Part shown: one piece after another, positions 1 through 64,000 of the stretch
Layout: each line of letters starts with the position of its first letter
Numbering within the stretch: the stretch's first letter is position 1
Origin: Octopus vulgaris
Lineage: Eukaryota
NCBI GenBank assembly: GCA_951406725.2
Contig: OX597830.1
Span: 30,690,001-30,754,000, forward strand
Direction: 5' to 3'
Length of the DNA: 64,000 nucleotides
Notes under the pieces: generated by a model
What the model was told of the DNA's origin: nothing
Databases searched by the model: none
What the model saw: the letters and a program-made list of their open reading frames with translations, nothing else
Position numbers and translations under genes: made by a program

Positions 1-317
1 TAGTGATTGTAGTTTAATTAATAATGTTAGTGTTTAATCCTTCCAAAAATTAAGACTGAATGAATGTGATGATATCTAAGGTATGTTTGTTCCCAAACAA
101 CACTTATTTTGCTGCTGTTGATACCACCGGATTGAATGGTACTGTCCAGGTGTCGAAACCACACTGATATACGTGCGACAGCTGATGATGGAGCTAAGTT
201 GGATTGTTGATATGGCTGTTAATGTATGTGTGTATGTGCGGAAGAGTTTTATAACACATCCATTTGGTATATGTTTGTGTGTGTGTATGTATGTATGAAT
301 GAATGTATATATTCTTG

Positions 318-520
318 TGTTTGTGTTGGTGTCTGTGTTTGTCCCCCCAACTATCGTTTGACAACCGATGCTGGTGGGTTTACGTCCCCGTAACTAAGAT
401 GTTCGGCATACGAGACAGATAGAATAAGTACCAGGCGTACAAAGAATAAAGGCGATTCCTTTAACTAAATGGTGGTGCTCCAGCATAACCACAGTCAAAA
501 TGGCTGAAACATGTAAAATA
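318..520 (+). mobile_element. SINE family A 3' half (others: 15480-15730 -, 27790-28020 +, 48620-48815 +, 50600-50835 +)
   Basis: GACAACCGATGCTGGTG...CCCCGTAACT...GATAGAATAAGTACC...GTGCTCCAGCAT. Confidence 0.8.
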
Positions 521-605
521 ATGTATATATATTTATACGCATGTGTGTGTATGTATATATATATATATATATGTTTGTGTGTGAATCTCTCTCTCTCTCT
601 CTGTG

Positions 606-640
<35 letters not shown>

Positions 641-999
641 GTCTCTCTCTCTATATATATACATATGTATAAATATATGTTTGTATGTATGTGTGTCTCT
701 GTGTGCATACTTTCATGTATATATCTATGTATAAACTTATATATCCATTACATGAACATATTTAACTACAGAGGGAGTGAAGTCAGAGAGAGTGAGGGTG
801 CCAGAGATATATAAACATACATACACATGCATTTGTGTTGGTGTGTGCATATACGTGCGCGTGCGTCATATTGTATTTGTGTGTGCTTAAATACATACCT
901 ACATATATATATAATTATATATAGAGAGAGAGATGTGTGCGTGCGTATGTGTATGTATACTCACATGTAGACACACATACACACGCACGCACTTAGATT

Positions 1000-1052
<53 letters not shown>

Positions 1053-1353
1053 GGCATACATTTATAAACAGACAGGCATACAGAAAACAAAATATCTTGG
1101 GAAACAAAGTACTTTCTGACATCAGATTAAAACGAAATAAAATATCTCTCGAAAAGGAACAATGAAAAAACCTATACAAAAATCAAGAATGCACACTTAC
1201 AAATAGTTTCTTCTCTGTTTAAAACATACTGCTTCTAACTGTCTAGTTTTGTTATTTACGTTGGGTCGTTTGTTGTTGCTGTTCTTGTTATTGTCATTTT
1301 ACTTTCTTTAATTTTTAAATCTAGACCCGAATTCCCCAATTGTTCGCAGAATA

Positions 1354-1401
<48 letters not shown>

Positions 1402-1426
1402 GTGTGTGTGTGTGTGTATATATAAC

Positions 1427-1610
1427 TGTTGGCGATTTTTTTCCTCTGTCTTCCCTTCTCTGGATCTTTCCTTCTCCTATGTTTCCGACGAAGAGCTCGA
1501 AACGTTAAACCCTCCCTCTTTCCTTCTTTCCTGAGCTTCCAATAATACTATATTTGTTCCACATCCTCGCGTTGTTGTGTTTTTTTGTGCTTTCTTGTTT
1601 GGATTAACTA
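1427..1610 (+). mobile_element. Short hammerhead-bearing repeat (PLE pLTR-like)
   Basis: Copy of 61135-61325, flanked by TA repeats. Confidence 0.75.
1481..1510 (+). ncRNA. Degenerate minimal hammerhead (family of 61189)
   Basis: GTTT-CCGACGA-AGAGCTC-GAAAC-GTT-AAAC; core mutated and stem II collapsed. Confidence 0.6.
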
Positions 1611-1899
1611 TATATATATATATATATATATGTATGCATGTATGTATGTATGTATGTATGTATGTATGTATGTATGAATACTTTTATACTTTTATTCTTT
1701 TTTTTATTTTTTTTAGTCATTTGACTGCAGTCATGCTGGAGCACTGCCTTAAAGGGTTCTAGTCGAACAAATCGAGCCCATAGCATATTTCTTCTAAGCC
1801 TAGTATTTATTCTATCGAGCTCTTTTGCCGAACTGCTAATTTACGGGGACATAAACACGCCAGCAACTGTTGTGAAGCAATGGTGGCGGGACAAAGACA

Positions 1900-1959
<60 letters not shown>

Positions 1960-1982
1960 CACACACACATAGATTCTTCATT

Positions 1983-2345
1983 CTTTTATTTGTTTCAGAC
2001 ATTTGACTGCAGCCATGCTGGAGCACCGCCTTTAGTTGAGCAACTCCCCCCCCCCTGGACTTATTCTTTGTAAGCCTAGTACTTATTCTATCGGTCTTTT
2101 TTGCCGAACCGCTAAGTTACGGGGACGTAAGCACACCAACATCAGATGTCAAGCGATGGTGGTGGGAACAGACACTGACATATATATATATATATATATA
2201 TATATGACGACGGACTTCTTTCAGTTTCCGTCTGCCAAATCCACTAACAAGGCTTTGGTCGGCCCGAGGGTATAGCAGAAGACATTTGCCCAAGGTGCTA
2301 CGCAGTGAGACTGAATCCGGAACCATGTTGGGAAGCAAGCTTCTT
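1983..2345 (-). mobile_element. SINE family A (a second 3' half at 1713-1905)
   Basis: Reverse complement of family A; the head abuts a family B SINE. Confidence 0.85.
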
Positions 2346-2670
2346 ATTTCTTTATTGCCCACAAGGGGCTAAACATAGAGGGGACAAACAAGGACAGATA
2401 AAGGGATTAAGTCTATTACATCGACCCCAATGCGTAACTGGTACTTATTTACCGACCCCGAAAGGATGAACGACAAAGCCGACCTCGGCTGAATTTGAAC
2501 TCAGAACGTAGTGGTAGACGAAATACCACTAAGCATTTCGCCCGGCGTGCTAACGTTTCTTATTTCATTATTGCCCACAAGGAGCTAAACGTAGAGGGGA
2601 CAAACAAGGACAGACGAAGGGATTAAGTCGATTTCATCGACCCCAGTGCGTAACTGGTACTTAATTTATC
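2346..2670 (-). mobile_element. Two tandem SINE family B copies
   Basis: The tail TTT..TTATTGCCCACAAGGG.CTAAAC occurs twice (~2348, ~2563). Confidence 0.85.
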
Positions 2671-2987
2671 CAGTAGAAAGGATTATTATTGACGCTGCTG
2701 TTGTGGTTCTTACTGTTTGTACTGATATTGTTATTGTTATTGATGCTGTGGTTGCTGTTGCTCCTGATGTTGTTTTTGTTGCTATGACAGCCGCTGCTAT
2801 GGTTGTTGCTACTTTTGTTGTTGCTGCTGGTGCTGTTGTTAGTGACGTTTTCGTTGCTAGCGCGAATGGTAGCATTTTGTATGTCTGTATATTTTATTTT
2901 TGTTTCTTTTTGTTGCCGAATATATTGTAGTTATTAATATCGTCGTTGCTTTTTCTCTCCAGGTTTTCTCACTCTTTCCATCACCCC

Positions 2988-3029
<42 letters not shown>

Positions 3030-3940
3030 ATCTATTTATCCATCTATCTCGCTTTGTGAGGTAATGTTTCTTCTTTGTAACAGGATTCCATCCATATTAA
3101 CGACAAATCCTATTCAAACACCCTGCTGTGCAAACGTTTTCAACAGTCGTTTTACCATTATTTTTGTAGGTCGTTCAGAGATAAATTTCGGGGAAGGAAC
3201 AAAAAGGAAGAGTTACTGTTGTTAACAAGTTAATCTACATAAAATCTATCTCACTGGGTGCTATTGCTAACATCTTAACCTAGATACATCATAGGGTCTC
3301 CATCACAATATACCGCTGCTAACATTGCGCCTCCACTTGTATATGTATACATACAAGTACATACCTCAGTGTTTACAGCATTGGACTCATACTCGTGAGG
3401 TAGTGAGTTCAATTCCAGGACCGAGCTGTGTATTGTAATCTTGAGCAAGACACTTTATTTCACGTTGCTCCAGTTCACTCAGATGTAGAAATTAGCTGCG
3501 ACATCATGTGGTGCTAAGCTGTATCAGCATTTGCCTTTCCCTTGAATAGCATCGGTGCCGTAGAGAGGGGAGGCTGGTACGCAGGGGTAACAGATGGTCT
3601 TCCATAAACAACAATTTTGACCGGACTTGTGCCGCTGAGGGGAACTTTCTAGGTGCAATCCCATTATCGTTCGTGACGGAAGGGGCATTTTGCCCTGTTC
3701 ATAATACTATGTTTTTGCTTTAAAATCCATATCCGTTCACACACATACAAGCATGAATGTGCGTATGCATGTGTATGCATATGTATACGTATTTATATAT
3801 GTTTATTCGTGTATGTGTGATCTAATTTGCATAAGCCTATTAGTTTCACGACCATTAAGAGATCATTACTGCAGTATTGTAAACATGTATATATAGAAAC
3901 ACATATTCACACAGGCACTTACGTATATAAACAACTAAAC

Positions 3941-4012
<72 letters not shown>

Positions 4013-4040
4013 TGTATGTGTATATATATATATGTATGCA

Positions 4041-4074
<34 letters not shown>

Positions 4075-4532
4075 AAGACACACATGCGCACACAGACTTA
4101 TATGCATATATATATACACGCATACACACACACACATATATAGGTATATGTATGTAAGTGTACATGTATATATACATGCATGTGCATGCGTATGCGTACA
4201 CACATACACGCATACACACACTAGATATTTCAACAACGAGAGGGTGTAAACAGATTAGGTTTCCCACAGCAAGGAGGGCGGCTGTGGTCTTAGATCTTAT
4301 GTTAACATCGTACCAGACTTGGGTTGTAACACTGAAGCAACATTTCCAACAGAGAGGGAAAGGAGTTCAGCGACTATCTCATTCGCTTAAGTTTGAGAAC
4401 ATACAAATAAAATCATCATTAGGAGAGCAAATAAAATAAAAAGCTGAAATTTAAGCTGACACAGATATTTCTCGCCAAGAACATTGGAAAATTCAGCTTA
4501 ACACTTATTAGAACTAAATCGAAAAATAAAAT

Positions 4533-4905
4533 GGCGGCGAGCTGGCAGAAACGTTAGCACGCCGGGCGAAATGTTTAGGGGTATTTCGTCTACCGAGGTC
4601 GACTTTGCCTTTCATCCTTTCGGGGTCGATTAAATAAGTACCAATTACACACTGGGGTCGATGTAATGGACTTAATCCGTTTGTCTGTCCTTGTTTGTCC
4701 TCTCTGTGTTTAGCCCGTTGTGGGTAGTAAAGGAATAGGTATTTCGTCTGTCTTTACGTTCTGAGTTCAAATTCCGCCCAGGTCGACTTTACCTTTCATC
4801 CCTTCGGGGTCGGTAAATTAAGTATCAGTTGTGTGCTGGGGTCGATCTAATCAACTGGCCGCCTCTCCAAAACTTTCGTGCTTTGTGCCGAGAGTAGAAA
4901 AGAAT
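4533..4905 (+). mobile_element. Two tandem SINE family B copies
   Basis: GGCGGCGAGCTGGCAGAAACG head; the core GGTCGACTTT.CCTTTCATCC occurs twice. Confidence 0.85.
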
Positions 4906-4918
4906 AAAATGATATATA

Positions 4919-5310
4919 GGCGCGGGCGTGGCTGTGTGGTAAGGCGTTTGCTTCCCAACTGTATGGTTCCGGGTTCAGTCCCACTGCGTGGCACCTTCGG
5001 CAAATGTCTTCTACTGGTCGGCCAAAGTTTTGTGTGGGGATTTAGTAGAGGGAAGTTGAAAGAAGCCTGTCAACTATGTATGTGCGTGTGTGTATGGATC
5101 TGTTTGTCTGTCTGCCAGTTTGTCTGTGTCTGTCCCCACCCCCACCACGTGACAACTGGTGTTGATATATTTGCTCCACCGAATCTTAGCGGTTCGACAA
5201 AAGAAATTGACAGAATAGGTTCTGGGGCTCACTTCATTCGGCTAATAATTCTTCAAGGCGATACCCCAACATGGCCGTAGTCTAATGACTGAAACAAGAA
5301 AAAGATAAAA
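4919..5310 (+). mobile_element. SINE family A
   Basis: GGCGCGGGCGTGGCTGTGTGGTAAG head through ATGACTGAAACAAG tail. Confidence 0.88.
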
Positions 5311-5824
5311 TGGAAAACGTAAAAGATGAGTAGCTGAAACGGGCGGGCGGGGGGTGGAATGTCATAAAAATGTTTTGACTACCAACAACTAATTTCAAAG
5401 ATCAAATTTTGAATGTTAGCTCCGTGCAATCCAGGAACGAGAAATCCTCACCATGAACTTTCTACACAAATGACAAAAAGCATTAGACCATAACATCAGT
5501 TAGCTGTGAAAAACTAAAGCTCAATATGTAAGACTCTTCGTAGTCAGGTATATTTATGTTTTCTCAATTTGTGGTTCCCATCAATTTTTCTTCCTTTTTT
5601 TATTATTTTTTTTTTCGCCACGGACCCGTTTCATGCATAACAAAGCGCAATAAAGTGTGTGTATATATATATATATATATATACATATATAGACTGGTGA
5701 CCGCCGTTGCAGCCATATGCGGTTGTTTTCAGCTTAAATGGCAAAGAGCTTAAGGGGGTTTGCTTAGAAATACAGAGGAGCGGGGAGAAATTTCCCTCAA
5801 GGGAAGGGAATCGGTGAGAGAGAG

Positions 5825-5886
<62 letters not shown>

Positions 5887-6059
5887 ATTATTATGCGAGT
5901 ATGTATTTCTATACAATTCATTGTTTTTTTTTATATATATATTTTGGTTGTCCTAGTAGATGCAAGTAGATACAGATAAATTTAAATTTATTTCGTTTTA
6001 AATTGGAACTTCTCAATGCACCACAACTTGGGATAAAACTACATGGTCATACATACATG

Positions 6060-6175
<116 letters not shown>

Positions 6176-7072
6176 GCAGAGACAGACAGACAGACAGAGA
6201 GATAATGCAAAAGCGGTCTGCTGAATGTGATATTCGATAAAATAGAAATAAACATTTAAAATTTATTCTTTTTGTGCGGCCCGGTGGTAGAGAACCTCTG
6301 CTCTAGATATTGTCTTCCAGAACAACCTTGTACAGAGTAAGGAAGAAATATTAAAATAAATGCGCAAATAGAGAGCCAGGGGTCAGAAGAATATTGGTCA
6401 AACTTGGGAATAAAAAAAAAAGCACAGCCGAATTGACTGGGATAACAAGATATAACATTGTTTGCGGTGTCATGAGAATTTATAAACTTTCGAGAGAACG
6501 TGAAATAAATCTTTTTTCTGAAGCACTGGATTTCGAAGCATGTAAATCTATAAAAAATAGCATGTAAATATTGGGTTGGAAACCCCTTCTGAGTAGACTT
6601 CGATTTTTCTGAAAAGACTTTTTAAATCAAATATTTATAGCTTTATGTGCTTCGGGAACCAGTATTCCAAAAGAAAATAAGATATGCTCTGTTGTAGAAA
6701 TCAGCTTCAAGTCGATATCAATTTGGTATGAAAAAAAAAGGGAGAAGAAAATATCTGAATACCACTAATGAGAATTATAAACTATTAATTTTATACCAAT
6801 TGTTATTGGAGTAGAAAGATATGCAGGAACCTGTCTTGATCGAGGCATGACTGAATTTCGATTCTTAGAAAAGCAATATAATTCCTTAATTCATATTCCA
6901 TTGTTGACGTTATCGAAGACGAAAACCTGCGAAAAAGACTTTGTAAAATTCAAAAGGTGACTCGTTGCGTAAAGGACGAAGTAGAAAGCAAAACCGCCAC
7001 CTTTTCTTTGAAAGTAAATCAAATTTTTTTTTTTAAAGAAAAAACATTTGCCACAGAGCAGATGTCCAGTCA

Positions 7073-7246
<174 letters not shown>

Positions 7247-7339
7247 TTAAGTATATATGAGTATGCCTAGGTATGCAACTATACGCATGAGAATACACAC
7301 ATAAAATAAAACATATAAATCTGTATACATACATGCATA

Positions 7340-8239
7340 TTGGGTCAACCCGTAAATAATGCATATTTTTTTGTTTTTTTCAATTGCATGAACTAAACAT
7401 CGGAAAGAAACGGGATAAACTACATGCATCAACTTGCTATAAAAGTAGGTAGCAATTTTACCTTGTACTTAATCTTAGTGCAAGTTTTGAAGAGTGCAGT
7501 TCGATTTTAACAATTATTTTTTCAAAACTATAAAGGAAATGACAAAGGAGCATATTCGGCATATTTTGCTTTATCAGTTCAATAAAGGCAACGCAACGGA
7601 AAGTGCGAGGAATATTAATGCAGTATATGGGGATCGAACGATGAGTGCGTCCAGAAATTCCGAGTCGGAATCTAGAGTCTAGAAGACAAGCTTCGTTCTG
7701 GAAGACCTGTAGAGCTGGACGAGGACGTCCTGCAAACCCTGGTGAAACAAAATCCCGCCGTAACTGTTGAGGAACTAGCAGAGAAGCTTGGATTTGGTCA
7801 TTCAACCATTCATCAACACCTGCGTGCCATCGGAAAAGTCAGCAAATTGGGTCAATAGGTTCCTCACAAAATTCCGTGTCTGTATGCTCGGCAACATACA
7901 ACAAGGATGACATTCCAAAGGCTGGAGCCGTTTGAATGGGAAACGACGCTCCACCCATCATATTCGCTAGATTATAATTTATTCCGCAGTCCTCAAAATC
8001 ATTTGGACGGAAAAATACGAGTGCTGTAGACAAGGTCAGAACAGTATTGGAGGAGTATTTTTCATCACGGACACGTGAATTTTGGAAGAAGGGCATTGCA
8101 AGTCAACCAGATAGATGGAAGAGCATTGTAGAAAATGAAGGAGAGTATATTTTAGATTAAAAAACAACTTTGTTTATCGTAATTTTGAAAAATACAAGAA
8201 GTATAAAAAAAACCCCGCATTATTTATGGGATCACCCGA
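7340..8239 (+). mobile_element. Internally deleted mariner DNA transposon
   Basis: Imperfect TIRs TTGGGTCAACCCGTAAATAATGC (7340-7362) and GCATTATTTATGGGATCACCCGA (8217-8239), TA on the left flank, transposase remnants inside. Confidence 0.92.
7539..8160 (+). pseudogene. Mariner transposase pseudogene (frameshifted, central deletion)
   Basis: N-terminus MTKEHIRHILLYQFNKGNATESARNINAVYG, HTH-like ELAEKLGFGHSTIHQHLRAIGKVSKLGQ*VPH (WVPHEL motif decayed), C-terminus FWKKGIASQPDRWKSIVENEGEYILD*. Confidence 0.9.
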
Positions 8240-8523
8240 TGTATACATGCAAACAAACAAAAATACCTTGCTATTCATGTTGAAATTCCAATGAAGGAAC
8301 CTTGGGTCCAGGTTAGAAACTGACTCTTTCTCTATGGGCAACAAATCTTGAAATAAAACTGAATAATGACATTCATGCTTGCATGTATACATTCATGCAC
8401 ACATGCATAAATTCATACATGCGTGCATGTATACGTACATACATACATACATACATACATACATACATACAAACATACATACATACACACATACACACAT
8501 ACATACATACATACATACATACA

Positions 8524-8557
<34 letters not shown>

Positions 8558-8761
8558 CATACATACATTCATTCATTAGCTTTAGGCAATAAATATGATG
8601 AAATTGGTAACTGTTTTAATGACAAGCTAAGTTGGTATGCTTATCTGTCTGGCGGCTTCTTTAGTGCTGGGTGGTAGTGAGTGATATCATGGGGGTGCTG
8701 GTGTCGGTGGCAGTGGTGGCAGCGACGGTGGTAATAATGCTGCTGCTAGAGATAGTTAATT

Positions 8762-8991
8762 ATTTCTTTACTGCCCACAAGGGGCTAAACACAGAGAGGA
8801 CAAACAAGGACAGACAAACGGATTAAGTCGATTATATCGACCCCAGTGCGTAACTGGTACTTAATTTATCGACCCCGAAAGGATGAAAGGCAAAGTCAAC
8901 CTCGGCGGAATTTGATCTCAGAACGTAACGGTAGACGAAATACCGCTAAGCATTTCGCCCGGCATGCTAACGTTTCTGCCAGCTCGCCGTC
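8762..8991 (-). mobile_element. SINE family B with 17-bp TSD
   Basis: TSD TGCTAGAGATAGTTAAT at 8744-8760 and 8994-9010. Confidence 0.92.
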
Positions 8992-9119
8992 CTTGCTAGA
9001 GATAGTTAATGGTATGCAAGTGGTGTCAGTGGTACGATGGTAATATTGATGTTACTGTTGCTGCTGTCGGTGAAAATGATGGTAATGGTAGTGGTGGCGT
9101 TTCTATATAATGTAAATAT

Positions 9120-9331
9120 TCTTTTCTACTCTAGGCACAAGGTCCGAAATTGGGGTGAAGGGCCAGACTATTAGATCGACCCAGTACGCAACTGATACTT
9201 AATTTATCGACCCCGAAAAGATGAAAGGCAAAGTCGACCTCGGCAGAATTTGAACTCAGAACATAAAGACAGACGAAATACTGCTAAGCATTTCTCCCGG
9301 CGTGCTAACGTTTCTGCCAGCTCGCCCCGCC
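9120..9331 (-). mobile_element. SINE family B (alternative tail)
   Basis: Same head and core, tail CTTTTCTACTCTAGGCACAAGG; similar copies at 31305-31530 and 40590-40802. Confidence 0.85.
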
Positions 9332-9927
9332 ATGTAATGTAAAGATTGAATAAGGATGATAATGATGAGCGAGGATGGCAGCGGTGGAACGAGATGGCGG
9401 GTTTTCATTGATGTACTTGTTTTGTTTCTCATGTTGCTGCTGCTGATGCTGATGCTGATGATGATGATGACGACGACGACGACGATGACGTCGACAATGG
9501 CGACGATGATGACGGTGAAAATGATGTGGACAATGACTATGATGATCATGATAATCATGATGATGGTGATAAACAGGATGATGGTGATGATGGTGGTGGT
9601 GGTGGTGGTGGTGGTGGTAATAATGACGACGACGACGATGACAATAATGATGACGATGAGGATAATGATAACCATGTCGACATCGATGATTCGATGATGA
9701 TGAAAATTATGATGATGATGATGATGATGATGATGATAAGGACGACAACGATTGCCTTAGTGGTGGTGTGCATGGGGATGGAGTTAGTCTTAGATGAAGG
9801 GCGATGGTATGCGTTTATAGCGGTGGTAGTTGCAATGGTGACAACCGTGGTCGCATTTTAACAGTACCGCCCTGCTTATCGCAGCGTTGTAGTGCCGGAA
9901 GGTAGGCTGCCACTGGTGTTGTTGACG

Positions 9928-9958
<31 letters not shown>

Positions 9959-10088
9959 GGTGGTGGTGGTGGTGGTGGTGGTTGTTGTTGTTAACACCAA
10001 GATAACCCTGAAACTCAGGATCTGTGTGGTCTGGTCAAAGATAATTCGGCCCTTGATAAATCCATGATGGCTTTTATATTCTCATGGG

Positions 10089-10505
10089 GGCGCAGGTGTG
10101 GCTGTGAGGTTTTGAAGATGGCTTCCGAAACTACATGTCTTCGAGTTCAATCCAAGTATATTCTATTATAGCATCGGTCTAAGCAAAAAAAGCCTTGTGA
10201 GTGGATTTGGTAGAGGGGAAACTGAAAGAAGCTCGTCATGCATGTGTGTGTGTGTGGGGGGTGCATGCGTGTGTATGTGTTTGTGTCTCTGTGTGTGTAT
10301 GTGTATGCGTGTGTGTGTATTTGGCTTGTGTCCCACCGCTGCTTGATATCCAGTGTTGTTTTGTTTACGTCTCTGTAACATAGCGGTTCTACGAAAGGCA
10401 ACAATTAAAATAAGTATCCAGCTTAAAAGTTAATACAAAGGTCAAATTGTTCGACTAAACCCTTCAAAGTGGTGCTCTAGCATGGCCGCAAGTAAAAGAC
10501 AGATA
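10089..10505 (+). mobile_element. SINE family A, diverged
   Basis: GGCGCAGGTGTGGCTGTG head, GCCTTGTGAGTGGATTTGGTAGA, GTGCTCTAGCATGGCCGCA. Confidence 0.8.
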
Positions 10506-10776
10506 AAATATATATACTCAAGACTGCATTATGACAATACACATTTCCCTTTCTTTCTTTTCTTCTACGTTTTCCTCTTTATCTGCAACACTATGTTGCT
10601 ATATGAGGGAGAATTGGCTGCTGTTTCTAGAAATTTAAATAGCCACGAACAAGCGCTTTCTTTACCTCATTGAAGTCGGAACTTTTCTTTGTTTTTTTTT
10701 TCTTGTTGATTTTTTTTTTGGCTTTTTTTTGCCCAAGAGCAAAGAGATGCTTTCAATGTGTGGGTGTTGTGGGTGC

Positions 10777-10864
10777 GAAGAAGAAGAAGAAGAAGAAGAA
10801 GAAGAAGAAGAAGAAGAAGAAGAAGAAGAAGAAGAAGAAGAAGAAGAAGAAGAAGAAGAAGAAG

Positions 10865-10893
<29 letters not shown>
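10777..10893 (+). repeat. Perfect (GAA)39
   Basis: Direct reading. Confidence 0.97.
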
Positions 10894-10895
<2 letters not shown>

Positions 10896-11398
10896 GGTGG
10901 ATGCAGGTGTGAGTGAGAAAGGTTCAGTCAGGTTAGGGGACCCTAGTTCGGTGGGAGGAACCCGGCTGACAGGTTGTCTGTCTAACATAACAATGTTAGT
11001 ATGTTATTAAGAGTTTGTCAGTGAAAGCAGCTCTGACAAGAACTGTTAAAAGAAGCTTAATATTCCTTTTGTTTTTATGCTTGTCTTAACGTTGATGTTG
11101 TTGTTGTTGTTGTTGCTTTAATTTTAATTGTATTTCATTATCACTTTTCTTTCTTCCTTTCTTTCTTTCTTTCTTTCATTTTTTTTTAGATTTTAAAATT
11201 TTGTTGTCATTTTCTTAAACCAGACACTTCTCCACTGTCAGCGGTTTATTCATGCAATTAAAACGTGCACTCATTAATTAACTACACCTATGTATGTATA
11301 AAACCCCCACACAGACACATTCTTACACATACACGCACAAACACACCACACATATATACACGTATATGTACACTCACGACTATGAATATGTGTATATG

Positions 11399-11432
<34 letters not shown>

Positions 11433-11820
11433 AGTGTGTGTGTATACACATATATGCATGTATACGTGTGTGTGTATACATTTGTGTATATATATATATA
11501 TATGATAAATAATATAAACCTTTACATAAATAAATAACGTGAAATACACGAAGGGACGAACATAAGAGACAGACGGGTCATTCAAAGCCTTCGTTCTTCA
11601 GTCAGAAACCGATTCATCATCGCAGATTTCGGCTGTTTAATTCTGAGATCCGCTCTGAATCGGCCCGGCATTTGTTAATGCATATATGTATAATATACGT
11701 GTATACAGACATGTGTGTGCGTGTGTGTTTACGTATACATATAAGTTCCGTCAAGGTAAGACATATGCGTGAGCGTGAAATTTAAATGGGAAGAATGCGT
11801 ATTAGTTTGACGCTTGCAAT

Positions 11821-12440
11821 AAGTCTGTCGTTTCGGATGTTAGTACTTCTTCAGAACAAAAAAGGCTGAAGAGGAAACATGGAGAATGTGAGAGAGACTA
11901 TATGATGACAGCTATAATGATTAAATCATTTGGGGGAAAGGCAACGGGAAACGTAAATAATTAAGGCAGAGTGATCCCGTTGAATGAGAGGGGGTCAAAA
12001 AGAGAAAGCAGGGCAAGTGTACAGATGCATGAGTGAGCGTGTGTGTGCGGTACGTGGCAACCGTAAAGGTAAATACTTTATGCAGAATGGTTTGAGTGAT
12101 ATATTGATATATAAGAACATTTGTTGTGAAAATCAAGTATGTACTGCAGTGATGGAAAATAGCTGGTAGAAGAAGGCGGAGAGAACAAAAGTGTTTTTTT
12201 TTTTGAGAAGAGAGCTTAAGGTCGGACTGTAGAGAAAAGGAGAGAAAGGACAGTGAAGATTCACTAGTGTATATTTCTGGAGTGAGCAGTAGGATGCTGG
12301 CATTGTGGTTGGAGTAGCGTAAATTAAAGGTAGGTATATCAATCATAAAGGGTTTGAAGTCTTTAGGAAGTAGATGAGCTGCTGTTCGCTTTGAAGGTGG
12401 AAGGCAAAAGATCCGGATTTATAGGAATAAGTTCTTGTCT
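11821..12440 (-). mobile_element. Penelope-like element 3' remnant
   Basis: Minus-strand peptide QSEQQLIYFLKTSNP (~12350-12395) resembles the GIY-YIG C-terminal E..LIF.L.T..P.GLN, followed by a pyrimidine-rich UTR and a hammerhead motif. Confidence 0.55.
11823..11857 (-). ncRNA. Degenerate hammerhead at a PLE 3' end
   Basis: Minus strand GTT-CTGAAGA-AGTACTAACATCC-GAAAC-GAC-AGAC, downstream of a GIY-YIG-like tail; stems poorly paired. Confidence 0.45.
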
Positions 12441-12637
12441 CTGTCTCCCTACTTTTTGTTATAGTTGTTGATTTGGTTATTACTGTCCCTGCTGCTATTA
12501 CTACTACTGTTAACAATAATAACGACGATGATGATGATGACGATAGATGAAGATAATAATATTTCTATAACTTTTGTAAGTTGCTTGGTCATATAAGTGG
12601 CTCATCTCTTCATTTTATGCCTGTGTCTGTCTGTCAG

Positions 12638-12718
<81 letters not shown>

Positions 12719-13079
12719 ACACGTGCATTTATATATTTATGTGTTTGCATGTACATAAATATGTGTGTCTTTGCACATACACATGCACACACACTCATAC
12801 ACAAACTGTCATACACACATGCCACCACACAGACGCCCACACACTTACATAAGCGCCTTCACACATTTACATACAAATTCTATGCTACCGACAACTTTCT
12901 AAAACATTCAAACCATTGTTCTTCTTTCAGACCTACACACACACACACGCACACACACACACACTCACGCACACATACAGCTCAACATACCACTACCTCC
13001 AACCACTTATTTATTTTTACATCGACTATTTGCCTAATTCTTTTTTTTAATTTCATTTATATTATTTATCATTATTATG

Positions 13080-13430
<351 letters not shown>

Positions 13431-13759
13431 GTATATTTCACAAGCACAATTATCAGGTTTGACAAACAATTGATTCTTTCATTCTGTCTTTACTTCAAAT
13501 CTATCTTCAGAGTTTGCACAGGTTGGTGTGTTTTAGTGTTTTTATTTATTATTTCCTTGTTTTTTTTTTGTTTTTTTTTTTGGCCTTGTTTTCTTGTTTG
13601 AAGTTTTGCTTTGCTTTGTTTTGTTTTGTTTTCTTTCATTATTCATTCCACTTATGTTTCTTTTATTTGCTTTTTATGTCTTTTGTTTCGTATTCATTTA
13701 TTTACTATTTCTGCTGTTCTGTATTTGCATTATTTGTATGTGTGTGTGTGTGTATGTGT

Positions 13760-13827
<68 letters not shown>

Positions 13828-13973
13828 TCGTCGTTGTTTGTTCAAAACACCATGTGAGTGTATGTTTGTTGATGTGCGCGTGTATTCGTTATTTGGTCAA
13901 AACGTCATATGAGTGTGTTTCTGTTAGAGAGTGTGTGAGAGAGAGTGAGAGAGAGAGAGAGGGCATGTGTGTA

Positions 13974-14019
<46 letters not shown>

Positions 14020-14032
14020 TGTGTCTGTGTCT

Positions 14033-14070
<38 letters not shown>

Positions 14071-14246
14071 TTGGGAACACGTGATCCCACCCGAAAGTGA
14101 AAAGCATAAAACATGTTGATGTACAAATATACACTTATTTATACACACGCTCACTCCAACGTATCTATACACATGAATATATGTATGTAGATATATGTGT
14201 AGTTCTGTATTTCTTTCTCTGTAGGCGAGAGAGTATGAGTATGTGT

Positions 14247-14343
<97 letters not shown>

Positions 14344-14677
14344 CAGACAGGCAGACAGACAAACAGATACATACATACATACATACAAGCATACATACAT
14401 ACATACACTCTCACGACTGCACACTCGTCTGTTTCTCTTCACCTACTTGAGACTAATAGAGACTATGTAGAAATGTTTACCTGAGAATGTTTATACACAC
14501 ATAAGCACACATATACCTACGCTCAATTATGCACACATAATCAAACACACAATCTTAATATCTTTACGCATATATATATATATATATAGGGAGAGTTTAC
14601 GAAAAAAACAAAAGATGAAGACAGGTGGTGTACAAAACAAACAGATGTATTAGTATAACGCTCAGGAATAGAATAAG

Positions 14678-14715
14678 TCTTTTACGTTTCGAGCCTACGC
14701 TCTTCTACAGAAAGA
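14678..14715 (-). ncRNA. Minimal hammerhead motif, variant core
   Basis: Minus strand TCTTT-CTGTAGA-A-GAGC-GTAG-GCTC-GAAAC-GTA-AAAGA. Confidence 0.7.
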
Positions 14716-14769
14716 GACACAGAAAAAACAAGGAGAGAAACAAAGAGAGAAAAAATATATTGGGAAGAG

Positions 14770-15204
14770 AGAGTGTACTGCAAGCTTTATTTAGCACGAC
14801 GATCGTTTCGGCTTGCACTGCTCCCTTGGGTGCACCTTTGTGGGTGAGGAACGACATAATGCAATCGAACACCACAACCTTTTGAGCGATATTCATTCAA
14901 AGGCAATTCTGACCTTCCCATTTATTCTTTATATTTGATTCTCCGCAGCTTTTACCTACCACATCTCGAAAACGTACCAAACATCCTCGTTCATTAATGC
15001 ATTTGCGAACCAATATAAATGCAAGCATTCTTCCACACACAGTAGCGAAATGTACATATAATAACACTGTAACTTATTATGTAACCCGGTGAGGTTTCTT
15101 CTGCTTTTTGGGGTACTTTTAATTCCATTAAATCGTTCTCCAACCACTAAGGGGCAGTGTAGACGTAAGACGAATCGATCATCGTGCTAGATAAAATACA
15201 CTCT
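14770..15204. repeat. Degenerate inverted repeat, ~60-bp arms
   Basis: 14770-14833 versus 15145-15204; contains GAAAC-GATC-GTC-GTGC on the minus strand. Confidence 0.7.
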
Positions 15205-15751
15205 GTCGCTCTTTAAAAATTATTTAAAATACATATAACGTGCGCCGAGGAATTCTTTACGTAGATCCTGCGACGCAACTGCAAGTACCGCGGATGATGC
15301 CTGTAAGTCGTATGTGGTGAACGCGCTCTCAAGTCACACTACTACGGACGTACCCAAAAGAAGGTTTGGATACTACATTTTAAAGACTCTTATCTAATCC
15401 TTAATTTTAGATATAACCTATATTTATATATGCATATATATGTTCATACATATTTATATAAATATCATCTATTTATTAATTCTTTCTGTCAATAGGCTGC
15501 AGTCATGCTGGATCACGACCTTGAAGTTTCTAGCACAAATCGTTTCTAGAATAAAGTTTCTAGAAGAAAGTTCCAGAACAAATTAACTCCAGAATTTTTT
15601 CCTCCTAATCCTAGTATTTATTCTGTCGGTCTCTGTTGCCGAACCGCTAAGTTACGGAGACGTAAACAAACCAACTTCGGTTGTCAAGCGGTGGTGGGAA
15701 AAATACAAGCACAAAGACACACAAGCAAACACAGGGATAAACGGGTGGATG

Positions 15752-15841
<90 letters not shown>

Positions 15842-17058
15842 GAGATATATATACACATAAATACATAAATAGCAAGATATACATATATACACATATACAC
15901 ATATTTATATATATATATATATATATACTTACCATACATACATATACAGGCATATGAATATATACATGTATATATACATAAATGTATGCATATATATATA
16001 TATACGTATACACACACACATTTACATATTTATATATGTCTGTAAACATACAATACATACATACGTATTTACATATATACCCACTTATATTTACATATAC
16101 ACGTATACATACATACATAGACAAAAATGGGAGCAGACAGAGAACGACAGGCAGACAGACGGCAGACGGAGATAAATACATGCGTACTCAGACAAAAGCA
16201 TTGATGCATCCACCGATCTCTCCGTGCATACACACTACACACAGCCAATACACACACACACACGTTCGAAGCCCGCGCATACACACACATACACACACAC
16301 ATGCATACGCACATCAATAAGTAATTGGATCGCATCACCCTATAGCTCACTGGCATCCGAATGTATATTTATGACGATTAAACGAAGAAACCTAGTGCCC
16401 TACGAAGAAAATCTAAACATGAACAGTCTGACACTTCACTCTTACACAGCAACCATTTCTCAAGCACAAGTAATGCATATGAAGCAAGATGAAAATGTCA
16501 TACATGATGGATCCCTTAGTAAGGTGAGGGCAAGAAATTAATACCTTTACAAGGTTATAGTAAAGAAAAAAAAATAAGAGCGTGCGTAGTAGTTTCTTAC
16601 CATATAGCACTCGTATCATGTACAACACATTTACCGTGTCTTTGCTGACTCCTATGTATGGCCTTTTGAATTATTCATTACAAGAACACAAGATGGCTGC
16701 AATAGTTCGGAAAGTGTTCTTTTAATATTTACAGCGTTTAATGAAAATATTAAAATCAATGAAGACGTAGACAGATGATATTTAGCTACGTAAGGAATGA
16801 GGCCGAAGTTTTGAAATCAGTCGTGGTTGTATGAGGTTCAGATAACGATACTGAGGCGTTGTTATTTGCTGTGGAGAAGGGAGCTCAGCAGCAACTGCTG
16901 TCTTTCGCAGACATGAAAGCGATAACATTATCAGGATTGCAAATAATTCTGAAAAGAGACGTGAAGTACAAACTGACTCTGACCTCTCTCCGTGCCCAAG
17001 GAAATAACGAAGGATCCTGTCATATGGTCGCTTGACCTTTTAGTAATAACATTCAAAT

Positions 17059-17167
<109 letters not shown>

Positions 17168-17451
17168 GTGCGTGCTTATGTATGTATATCAACTTGTAGC
17201 TAGTTCCAGTATGCTTCGGCCATATGAAAAGCCCGTACCAAAAGCCATTCACTGTTGTTAAATGAACAGAAACTGTGGAAATGCAGTCTACGCTTGATGC
17301 AGAAAACTTAATGTAAGCGAACAAAGTCAGTTCGAAGCGCCCCTCATCCAGACTGATAGATGCATGCATTTTGGAATAGTCATCTCCTTTTCAGCCTCAG
17401 ATACTCAAGAGGGGAAGCGCTACTAACTGACAAAGAAATAAATTTCTCTTA

Positions 17452-17847
17452 GGCGCAGGAGTGGCTGTGTGGTAAGTAGCTTGCTTACCAACCACATGAT
17501 CCGAGTTCAGTCTAACTGTGTGGCACCTTGAGCAAGTGTCTTCTACTTTACTCGGGCCGACCAAAGTTTGTGAGTGTATTTGGGAGACAGAAACTGAAAG
17601 AAGCCCGTCGTATATATGTATATATATATATGTATGAGTATATGCTTGTGTGTCTGTGCTTGTCCCTCCAACATCACTTGACAATCGATGCTGGTGTGTT
17701 TATGTCCCCGTGACTTAGCGGTTCGGCAAAAAGAGACCGATAGAATAAGTACCAGGCTTACAAAGAATAAGTCCTGGGGTCGATTTGCTCGACTAAAAAG
17801 GCGGTGCTCCAGAATAGCCGCAGTCAAATGACTGAAACAAGTAAAAG
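17452..17847 (+). mobile_element. tRNA-derived SINE family A (CORE-like), full length
   Basis: Head GGCGCAGGAGTGGCTGTGTGGTAAG...GAGTTCAGTC (A/B boxes), CORE-like GGCACCTTGAGCAAGTGTCTT, internal microsatellite, tail CAGTCAAATGACTGAAACAAGTAAAAG. Confidence 0.9.
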
Positions 17848-18185
17848 AAAAAAAATACTCCACTCAGTGTACTGTAACTGGTTGAGCTAATCAACGGCTC
17901 GGCCGAACTAAACGAAGAATTAGAAGCGCTAAACAAAGATGTGTATGAATATAAACTCGTTGGCAGTGCAAATAACTACTCCGAAATGTCTGGGTGGAGA
18001 ACGCTTGGAACTGACTTGGTGTATTTGCACCTGCTCAGGGTGCTATGTAGTCGATATGAATCAAGACCTCATGGTTGGGAAGCAATCTTCTCAACCACAA
18101 TGGTTCCACAGCGAATTTTCTCTCTGCTCAGAGTCAATAATTTGTGTATGCGTGCGCAGACACTCTATCATGCAAACACAGCCGC

Positions 18186-18527
18186 AAAATGTGCTGTACT
18201 CAATATTTTTCGTAAATAATTTTTATGCTTGATATAACCTTGGCTTATGAAAGAGTAAACAGACTTTGCCATGTTTTATCGTACCAATCTTTTGTTGTAA
18301 TCTCTTCTCTATATCATTCCCTTGTAAAACATTTCTTCAAATTTACATGCATAATGAAAGTAGCGATGCAGTTGTTAAATGTACAGAAACCGTGGAAGTA
18401 CGGTTTACAGCTGATGAGAGTCAATTAGTGTTCTATACATCTGCTCTCACATGTCCTATCGTTTCCTCACCCTCTCTCTCTCTCCTTCTCCCTCTTTCTC
18501 CTCTCTCTCTCTCTTTCGCTCACTCTC

Positions 18528-18563
<36 letters not shown>

Positions 18564-18899
18564 TTTGCACGCACACCACACACACAAAAGTAAATAAAAT
18601 GTGCTGTACACAATATCTTGCGTAAATTTCCCTTTGCTTTAAGTTGGCCTTGTGATACCGTAAACAGAACTTCCCTCACTTTCTGTTGCCTCAATCTTTT
18701 ATTGCCGTTCTCTCTTCTCTACAACATTCCCTAGTAAGATTTTTCTTCTTCTAAATCTGCATACATACTGAAAAGAGGGGTCCTGTTGTTAAATGTACAG
18801 AAACCATAGAAGTGCAGTCTACGGCTGATGAAGAAAACAGTCCTCTTGTTTCAACTCACCCATGTCTCTTTCTTTCACTCTCTTTTCCTCTCTCTTTCT

Positions 18900-18938
<39 letters not shown>

Positions 18939-18940
18939 CC
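18186..18940 (+). repeat. Diverged tandem dimer, ~410-bp unit
   Basis: Collinear blocks GTGCTGTAC.CAATAT (18191/18601), GTAAACAGA, CATTCCC, GTTGTTAAATGTACAGAAACC (18371/18785). Confidence 0.82.
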
Positions 18941-19180
18941 TACTACAAAACATATCTCAACTGGAGCAGAAATAATAAAGGACTCAGAGAAAAGAAGAGA
19001 GAGATTAAACGAGAGAGAGAGAGAAAGATTCTCTGTGCGGATGTGTGTGTGTATACGTGCATGTACATACATCTATACGGACATGCACGCAAAGCTATAT
19101 GAGCGGGTCCACACACCCACCGTATACAGCCACATACTTGCGCGTTACGCTTCTTCCTACCTCTCCTCCAACAACCTGAC

Positions 19181-19249
19181 CGATTTCCTGTCCACCACGC
19201 GGTCGATTTCCGGTCCACCACGTGGTCTATTTCCTGTTCACCATGTGGT
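19181..19249 (+). repeat. 23-bp minisatellite x3
   Basis: CGATTTCCTGTCCACCACGCGGT / CGATTTCCGGTCCACCACGTGGT / CTATTTCCTGTTCACCATGTGGT. Confidence 0.9.
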
Positions 19250-19288
19250 GTTTTCCAACTAACTGTCGTCACTGATATACGGTTATAC

Positions 19289-19447
19289 CAACATCAAAAC
19301 ACGACACCACGTGACCTTCTTCGACCAATCGCAGCCCACCATACGGTAATAACAATCAGCTTCATTCATTCAAATACAAAATGGCTGAAGATTAGCATCA
19401 CGCTTGAAACTCGGAGTCCCAGCGACTTTGAATCAAAATGTTTTGAT
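19289..19447. mobile_element. Partial copy of the 50024-50267 MITE
   Basis: CAACATCAAAAC...GACCAATCGCAGCCCACC...GCATCACGCTTGAAACTC...TTTTGAT matches the reverse complement of 50024-50182. Confidence 0.75.
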
Positions 19448-19452
19448 CCATA

Positions 19453-19484
<32 letters not shown>

Positions 19485-19487
<3 letters not shown>

Positions 19488-19808
19488 TCTATCTCCCCCT
19501 CTCACACTTTCTCTAAACTCACACGCATTTACATACGTGCACACATTTACATACGTGCACACATCTACATATGCGCACACATTCACGCATACATTCATCC
19601 CGACACACATACACACGCACAAACACCCAAACTCATGCATACACGCACACACACAGGTGTATGCATATATATATATATATATATATATATACATGCGTGT
19701 GTATGTGTCGGGATGAATGTATGCGTGAATGTGTGCGCATATGTAGATGTGTGCACGTATGTAAATGCGTGTGAGTTTAGAGAAAGTGTGAGAGGGGGAG
19801 ATAGAGAA
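19485..19808. repeat. Inverted duplication (~115-bp arms) around (TA)n
   Basis: 19485-19619 versus 19694-19808; the left arm has an extra 18-bp tandem copy. Confidence 0.92.
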
Positions 19809-19815
19809 GGAAACA

Positions 19816-19875
<60 letters not shown>

Positions 19876-20658
19876 GAAAGAGAGAGAGAGAGAGAAAATG
19901 AAAGACTAATGTTTTAGAAAATGGCTGCCGCGTTAATTCGGTTTATCAAAAAATGTGATTTATCAAAACAAAGCAACAAAAAAAAAGCGAATTATAAAAC
20001 AAAACAAACAAAAATCAGTACAAACAAACAAGCAAGAAAAAAATCGTATTGATAAGCTATGTCAGTAAAACAACAGATAGGAAAGATTCATAAGCATTAA
20101 TGTAGTCCAGTAATTTACGGAAACGGTGTATAATTACCCGTGGTAGCCCTATGCAAAAGCGAGGAACGACCGGAAGTGATGCAGTGGAGAAGGGGGATGA
20201 AAGACGGAAATTAAGTGATAGAATGAAAGAACAGTGTTGCTAGAGAGAGTGAGAGAGGTGGGATTGGAAGAAAAAAAATGTGAATGTGTATATGTGTATG
20301 TGTGTGCGTTTGCATGTGTGTGCGTGCGCGAGTGTGTGTGTTTAACAATGATTAGAGAGGTCTGTGCGCAGAGGTAGAAGCATAAATTATAGAGTCAGTG
20401 TATCTATAAGCAGTAACAAGAATGTACATAAATCTGTGTGCGTTCGTTATTTATAATTAAGCTAAGTAAAGGGTGCGAGGTGGAGCTCTAAGCTGTCTGA
20501 GCGTGTGTGAAGTCGTGTACGAGATTTATATATATACATGTTTGTAATGTGCGTGTGTGTGACTGTGAGTGCGTATCTGTGTGTGCGTATGCGTGTATTT
20601 GTGTGTGTGCATGAGTGAGAGTATGTGTATACACACATAGATATACACAAACATACAC

Positions 20659-20706
<48 letters not shown>

Positions 20707-20914
20707 TTATATTCATTCAGACATACTAATTTATGTAATACTTATACGTGGGGTGCGTAGTATCGTATAAAAACCGATGTTTGTGGAACAAGGGATGTTA
20801 AAATATGAATTTTTTTTTATAGAACATGATAGATAAGCACATGTACTATTGTATATGAACTAATTCTTACATATTTCAAAATGTTTTTGTTCTTCAATAC
20901 ACACATTCGACCAA

Positions 20915-21293
20915 AAGTAGCTTGCTAACCAACCACATGGTTCCGGGTTCAGTCCCACTGCGTGGCATCTTGAGCAAGTGTCTTCTGCTATAGCCCCGGG
21001 CCGATCAAAGCCTTGTGAGTGGATTTGGTAGACGGAAACTGAAAGAAGCCTGTCGTATATATGTGTGTGTGTGTTTGTGTGTCTTTGTTTGTCCCCCTAG
21101 CATTGCCTGACAACCGATGCTGGTGTGTTTACGTCCCCGTCACTTAGTGGTTCGGCAAAAAGAGACCGATAGAATAAGTACTGGGCTTACAAAGAATAAG
21201 TTCCGGGGTCGATTTGCTCGACTAAAGGCGGTGCTCCAGCATGGCCGCAGTCAAATGACTGAAACAAGTAAAAGAGTAAAAGAGTAAAAGAGT
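20915..21293 (+). mobile_element. SINE family A, 5'-truncated, (GTAAAAGA)n tail
   Basis: High similarity to 17452. Confidence 0.9.
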
Positions 21294-21617
21294 AACTGCA
21301 CACACACGCGCTCATAAATACACACACACACATGTCTGTGTGTGCGCGCGCGTGTTTGTGTGTATCCAGGGTGGAAGTAATCTTATCAATAATGGCTGAA
21401 ATTGCGTTCGACCTCTCTGGCCTGTAACTGATGAAGACTTGGTGACCCTCTGTGCTTTCTGCTCGCCTGTGTACTTAGTATATGTTTGTTTATTTACTAT
21501 ACGTTTTTCAATTATATATATGGTTAGCCATATTGAGATGGCAAATATACCTCACATTGTCGTGCAGTTACTGTTTATACCTCGTTCAGGGATTTATTAT
21601 TGTATATATATATATAT

Positions 21618-21892
21618 ATCACGTAACCGACCAGGCTATCAGATGTTGCTGATCACAATGCGCTTCGCATTGTTTTACCCCGCTGGCTAAGCGAGCAGGC
21701 CAACAGAAGAAAGAGTGAGAGAAAGTTGTGGCGAAAGAGTACAGCAGGGATCGCCACCACACCCTGCCGGAGCCTCGTGGAGCTTTTTGGTGTTTTCGCT
21801 CAATAAACACTCACAACGCCCGGTCTGGGAATCGAAACCGCGATCCTACGACCGCGAGCCCGCTGCCCTAACCACTGAGCCATTGTGCCTCC
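21618..21892 (-). mobile_element. SINE family C
   Basis: Reverse complement of the 55474 element. Confidence 0.88.
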
Positions 21893-21954
21893 ACATATAT
21901 ATATATATAAAACTTACTTGGAAGAGAATATATATATATATGTGTGTGTGTGTA

Positions 21955-22575
21955 TGTATGTGGGCACAGGACGTCACGAAGCGTGTATAACGAAAAAGTA
22001 CGAAGTACGAGTACATGGAATGTGAACTGTTTTCTCAAACAATGAAAGACACAAATGGAAAACAAGACAAACAACAAAAAGAACGACCCTTCATCAGTTA
22101 TTGGCTGTTTTTCTACTCTCGTATTTCGAGCATTTAACAACAATATACGCTTTCGATGAAACAGCTCCTCTCGCAAACCAAATTAAATAAAATTGGGGAT
22201 TTTGCGAGGGTCAAAATTAGTAAAACAAACAGGACAGTGAAAATAGACAGGAAGGGCTGGTAAGCCTAAGCGAGGTTGTGGTGGCGAATGCGTAAAGCAA
22301 GTTGGACAGGAAACAGACAAGAACACGCCTTCATTGTTCCAGCTACAACGGAGAGAAAGAAAGAAACACAAGTTAAGAGAAGAAAAAAAGATAGTCGATG
22401 GTCACGAGGGAGCCACGTGAGCAAAGGAGGAGGGGTGAGGTAGAGAGAATGACAGAATAATAGGATAATATAGTGGGAGAAGAGGAGGTAAAAAAATAAG
22501 AGAGTGAAAGAGGGAAATACGAAAGCGTAAAAAGATAACACGTACTTGGAAGAGGATGCGTGGCGTTCAATCATG
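21955..22575 (-). mobile_element. Penelope-like element 3' remnant
   Basis: Minus strand *LNATHPLPS (GLN-type ORF end), pyrimidine-rich UTR, hairpin TCGCAAA/TTTGCGA, GAAA...CTGATGA motif; tail duplicated at 23348-23446. Confidence 0.55.
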
Positions 22576-22717
22576 CAATAATATAAATAATAATAATAAT
22601 AATAATAATGATAATAATAATAATAATAATAATAATTATAATAATAATAATAATAATAACAATAATAATAATTATTATATATATATATATATACGTATGT
22701 ATATAATGTATATATGC

Positions 22718-22763
<46 letters not shown>

Positions 22764-22765
<2 letters not shown>

Positions 22766-23155
22766 TAGCAGTATCGCCCGGCGTTGCTCGGGTTTGTTAG
22801 GGAAATAACTATATAAGCATTTTAGAGAGTTATAGCCCAAAAATAGCAAAAAAATGCATTAAAAATGGAAAACAAATGAGGCTAATTTTTTTTAAACCGT
22901 TGACTCATCGTAGACATTTTTAGAGAGTTACTTCCCTTATATAATAGCGAAAAAAATGCATTAAAATGGAAAAAAATGATGGTAAATTTTTTTAAATCGT
23001 AGACTCATCGTAGACGCGCGCTAATACCCAGAAGGGCTCGATATGAATCACGACTATAAGATACCCGGTTTTGGTTAAACCGCACCGCAAAATGTGGGAG
23101 TAGTTAGCAATATAAATCGTAGGGGACAGACACACAACTTCTGTTTTATATATAA

Positions 23156-23158
<3 letters not shown>
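22764..23158 (-). mobile_element. Non-autonomous Helitron, same family
   Basis: Reverse complement of the 49079-49472 termini (CTAGCAGTATCGCCCGGCGTTGCTCGGG...TTTTATATATAAAGA), within (TA)n. Confidence 0.88.
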
Positions 23159-23239
<81 letters not shown>

Positions 23240-23275
23240 GCTTTTATACATACGTATATGTACATACATCTATAC

Positions 23276-23343
<68 letters not shown>

Positions 23344-23444
23344 GCATATGTGGGCACAGGACGTCACAAAACGTGTACAACAAAAAATACGAAGTACGAG
23401 TACATGGAATATGAACTATTTTTCGAACAACGAAAGACACAAAT

Positions 23445-23760
23445 GGAGCACCACCTTTAGTCGAACAAATCGTCCCCATGACTTATTCTTTCTAAGCTTA
23501 GTACTTACTCTAGCGGTCACTTTTGCTGAACCGCTAAGTTACGGGGATATAAACACACCAGCATCGGTTGTGAAGTGATGGTGACGGAGACAAACGCAGA
23601 CACACAAATATATATATAAATATACATATACGAGAGGATTCTTTCAGTTTCCGTCTACCTAATCCACACACAAGGCTTTGGTCGGCTACAGTAGAAAACA
23701 ATTGCCCAAGATATCACGCAGTGGGACTGAACCCGAATCAGGTGGTTTGGAAGCAAGCTT
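23445..23760 (-). mobile_element. SINE family A
   Basis: Reverse complement of core and body. Confidence 0.82.
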
Positions 23761-24084
23761 ATATACACAATATTAAGGATTCGAAAGAATCAGATACTGA
23801 AATGATCGGCACCTTTGTTACATCCAGTGAAATATTCATGTTATGTTTACAGATAATTTAGCCCTTCGATAGAATCAGGTTTGGTTCGCCCACTGTGGTC
23901 AAGTGTTGTTCTTAGATTGTTTGAAATATTATGTATCATATGAAGAAAGCGGTCATTTTTGTTTTGATGTAATGCACCCAATGATGTATTTTTAAAAAAA
24001 TCTGTTAGAAACAGCGGTCATGAAGTGACATTTATCCATCGTATGTTATTTCTTTGTTCATATATATATATATATCTACGTATG

Positions 24085-24115
<31 letters not shown>

Positions 24116-25049
24116 ATATGTATGTATGTATGTATGTGTCTGTGTGTGTATGTATGTATGTATGTATGCATGTATGTATGTATGTATGTATGTATGTGTG
24201 CATGTATGTATGTATGTATGTATGTATGTATGTATGTGTATGTATGTATGTATGTATGTATGTATATGTGTGTGTATGTATGTATGTATGTATTTATGTA
24301 TGTATGTATGTATGTATGAATGTATGTATAAAGCACCGACTGCACAATATGTACGCAAATATATACCAAGAATGTATCAAAGGTCTGTCTGAGCGATAGG
24401 CTTATAACGCCAATTTCCCGGATTCTTTGGTGTATATATCAAACTGGATGAGACGCTGGTTCATTTTTGCTCGCTGAGTAAAATGGAATAACTTGCTCAA
24501 GAACTCAAAGCTTCATTCGGTGCAGGAATCGAGATCACACTCGTACGATCATGAGTGCAACACTATAATCACTGAGCCTCGCGCGCGCACACCGAAGGAT
24601 CATACGAGTAGTTACTGCCATCTTTGAAATCTTTCGTCCAGCTTCCCTCACCTGGGCTCAAACCCTTAGGTCTCTCCTGCACGCCATGTTGCCATACACC
24701 TCTGTCGTCCATCGAAAATGTGCGCATACATATATGCACACATGCATACATATATACATATATACATACATACATGCATACATACACACATACATACATA
24801 CATACATACATACATACATACATACATACATACATACATACATACATACATACATACTTACTTATGTACGTACTACACACGTATATACATATATACATAT
24901 ACATATGTGTTCGTGCATGTCTGTATATATATATATACAGAGAGAGAGAGAGAGAGCGAGATGAGGGGAAAGAGAGAAATCAAATAATCGAACATTAAAA
25001 ATAACAATAACAAAACTGTATCGGTTTGACGCTCAATAAAAGAGAAGGT

Positions 25050-25083
25050 TTTCGACGTTTCAAGCTTAGCTCTTCGTTAGAAA
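25050..25083 (-). ncRNA. Minimal hammerhead motif, degenerate
   Basis: Minus strand TTT-CTAACGA-A-GAGC-TAA-GCTT-GAAAC-GTC-GAAA. Confidence 0.62.
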
Positions 25084-25142
25084 GAAAAACGGAAACGTCC
25101 AGAGAAGGAAAAATATCACCAACAGCACATGTGTACTTTTAC

Positions 25143-25208
<66 letters not shown>

Positions 25209-25650
25209 TCACACGCACACACATATACGCATATGTATGTATGTATGCATGCGTATGTAATATATTTATAAGTATCTGTAGGCATGAACAAAGAAGAGGA
25301 AATTATAGGCAAGTTTGCGGTGTTTAGTTAACGTAGATAAGTAATACAAAAGAAGCACCTACCCAACCTGAGGGAAGTTCTTCTAAGAAAACCGCTTTTA
25401 CAAAATCTATGTAAAGTAGGAAATAGGAGAAATGAGGGAAAACAGGAAAAAAAACAATCCATTCACTGATATACTCATAAGTATAAGTATATATGAATGT
25501 GCGGGTCTACGCGCGTATGTATGTGAGTGTGTATGTATTTAAATGTGTGGCGTGTGTGTGCGCGCGTGTATATGCATGGGTGTGTGGGATATGTATGTAT
25601 ATAGAGAAAGCTAGCAAGATACTTTTATGATTAGGCAGATGGACAGGTGA

Positions 25651-25763
<113 letters not shown>

Positions 25764-26574
25764 TAGATGCATACATACGTAACTTGGGATGCGTGTTGTA
25801 TAGGTATGCATATGCACATGTGTGTGTATATATATGTGTGTGTTTGTGTGTGTGTATAGAATACTTTCATATATATGTATATATGTGTATGTGTGCATGC
25901 ATGTATGTGTGTATGCATGTGTGTGTATAGGTATGTATTATGTAAGTATAAGTATGTATGAGTGTATGTATACATGAGTATATGAGTATACGAAGGTATA
26001 TAGATATGTATATATGGTTACATATATATATGTGTGTGTATGTGTATGCGTACATCTATAGGTATATGTACATAAGTACTCGCACAGACACAAAAACACG
26101 CACACAAACACACAAAAACTCACAAACACGCAAACACGCCAGCACAATAGCGAGCGCACAAACATTAACATGAGAAAAATTCGCCAGCTTATTAAAACGG
26201 AAAATGAGTGCAGGGAAATAGTTTGTGATTAGATATACAAGTTTGGCAACGATTAATCAGTCATAATTAATGCGCCCTAAGACCGGATGTTTTTGTATGA
26301 AAAAATGCCGAAAGCTTATTAAGCCAATAAGAATGATAATATGACGTAGGGAAAGAAGATTGGGTAGGGAGGTGCGGGTGGGTGAACTAAATGAATAAAT
26401 GAAAATTAGCAGAGAAGTAAAGAAAAGAAATGAATGTAGGAAAATGAAAATATAAATGAGCACACAGAAATAAAGAAGAGAAACTGAAGGAAAGAAAATA
26501 ATCAAATGCTTAAACACGGGAGTGTAAGAAGCTTTTATAGTCAGGCACCTGTTGGAGACATCATGGCTCACCAT

Positions 26575-26634
<60 letters not shown>

Positions 26635-26651
26635 GTAGATAGGTAGATAGG

Positions 26652-26725
<74 letters not shown>

Positions 26726-26727
26726 TG

Positions 26728-27060
26728 TTTCTTTATTAGCCACACAGGGCTGCACACAGACAGGACAAATTACAAGCTAGAGCTTTTCTTTTGGGGGATG
26801 AAAAAAAGGGGGTTTGGTTTTCGATCAAAAGCGATCGTAAAGGGAAAGAAAGAGGACAAAAAAGGGGGGAATAAAATTTTTTTTTTTTAAAGTTGGGGAG
26901 AGGAAAAAAAAAGGGAAAGAAAAAAAATTGATCAATAGGGATCGTTATCACAGAAATGTCAATATGAAGTGTAAACGGGAGGACAGGTGAGGTTTACCCG
27001 TGGAAAGAAAAGCCTACGGAAAAGACCACGGTAACCTCGGTCAATGGAGTCACATGTTAT
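26728..27060 (-). mobile_element. Probable LINE 3' UTR inserted in (GATA)n
   Basis: Ends ...CTAATAAAGAAA on the minus strand and shares its terminal ~45 nt with SINE family B. Confidence 0.5.
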
Positions 27061-27074
27061 ATTTCTTTTTTTTT

Positions 27075-27144
<70 letters not shown>

Positions 27145-27449
27145 CGTTCGTGCAAATATATTAAGGGCATTACTATACATAAATGCCTCACGCTGGGAGG
27201 GACTCTTAAAGTCGAAACTACCATAATAAATAAACACATTGTACCGAACGCGAGGGAATGCAACTATCGAAGCCAGCATTTTAAAACCAGATTCAAGCTG
27301 CATATCATATGATTTCATAATTAGTGCACAACATGCACTTTTCAATCGTCAATGCAAGCATAATCAAGACGCATAAAAGTAAACAAAAAATGAACATACC
27401 AGACGAACACCAAATGTATCCAGCATAGTTCATAGAATTGTTCTATTGC

Positions 27450-27700
27450 GTGGTTAGGATCGCGGTTTCGATTCCCAGACCGGCCGTTGTGAGTGTTTAC
27501 TGAGCGAAAACGCCTAAAAGCTCCACGAGGCTCCAGCAGGGGGTGGTGATCACTGCTGTATTCACTCTTTCTTCCACTCTTCCTTCTGTTGGCCTGCTCG
27601 CTCAGCCAGCGGGGTGGCGTCATTCGAAGGCTAAAACAATGCGAACGCATTGTGACCAGCGATGTGTAACAACATCAGATGGTCTGGTCGGTCACGTGAT
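27450..27700 (+). mobile_element. SINE family C
   Basis: GGATCGCGGTTTCGATTCCCAGACCGG...GGTCGGTCACGTGAT. Confidence 0.85.
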
Positions 27701-27706
27701 CAGGTG

Positions 27707-27766
<60 letters not shown>

Positions 27767-28195
27767 CGCGCATATACACATGTGTATGTTCGTGTTTTGT
27801 CTGTCCCCACCAACATCGTTCGCTGACAACCGGAGTCGGTCTCTTTATGTCCCCGTCACTTAGCGGTTCGGTAAAGAGGGAAAGATAGAATAAGTGCCAG
27901 TTTTCAAAATTAAAAAAAAAAAAGCCACATCGGTCGATTTGGTAAAAAAAAAAAAAACCTTCGGGACAGTGCTCTAGCATGGCCGCAGTCCAATGAATGA
28001 AACACGTAGAAGATAAAAGTGATATACAAAATACATAAGTACGAGCGTATATATGTACATACATGCATACACACACACACATGCATACATACATACATAC
28101 ATACATACATACCTACATGCATGCATGCATGCATACATGCATACATACATACATACATACATACATACATACATACATACATACATACATACATA

Positions 28196-28359
28196 GGCGC
28201 AGGAGTGGTTGTGTGGTAAGCTTGCTTACCAACCTAATGGTTCGGGTTCATTCCCACTGCGTGGCACCTTGGGCAGCTGTCTTCTACTATAGCCTCGAGA
28301 CGACTAAAGCCATGTGAGTGGATTTGTTAGACGGAAACTGAAAGCCCGTCGTATATATG

Positions 28360-28438
<79 letters not shown>

Positions 28439-28640
28439 TTCTGTGTCTGTGTTTGTACCCCCATCATCGCTTTACAACCGATGGTGGTGTGTTTGCGTCC
28501 CCGTAATCTAGCGGTTCGGCAAAAGAGACCGATAGAATAAGTACTAGGTTTCCAAAGGATAAGTCCTGGGATCGATTTTCTCGACTAAAGGCGGTGCTCC
28601 AGCATGGCCGTAGTCAAATGACTGAAACAAGTAAAAGAGT
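28196..28640 (+). mobile_element. SINE family A, full length
   Basis: Same head, core and tail as 17452. Confidence 0.9.
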
Positions 28641-29200
28641 ATACATACATACATACATACATACATACATACATACATACATACATACATACATACATAC
28701 ATACATACCCTGTTGTTGATGTTGAAATTCCAATGAAGGAGCCTTCAATCTAGTTTAGAAACAGCTCTTTCTCTTTTGGAAAGAAATCTTGAAATGTAAT
28801 TGAACAAGGACATACATATATACCTTTTTGTGTTTGCGTATGTATAAATATTGAAACATAAGATATTTTTTTTTTTTTAAACTGGCATTCCGTTGCTTAC
28901 AACGACGGTGAGGGTTCCAGTTGATCCGATCAGCGGAACATCTTGGTTGTGGAATTAGCGCGCAAGTGGCTGAGCACTTCGCCGACCACATGTGCCCAGG
29001 AACACTTTATATTAAACTATTTTGTAATCGATTAGTATGTGAACTGATAGCCGAGTTCGTAAGAGAAGCTTATTATGAAAGATATAAACTTTCCTGAATC
29101 CATATCTTAAATAGATAAATAAATAAATAGCATTTGATATGGATTCAGAGAAGCTTGTGGCTTTTACAATTATTTATTTATATACATGTACATATATACA

Positions 29201-29264
<64 letters not shown>

Positions 29265-29382
29265 CATATGTGTGTGTATTCAAATATACGCGTGTGTGTG
29301 TGTATGTGGGGGTGTATGTGGGGGTGTATATCTGTTTATATGTAAATGTTATATCCATAGACAGACAGACAGACAGACAGAC

Positions 29383-29437
<55 letters not shown>

Positions 29438-30449
29438 GTAGTCGAATACGTAAATAGACATATGATGAATGGACAGACAGAGAGAGAGAGAGAGAGAAAG
29501 AGAGGGGGAGGAGAGAGAGGAGAGGGAGGGAGAAAGTGATAGGGGAGGAAAGAGAGAGGAGAGAGAGGGGAGATCGAGGGGTGAGAAGGGAAAGAGAGGG
29601 AGTGGAGAGAGAGAGAGAGAGATTAAAATGGGGAGTGGAGAGATTGCTAGACTGATTTATAGGAAAACAAGCCAAAACACAAACAGTCTAAGACTTTGAC
29701 CAGAAGGAAAATTTTGGTGATTAATACATTTGTTAATTAGCATGACTGGTTAGCCTGCTTTATTACTTTCTTCACTAATTAATTGGTTGCTTGGCTGATC
29801 ATTTGATGCATTGGTATATTGGTTGTCTCGGAGCTAAGACGTTTCGTAGTTTAAATAGATTAATGGAATTCTCTATCGCACTTTTTATTAATTTTATCTT
29901 TATTTTTATATACACGGTAAGTAATGTACGTAGTGTGTAGAATATTGGAGATGTGTGGGCAAGTTTATATCGAAATTAAACTGAGATTGCTTACTAAAAT
30001 GTCTAACGATAAGAAAAACCGGCAGAGGGGAATAAAATAACATCTGACACAAGTGGCGATTTCATGAACCAAAGTTCTATATGCATACATACATGCAAGC
30101 ATATATATACATAGATACATACATGCATACATGCATAGATACATACATACATACATACATGCACACATATATACATATATACATGCATGCATGCGTACTT
30201 ATATGCATGCATACATACATGCATACATACACACACAAACACATATACATATACATATACATACACACGCACATACATGCATGAGAATACATACATAAAG
30301 CAAAACATACAAATCTGCACATATACATACAAACATACACACATACACACACATACACATACATGCATACATACATACATACATACATACATACATACAT
30401 ACATACATACATACATACATACATACATACATACATACATACATGCATG

Positions 30450-30570
30450 CAAACAAACAAAGTACCCTGTTGTTGATGTTGAAATTCCAATGAAGGAGCC
30501 TTGGATCTAGGTTAGAAACCGGTTCTTTCTCTGTTGGCATGAAATCTTGAAATAAAACTGAACAATGATA
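30450..30570 (+). mobile_element. ~110-bp dispersed repeat in (TACA)n; copies also at 8255-8370 and 28707-28808
   Basis: TGTTGAAATTCCAATGAAGGA.CCTT...AG.TTAGAAAC...CTTTCTCT...AAATCTTGAAAT occurs three times. Confidence 0.8.
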
Positions 30571-30619
30571 TACATACATTCATGTGTATATGATGATTGC
30601 TTCATCTTGTCAAATGATA

Positions 30620-31190
30620 GCTGCCTCATATACAAATGATAGGTGAGACATTTGCTCGTCAGTGGGTTTAAATGACAAAAGCTTGTGCAAATTTTTTTCC
30701 ACTGTTGTAGATTCCTGTGACAATTACTGCAAGATGATTGGTACTACTTTGACTGCATATTCTATGTCAAAATATCTTTCTCCTGGAAGAGCTGCATTGT
30801 CCACGGCTGCGTCAAAAATAACTGTAGCCTTCCTAACTCCTGGGAAATCTATATAACTCATAGATGGGACAGTGCTAGGTATAGGTACTTGTTTGCAAAA
30901 GGACTTGACATAAAGTAAAACAAGGAGGAAAGTGACCTGTCTTTGCTTTAACACAGAGTAGGGGACAGTTAAAAAGAACCTTGGCCGACGTGCAGTTAGT
31001 GTTGGTAAGGACTCCCTAAACCGTCGTTGGGCCGATAGAAATCTATGCCTGTTATTTAAAACTGGGACTGAGGTGAGGAGATAGTCAAATCTCAAATGCT
31101 ACAAGAGGTTGGTGTCCTAGTATACAATTAAAATAAATACCAGTCCATCCAATAGTTCAGCAAATTGTTGTGCAAAGAACGCACATATCT
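30620..31190 (-). pseudogene. Possible decayed LTR-retrotransposon integrase fragment
   Basis: Across shifting frames: F*ITGIDFYRP (cf. F..vGIDF.GP), RFFLTV, AVDNA (cf. vtDNG), SSTNH..SNCH (cf. SSpYHPQSNG). Matched by eye only. Confidence 0.3.
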
Positions 31191-31719
31191 ACTTGAAATC
31201 GGAGAGTACAAGCCTATTTAGTTGTCTAACATCAATGACTATATAACGTTTGATAGAATCTTCTTCAGCATCCTTTCTAATTTTGTATAATAGAACGGAC
31301 CTGGGAATAATACTTTCTACTATAGGCATAAGGTTTGAAATTTTGGAGGAGGTGGGGGGGAGGCAGTCGATCAGATCGACCCCAGTATGCAACTGGTACT
31401 TAATTTATCGACTCGAAAGGGTGAAAGACAAAGTCGAATTCAGCGATATTTGAACTCAGAACGTAGCGACGAGCGAAATACCGATAAGCATTTCGTCCAG
31501 CGTGCTAACCATTCCGCCAGCTCGCCACCTTCGGACCTGGGGATAATGGGGATTAAGGAGTGATCCCACACTCTCCACAACTCCAAGAACTTCGGAATTA
31601 GAGCTCCACAACACACATACAACATACATACATGCACACATACATACATACATACATACATACATACATACATACATACATACATACATACATAAATACA
31701 TACATACATACATGCATAC

Positions 31720-31750
<31 letters not shown>

Positions 31751-31937
31751 CATACATACATACATACATACATGCATACATACATACATACATACATACA
31801 TACATACATACATACATACATACATACATACATACATACATGCATACATATATACCTTTGTGTGTCTGTGTGCGTTATTGCGTATGTATTGGGGAAAAAA
31901 CACAACAGGAAAAAGCGCCATTGATGTTTCAGTAAAT

Positions 31938-32016
31938 ACACTTCCGATGTTCGATTCCATAATGCATGATCGCTGCACTTCTATGCAATGCTTGCATCGT
32001 CTCATTAGGGAAGCAT
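31938..32016 (-). ncRNA. Degenerate hammerhead motif
   Basis: Minus strand ATGCTTCC-CTAATGA-GA...TC-GAAC-ATC-GGAAGTGT; 8-bp stem I (two G-U pairs), mutated core. Confidence 0.45.
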
Positions 32017-32232
32017 TAATATAAAGAAAGATGCTGTATTCCTTCTTTTTTCACACATTTTGCTCTGTGTGTATATTATATCCGATACTGCATCTTATGC
32101 ACGTGAATACATTTACTCAGCATTCTACGGATGTAGAATATTCGGAGCACAATATTTATATTCAACTCTAATGTGAATGGACATTTGTAAAGCATACATG
32201 CGCATGTGTGTGTGCGTGCGTGTATGTGTAAT

Positions 32233-32316
<84 letters not shown>

Positions 32317-32373
32317 TGCCCTCTGTGTGTGTGTGTGTGTGCATATATGAATATATACATATACTTGCATATA

Positions 32374-32429
<56 letters not shown>

Positions 32430-32446
32430 CACACACATACAGGTAT

Positions 32447-33435
32447 CAATGAAAATGCAACCTTCGAAATAATGACAATCAAAACACATTATTTTCCTCA
32501 ATATATTTTTCGAAAGGCATAACCCCAAACACGAAATATACAATATATAGGTACTAAAAAGTTATATAAAATATATAAATATAAACATATATATAAATAT
32601 ATAAAATACAAAATATACATAATTTAAAAGTTTAAAATAAACAATATAAACTAGATTGGTCAATAATTACTCAAATCATCCCATATAACACACACACTAG
32701 AATATGTAGATTATGCACTAAAGAATCGATAAATATACTTAGTACAAGTAGAAAAATATTATTAAATAAGATTTCGGATGCTATGGTATTTCGTAAACAT
32801 AGGTATTGTTCTACTTAAATTTCTTTTTTCATTAAAGTACAGCCAACCCATGTTAATAATCGAAACCTAAATTCCGACCTTTCATCGCCAGTGCGTTTTA
32901 AAGTAGCCGTAGATGCATAATTTTTCTGTAAGATTTGAAATATATTAAACCCTCGTTTTAGAATCTGAACAAATTTTTATCACAACTTAGAATATATGGT
33001 CCAAGTATGAAGTCTTTCGATATCATTTAAACAATCTTCTTAAAACATTTTTAAACCTTTTCCTTGATGAAGGAATGTATATACTCGAGCTGGATACAAA
33101 TAATTCACTCATTCTGAAATAAATTTCCTGAAACAGCCGTAGGATATATACGAATTCGATCTATGGACTTATGTATTCACTTTTTTAGCTACCTATTCAT
33201 CTCTGAATATTTATGATTTTGCGATGCATTAACTGTGTACACTTAACATCCGACCTTTTTGTGTTTTGGAACGGATTCAAACGATCTCATACGAGTGTAA
33301 ATTTTTAGTATCTATATATTGTATTATTAAATATTATATTGTATATTTCGTGTTAGGGGTTATGCCTTTCGAAAAATATATTGAGGAAAATTATGTATTT
33401 TCAATGTCATTATCTCGAAAGTTGCCTCTTCATTG
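32447..33435. repeat. Inverted repeat, ~100-bp arms enclosing a hammerhead
   Basis: 32447-32547 versus 33335-33435, imperfect. Confidence 0.85.
33061..33144 (+). ncRNA. Hammerhead motif with long stem II loop
   Basis: TCC-TTGATGA-AGGAA-(49 nt)-TTCCT-GAAAC-AGCC-GTA-GGA; C3 replaced by T. Confidence 0.62.
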
Positions 33436-33544
33436 CAACCTAGATTATTATATAATCTTTTAGCTCTATTTAATGAGCGCTAACTTTCGTTTTTTAGGAA
33501 ATTCATTTCCTTCTATTTTCTTCTTTTATATATACATAGATATA

Positions 33545-33864
33545 TACCTTCGCCTCGACTTACGACCGAGTTCCGTTCAGATTGACTGGTCGTAAGTCGA
33601 TCTGGTCGTATGTGGAATTTATATTTTTCAAAACTATTTTCATTCAAACGCAACTGAGGCTTGAAAGCGACTGAGTGAAAGTCAATGGCAAATAGTGGAT
33701 GCCTGGGTCTGAGAGAGGCCTGCATTGCCATAGTTATCGTACGCACAGCTGCTCGACGTCCGAAAATCGATTTTTTTAAATTTATTTATTTTATTTCTTT
33801 ATATTTTGTGGTCATAAGTGTGGATGGTCGTAAGTCGCATGCGCTGTAAGTCGAAGAGAAGGTG
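33545..33864. mobile_element. pogo/Tigger-like MITE
   Basis: TIRs TACCTTCGCCTCGACTTACG / TGTAAGTCGAAGAGAAGGTG, internal GGTCGTAAGTCG repeats, TA flanks. Confidence 0.7.
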
Positions 33865-33881
33865 TACATATATATATACAC

Positions 33882-34038
33882 AGCGTGGATGTGTGGTGAG
33901 AAGCTTACTTTCCAACCACATGGTTCCGGGGTCAGTTCCACTGAGTGGCACTTTGGGCAAGTGTCTTCTGCTATAGCCTCGGGCCGACCAAAGCCTTGTG
34001 AGAGGATTTGGTAGACGGAAACTAAAAAAGGCCGGTCG

Positions 34039-34092
<54 letters not shown>

Positions 34093-34300
34093 TGTGTCTG
34101 TGTGTGTGTCTGTGCTTGTCCCCCACCCCATCGCTTGACAACCGATGTTGGTATGTTCACGTCCCCGAAACTTAGCAGTTCGGCAAAAGAGACCGATAGA
34201 GTAAGTACTAGGCTTACAAATAATAAGTCCTGGGATCGATTTCTTCGGCTGAAGGCGGTGCTCCAGCATGGCCACAGTCAAATGACTGGAACAAGTAGTA
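33882..34300 (+). mobile_element. SINE family A
   Basis: Head, core and tail as above. Confidence 0.88.
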
Positions 34301-34339
34301 AATGAATACCGATTTAGATACATAAACAGATACACAGAC

Positions 34340-34935
34340 GGAGGAGAAGAGGAGAAAGAGAAGGTATAAATGCGGAACACAAGAAACAGGGGGGAAGAGA
34401 GAAAGGAGGAGAGAGAGGGGGAGAGAGGTAGACAGACAGAGGTAGATAGAGAGAGAGAAAGGGAGAAAAGAGGCAGACAGAGAGAGAAAGACAGAGAGAG
34501 AGGTAGACAGAAAGACAGATAAACAGGCAGAAAGAATGATCCAAAGTAAGAAAGAAAGAAAGAAAAAAGAAGGTGAGAGAAAAAAAGAAAAAAGAAAGTG
34601 AGAGAAAAAAGAAAAAAGAAAGTGAGAGAAAAAAGAAAGAAAAGAATGAAAGAAAGAAAAGAATGAAAGAAAGAAAAGAATGAAAGAAAGAAAAAAGAGA
34701 ATGAGTGAAAGGAAGAAAGGAAGAAAGAGAATGAGTGAAAGAAAGAAAATAGAAAGAAACTAAATAAGGAAGAAAGGAGGGAAGGAAGGAGGGAAGGAAG
34801 GAAGGAAGGAAGGAAGGAAGGAAAGAAGGAAGGAAGGAAGGAGAGAAGGAAGGAAGGAAGGAAGGAAGGAAGGAAGGAAGGAAGGAAGGAAGGAAGGAAG
34901 GAAGGAAGGAATGGAATGGAAGAAAGAAATGAAAG
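34340..34935 (+). repeat. Polypurine tract (GA/GAAA/GGAA)n
   Basis: Direct reading; a similar tract lies at 43830-44370. Confidence 0.95.
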
Positions 34936-35105
34936 CGGGAGCGAGTAGTTTGATGGTGCGAAAAAATTAATCAGATTTTGTGGTGGAACCTGTGACATTT
35001 CAATGTATATGAAAGAAAAGATAAGGAATTGGGTAACGGGGCCAACATCAGAAAGGTACTTTTAGAACTCTGGAGAACGCACACAGACACACACGCACAC
35101 AGACA

Positions 35106-35137
<32 letters not shown>

Positions 35138-35273
35138 TACATACACACACACACGGACAAAATCACTTTCACGAACACATTCACACAGGAGTAAGTATAT
35201 GCAAAACGTTAAGAACCTTTCAGAATTCTGTTATACCCGTACACAAACCCTCACATGCAGAGAGGATGGGGAC

Positions 35274-35306
<33 letters not shown>

Positions 35307-35506
35307 GGGGTGGGTAGACGGACGGACAGACAGGGAAACATAAACAAGCGCTGTGAACTTTACGATATTAAGACTTCACAAAGCCAGATACAAACGGGAG
35401 ACACATTCAAAATATGGAGACGATCTAAAGTCATGGAAGATAACAAGATTAGTTGCCAGACCGGAACAGAGATTGTTTAAATAGGAAAAATTACGTACAT
35501 ACGTAG

Positions 35507-35680
35507 AGGCGTGGCTGTGTATAGTATGAAACTTGCTTCCCAATCGCTGGGAAGTTTTGGGTTCAGTCTCACTGCTTGGCACCTGGGACCAAATATCTTC
35601 TACAACAGTTTCTGGCTGACCAAAGCTTTGCGGCTGAACTGAGTGGACTTGGAATATTCATATGCGTGTATGTACACACA

Positions 35681-35727
<47 letters not shown>

Positions 35728-35970
35728 GAATACACATACATAATATACATTTTTTTTTTTCTGTAGTTTCAACTCAGAGCTGCGGCCATACTGATGCACC
35801 GCCGACATTTCTACAAGCGCGTGTGTTTTGGGTTTGTGTGTGTCCCCACCACCACCCACCATTTGACTATCGGTGTTGGTTTGTTTACGCCCCCCCCCCC
35901 GTAACTTAGCGGTTCGGTAAAACGAGCCCGATAGAATATGTCAATGGTTTCAAAAGATATGTACTAGGGT
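35507..35970 (+). mobile_element. SINE family A, diverged
   Basis: GGCGTGGCTGTGT head, GTAACTTAGCGGTTCGG. Confidence 0.7.
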
Positions 35971-36246
35971 CTCCCTAGTCCTCTATTTTCTATCTTTTTT
36001 ATTTCTTTTTTATAGCCAAAGCGGTTTCAGTCAGAATGCACTTGTGAGGATGAAGATGAAGGCAGCTATGGTGTGAAATGTGGTGATGGTTGTCATTTTA
36101 GAGTTGTCATGTTGCTGCTAATGTTATTATGGTTGTGATGACGACGATGGTGGTAGTGGTGGTGGTGGTGGTGATAACGATGACAGTGTTGTTATTGTTT
36201 GTGTGTGTGTGCGTGCGAGTGAATTTGAGTATATATGTATATGTAT

Positions 36247-36305
<59 letters not shown>

Positions 36306-36472
36306 CTGTATGCGTATATATATATTTATATATATATATTAATATATAAGTATACAAGTGTGGATCAATGCATATTTATATATATATATATATATATATA
36401 CACGTATATACGTTTATCTGTGCGTGTATAGATTGATACATAGATAGATAGAAAGATAGCTAATGTACATGT

Positions 36473-36546
<74 letters not shown>

Positions 36547-36557
36547 TATATAGAAGG

Positions 36558-36608
36558 AGCTTCTACAGGACTAGTACTGTTTCATTCAAGAGAAATCTTC
36601 AGGAAGCT
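36558..36608 (-). ncRNA. Type I hammerhead ribozyme motif (inverted copy)
   Basis: Exact reverse complement of 39543-39593. Confidence 0.8.
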
Positions 36609-36983
36609 ATTTAACAAGAATTGTATTAGCATTTATACATTTAGGCAGGTTTAAAGGAGTGGTGGTGGGGGACTTTTTTGGGGGTAGGCATAGCGCAAAA
36701 TATCATACTTGGGGGAGTGGTCAAGGAGTCAGTGGTAAGTTAGATGAAAGAATAGATAAATAAAAAAATAAAATAATAAAATAAAAAAATAAAAAAATAA
36801 AAAAATAAAAAAATAAAAAAATAATAAAATAATAAAATAATAAAAAAATAAAAAATATATATAAAAAATATACATATAAAAAAATATATATATAAAAAAA
36901 GGGGGGATAGAGTTATAGGTAAATAAGGAGATTCTCACTTATACCTATACACATATGTATACGCATCTACACACATATATATA

Positions 36984-37030
<47 letters not shown>

Positions 37031-37326
37031 CACATATACATACATATCTACATACACACATACATACACCCGCCCACATATACAAATTTATACACATGCA
37101 CATGCATATACCTGTCTACACATACACACACGTATATATGCATACACTCACTCCCATGCATGCACGCATACACACATGTATATATATACACACGACCACA
37201 CATACATATATACACAGAAAAATATATATTCATACGCACATACACTCATGCACACACAACACACCTAGTTCCCTATATACACATATTTACACCTATATAT
37301 ACATACACCCACATACACATATGTAC

Positions 37327-37359
<33 letters not shown>

Positions 37360-37382
37360 ATACACACATATATATACATATA

Positions 37383-37451
<69 letters not shown>

Positions 37452-37454
37452 TGC

Positions 37455-37880
37455 GCGTGTGTGTATGTATGCATATATGTATGTATGCATGTATATGTGT
37501 ATGTATATATGTGTGTAAGTGTGTGCATATATGTATATGTAAGTATGTGTGCGTGTATGAGTATGTATGTATGCTTGCACACGTGTATATATGTGTGTGT
37601 GTGTATATATATGGATGCGCGTGCGTGTGTGCACGTGTATGGGTACGCATGTATATGTGTATGTGTGTGTATGTGTATGTATGCATATATGTACGTATGC
37701 ATGTATATGTGTATGTATATATGTGTGTAAGTGTGTGCATATATGTATATGTAAGTATGTGTGCGTGTATGAGTATGTATGTATGCTTGCACACGTGTAT
37801 ATATGTGTGTGTGTGTATATATATGGATGCACGTGCGTGTGTGCACGTGTATGGGTACGCATGTATATGTGTATGTGCGT
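37455..37880 (+). repeat. ~210-bp tandem duplication of TA/TG-rich sequence
   Basis: GTAAGTGTGTGCAT...ATGCTTGCACACGTG...GGGTACGCATG occurs twice. Confidence 0.85.
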
Positions 37881-37938
37881 GTATGCGTATACGTGTATGT
37901 ATGTATGTGTGTGCGTATATTTGTATATGTATGTGTGA

Positions 37939-37973
<35 letters not shown>

Positions 37974-38175
37974 TGGGGGTGTGTGTATGCGTATAAATGC
38001 ATGTAAGTATGGATGTATGGATGTATGTATGTATGTATACGTATGTATGTGTTTGTGTGTATATGTATGTATGTGTGTGTATGTGTGTATATATATATAT
38101 ATGTGTGTATATATGTTTGTGTATGTATATATATGTGTATGTATGTGTGTGTATATATATGTGTGTGTGTGTATG

Positions 38176-38238
<63 letters not shown>

Positions 38239-38642
38239 GTATATATATATAGGTATGTATCTGTATGTAGGAGTATATGTGTGTGTGTGTATGTATATGT
38301 GTATATATATATATATGTATATTTATTGGTGTATATGTATAGACTAGCCTCCTAAAGTGTAGACACGAATCTGTAGGTACGAGTACGTATGTGTATATAC
38401 GTGAACGTATGTAGATGTTTGTATGTATGAATATAACGCGTGCGTACGTGTATGTGTATGAGTGTACGAATGGGTGAATGTACGTGCTAATGAGTGTGCG
38501 TGCGGGAATGAGTACTTGCCTTCTAGTAGACAGACAAATGGACATGCTGCCATAGCCAGGATCCTTAGCTCTAGCGATCAAAGATAACAAAAGTAATAAA
38601 TGAAGATAATAAAATTAAAATTAGGGAATGGGCCTGTATTGG

Positions 38643-38693
<51 letters not shown>

Positions 38694-38798
38694 GTGTATG
38701 TGTAGGTATGTATAGGTACACATGTGTATGTGTGTGTGTATGTATATGTGTATATGTATGTATGTGCACACATGTATATATATGTATGCGTGTATATG

Positions 38799-38830
<32 letters not shown>

Positions 38831-39133
38831 TGTACATATGTGTATGTGGGTGTATGTATATATAGGTGTAAATATGTGTATATAGGGAACTAGGTGTGTT
38901 GTGTGTGCATGAGTGTATGTGCGTATGAATATATATTTTTCTGTGTATATATGTATGTGTGGTCGTGTGTATATATATACATGTGTGTATGCGTGCATGC
39001 ATGGGAGTGAGTGTATGCATATATACGTGTGTGTATGTGTAGACAGGTATATGCATGTGCATGTGTATAAATTTGTATATGTGGGCGGGTGTATGTATGT
39101 GTGTATGTAGATATGTATGTATATGTGTATATA

Positions 39134-39175
<42 letters not shown>

Positions 39176-39542
39176 TATATATATGTGTGTAGATGCGTAT
39201 ACATATGTGTATAGGTATAAGTGAGAATCTCCTTATTTACCTATAACTCTATCCCCCCTTTTTTTATATATATATTTTTTTATATATATATTTTTTATAT
39301 ATATTTTTTTTTTATTTTTTTATTATTTTTTTATTTTTTTATTTTTTTATTTTTTTATTTTTTTTATTTTTTTATTTTTTTATTTTTTTATTTATCTATT
39401 CTTTCATCTAACTTACCACTGACTCCTTGACCACTCCCCCAAGTATGATATTTTGCGCTATGCCTACCCCCAAAAAAGTCCCCCACCACCACTCCTTTAA
39501 ACCTGCCTAAATGTATAAATGCTAATACAATTCTTGTTAAAT

Positions 39543-39593
39543 AGCTTCCTGAAGATTTCTCTTGAATGAAACAGTACTAGTCCTGTAGAAGCT
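39543..39593 (+). ncRNA. Type I hammerhead ribozyme motif
   Basis: Stem I AGCTTC/GAAGCT; CTGAAGA; stem II TTC-TCTT-GAA (T-T at base); GAAA; stem III CAG-TACTAGTC-CTG; GUA triplet, predicted cut after 39587. Confidence 0.8.
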
Positions 39594-40907
39594 CCTTCTA
39601 TATAATAAATTAATTTTACTCTGCTATGTATTGAGTACCTTACTTACTGTGGTTAACCCCGAATCAACCCGGGACCTACATATATATATATATATATATA
39701 CCCACACATAGCGTTTATAACTCGACGCTCGTTCAAACGTGATCTCAATCGATTTATGATGATTCTTCAATGCATTTCCTCTAGCAATTGATTGATATTG
39801 CTCTAAGCTCTATAGATTGCACCGGATGCCGTACTGCACCATCCCTATCGGCATCAACGCCACCTGAAGCTCTAACACTACACAACCACTGTCGTCATCA
39901 TCATCATCATCACATGATCTTCATCATTGTAAGCTGGAAGACACCTCACTATCAGTGTCAGTAGGACCTCCATCTGTACTCTGTCACGGTCGTCATCCCA
40001 ACCGATTGCTCGGGTAACATAGTCCTCATCGTCATCATCATCATCATCGTCATCATTATCGTCATCATCATCATCGTCAATATCATCGTCGTCGTCATCA
40101 TCATCATCATCATCATTGCCATCTTCCTCATCACCAGCACTAGCAGCACAAATATTTCACGACCATCATCAGAACTGGTATCATCGCCAGCATCACCCCA
40201 ATTAAAACCAGGACACCATCATCACCACCACCACCACTCCCCATAATTAATGCCATCATCACCACCATCACAATAATACCTACTACCATCTTATATAAGC
40301 TTGACCACTATTAGCTTCAGTAGCGTGGACATACACAGAAGACTCAGGGATATGATTGTCGGTATGCTTTCACAGAATTCTTGGCATTATATAGAAGGAA
40401 ATCCGGACCAACCAGTCAATCTTCGAACTATTTTATGCGTTGATCGAGAAGATAAAAACACTCGTACAAACAACAAGATGAAGTAAATATGCTTTGGATT
40501 GGGTCTTTGCAAATACAACACGTTTGGAGAGAACTGAAGGTAAAAAGGAGACTATTATAACCATGGAAAGACTTGGCTCCATAATAATGGTTTCGAATTT
40601 TGTCACAAGGCCAGCAACTTCGGGAGAGGAGGTAAGTCGATTACATCGATCCCAATGTTCAAGTGGTACTTATTTTATAGAACTCCGAAAGGATGAAAGG
40701 CAAAGTCGACCTCGGCAGAATTTGAACACGGTGCGTAATGTAGGAAGAAATGCCGCTAAGAATTTTGTCCGGCGTGTTAACGATTCTGCCAGCTCGTCGC
40801 CTTTAAAAGACTCGTCTACAAAAAAGCAGAAAGCTGCATATACCATCTTAACCACTACCACAAACCATCATTGTAATTTGGGTCTATGATATTAAAACGT
40901 GACCTAA

Positions 40908-41330
40908 GACGGTGAGCTGGCAGAATCGTTAGCACGCTGGACGAAATGCTTAGCGGTATATCGCCCGTCGCTACGTTCTGAGTTCAAATCCCGCCGTGTT
41001 CGACTTTGCCTTTCATCATTTCGGTGTCGATGAAATAAGTACCAGCTACGCACTGGGGTCGATGAAATCGACTATCTCCCTCCCCCAAATTTCAGGCTTT
41101 GTTCCTATAATAGAAAAGACAATCGTTAGCATGCCGGACTAAATGCTTAGTGGCATTTGGTCGTCCATTTTGTCGGTATTTTGTCGTTCACCCTCTGAGA
41201 TTAAATTCTGTCGAGTCGACTTTGCTTTTCATCCTTTCGGAGTCGATAAAATAACTCTCAGTTGGATACCGGAGGTCGAAGTAGTCGATTTAATCACTTC
41301 CTCGAATTTTCTATCCTTGTACCAATAATA
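40908..41330 (+). mobile_element. Two tandem SINE family B copies
   Basis: GACGGTGAGCTGGCAGAATCGTTAGCA head; second copy from ~41120. Confidence 0.82.
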
Positions 41331-41636
41331 AAACGTGGGCCCAGAATGAAAAAATCAGAATGCACGTTGAAATTTCGAAACCGAGAAGGGTGGAAAATAT
41401 CGGTTCAATAATTCCTGTGCCCCAAAGACGGAAACGTTCCTGAGAATGATTTGTCTTGAGACGGGTGCGGACACTTCATGAAGAAGGACGAATAGAGAGT
41501 TAGTGTTTTCCCGTAGGAATTCTGGTATTTAAAGCAAATGTAGAGTTGCCTTGAATAAAACAAAAATTCCGACGGTTTGGACGCAAGTCATTTCTCCGAG
41601 AGAAAAACCATAGTTCCATGTTTTGTTTGTTACCCA

Positions 41637-41953
41637 GTAGCGTGGCTTAGTGGTTAGGACATTCGACTCAAGATCATAAGGTTGTGAGTTCAATTCTCGG
41701 CGATGCGTTCTGTCCTTGAGCAAGAGACTTTATTTCACGTTGCTCAAGTCCACTTAGCTGGCAGAAATGAGTAGCAACTGTATTTCAAGGGACCTGCCTT
41801 GTCACATTCTGTGTCACGCTGAATCTCCCTGAAATACATTAAGGGTACGCGTGTCTGTGGAGTGCTCAGCCACTTGCACGTTAATTTCACGAGCAGGCTG
41901 TTCCGTTGATCGGATCAACTGGAACCCTCGTCGTCGTAACAGGCGGAGGCCAG
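41637..41953 (+). mobile_element. tRNA-derived SINE family D (related: 3370-3695 +, 24395-24578 -, 28882-29000 -)
   Basis: TGGCTTAGTGGTTAG...GAGTTCAATTC boxes; CCTTGAGCAAGA.ACTTTATTTCACGTTGCTC central domain. Confidence 0.82.
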
Positions 41954-42324
41954 ACATTGTGATTATGAACATCGAAAGAAGTTGGAAACGTTGTTTCTAT
42001 AAAAGTAAGTTGTCGTTTTTGTTATTTTTGTTATTGTTTTGTATGTTGTATATCATTTTGTAGTTGAACCCCAATTCATCCCTGACCCAACAGACCTATA
42101 TTCCGAAGCATTCTTACCGTGACCGTCCTGTCTTTTCTATGTTCAGGGAACAATTGACATTATCCAGGAAGCTTTTCTTTGAGGTGAAATGTGATATGAG
42201 GAGTATTTAGATGCTACTTCTGGTTGGTCAACCGGCGAATTTGGATAGAAGGCTGAAATACTGGACATGCGCAAACTAAACAGTAAGCAGTAACAGTGCT
42301 AGAATGATGTGTATGTGTGTGTGT

Positions 42325-42369
<45 letters not shown>

Positions 42370-42779
42370 TGTGTGTGTGTGCTTATCACTCGAGGAAACA
42401 GCGTACATATGTGTAGGTCAGCATGTAGTGAAGGTGTAATAGCAGAAAAGTGTGTGCGTGTGTATATGTGTGTGTGCGCGCGTGTCTGTGTACGTGTGTT
42501 AACGTACGTGTGTGTATGTACGTGTGTATACGTGTATGGGTGTATGAGTTTGTATGTATATGTATGTTGAGGAGGTAGAAGATATTAAGCCTGTTGTTGC
42601 TGTCAAAAGTAGGAGGACGAGTCTAATTTGAAAGTAAATCTTTGCTGATGATGCAGAGGAGGAGGAGGCGGAGGAGGAGGAGAGAGAAAGAGAAAAGGAG
42701 AAAGAGAAAGAAAGAAGGGGATAAAATAGAGAGAGAGGGAGAAGGGATTGAATTAAAGAAAGTACAATATAAAAAAAGA

Positions 42780-43070
42780 GAGAGATGGACAGATAAGACC
42801 CTTTTTTATGCGATGCCTTCTCTAATTCAGTACCTTCTTTCCTACTTTTTCTTCCTCCCTCTCTCTTTCACTCTCCTCCCCCTCTCTCTCTCTCTCCTTC
42901 TCCTTCTCCTCCTCATCAGCAGAGGTTTACTCTCTCCCTCTCTGAACACTCTCGTAATCAATTTCCACACTGTAGAACGGGGAAAGAGAGAGAAATGAAC
43001 AGATAAGACCCTTTTTTTATATTATATTTTCTATAATTCAGTCCCTTCTTTCCTACTTGTTCTCTGTCTA

Positions 43071-43138
<68 letters not shown>

Positions 43139-43350
43139 CTCTTTCTTTCCTTCTCTCCTTCCCTTTCTCTTTCTCTCGTTCTCTCTCCCCTTCTCCTCTT
43201 CATCAGCAGAGATTTACTCTCTTCCTCTCTGAACACGCTAGTATTCAATCTTAAATCTGTAGAACGGTGAAAGAGAGAGAGAGAGATGGACAGATAAGAC
43301 CCTTTTTTATGCGATGCCTTCTCTAATTCAGTACCTTCTCTCCTACTTTT

Positions 43351-43419
<69 letters not shown>

Positions 43420-43498
43420 TCTCCTCCTCATCAACAGAGATTTTACTCTCTCCCTCTCTGAACACGCTAGCATTCAATTTCCACTCTGTATAACGCTG

Positions 43499-43500
<2 letters not shown>
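42780..43500. repeat. Tandem trimer, 200-290-bp units with CT/GA tracts
   Basis: ACAGATAAGACCCTTTTTT and CATCAGCAGAG..TTTACTCTC..CTCTCTGAACAC each occur three times. Confidence 0.88.
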
Positions 43501-43558
<58 letters not shown>

Positions 43559-44579
43559 AGAGGACACAGAGAGAGAATGAGAGAGAGAGAGAGAGAGAGA
43601 GAAATAGAGAGATAAGAACTTTTAACATTCTACAGTGTGAAAATTGAAAACTGGCGTTCCATCATTAATAAAAGCGGTTTCGGATGCCTAAGGTAAATCT
43701 GCCTCACCTGGGGTCATTGGTCATTTAGCAGGATTATTTTTGCAATGATGGACAAGGTTAGCTGCGGACAGAGTGATGAACGTCATTATATAGAGGTGAG
43801 CAAAAAGACAAAGGAAGCCGAAGAAAAAAAAGGCTGAGAGAGGGGCGAGAGGGAGAGGAGGGGGAGAGGGAGAGGAGGGGGAGAGGGAGAGGAGGGGGAG
43901 AGGGAGAGGGAGAGAGAGAGGGAGGAGGGGATGGGAGGGGGATAAAGGGGATTTAGAGGAGTATACTGCGGATAATGTGGTTGGAAATAAAGATAGTAAC
44001 TGAGAGTGAGGGTGGCGGGGGAGGAGGAGAGAGAGCAACCAAAGGAGGAGAGATGAGAAGAGAAAGAGAAATAGAGAGAGCCAGGAGAAAGTGGCAGAAA
44101 AAAGAAAGAAAGAAAGAAAGGAAGGAAGGAAGAGAGAAAGAAAAAGAAAGAAAGAAAGAAAGAAAGATAGAAAGGAAGAAAGAAAGAAAGAAAGAAAGAG
44201 AGCAGAGGAAAGGAAGTAAAGGTATGGAGAGCAACAAGCCAAAGGGAGGAGAAAGAGGAGAAGGAGAAGAGGGGGGAGGGAGAAGAAGAAGAAGAAGAAG
44301 AAGAAGAAGAAAGAGAGCAAGAAGAAGAAGAGGCAGAGTGAATAGGAAGAGAGGAAATAAGAGAGAGAGGTCAAGCAAGGTAAAAAGCGTGGTTGACAGA
44401 ATGAGATAGGAGAATAATATATCCAAGCGAGAATGATTGGATTTAATCTATATTCAGTTTCCCCTTCTCTGGATATTTACCTGATAAAGTGTGAGTGTGT
44501 GTGTGTACACGTATGTGTCTGAATGTACTTTGTACCTATGTAAAGAAAGATACATAAGTATACATGTATGTCTGTGTGC

Positions 44580-44656
<77 letters not shown>

Positions 44657-45781
44657 TACATACATGCAAACTTGTCCATAAAATGGGTATCTGCATACAT
44701 TTATATACATGTGTGCACGTGTGTTTGTGCGCATGTGCGTATGATTGCATGTATAATATACATATACATATACATACATACATACATATATATATATATG
44801 ATGTATGTATGCATGTATGTATGTATGTATGTATGTGTATGTATGTATGTATGTATGCATGCATGCATGTATGTATGCATGTATGTATGTATGTATGTAT
44901 GTATGTATGTATGTATGTATGTATGTATGTATGTATGTATGTATGTATGTATGTATGTATGCATGTATGTATGTATGTATGTGTATATGTATGTATATCC
45001 AATTCCACCGTAAAATGGCATTTTTCAGGTATTCGCCGTTCATACTTAACAATCAGTATCTTTCCAAATGTCATACACATCTGACCGATTTAACAATGGA
45101 AATCTGGAGAACACGTGAAAAATATATGTATGCATATATCTATGTATGTATGTATGTATGTATGTATGTATGTATGTATGTATGTATGTATGTATGTATG
45201 TATGTATGTATGTATGTATTCATGAATGTATGTATATATTAATATATGTATGCGTGTATGTACGTACATATATATGTATGAATGTATGTATGAATGATGT
45301 ATGTATTATGTGTATATGTATATATGTGTGTATGTATGTGTGTATGTAGGAATGAATGTATGTATGAATGTATGTATGTATGAATGCATGTATGTATGTA
45401 AGTATGTATGTATGTATTTATGTATGTATTATGTATGCATGCATGTATGTATGTATTAATGTATGTATATATGAATGTATGTATGAATGTATGTATGCAT
45501 GTACATACGTATGTATGTAAGTATCTATGTACGTATGTATGACTGAATGTATGTATGTATATACGTACGTATGTATGCATGTATGTATGAATGCTTGTAT
45601 GTACGTGTGTATGTATGTATGTATGTATATATGTATGTATGTTTGCGTGTTGGTTTATAGGTGCGTACACATGCATACATGCGTATATGGGCGTACCGAT
45701 AGATAGTTGCATAGCATAATGGGTGGTTAGATGAATGTATATAAATACATTGTCTGTGTATAGCTCTGTATACATGCGCAT

Positions 45782-45878
45782 TTGAGCATTTTTTGCTATT
45801 TTTTGGCTATAACTCTCTAAAAATGCTTATATAGTTATTTCCCTTACAAACCCGAGCAACGCCGGGCGATACTGCTAG
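45782..45878 (+). mobile_element. Helitron 3' end fragment
   Basis: Same hairpin plus CTAG terminus as the other two copies. Confidence 0.82.
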
Positions 45879-45879
45879 T

Positions 45880-46507
45880 ATATAATAACAATTTAATAAT
45901 AAAATATATGCATACATACATACATATATGTACGTACCTACATCTATATGTATACATACATGCATATATATATATATATATATATATATGAGTACAGGAC
46001 ACCACAAATAAACGTAGAACACAACGAGAAACGAAAACATAAAAACAAACAAGGAAACGGACTTTTTTAACAACGAAAAAACAGAGTACAAGACAAACAA
46101 TACAAGGAATATTCCCCTTCATCAGCTGCCCCTGGTTCGACTCAATGCGTGTTTCGAAGGTAACGGCAGAACACGATCCGGCCAAAACAGTCCTATCTGC
46201 AAAATGAATTTAATAAAATTCCTTTGCAGAGGGGTAAAACAAGGAGTTCGCATTGAGTCGAACCAGGGACAGCTGATGAAGGGGAATATTCCTTGTATTG
46301 TTTGTCTTGTACTCTGTTTTTTCGTTGTTAAAAAAAGTTCGTTTCCTTGTTTGTTTTTATGTTTTCATTTCGCGTTGTGTTCTACGTTTGTTTGTGGTGT
46401 CCTGTACTCATATATATATATATATATGCATGTATATATACATATAGATGTAGGTACGTACATATATGTATGTATGCATATATTTTATTATTAAATTGTT
46501 ATTATAT
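45880..46507. repeat. Inverted repeat, ~260-bp arms (PLE-like inverted pLTR)
   Basis: 45880-46149 is the reverse complement of 46249-46507. Confidence 0.93.
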
Positions 46508-46869
46508 GACTGAGCGCCTCGCGTCGTTTCGTTTCTTATCCTCCAAGTAAGTTTTTATGTATATATATATTTGAATATATATATATATATATGTGTGTGT
46601 GTGTTGTGTGTGTGTAGACATATACATACATGTATGCTTTATATGCATATGTGCAGCATTTCGAGAATTGTATGCAGTTGACTTCATAAGAATATCTAGA
46701 GAGAGAGAACATGGAATAATTATGTTCTGGAAATGGATCTCGAAGCATATAAGCGCTATGAATATTACCATGTAAATATTAGGCTGTAAAATCTTTTTTG
46801 GATAGAAAAATGTTGAATGTGGCCCGTAAGACATGAACCCACATCTCGTGTATGTGTATGAATGTATGT

Positions 46870-46933
<64 letters not shown>

Positions 46934-47678
46934 ATATGTATCAAAGAGAAGTATATGTGCGAATGCTTGAATGCAGTAATTGGACGCATAAGAACCTTAC
47001 AATACACATTTTATGTATAATCGCCCCATTTAGTAACTCAGAGTAGTCAGCAATTTATACGAAATTTGTCGTTATTATGACTAAATACTGACGTTAAATA
47101 AAAAAAAAAAAAAACAGAGAATGCTAATCCTAAATATGCATGTACAAATATAAGCATATATTTACATTGCCATAATCGTGCAGGCTTGTAGATGTTTCGG
47201 TAACTGTCCACTCCTTCAGCCCGTGTAGAATCAGAGTCACACAAATAGTAGCGACGGAACGTAGAAGGGAAATGAAAGGCGGGCGTTTAAAAGCGCAAAT
47301 ATCTCGTCCAACAAATATGAAAATACTTCAAAAATTTCCTAGGTGATTTATTTAATAACTATTCAAATGAACACATTTTAAAAGCAAATCGTAATTTGGT
47401 TAGTTATATCGTTTTCATTTAAAGTCCTCTGCACCTCATTGAAATTAGATGTGGTAATGATTAAAGTCCATCTGAAATAAATAAACAGAAATACTGAACT
47501 TGAAATGTGGCTGTGTGATGAAAATATGCATATAGTTACCTAATGGTAACCTTACGGGTCATCTGGAAGAGTGTAGATGATGATCGTATCGGTTCTTCGA
47601 GATGTTTGTGGTGAGTCTAATTTCGGTACTTCATCTAAAGGTTTTAAAGTAGTTATGTATACTATTTTATGTATACTG

Positions 47679-47679
<1 letters not shown>

Positions 47680-47763
<84 letters not shown>

Positions 47764-48196
47764 GAGGTAGTTAGGTAGGTGGGTAGGTATGTAAGTAGGT
47801 ATGTAAGTAGGTATGTATATAGGTAGGTAGGTATGTATATAGGTAGGTAGGTAGGTAGGTAGGTAGGTAGGTAAGTAGGTAGGTAGGTAGGTAGGTAGGT
47901 AGGTAGGAGATAGGTAGGTATGTAGGTATGTAGGTAGGTAGGTAGGTATGTATGTAGGTAGGTAGGTAGGTAGGTAGGTAGGTAGGTATGTAGGTAGGTA
48001 GGTAGGTAGGAAGGTAGGTAGGTAGGTAGGTAGGTAGGTAGGTATATAGGTAGGTAGGTAGGTAGGTAGGTAGGTAGGTAGGTAGGTAGGTGGGTAGGTA
48101 GGTAGGTAGGTAGGTAGGTGGGTAGGTAGGTAGTTAGGTAGGTAGGTAGGTAGGTAGGTAGGTAGGTAGGTAGGTAGGTAGGTAGGTAGGTAGGTA
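47680..48196 (+). repeat. (GATA)n followed by long (GGTA)n
   Basis: Direct reading. Confidence 0.97.
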
Positions 48197-48426
48197 AATT
48201 AGAAACAAAATGTCAAGGTAGTTTACGTAAAAATTCGCCAACGTGTTACACTTGTTGCATTTTAGGAGAGAAATACGTAAGTATATGAATAACTTCCTCC
48301 ATTTCATATCAGCGAAAGATGTTTAACCATCAGCGAAACTTCGATATGCCAGCGCCTTGGTGCTAAAGTCAGCGTCAATATTTGTTATGCAGCGGGTTGC
48401 ACTGTCGCCTTTTCTTTTCCACTTAC

Positions 48427-48465
48427 ATCATCAAAATCCTGAGACAGCCATTTTGTAACACATAC
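48427..48465 (-). other. Candidate 39-nt microexon
   Basis: Minus strand TTTGTTTCAG|GTATGT...GATGAT|GTAAGT; open as VCVTKWLSQDFDD. Confidence 0.3.
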
Positions 48466-49078
48466 CTGAAACAAACGATGTGATTGTTCACGAACTGAGG
48501 TGAAAATGAACTAACACACACACACAAACAGATACACGAACACACACGTGCTCGCGCATACAGACACACAAACAGACACATATATATACAGATATAGACA
48601 CACACACAAGCATATACATACTCATATGGTGGTTTGTTTACAGTTGTGGTTTCTTTGTGTCCCCCCGTAACTTTGCGATTTCACAAGTAGAGTACGAGAG
48701 AATAAGCACCAAACTTAAGAATATATACTAGGGTCGATTCATTTGACTGGTCCTTTCAAAGTGGTGCTCCAGCAAGGCCACAGTGCACAGACTGACACAT
48801 GTAAAGGACAAGACAAAACATGTATGCATATATACAAAGAAACAAAGACACACATATATGTATACATGTATATGTGTGTGTATATAATGATATATATATA
48901 TATATATATACATATATACATATATGCATGTATATAATTATGTGTGTGCGTGTATCTGTGCGCGCGCGTGTGTGTGTGTGTGTAACGTACTTCTGTGGTA
49001 AGAAACTTTGTGAGTGGACGAGATAGACGGAAAATGAAAGACGCCCGTCGTGTATATATATATATATATATATATATA

Positions 49079-49471
49079 TCTTTATATATAAAAGAGAGGT
49101 TGTGTGCTGTCTGTCTCCTCCGATTTAGATTCCTAACTACTCCCACATTTTGTGGTGCAGTTTAACCAAAACTGGGTATCTTATAGTCGTGATTCATATC
49201 GAGCCCTTCCGGGTATTAGCGCGCGTCTACGATGAGTCTACGATTTTAAAAATAATTTACCATCAATTCTTCCCATTTTTAATGCATATTTGGCATATAT
49301 AAGGGAAGTAACTCTCTAAAAATGTATTATTAAATCTCAGAACGTAAAAAGCTACAGTAACACCCCCTTTGTGGTTAGCCATATTGAGATGGCTAATATA
49401 CTTTACATCTCTAAAAATGCTTATATAGTTATTTCCCTTACAAACCCGAGCAACGCCGGGCGATACAGCTA

Positions 49472-49472
<1 letters not shown>
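49079..49472 (+). mobile_element. Non-autonomous Helitron
   Basis: 5' TC (TCTTTATATATAAAA), 3' hairpin CCCG-AGCAACGC-CGGG then CTAG, inserted between A and T in (TA)n with no TSD. Confidence 0.88.
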
Positions 49473-49524
<52 letters not shown>

Positions 49525-49530
<6 letters not shown>

Positions 49531-49825
49531 CAAAATAAGCAGCAAATATATCCAAGGTAGAGTAGTACAATCGTTTCATGCTACTTCATTTTATTAAACA
49601 CTGTAAGTATTACATCAGTTTTAAAATGTCGAGCAATCTTCAGCCACTTATAGAATTTTCCAATCAAACGGACAATGCACATTCTTATCCCTATTTCATG
49701 TTCTTAAGAATGAAATCAACCTCTCTGTCTATATATCTACCCTCTTTATAATGTTGGCAAATGAAGTAGAATGAAACAATTGTACTACTCTACCTTGGAT
49801 ATCCTTGTTGCTTATTTTGACTATA
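49525..49825. repeat. Inverted repeat, ~66-bp arms
   Basis: 49525-49591 versus 49759-49825; arms contain GAAAC-AATT-GTA (hammerhead 3' half). Confidence 0.85.
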
Positions 49826-49920
49826 ATCACCCCATTTGATTTATATGGATAATACTATACAAAATTCTGGTGCCTTTGACTTAGATACCATATTAATCTG
49901 AATCTAAATTTTGCTGAACT

Positions 49921-49957
<37 letters not shown>

Positions 49958-49968
49958 ATATGTATATG

Positions 49969-50000
<32 letters not shown>

Positions 50001-50023
50001 TGTATGTATGTATGTATGTATGT

Positions 50024-50267
50024 ATCAAAACAGTTCTATTCTAATTCGTTGGTATTCTTGAGTTTCAAGCGTGATGCTAGTCATCAGTCATATTGAAATT
50101 GAATGACAGAAGTTGATTGCTATTACCGTAAGGTGGGCTGCGATTGGTCGAGAAAGGTCACGCGATGTCTTGGTTTGATGTTGTCATTCAAATTCAAAAT
50201 GGCTGATGACTGGCATCACGCTTCAAAACTCAAGAGTATCAACGAATTTGAACCAAACTATTTTGAT
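50024..50267. mobile_element. Palindromic MITE with ~80-bp inverted arms
   Basis: ATCAAAACAGTT...AACTATTTTGAT; arms ~50024-50105 and ~50182-50267; a second partial copy lies at 19289-19447 in the opposite orientation. Confidence 0.75.
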
Positions 50268-50327
50268 GCATACTTGTAACTCATAATAAATTTGCTGGGT
50301 GCCCTTCTTTCGTTAGTTCCCTCACTC

Positions 50328-50392
<65 letters not shown>

Positions 50393-50418
50393 TAAAAACG
50401 ATAAGATAACAAAAGACG

Positions 50419-50488
50419 GCCGGATAACTGAAGAGATGGTGGTGTGGGTTTCCACCTCTGCATCCGAAACACAGAGTTTTATCTTGGC
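50419..50488 (+). ncRNA. Type I hammerhead motif
   Basis: GATAA-CTGAAGA-GATG..GGTG/CACC..CATC-C-GAAAC-ACAGA-GTT-TTATC; stem I extends with GCC/GGC. Confidence 0.68.
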
Positions 50489-50846
50489 TACCGAATAATT
50501 GTTACATATTACATTTACAGATATCTATATATATATATATATATATATAATGTATGTATATATGTATATATATATGCATATATATGTATATATCTATGTG
50601 TGTCTCTTTGTGTCTGTATTTCACCACCACCACCACCACCACCACCACCAACGCATCCCAACCGGTGTTGGTGTGTTTTACATCCCCGTAACATTGTTAT
50701 TCGGCTAAACCAGCCGATAGGATAAATAGTAGACTTTAAAAGCCAGAAAGTAACTCCTGCGCGCCGATTTGTTCGAGTCAGTGCTCCAGCATGGCCGCAG
50801 TTAAATGACTGAAACACGTAAAAGATACAAGATAAAGGTACACACA

Positions 50847-50892
<46 letters not shown>

Positions 50893-51191
50893 ATCATATA
50901 TTCGCCATGACCCGTCTCATCCACACCTCAAGCAACCTTTACACTCATATCTGACGTCTTAAAACAGCAAGGAATTAAATATAAATCAAAATTCTTTGAT
51001 GCTGATATACAAACATTTCCACAGACACATGAATGTATAAGCCCATGGCGCGTATGCGTCCGCATCGTGTATGTATTTGTGTGTCTATGTTGTACATATA
51101 TGTGGAAGGGTGTAAGGGTATGCGCAGTTGCGTATGTCTGTGTTTGCATTTATGAATTAATGGACATACTCAGGCATACTTACATATATAC

Positions 51192-51236
<45 letters not shown>

Positions 51237-51337
51237 TATACATATATATATATATACATATACATATGCATATAAATACACACGTACTTATATCCATAGA
51301 CAGACAGACAGACGGATAGATAGATAGATAGATGCAC

Positions 51338-51370
<33 letters not shown>

Positions 51371-51388
51371 CATACATGCATACATACA

Positions 51389-51420
<32 letters not shown>

Positions 51421-51590
51421 AATTATACTTAGAAACATAAGTATATATTATATATTAGAGATATATATGTGTACATATATATATATATATGCATGTATAT
51501 ATGTATATACACACACATGTATGTGCACATATGTGTGTGTATAATGTATGCGCGCGTGTGTGCGTGTATGTGTATACGTGTGTGTGTGTG

Positions 51591-51651
<61 letters not shown>

Positions 51652-51785
51652 GTATAGATATAGATATATAGATATATAAATATATATGTTGGTACGAATG
51701 AAATTTAAGGAACTTGTATCTCGTGTGGTTTATGTGCAATGTGTGTAATGATGAGAATATATATACGTGTGTATGTGTGCCTGTG

Positions 51786-51830
<45 letters not shown>

Positions 51831-51975
51831 CTATAAGGACAGGAGTATGTGCTAGAGACTTAAGTAAAAGAAAAAAAGCCAAGACATTATGAATAACGAG
51901 AAAGCAAGTAGGAAAAGCGCTATTAATCATCGGTGCTTTTAGAGCTGAAAGCGTATTGGAGAACATTATTCCAAC

Positions 51976-52014
51976 TGATGTTGTTGTTGTTAGTGTTATT
52001 ATTATTATTATAAT

Positions 52015-52083
<69 letters not shown>

Positions 52084-52177
52084 CAGTAGTAGTAGTAGTG
52101 TGGTGATGGTAGTTGTGGCAGTGATGGCCACGATGGTAGTATTAGTAGTAGTAGTAGTGGTGGTGGTGGTGGTTGTG

Positions 52178-52212
<35 letters not shown>

Positions 52213-52366
52213 GGTGGTGGTGGTAGTGGTAGTAGTAGTAGTAGTAGTAGTGGTAGTGGTAGTAGTAGTAGTAGTTGTAGTAGTAGTAGTAGTGTGGTGG
52301 TGGTAGTGACGGCAGTGATGGCCACGACAGTAGTAGCAGCAGCGGCAGCAGCAGTAGTAGTAGTAT

Positions 52367-52413
<47 letters not shown>

Positions 52414-52791
52414 ATGGCGATGATAGTGTTTGTGGTGGTAGTGGTGGCCGCACTAGTAGTATTGGTGGTGGTGGTGGTGGTGGTGCTGATAGTAGTAGCG
52501 GTGGTAGTAGAAGTAGTAGTTGTTGCAGTGTTGCAGTATTGCCGTTCGTGCTCTTGATGTTAAAGTTTCTTACGGTTTATTTTTGTTCTTTGCTTTTGTT
52601 GTTGTTGTTTTTGTTGTTGATGTTTTTTAGCGGGGGGGGGTGGGTGTAGGTTCAAGGGTTATCGTCGTCGGCTTTTGTCTTCTTTTTTTTTCCATATATT
52701 TTGGCAGAGGAACGAATTTTAAGTGCCATCCAATGCAGGTGATGATGTTTCGGTCAGCTGACGTCACAACACTATGGCTGCGATAGTAGTT

Positions 52792-52832
<41 letters not shown>

Positions 52833-52975
52833 GGTGGTGGTGGTGGTGGTGGTGGTAGTGGTGGTTGTGGTTGTGGTTGTGGTGGTGGTGGTGGTGGTTG
52901 TGGTTGTGGTGGTGGTGGTGGTGGTGGTGATGGCTGCGATAGTAGTTGTAGTAGTAGTAGTAGTTGTTGTTGTCG
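51976..52975 (+). repeat. Compound (TAG)n/(TGG)n trinucleotide field
   Basis: Direct reading; similar fields at 9350-9990 and 57750-58960. Confidence 0.95.
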
Positions 52976-54928
52976 AGGTCGCAGCAGTAAATGCAACAAA
53001 AGCAGAATAAAGCAGCGATAGCAGCAACAATGGCAGCACCTGTGACATGAAGTCAATATCTGTGCCTCTATGTGGCCATTCGATCAGGTAGAAATAGCAA
53101 CCAAACATCCAACAAACAACAACCTTCATTTACTTTTTCTATTGTTGTTTTCTTTTTTTTTCCCCCCAGAAAAAAATAAGAAGAATCACATTAGGCAATC
53201 CCGTCTATTTTCACCATTCGTGAAAATATCAACAAATGGTTATGGTTTGAAGGCTTTTTAACAATATATCTGCTTGATCAGGGCTACGTTCAGTCGCAGT
53301 GGGGGAAACGTGAGAGCCATAACGTGACCACTGAACTTACTAGAAATGACAACCCAATCTATCCTTCTAATAATATTCCGTCTCCAAAACAAATGGGCAA
53401 GACATAACAGATAATGTAGTACAAGATATTTTTCTCTAAAACAAAAGTATGAACAAAGCTACTGAACTTTGTCCATTTTCAAGAGAAGTCGCTACTAGTT
53501 ACTCTTGAAGTCTTCTTTGAACAGTCTGACGTCAGTTAACTTGGAAAGAAGCAATAAAGTTTATTAAGAAGAGTTGAAATTGATGTATGCAAGATTTCAC
53601 AGCTCTAACATCGCTCCTTCATAGTCAACTTTTCAGCCCTTCCTCATATAGAATTAATTTGGCCAGTGGTCTGCTTGATCAAGAGAGCAGTCGTGCTGGA
53701 GTGGTTAAGATGTTCGCTTCGTATCATGAGGTTGTAGGTTTGATTTCCATTGCTTAACATCTTGTAAACATACCTATTACACAAACGTGTTGGTGAAATA
53801 GATAAAGAGAAGAAGCGATGTAGGAGCTCGTCGGACGGGTTCTATCTTGTAACACAATACTTGTTGCATGAAAGAGGCTGATAGAGTAAACGGAAATTTT
53901 ACAGTAAGATGGATAGCTGTGTTTGAATTCAATTTTATTAAAGAACTTATCTATAGTTTGGCAGAAATCGAAAAGAAATTCAATTCTTAATTCAACTTCA
54001 TTTCTGACCTTACAAAAGAATAGTTATCACAATATCTTCAGATCTTTTAGTAGAATTAAAATATAGAAAATAGCTTTTCTTGTTGTAAGAATTTTGCTTG
54101 TTCCATCACCCACTTCGATGCAACAACACTTTCCGACATAAAGAACAATAAAAGAACAACACCGTAAAACACTAAACGCGTTCGGTTCTTCACAACATCC
54201 AAGTTGGTCACATTTTAAATAAGATGGTGCATTTTACAACACTTGGTTCTTTACCCGTATGCTTCTTATCGTTTAAAACTACGTTTAAATTGTCTGATTG
54301 CTTTTCATTCCAAGAACTTGCATGCATTAAACCAATGGATCGTACAGCTTATTTCTTGAAGGCACACTTCAAAATGGTTACTTTAACGGAAATTCCTTTT
54401 TAGTCCCCACTTCTGATGACTGGTTTTCTCAGGATAAATGGCTTTTTGTCCCTATATTCTAACCATATCTGGAATTACTATAAAGATTTCTAATTATTTA
54501 CTATGGTTGGGGAAGGTAGCAAAATGAGTAATTTTTTATTTCTTGTTATCTTTTCTTTTTTTTTTTTTTTTTTTGCTGCTTATTTCAAATCCTGCAAGTG
54601 TTATATTTTGTATTGTTGTATCACTGTTAGGAATAAAAATTGGTCAGAATAGTTGTTGCTGTTGAGGTTGAGAGAGTTTGGAATATAGTCACGTGATAGG
54701 TACCTTTTTTATTTTTTTATTTTTTCAAGAAACTTTACCTTAACTTTGATCCGATTGTAATTTAGGCTGCTAATAAAATGTCTGTTCGATTCCAAGTCAA
54801 TTTTAACTCAGTGTAATGTTTGTTTCATAATTTTCAATTTTCAAAAACTGGTGTTTAAAATGGGGCAAAATGAATAATGATTAACTTTAATAATTTCTCT
54901 TTAACTGTATGGTGCGTAAATATATCTG

Positions 54929-55158
54929 TTTCTTTATTACCCACAAGGGGCTAAACATAGAGGGGACAAACAAGGACAGACAAACGGATTAAGTCGATTA
55001 CATCGACCCCCAGTGCGTAACTGGTACTTATTTAATCGACCTCGAAAGGATGAAAGGCAAAGTCGACCTCGGCGGAATTTGAACTCAGAATGTAACGGCA
55101 GACGAAATACGGCTACGCATTTCACCCGGCGTGCTAACGATTGTGCCAGCTCGCCGCC
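54929..55158 (-). mobile_element. tRNA-derived SINE family B (Nin-domain-like) with 17-bp TSD
   Basis: Head GGCGGCGAGCTGGCA on the minus strand, GACTTTGCCTTTCATCCTTTCG core; TSD TGGTGCGTAAATATATC at 54910-54926 and 55161-55177. Confidence 0.92.
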
Positions 55159-55473
55159 TTTGGTGCGTAAATATATCGGGAAGAGAGTCGCTCCAGCAGA
55201 TCATGAAGAAGCTATAGAGAATACTTTATGTTGAACTTTTAAATTTAATCGTTTCGTTTATATCATATCATGTGAACAGTTTTCCATGATCCTCTTTCAT
55301 TTGACCGAGGTCTTTTACATTTTTGTTACATTTTTTATTTTTCTGATATCTAAGGATGGATAAGAGTCTTTATGCCCTTTTTTTACCAAATGTAATTCTG
55401 GAGAATTGAAGATATTTCTCTTGTCATACTCATTTTGCGCTAGCTAAATTTTGTCTTGTATATGTTTAAATGT

Positions 55474-55750
55474 GGAGGTACAATGGCCCAGTGGTTAGGG
55501 CAGCGGACTCGCGGCTGTAGGATCGCGGTTTCGATTCCCAGACCGGACGTTGTGAGTGTTTATTGAGCGAAAACACCTAAAGCTCCACGAGTCTCCGGCA
55601 GGGGGTGGTGGTGATCCCTGCTGTACTCTTTCACCACAACTTTCTCTCACTCTTTCTTCTGTTAGCCACCAGAGTGGTGTCATTTGAAGGCTAAAACAAT
55701 GTGACCAGCGATGTGTAGCAACATCTGATAGCCTGGTCGGTCACGGTGAT
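55474..55750 (+). mobile_element. tRNA-derived SINE family C
   Basis: Head TGGCCCAGTGGTTAGGGC...GGTTTCGATTCCC; tail GGTCGGTCACG; TSD-like ATATG(T/C)TTAAAT. Confidence 0.88.
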
Positions 55751-55945
55751 ATGCTTAAATAGAACGGACATAATTTTCTGCAATAGTGTTCCGATTATTT
55801 TATAATATTTTTAATGAATTTGGAGAAAGTCATTTGCTTAGCTGATATAGTTTTTGTAAGGTATTTGTAATAAATTTTTTTCTCTAAGTCAAAATGCAAG
55901 AAATATTCCTCATTGTGTCCCCTTCCCATCCCTCATAGTTTACAC

Positions 55946-56235
55946 CAGTGGTTCCCAAAGTGGGCGGTGGAAAGTTCCAATGAGGCATTGAAGAAAAGTG
56001 GGTAATAATGGGGTAACGATTCATGTAAAAAATGGGGCGATAATGGCATGGCGAATCATGTAAAAACAACAAAATAATGGATTCATTTGGTCAAGTTTTA
56101 TTTGTGAAATACATTTGCTTTGAATTTACTTAAGAAAGAGGTTTATGTTTGTGATGGTTAGTTGGGGCGAGGGCGCTAGGAATGTGGCCTAGGTGTCAAG
56201 GGGGCAGCAGCCCGAAAAAAGTTTGGGAACCACCG
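55946..56235. mobile_element. hAT (Charlie-like) MITE
   Basis: TIRs CAGTGGTTCCCAAA / TTTGGGAACCACCG; 8-bp TSD GTTTACAC / GTTTACAT. Confidence 0.88.
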
Positions 56236-56309
56236 GTTTACATATTTATGTCTTCGTCATTTGACTAAACAGGTTTTAAGTACAACTGATCATCCTCTAA
56301 CAATATATA

Positions 56310-56512
56310 CTCTTTACTCTTTTACTCTTTTACTTGTTTCAGTCATTTGACTGCGGCCATGCTAGGGCACCGCCTTTAGTCGAGCAAATCGACCCCGGGA
56401 CTTATTCTTTGTAAGCCCAGTACTTATTCTATCGGTCTCTTTTGCCGAACCGCTAAGTGACGGGGACGTAAACACACCAGCATCGGTTGTCAAGCAATGC
56501 TAGGGGGGACAA

Positions 56513-56556
<44 letters not shown>

Positions 56557-56658
56557 GTATGTGTGTATGTGTCAGTTTCCGTCTACCAAATCCGCTCAGT
56601 GGGACTGAACCCGGAACCATGTGGTTGGTAAGCAGGCTACTTACCACACAGCCACTCC
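56310..56658 (-). mobile_element. SINE family A with internal deletion
   Basis: Reverse complement tail (CTCTTTTA)n and head ACCACACAGCCACTCC. Confidence 0.88.
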
Positions 56659-57149
56659 TAAACTATATTCCTTATTTTATATATATTCCTTATTTTAAAA
56701 TATATTCCTTATTTTAAAAAATTCCTTCCTGTCCTCTTGACTGCATTCTTTTAAATTAACATTCACTCTCGTTTTACAGTCGTATACTTTTTAAACATGG
56801 CTTTTCATCAATGCTTTTATTTTTTCTTTTCTATGTTATTACTTATCGTTCAATAGATCTTTCCCCGCTTCTCGCATCTTCCTTCTTTCCTCTCCTGTTT
56901 ATTTATAAATTTCCTAAACTCATCCCCTGCCTTTCTATTTTTTAATCTTACGTTTTTTTTATTTTGTGAATAACGGTAATACGAGAAGTTTTTCCTTATA
57001 TACACTGAACATCTCAGAGCATGTCTAATTACCAAACTCTTTATCTATTTTCAACATCCGTTTTAAGTTCCATTCTTTATTATCACCCGAACATCGGAAA
57101 CGAGAAACTCGAGGCAACAAGTTGTGAAGATTCAGTTTATTGTTGTTGC

Positions 57150-57183
<34 letters not shown>

Positions 57184-57547
57184 GATGTTTATGTATGTAT
57201 ATATGTTTAAATATATAATATTTATATATAAACATACATATATATCCATATACATACATATATATATATATACATATATATACATACATATCCATATACA
57301 TACATATATTATACATATATATACACACACATACATACATGCATACATACATACATACATACATACATACATACATACATACATACATACATACATACAC
57401 ATACATACATACATAGATACATGTACACATGCATACATACGTAAGACATGCATACAGACTCAAACCACATGTGTATATGCAAACGTACATATATGCAATA
57501 TATACACCGCCTATTGAATACACAAGTCATTTGAGAACACACACGTA

Positions 57548-57606
<59 letters not shown>

Positions 57607-57919
57607 CATACAAGGAGTACATTGATAATAACTAGCAGGTCACATGACGGTGTCGTAATAGAGTCTGAATCAAGAGTGTTTATAAAACGTCTTATCTGAG
57701 CAGCGCGTCTGTCAACATATCTTCCTAGCAATGCAATGCGTTAGTATTGGTGATGGTGACGGTGGCGTAGCTGTAGGTATTGGTGGCGGAGCTAATGGTA
57801 CTCGTATACTGCAGTGCTAGTAATGGTGTTTTTTGTTGTTGCGGTCTTGGTGCTGCTGCTGGTGGTGATGGTGTTGTTGTTGTTGGTGGTGGTGGTGGTG
57901 AACGGTGCTGATGGTATTG

Positions 57920-57945
<26 letters not shown>

Positions 57946-57951
<6 letters not shown>

Positions 57952-58112
57952 GGTGGTGGTTTATGCAGTAGTGGTAGTTTAATGGTGGTTGTAGTGCTGA
58001 GCATGGTATGGTGTTAATGGAAATTGTAGTGGTAGTGGTGGTGGTGGTGGTGGTTTATGCAGTAGTGGTAGTTTAATGGTGGTTGTAGTGCTGAGCATGG
58101 TATGGTGTTAAT
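57946..58112 (+). repeat. Direct duplication (~75 bp)
   Basis: GGTGGTTTATGCAGTAGTGG...GGTGTTAATGGAAAT occurs twice. Confidence 0.85.
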
Positions 58113-58780
58113 GGAAATGGTAGTGGTGGTGGTGGTTGGCCATCGTTGACGTAACAGAGATGGTGGTGGCGGCGGCGGCGGCGGTGGTGAAGGTATAGCT
58201 GATGGTAACAGAGTTTCTCGTTGCAGTGTTGGTGATGGTAATGGTGGTGGTGGTGGTGGTGATGGTGGTGATGGTGGTGATGGTGGTAGTGGTGGTGGTG
58301 GCGATGGCGGCGGCGTCAGCAGTGGTGGACATCATCCTTGACGTAATGAGGTCGATGGTTGTAGTGATAGCAGTAGTGGTGGTGGTGGTGGTGGTGGTTG
58401 TGGTGGTGATGATGGTCATCGTCGTCGTCGTCGTCTTCGTTGACGTAACAGAAATGGCGGTGGTGGTGGTGGTGGTGGTGGTGGTGGAGGTGATGGTGAT
58501 GATTGCTGTTGTGGGCTGTGGTGCTCCTCCCGGTGGTTATTGTAGTGGTGGCGGCGGTGCTGGTGATAGTTGTGATGGTGGTGGTGGTGGTGCGATGTTG
58601 GTGGTATGTTGGTGGTATGTTCATTGTAATTGCGGCGCTGGTGGCGGCGGCGGCGGCAATGGTGGTGATTTAAGACGACGGCAGTGTTGTTGCTGTTGTT
58701 GCACTTGTTATTGCTTGTAGTGGCGGTGGTGGCTGTGGTGGCTGTGGTGGCGGTTGTAGTGGTAGCAGTGCTTGTGTTGG

Positions 58781-58829
<49 letters not shown>

Positions 58830-58957
58830 CGTGGTGATGGCGCTGGTGGTAGCGATGGCAGTAGTTGCAGTTGTTGCTATGGTAGGGGAAGCTAGGGAGG
58901 GGATTACGGCGGTTCTACTGGTTGCAGACGGAGTGGTGTTAATGATGCTGTTGCTGG

Positions 58958-59027
<70 letters not shown>

Positions 59028-59679
59028 ATGTGTGTGTGTGTCTGTGTCTGTGTGTGTCTGTGTGTGTGTTTAATAGATGTTGAGGTGTGGTAGTGTAAGA
59101 TTTGTGATCTTCAATAGATTTCTTATATTCCATAACAGAATGATTCAGTACCCCATATTATTGTCTGACCCCATTGGCTCCACTGTGTTTTAAACATAGG
59201 TTCCCCCCCCACCTCACACACCTTCACACACACACACACATACGCACACACACACACACATACGCATACATACGCACACATACGCACACACACACACAAA
59301 TATATTTATAAATATCAGCATTTGTTCATACACACGTACTCGCTCACACACATATTCACTGATACATATCAATCTAACAATGGTAAACACAAACACACAC
59401 ACAAGCAAACACACATGCATATACACACGTAATTGCAAATTTACGAGCACAAGCACTCACACACACACACACGAACGCGCGCACACACTTACACTTACAT
59501 ACGCGCACGCATTCACCAACTGTGCTTGTGCATGTGCGAGCGCGTGTGCGCGTACGTGCGTGTTTGTATGTGTGTATAGTGTTACGTTCGAATGTTTACA
59601 GATAGATAATCTGTGGTCTTATGATATATATATATACATATATATACACATACACACATATATATATATATATACATAT

Positions 59680-59733
<54 letters not shown>

Positions 59734-59785
59734 GTTTATGTATATGTTTATGTATATGTATATATATGTATGTGTGTGTGTATAA

Positions 59786-59827
<42 letters not shown>

Positions 59828-60492
59828 TTGGAGTGAAAACAGACACATCTCCATACACATTTCACAAACCACCAAGCGTTGAAATATACAGATACAATAG
59901 AATACATACAGTCATAGACAGACATAGATATCCTCAGATGCAATTAGACACGCGCTTTTTCATACATACATCCATACCTAAAAGCATACATACATATAAA
60001 TATATACATGTATATATACAGATTCACATATATGTATGTGTGTGTGTGTGTTTGTGTGTTCTCCTTACGCTGCCAAAAGCTAATACAGTCACTGCTCTCA
60101 CCAAACAAATACCATGGCACTTAACGCCCCTTATACATGTGCAGTGAGTAACGTGAGCCATCGCGATTGCTTCAAATACGAGGCGTGACTGCCATTGTAG
60201 ATCTCGCATTGCGAATACACATCCTTAGCAATACATACGGCCGCATCTCAAAGTCTGAAGGTGTTTCGTCCCCTAATAATTATCGACTATCTCGACCATC
60301 TACAAAGCTTTGGTTAAATTCTACTGTGCAAAAATGATCTCGCATGCCGGATGGAGAGAAGTGCTATTCACTTGACTGCAGGCCACCTAGACAATAACTA
60401 GATGAATCTGAGATGTTTTGGCGAAGCCGTTTCGGCGCTGCCAGTTTGGCGTCGTTGATTCAACGCTGACTTATTTGACATCAAACAGTTTA

Positions 60493-60548
<56 letters not shown>

Positions 60549-60662
60549 CGCTTTTTATCTGTATATGAGTTCTTCAGCATGCAAGAGCGTGTGCGCACGC
60601 GCATGTGTATGTGCGTGCGGAGTGGGGGTGCGTGTGTGTGTGTATGTATTTTCCAACGTTAA

Positions 60663-61130
60663 TTGTACCGTCGTCAAAACAGGCTGAAAGACCAGTCAGC
60701 TGAGCCAACTCATCAGCGCCCAAACAGCTGCGCCCAAATCGTTTCTATCCTTATCCAGAGAAAGGACATTCAACAGTCACTGACAAATACGTTCCAACCA
60801 CAGGGCCTTAAACGATCTGTCTCCTCTTTCTGCTTTTTCTACTGTTACTTTGATGTTCTCTGGTTCTCAGAGACATTCCACCTCCATATATCTAATCCAG
60901 ACTCTTTTCCCCCCCTCTCTCTCTTTCTCCCTCACTCTTCCTCTTTCTCTTTCTCTTCTCTCTGCTCTTACTCGATGAAGCTGTGGTCATCCTAGGATAG
61001 TGGTCCCAGAAGTATCGTCGTGCGTACATCCGACCATGTCCACCTGTGGTCTCCATCACTGGCGGTCCTTTGCTAATCCCTTTCCATCCTCCCATATAAG
61101 AGAAAAAACATTCAAAATGTGACCGCGTGT
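60663..61130 (+). mobile_element. Penelope-like element 3' remnant
   Basis: Peptide LTNTFQPQGLKR resembles the GIY-YIG end L.T..P.GLN, followed by a CT-rich UTR. Confidence 0.5.
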
Positions 61131-61134
61131 GTAC

Positions 61135-61319
61135 CGTTGGCGATTTTTTTCCTCCGTCTTCCTTTCTCTGGATCTTTCCTTTTCCTATGTTTCTGACGAA
61201 GAGCTCCGCTCGAAACGTTAAACCCTCCTTCTTCCCTTCCTTCCAGAGCGTCCAATAATACTATATTTGTTCCACGTCCTCGCGTTGTTGTGTTTTCTCT
61301 TTGTTCATGTTTGGATTAT

Positions 61320-61325
<6 letters not shown>
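61135..61325 (+). mobile_element. Short hammerhead-bearing repeat (PLE pLTR-like)
   Basis: Strongly similar to 1427-1610; both end in (TA)n. Confidence 0.75.
61189..61223 (+). ncRNA. Minimal PLE-type hammerhead motif
   Basis: GTTT-CTGACGA-A-GAGC-TCC-GCTC-GAAAC-GTT-AAAC; stem III is the palindrome AACGTT, as in dimer-cleaving PLE hammerheads. Confidence 0.78.
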
Positions 61326-61389
<64 letters not shown>

Positions 61390-62139
61390 CGGTGTACGTA
61401 CACCCTTGTGCTCACCTTATAGTAGGAATGTATCTAAGTTTTGTATGACTCTTACTCTTTTATTACCCCTCTCATTCTTTTCTTTTCTCTCGCTCCCCCT
61501 CTCTCACATTTCTTCGTCCTCTTTCATTATTTCCCACTCGTTTATCTCCCTGGCATCTTTCCCTTTGTCACTGATTTTTTTCTAATCCTTCAATCCTGCC
61601 GTCCCCTACCCATTTCTCCTCTTTCCAGAATTACTGCAGAACTTTCTGGCCAGCCATGATCTTTCTTGGCCTGACTGCCGAATGTCAACATGTCTTGTGT
61701 CCATCATCCATGTTCCTGCCTTTAGGCTTTTACTTCATACCACACCAGCTCAATTTGAATCATTCTCAGTCGAAAGACGCCTGTTGTTATTTCTTGTTGT
61801 TTGTATTCATAATTCTGTACTATGTTCTCCGCTTTTTGGGGGTGGTTTTTTGTCTTTGTTGCCGTACACATTCACTAGCTGTCTTACAAAGGGGTCTAAT
61901 GCTCTTAGCTTAGACTTTTCTGAGGACAACCAGATCGAACCATCTCAAGTGTAATTGTCCGAAATGGTCGTGACTTCTTGTACCTGGCTGAAGAAAGAAA
62001 GCCATGAGTGACCCCTCTTTTTTGCCTGTCCTTCTAATTGTTTCCATTGTCCGCCTTTGTGTCGTCTATCTGTCCGAACGTTTTAATGTCCTCTACTGCG
62101 TTTTTGCTCAATATATATATATATATGCAAGTGTGTATG

Positions 62140-62210
<71 letters not shown>

Positions 62211-62444
62211 TTGGAGGCAATTTTCGGTATTATTTATTTACCAAGAAATTTTTTTCCAATCTCCTGTTTTGAAATGCAATTTCTCTGCAAATATTATTTT
62301 ACGGTATTTTTCAACATTTATGCATGCTTCATCTTCACACAATAACAACATATACTCACAATTATCAAGTATTTAGATACACAGATGCGCCTCACGAGGA
62401 CTCCGCCTGAATTGTAGCCCTGTCTACATATTATATACACTATA

Positions 62445-62649
62445 CGAAGAGGTGTTGAAAAGTTCCAGGCATTAAGGGTACCGCAAAAGGCCTGGCTGGA
62501 GGCCCAACCTTTCGAGGTCTTTTACAAGACGTTAAACGACCGCTGCCATAAGTGTGTGAATCTGAGGGGAGAATATGCTCAATAAAATCTTAACTGCTCC
62601 TCCTGTATTTTCATTTACCCGAAGCCAGGAACTATTCAGCACCCCCTCG
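62445..62649 (+). mobile_element. Mariner-derived MITE
   Basis: TIRs CGAAGAGGTGTTGAAAAGTTCCAGGC / GCCAGGAACTATTCAGCACCCCCTCG, TA flanks, internal remnant KCVNLRGEYAQ* resembling a mariner C-terminus. Confidence 0.82.
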
Positions 62650-62678
62650 TACTCATGGGATATATGCATATATACATA

Positions 62679-63942
62679 CAGAGGTTGGAGAAAATAATGG
62701 AAGCACCTTCAAATTTCAAACATATTTTTAGTTTAATATGGAGTAGGACCGACTTTGGCAGTAATTACAGCTTTAATTCTACTAGCTATGGACTCGTACA
62801 AAGTTTGAATTGTTTCCAAAGGAATTTTTGTCCACTTTTCAGCTAAAAGAGTTTCCAGTTTTTGTAGTGATGATGGTGGAGTATATCGACTCCTTACTTT
62901 TTTTCTAAAATGCACGATAAATGTTCAATAGTATTGAGGTCTGGGGACTGTGGTGACCAGATAAGATGTTCATCTTCACTACAATATATACCACGTGCCA
63001 TTCAGTAATACCTTTAGCCGTGTGAATTGGTGTAATATCATCCTAAAAGATTGTGTTTCCCTCCGGAAACAGTTCCGCAACAATAGGATGAAATGGATAA
63101 GATAAAATGCTTAAATAGTCTTGACTATTAATTCTGCCATGAAGGGAAACCACTGGGTCGGCAGATTTCCAAAATATAGCACCTTCACCCCACCCCAGAT
63201 CATTACAGATCCTCCTCCATGTTTAACAGTTCGAAGAAGGTAGTCTAGATCAAATGCTTCTTTTGGCTGTCTCCACACGTATACTCATCCGGTGGTCGGA
63301 AATAAGGTAAAAGATGACTCATCTGAGAAAATAGCATTCTTCCACTGCTCTATGAACCAATTCTGTAGGTTTTTACTCCACTCTAAACGCTTTGCAACGT
63401 TTGGTTTTGAAAGAAGTGGTTTTCTGATTGCAGCCCTCCCGAGAAATCAAGCTTTGTGCAGCTCCTGGCGAACTGTTTTTGTGGAAACTGGGTTCTCGAG
63501 GTGGTCATTAAGTTCTGCACTAATTCTGGGATCTGTACTTTTGTGATCCTTTCTAACAATTTGAAAGTTTTGGGTTTCTTCTGGAGTTTTGTTTCGACAG
63601 GGAGGTTCTTCCCTCTTTCTCAAAGGCTGTCATTACTTTAGAGACAGTACTTCTTGATACACCAAACATTTGGGTTGCTTTCATTGCGCTAGCGCTTGCC
63701 ATACAAGCGCCAACAATTGAACCTCTTTGAAAGTCAGATAGATCTGTCATTTTAATGAATTTGAATTACCTTTTTCTGATGATATCTGAAAAGAAACAGC
63801 AATTTTAACAAAACATATTAAGCAACACTAATAATAAATAAAAAAACATAAAAATAAACAAGCTTTTTACGGTTTTATAGATATTTCAAAATTATGATGC
63901 TATAATAATGCTAGGTGTTCCCATTATTTTGTCCAACCCCTG
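62679..63942 (-). mobile_element. Tc1-like DNA transposon, near full length, decayed
   Basis: TIRs CAGAGGTTGGAGAAAATAATGGAAGCACC / GGTGTTCCCATTATTTTGTCCAACCCCTG, TA on both flanks. Confidence 0.93.
62733..63750 (-). pseudogene. Tc1 transposase pseudogene
   Basis: Begins MTDLSDFQRGSIVGA...FGVSRSTVSKV (paired-like HTH) and ends ...IPLETIQTLYESIASRIKAVITAKVGPTPY*; several stops and frameshifts. Confidence 0.9.
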
Positions 63943-64000
63943 TATATTATGAATAAACATACCTTACCCAGCAGTCACAAGCAAGTATGACATGGTGACT

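Follow-up and report, generated by a model that had tools for sequence, protein, structure and literature searches.

The window analysed here, a stretch of 64 kb taken at its whole length, contains a fold-back of about 3 kb that lies between two runs of TA repeats. Its two inverted arms each carry a complete type I hammerhead motif facing outwards. The features of the locus, by position in the window, are the following.

36493-36542 (no strand): left (TA)25 run, presumed target microsatellite, sharing 2 bases with the end of the left arm
36541-37359 (minus): left arm, corresponding to the 3' end of the element in inverted orientation, truncated on its 5' side and tail-less
36558-36608 (minus): left type I hammerhead motif, of the same sequence as the right one
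37360-37449 (no strand): head-to-head junction zone, containing (TA)33 at 37384-37449, where polarity flips from CA-rich to TG-rich
37450-38796 (plus): spacer, the probable 5' continuation of the longer right copy, judged by its sharing the strand polarity of the right arm
38797-39610 (plus): right arm, the element's 3' end as far as the proximal end of the family
39543-39593 (plus): right type I hammerhead motif, of Hydra-clade-like shape, with a predicted cut after A39587
39584-39602 (plus): 8-bp hairpin that, by prediction, covers the cleavage triplet together with the 3' strand of stem I
39611-39680 (plus): one-sided tail of 70 nt, on the right arm only
39680-39699 (no strand): right (TA)10 run, presumed target microsatellite

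Alignment of the left arm on the minus strand with the right arm on the plus strand gave 805 identical bases out of 810 aligned, with 5 mismatches and 13 gap columns distributed in 5 gaps. This bears out a previous interpretation made from the letters alone (the sequence-only reading), which had described near-identical inverted arms of about 820 bp. The outermost 233 bp of both arms are identical, and the differences are confined to simple-repeat tracts; a divergence this close to zero points to a recent event. The termini are unequal: the left arm abuts (TA)25 directly, while the right end extends 70 nt beyond the inverted repeat, so that the right arm is followed by the tail and then by (TA)10. 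The tail of about 70 nt on the right arm only and the position between TA repeats had both been recognized correctly. Since both ends of the element are embedded in (TA)n, a target-site duplication is not readable there. There are 12 TA runs of at least 16 bp within 36100-39800, and the 64-kb window as a whole is animal DNA dense in microsatellites, with a repeat landscape that suggests an octopus. Strand polarity flips only once across the element, at 37380-37450. Because this flip falls at (TA)33 and the spacer shares the polarity of the right arm, we place the junction between the two copies at 37384-37449.

The spacer consists of TG-rich simple repeats, with a 212-bp tandem duplication at 37437-37860 (96%) and a non-repetitive island at 38323-38645. 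No coding frame was found in the element: the frames that cross it are all repeat-derived, and the three that were scanned gave no Pfam match, in agreement with the earlier statement that the body has no ORF. In particular, no ORF for a reverse transcriptase or a GIY-YIG endonuclease lies within it. In the search for a host gene, Pfam scans of 98 of 144 candidate and element frames yielded only Tc1/mariner relics and two sub-threshold matches, and no homologue was found for two exon-like frames. Scans of viral and bacterial contigs returned no autonomous partner. A splice acceptor at 39542-39544, considered by analogy with Drosophila Penelope, was dropped, since at 39523 the letter resembling a branch point is the rarer allele.

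Both hammerheads possess a 6-bp stem I, the CUGAAGA segment, a U.U pair followed by stem II of 3 bp and its 4-nt loop, the GAAA segment, a 4-bp stem III with an 8-nt loop and a GUA site. The CUGANGA/GAAA/UH core and the three stems are hence all present, as the sequence-only reading had it. The G10.1-C11.1 pair that closes stem II is absent, and a U.U pair fixed in the family stands in its place. A descriptor fitted after the motif had been seen found two matches on both strands of the 64 kb, which are exactly the two arm hammerheads. Among 100 local dinucleotide shuffles the strict descriptor gave 0 matches and two looser settings gave 3 and 4. Rfam reported nothing at gathering score across the whole window, and a search of 39300-39900 relaxed to E≤10 returned no hammerhead; tandem-repeat analysis of the window found no tandem unit containing the motif. 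The distances from the motif to the element's two 3' ends are 87 and 157 nt. The same layout recurs at 50018-50328 of the window in a second hammerhead family, unrelated and older, with a small fold-back at 50018-50273 (78 of 91 positions identical) and a one-sided 55-nt tail before (TA)n; a solo, tail-less copy of it lies at 19289-19455.

To look for family members we compared positions 39390-40020 with public sequencing runs, obtaining 20 matching runs that bear 4 organism labels and come from 9 studies, and aligned the contigs of four of them (X1, X2, X11 and X13) on 39400-40020. All four contain members of the family, which the sequence-only reading had proposed to look for. Depth summed over contigs was 2e4 to 8e4 times greater at the hammerhead than at the single-copy flank (X1, X2, X11). 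Such a sum is not a copy number, but division by the 31-fold maximum overlap leaves about 700-2600, which suggests a floor for the family once overlap is allowed for. This is a high-copy family with two types of 3' end. At the proximal end, contigs depart from the window at 39610-39614 into (AT)n, matching the end of the left arm (19 and 10 contigs in X1, 15 in X2, 1 and 2 in X11). At the distal end, the tail is covered in all four runs to about 39668, where the stretch excluded as repeat (39669-39713) begins, at 0.40-0.61 of the depth found on the 3' side of the hammerhead. Only 16-17% of hammerhead depth extends into the upstream sequence present here (X2, X11), which indicates that shorter copies, or elements with a different body, carry the 3' module as well. 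A rare form is seen in one X1 contig (depth 30.7) that jumps from 39604 to 39543.

Within the 51-nt motif, variants reaching 5% were found only at N7 (39553), in loop II (39560, 39561) and in loop III (39576), whereas the core, the stems and the U.U pair showed none in the family contigs. The earlier description of a young element bearing a ribozyme motif is hence sustained by the near-identity of the arms and by a motif that is family-wide. The near-palindromic stem III that it had pointed out does exist in the window's copy, but it is not a property of the family: at 39576 another letter accounts for 72-95% of depth in three runs, which leaves 4 of the 6 nt of the central palindrome and lowers the predicted stability of the stem III dimer (-12.8 instead of -15.2 kcal/mol). 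Near-palindromy of stem III is a trait of the window's subfamily. Pairing of the two stems III as a dimer within one RNA fails, since the motifs lie on opposite strands and a dimer needs two separate RNAs. No description of the family was found in the open papers searched; it may already be catalogued in Repbase or Dfam, in a subscription paper or in the supplement of PMC13282606. A metagenome pattern scan produced 10 loci, none of which had stem I together with stem III, or similarity to the window.

Our preferred explanation, which we hold as probable, is that the locus represents a single insertion by a young element without coding capacity, derived from a Hydra-like Penelope-like retroelement (PLE), made of two 5'-truncated copies with their 3' ends outward. 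The hammerheads would thus point outward because the 3' ends of both copies do. Beside the observed anatomy, abundance, two 3' end types and motif conservation, we infer retrotransposition in a single event, the existence of a partner, membership of the Hydra clade and cleavage by the hammerhead. We propose that an autonomous partner supplied its reverse transcriptase-endonuclease in trans and that this enzyme nicked both strands of a (TA)n target. Two cDNAs would then be primed from internal sites of the RNA, one at about 39610 (proximal) and the other at about 39680 (distal), and would break off prematurely, at lengths of about 0.82 kb and 2.2 kb. Their truncated ends would be joined, likely via the self-complementary (TA)33 at 37384-37449. 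The hammerhead would travel as cargo of the 3' terminal repeat. Its cleavage would be weak, confined to a brief period during transcription or to dimers formed by separate RNAs. The one-sided tail and the two end types fit both the PLE tails described by Craig et al. 2021 (PMC8557442) and the two-start model of Poseidon (PMC11167929). In vitro, the Poseidon protein nicks and extends both strands of AT-rich DNA, and two internal reverse-transcription starts on the RNA bound the tail (Frangieh et al. 2024, PMC11167929).

The same mechanism could have acted on 5'-truncated copies of an autonomous PLE whose 3' untranslated region, filled with microsatellites, exceeds 2.2 kb. PLE copies are reported to be mostly 5'-truncated (PMC8557442), and this locus does not show the element's true 5' end, both of which would accommodate such an origin. 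However, published elements of the Hydra clade measure under about 3 kb in total, ORF included (PMC8557442), and the small share of hammerhead depth that continues upstream also speaks against it. We thus consider this alternative rather unlikely. The lack of an ORF over a length as great as that of whole Hydra elements favours a non-autonomous family, and non-autonomous is what the family likely is.

RNA folding was also predicted. For the 51-mer alone, mean pair probability was 0.94 in stem I and 0.72 in stem III, but about 0.1 in stem II, and the fold energy of the motif was no better than that of shuffles (z -0.17). With upstream context, the 8-bp hairpin at 39584-39602 is predicted to form with a probability of 0.79-0.96 once 39594-39602 has been transcribed. 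Shuffling the downstream 20 nt 2000 times equalled it in only 13 cases, a comparison made post hoc, and no variant reaching 5% occurs at 39577-39602 in the family contigs. In the three copies of the older hammerhead family, 391, 2000 and 1555 of 2000 shuffles matched the hairpin signal, which means that a masking hairpin is not general there. The tail also contains a small stem-loop with an A/C-rich loop (39657-39672), whose fold does not go beyond shuffles (z -1.1). It is conceivable, though decidedly unlikely, that the family is a currently transcribed non-coding parasite of Hydra-clade PLEs with thousands of copies. Its 8-bp hairpin would be a conserved off-switch that covers the cut site immediately upon synthesis and shields the RNA template. 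It would also mark where reverse transcription starts proximally, about 8 nt further downstream, the distal start being marked by the stem-loop of the tail. If so, fold-back insertions would seed long double-stranded RNA genome-wide for editing or silencing.

As regards transcription, no matching run is on record as RNA; X12-X15 and X17-X20 are guessed RNA runs, and one of these, X13, carries the same organism label as X2. At 39493, 39523 and 39541 the window's letters make up 96-97% of depth in X13, while in X2 the alternative letter makes up 90-93%. Genomic carry-over should mirror X2, and X13 does not. Transcription of the young subfamily is hinted at by this comparison, which involves one run with a guessed label and contigs that drop rare variants. 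An A>G change at 39540 in X13 (5%) was considered as RNA editing and rejected, as it also occurs in X11.

Two separate insertions in opposite orientation, 1.4 kb apart, from one young subfamily (or one of them converted to the sequence of the other), enclosing a piece of host DNA, would produce a similar arrangement. An abundant family that inserts into TA runs finds in this region the dozen counted above, and the spacer is known from this locus alone. On the other hand, both arms carry the same minority letters at 39493, 39523, 39541 and 39576, while only 18-23% of the contigs aligned in the three large runs are at least 99% alike. Moreover, one arm is tailed and the other is not, and the polarity of the spacer is that of the right arm. 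Independent insertions are therefore improbable.

The sequence-only reading had proposed that a transcript of either strand would be a long double-stranded RNA with a ribozyme near its 3' end, and we considered a fold-back capped in this way and trimmed at the 3' end by an active hammerhead. Conservation of core and stems throughout the family is compatible with this proposal, as is the enrichment of the window's subfamily in X13. The T-T at the base of stem II, which had been put forward as a reason why the motif might not cleave, mostly falls as an objection: it is the family state, it is found in 14 of 25 Hydra families and it occurs in a cleaving axolotl hammerhead. The latter, HHR_Amex2, has the same U.U; its monomer reached 22% cleavage in 1 h, and its dimer cleaved further (PMC7229834). 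Yet in the predicted fold of the 3140-nt RNA, the left arm takes up 776 of the 821 bases of the right arm in pairs, and each of the 11 hammerhead positions sampled is bound to its antisense counterpart. The predicted energy of the sense-antisense duplex is -92.9 kcal/mol, against -8.5 kcal/mol for the motif alone. The predicted masking hairpin acts in the same direction. Besides, for the one PLE tested, Poseidon, insertion in vitro did not need hammerhead cleavage and no RNA ends were seen at the hammerhead cut site (PMC11167929). In an RNA spanning both arms the hammerhead is thus predicted to be buried in duplex and inactive. The first half of the proposal holds as a prediction, in that the fold-back, if transcribed, would give long double-stranded RNA, but it would do so without a working ribozyme as its cap, and the complete proposal is very improbable.

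Finally, an assembly or fold-back read artefact, for which near-identical arms in repeat-rich DNA and the trouble that inverted PLE structures cause to assemblies (PMC8557442) could be invoked, is scarcely credible, given that the 1.44-kb spacer is unique, that flanks differ on each side and repeat lengths between arms, and that the left-arm end recurs as the exact family end in three separately labelled runs (X1, X2 and X11), of which at most one can be the source of the window, so that this objection, also foreseen, mostly falls.

A single PLE-type insertion remains our preferred reading, and it can be compared with several known systems. The element differs from a DNA foldback element or MITE in having no equal terminal inverted repeats and in having ends that vary as in retrotransposition. 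Like animal non-LTR retrozymes (PMC7229834; bioRxiv 10.64898/2026.07.22.740005), which have been proposed as PLE parasites in the same two sources, it is non-coding and high-copy and carries a type I hammerhead. Retrozymes, however, are short direct tandem repeats that give circular RNA, while the element is an inverted pair of copies of at least 0.8 kb and 2.2 kb. With the minimal hammerheads of PLEs (Cervera and De la Pena 2014, PMC4209133) it shares a type I motif in a terminal repeat and a palindromic stem III. In contrast with them, it lacks G10.1-C11.1, and the 4 bp of its stem III would allow this stem to form within a single molecule. The same work describes pairs of Schistosoma hammerheads on opposite strands 100-700 bp apart, compared with a spacing of 2.9 kb here. 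Hammerhead dimer cleavage has been treated by Lunse et al. (PMC5785218), as summarized in PMC6765202.

Poseidon_Ac of Anolis resembles the element in its optional tail, its AT-rich target, a hammerhead upstream of the tail and a distal A/C-rich stem-loop. It differs in that its hammerhead and tail overlap the start of the ORF, whereas no frame opens there in the element. The tail of the element is also longer, with 70 nt against the 30-40 bp given in the cited PLE papers, PMC8557442 describing it at one end only.

The closest resemblance is to the Hydra clade of C-terminal EN+ PLEs, for which we counted features by eye in the 25 families of File S2 of PMC8557442. T...T at the base of stem II is present in 14 of the 25, and the four stem III pairs of the element recur in 4. 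(TA)n is given as the target of 24 (File S1). Shared with members of the clade are the U.U at the base of stem II, a 4-bp stem III and a motif located about 90-200 nt from the 3' end. The element departs from them in having no ORF in which the protein marks of the clade (RWK, DKT, a CxCX5C linker and no CCHH) could be read, a body of microsatellites and a loop III of 8 nt, as compared with 1-3 nt in all 25 families, so that the fit of its hammerhead shape to the clade is mixed. The motif-to-3'-end distance lies at 87-130 nt in 12 families, at 152-210 nt in 11 and at 425 nt in 1 (24 families, leaving aside one with the motif at its 5' end). In our own reading of these data, the two main spacing groups may correspond to the two ends of the element. 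The hammerhead of Hydra-1_Obim, a published Octopus member, differs in sequence from that of the element, and a 15-letter piece of the motif had 0 matches in the supplement of PMC8557442, where broken lines and shortened runs make this a weak comparison.

Regarding overall layout, Craig et al. describe PLE insertions that carry an inverted 5'-truncated copy at their 5' end (PMC8557442). Penelope-13_HM is 3045 bp long, with an inverted copy at nt 1-966, a (TA)n target, an ORF and hammerheads at 102 (antisense) and 2944 (sense). Like this and other Hydra-clade elements, the one described here measures about 3 kb, has an inverted truncated copy of 0.8-1 kb and outer hammerheads on opposite strands, and sits in (TA)n. 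The identification of a PLE-type insertion with an inverted partial copy made in the sequence-only reading thus matches a published layout. The architecture itself has already been described (Fig. 2 legend of Craig et al. 2021, for Penelope-13_HM; Cervera and De la Pena 2014) and is ordinary PLE output. The role of the hammerhead in endonuclease-bearing PLEs is called unclear in PMC8557442, and the present family offers a test case for it, being young and abundant, with a hammerhead that is fixed, sharply defined 3' ends of two types and a hairpin predicted to mask the cut site.

Contigs from two public sequencing runs, X1 and X13 (the latter guessed to be RNA), aligned to 39400-40020, include some that turn around or jump at the plus-strand hammerhead (39543-39593) of the probable head-to-head Penelope-like (PLE) insertion. 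Nineteen contigs in X1 and one in X13, with loose ends before 39543, reverse at 39539-39546, where the palindromic stem I starts, and continue into the reverse complement of the hammerhead. They are likely to be either tiny fold-back copies pivoting at the ribozyme or library hairpins. In X1, a single contig with a depth of 30.7 reaches 39604 and then resumes at 39543, possibly reflecting a direct tandem of the hammerhead that could form a dimer in cis.

Repeats lie within the spacer between the arms of the insertion and just downstream of it:
37437-37860, 212-bp tandem duplication (96%), within the spacer
40605-41320, common short interspersed repeat present as inverted copies (~70% identical), on the downstream side

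A small fold-back at 50018-50328 is older than this insertion and derives from a different Hydra-like hammerhead family; its tail (~55 nt) is found on one side only and is followed by (TA)n. The same older family also has a solo copy at 19289-19455, which lacks a tail and has (TA)n at its end.
50018-50108 and 50182-50273, fold-back arms (identity 78/91)
50087 (-) and 50203 (+), fold-back hammerhead cores
19385 (+), hammerhead core of the solo copy
19183-19256, 23-bp tandem repeat upstream of the solo copy

Three further hammerhead-like motifs were picked out by eye, and none matched the descriptor fitted to the motif of the main insertion; that at 61189-61223 looks like the minimal PLE type.
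50423-50484 (+), hammerhead-like motif
61189-61223 (+), hammerhead-like motif
11854 (-), hammerhead-like motif

Pfam identified Tc1/mariner relics (HTH_48, E 1e-11; HTH_Tnp_Tc3_2 below cut-off), and a homologue search for two exon-like frames found none.
7491-8157, relic of a Tc1/mariner transposase
63046-63629, relic of a Tc1/mariner transposase
30727-30915 (-), exon-like frame
16835-17032 (+), exon-like frame

In File S2 of PMC8557442, a hairpin over the cut site formed with the downstream flank also appears possible, by eye, in 3 of 25 Hydra-clade rows, namely Penelope-1_NV, Penelope-1_SK and Hydra-2_aJap.
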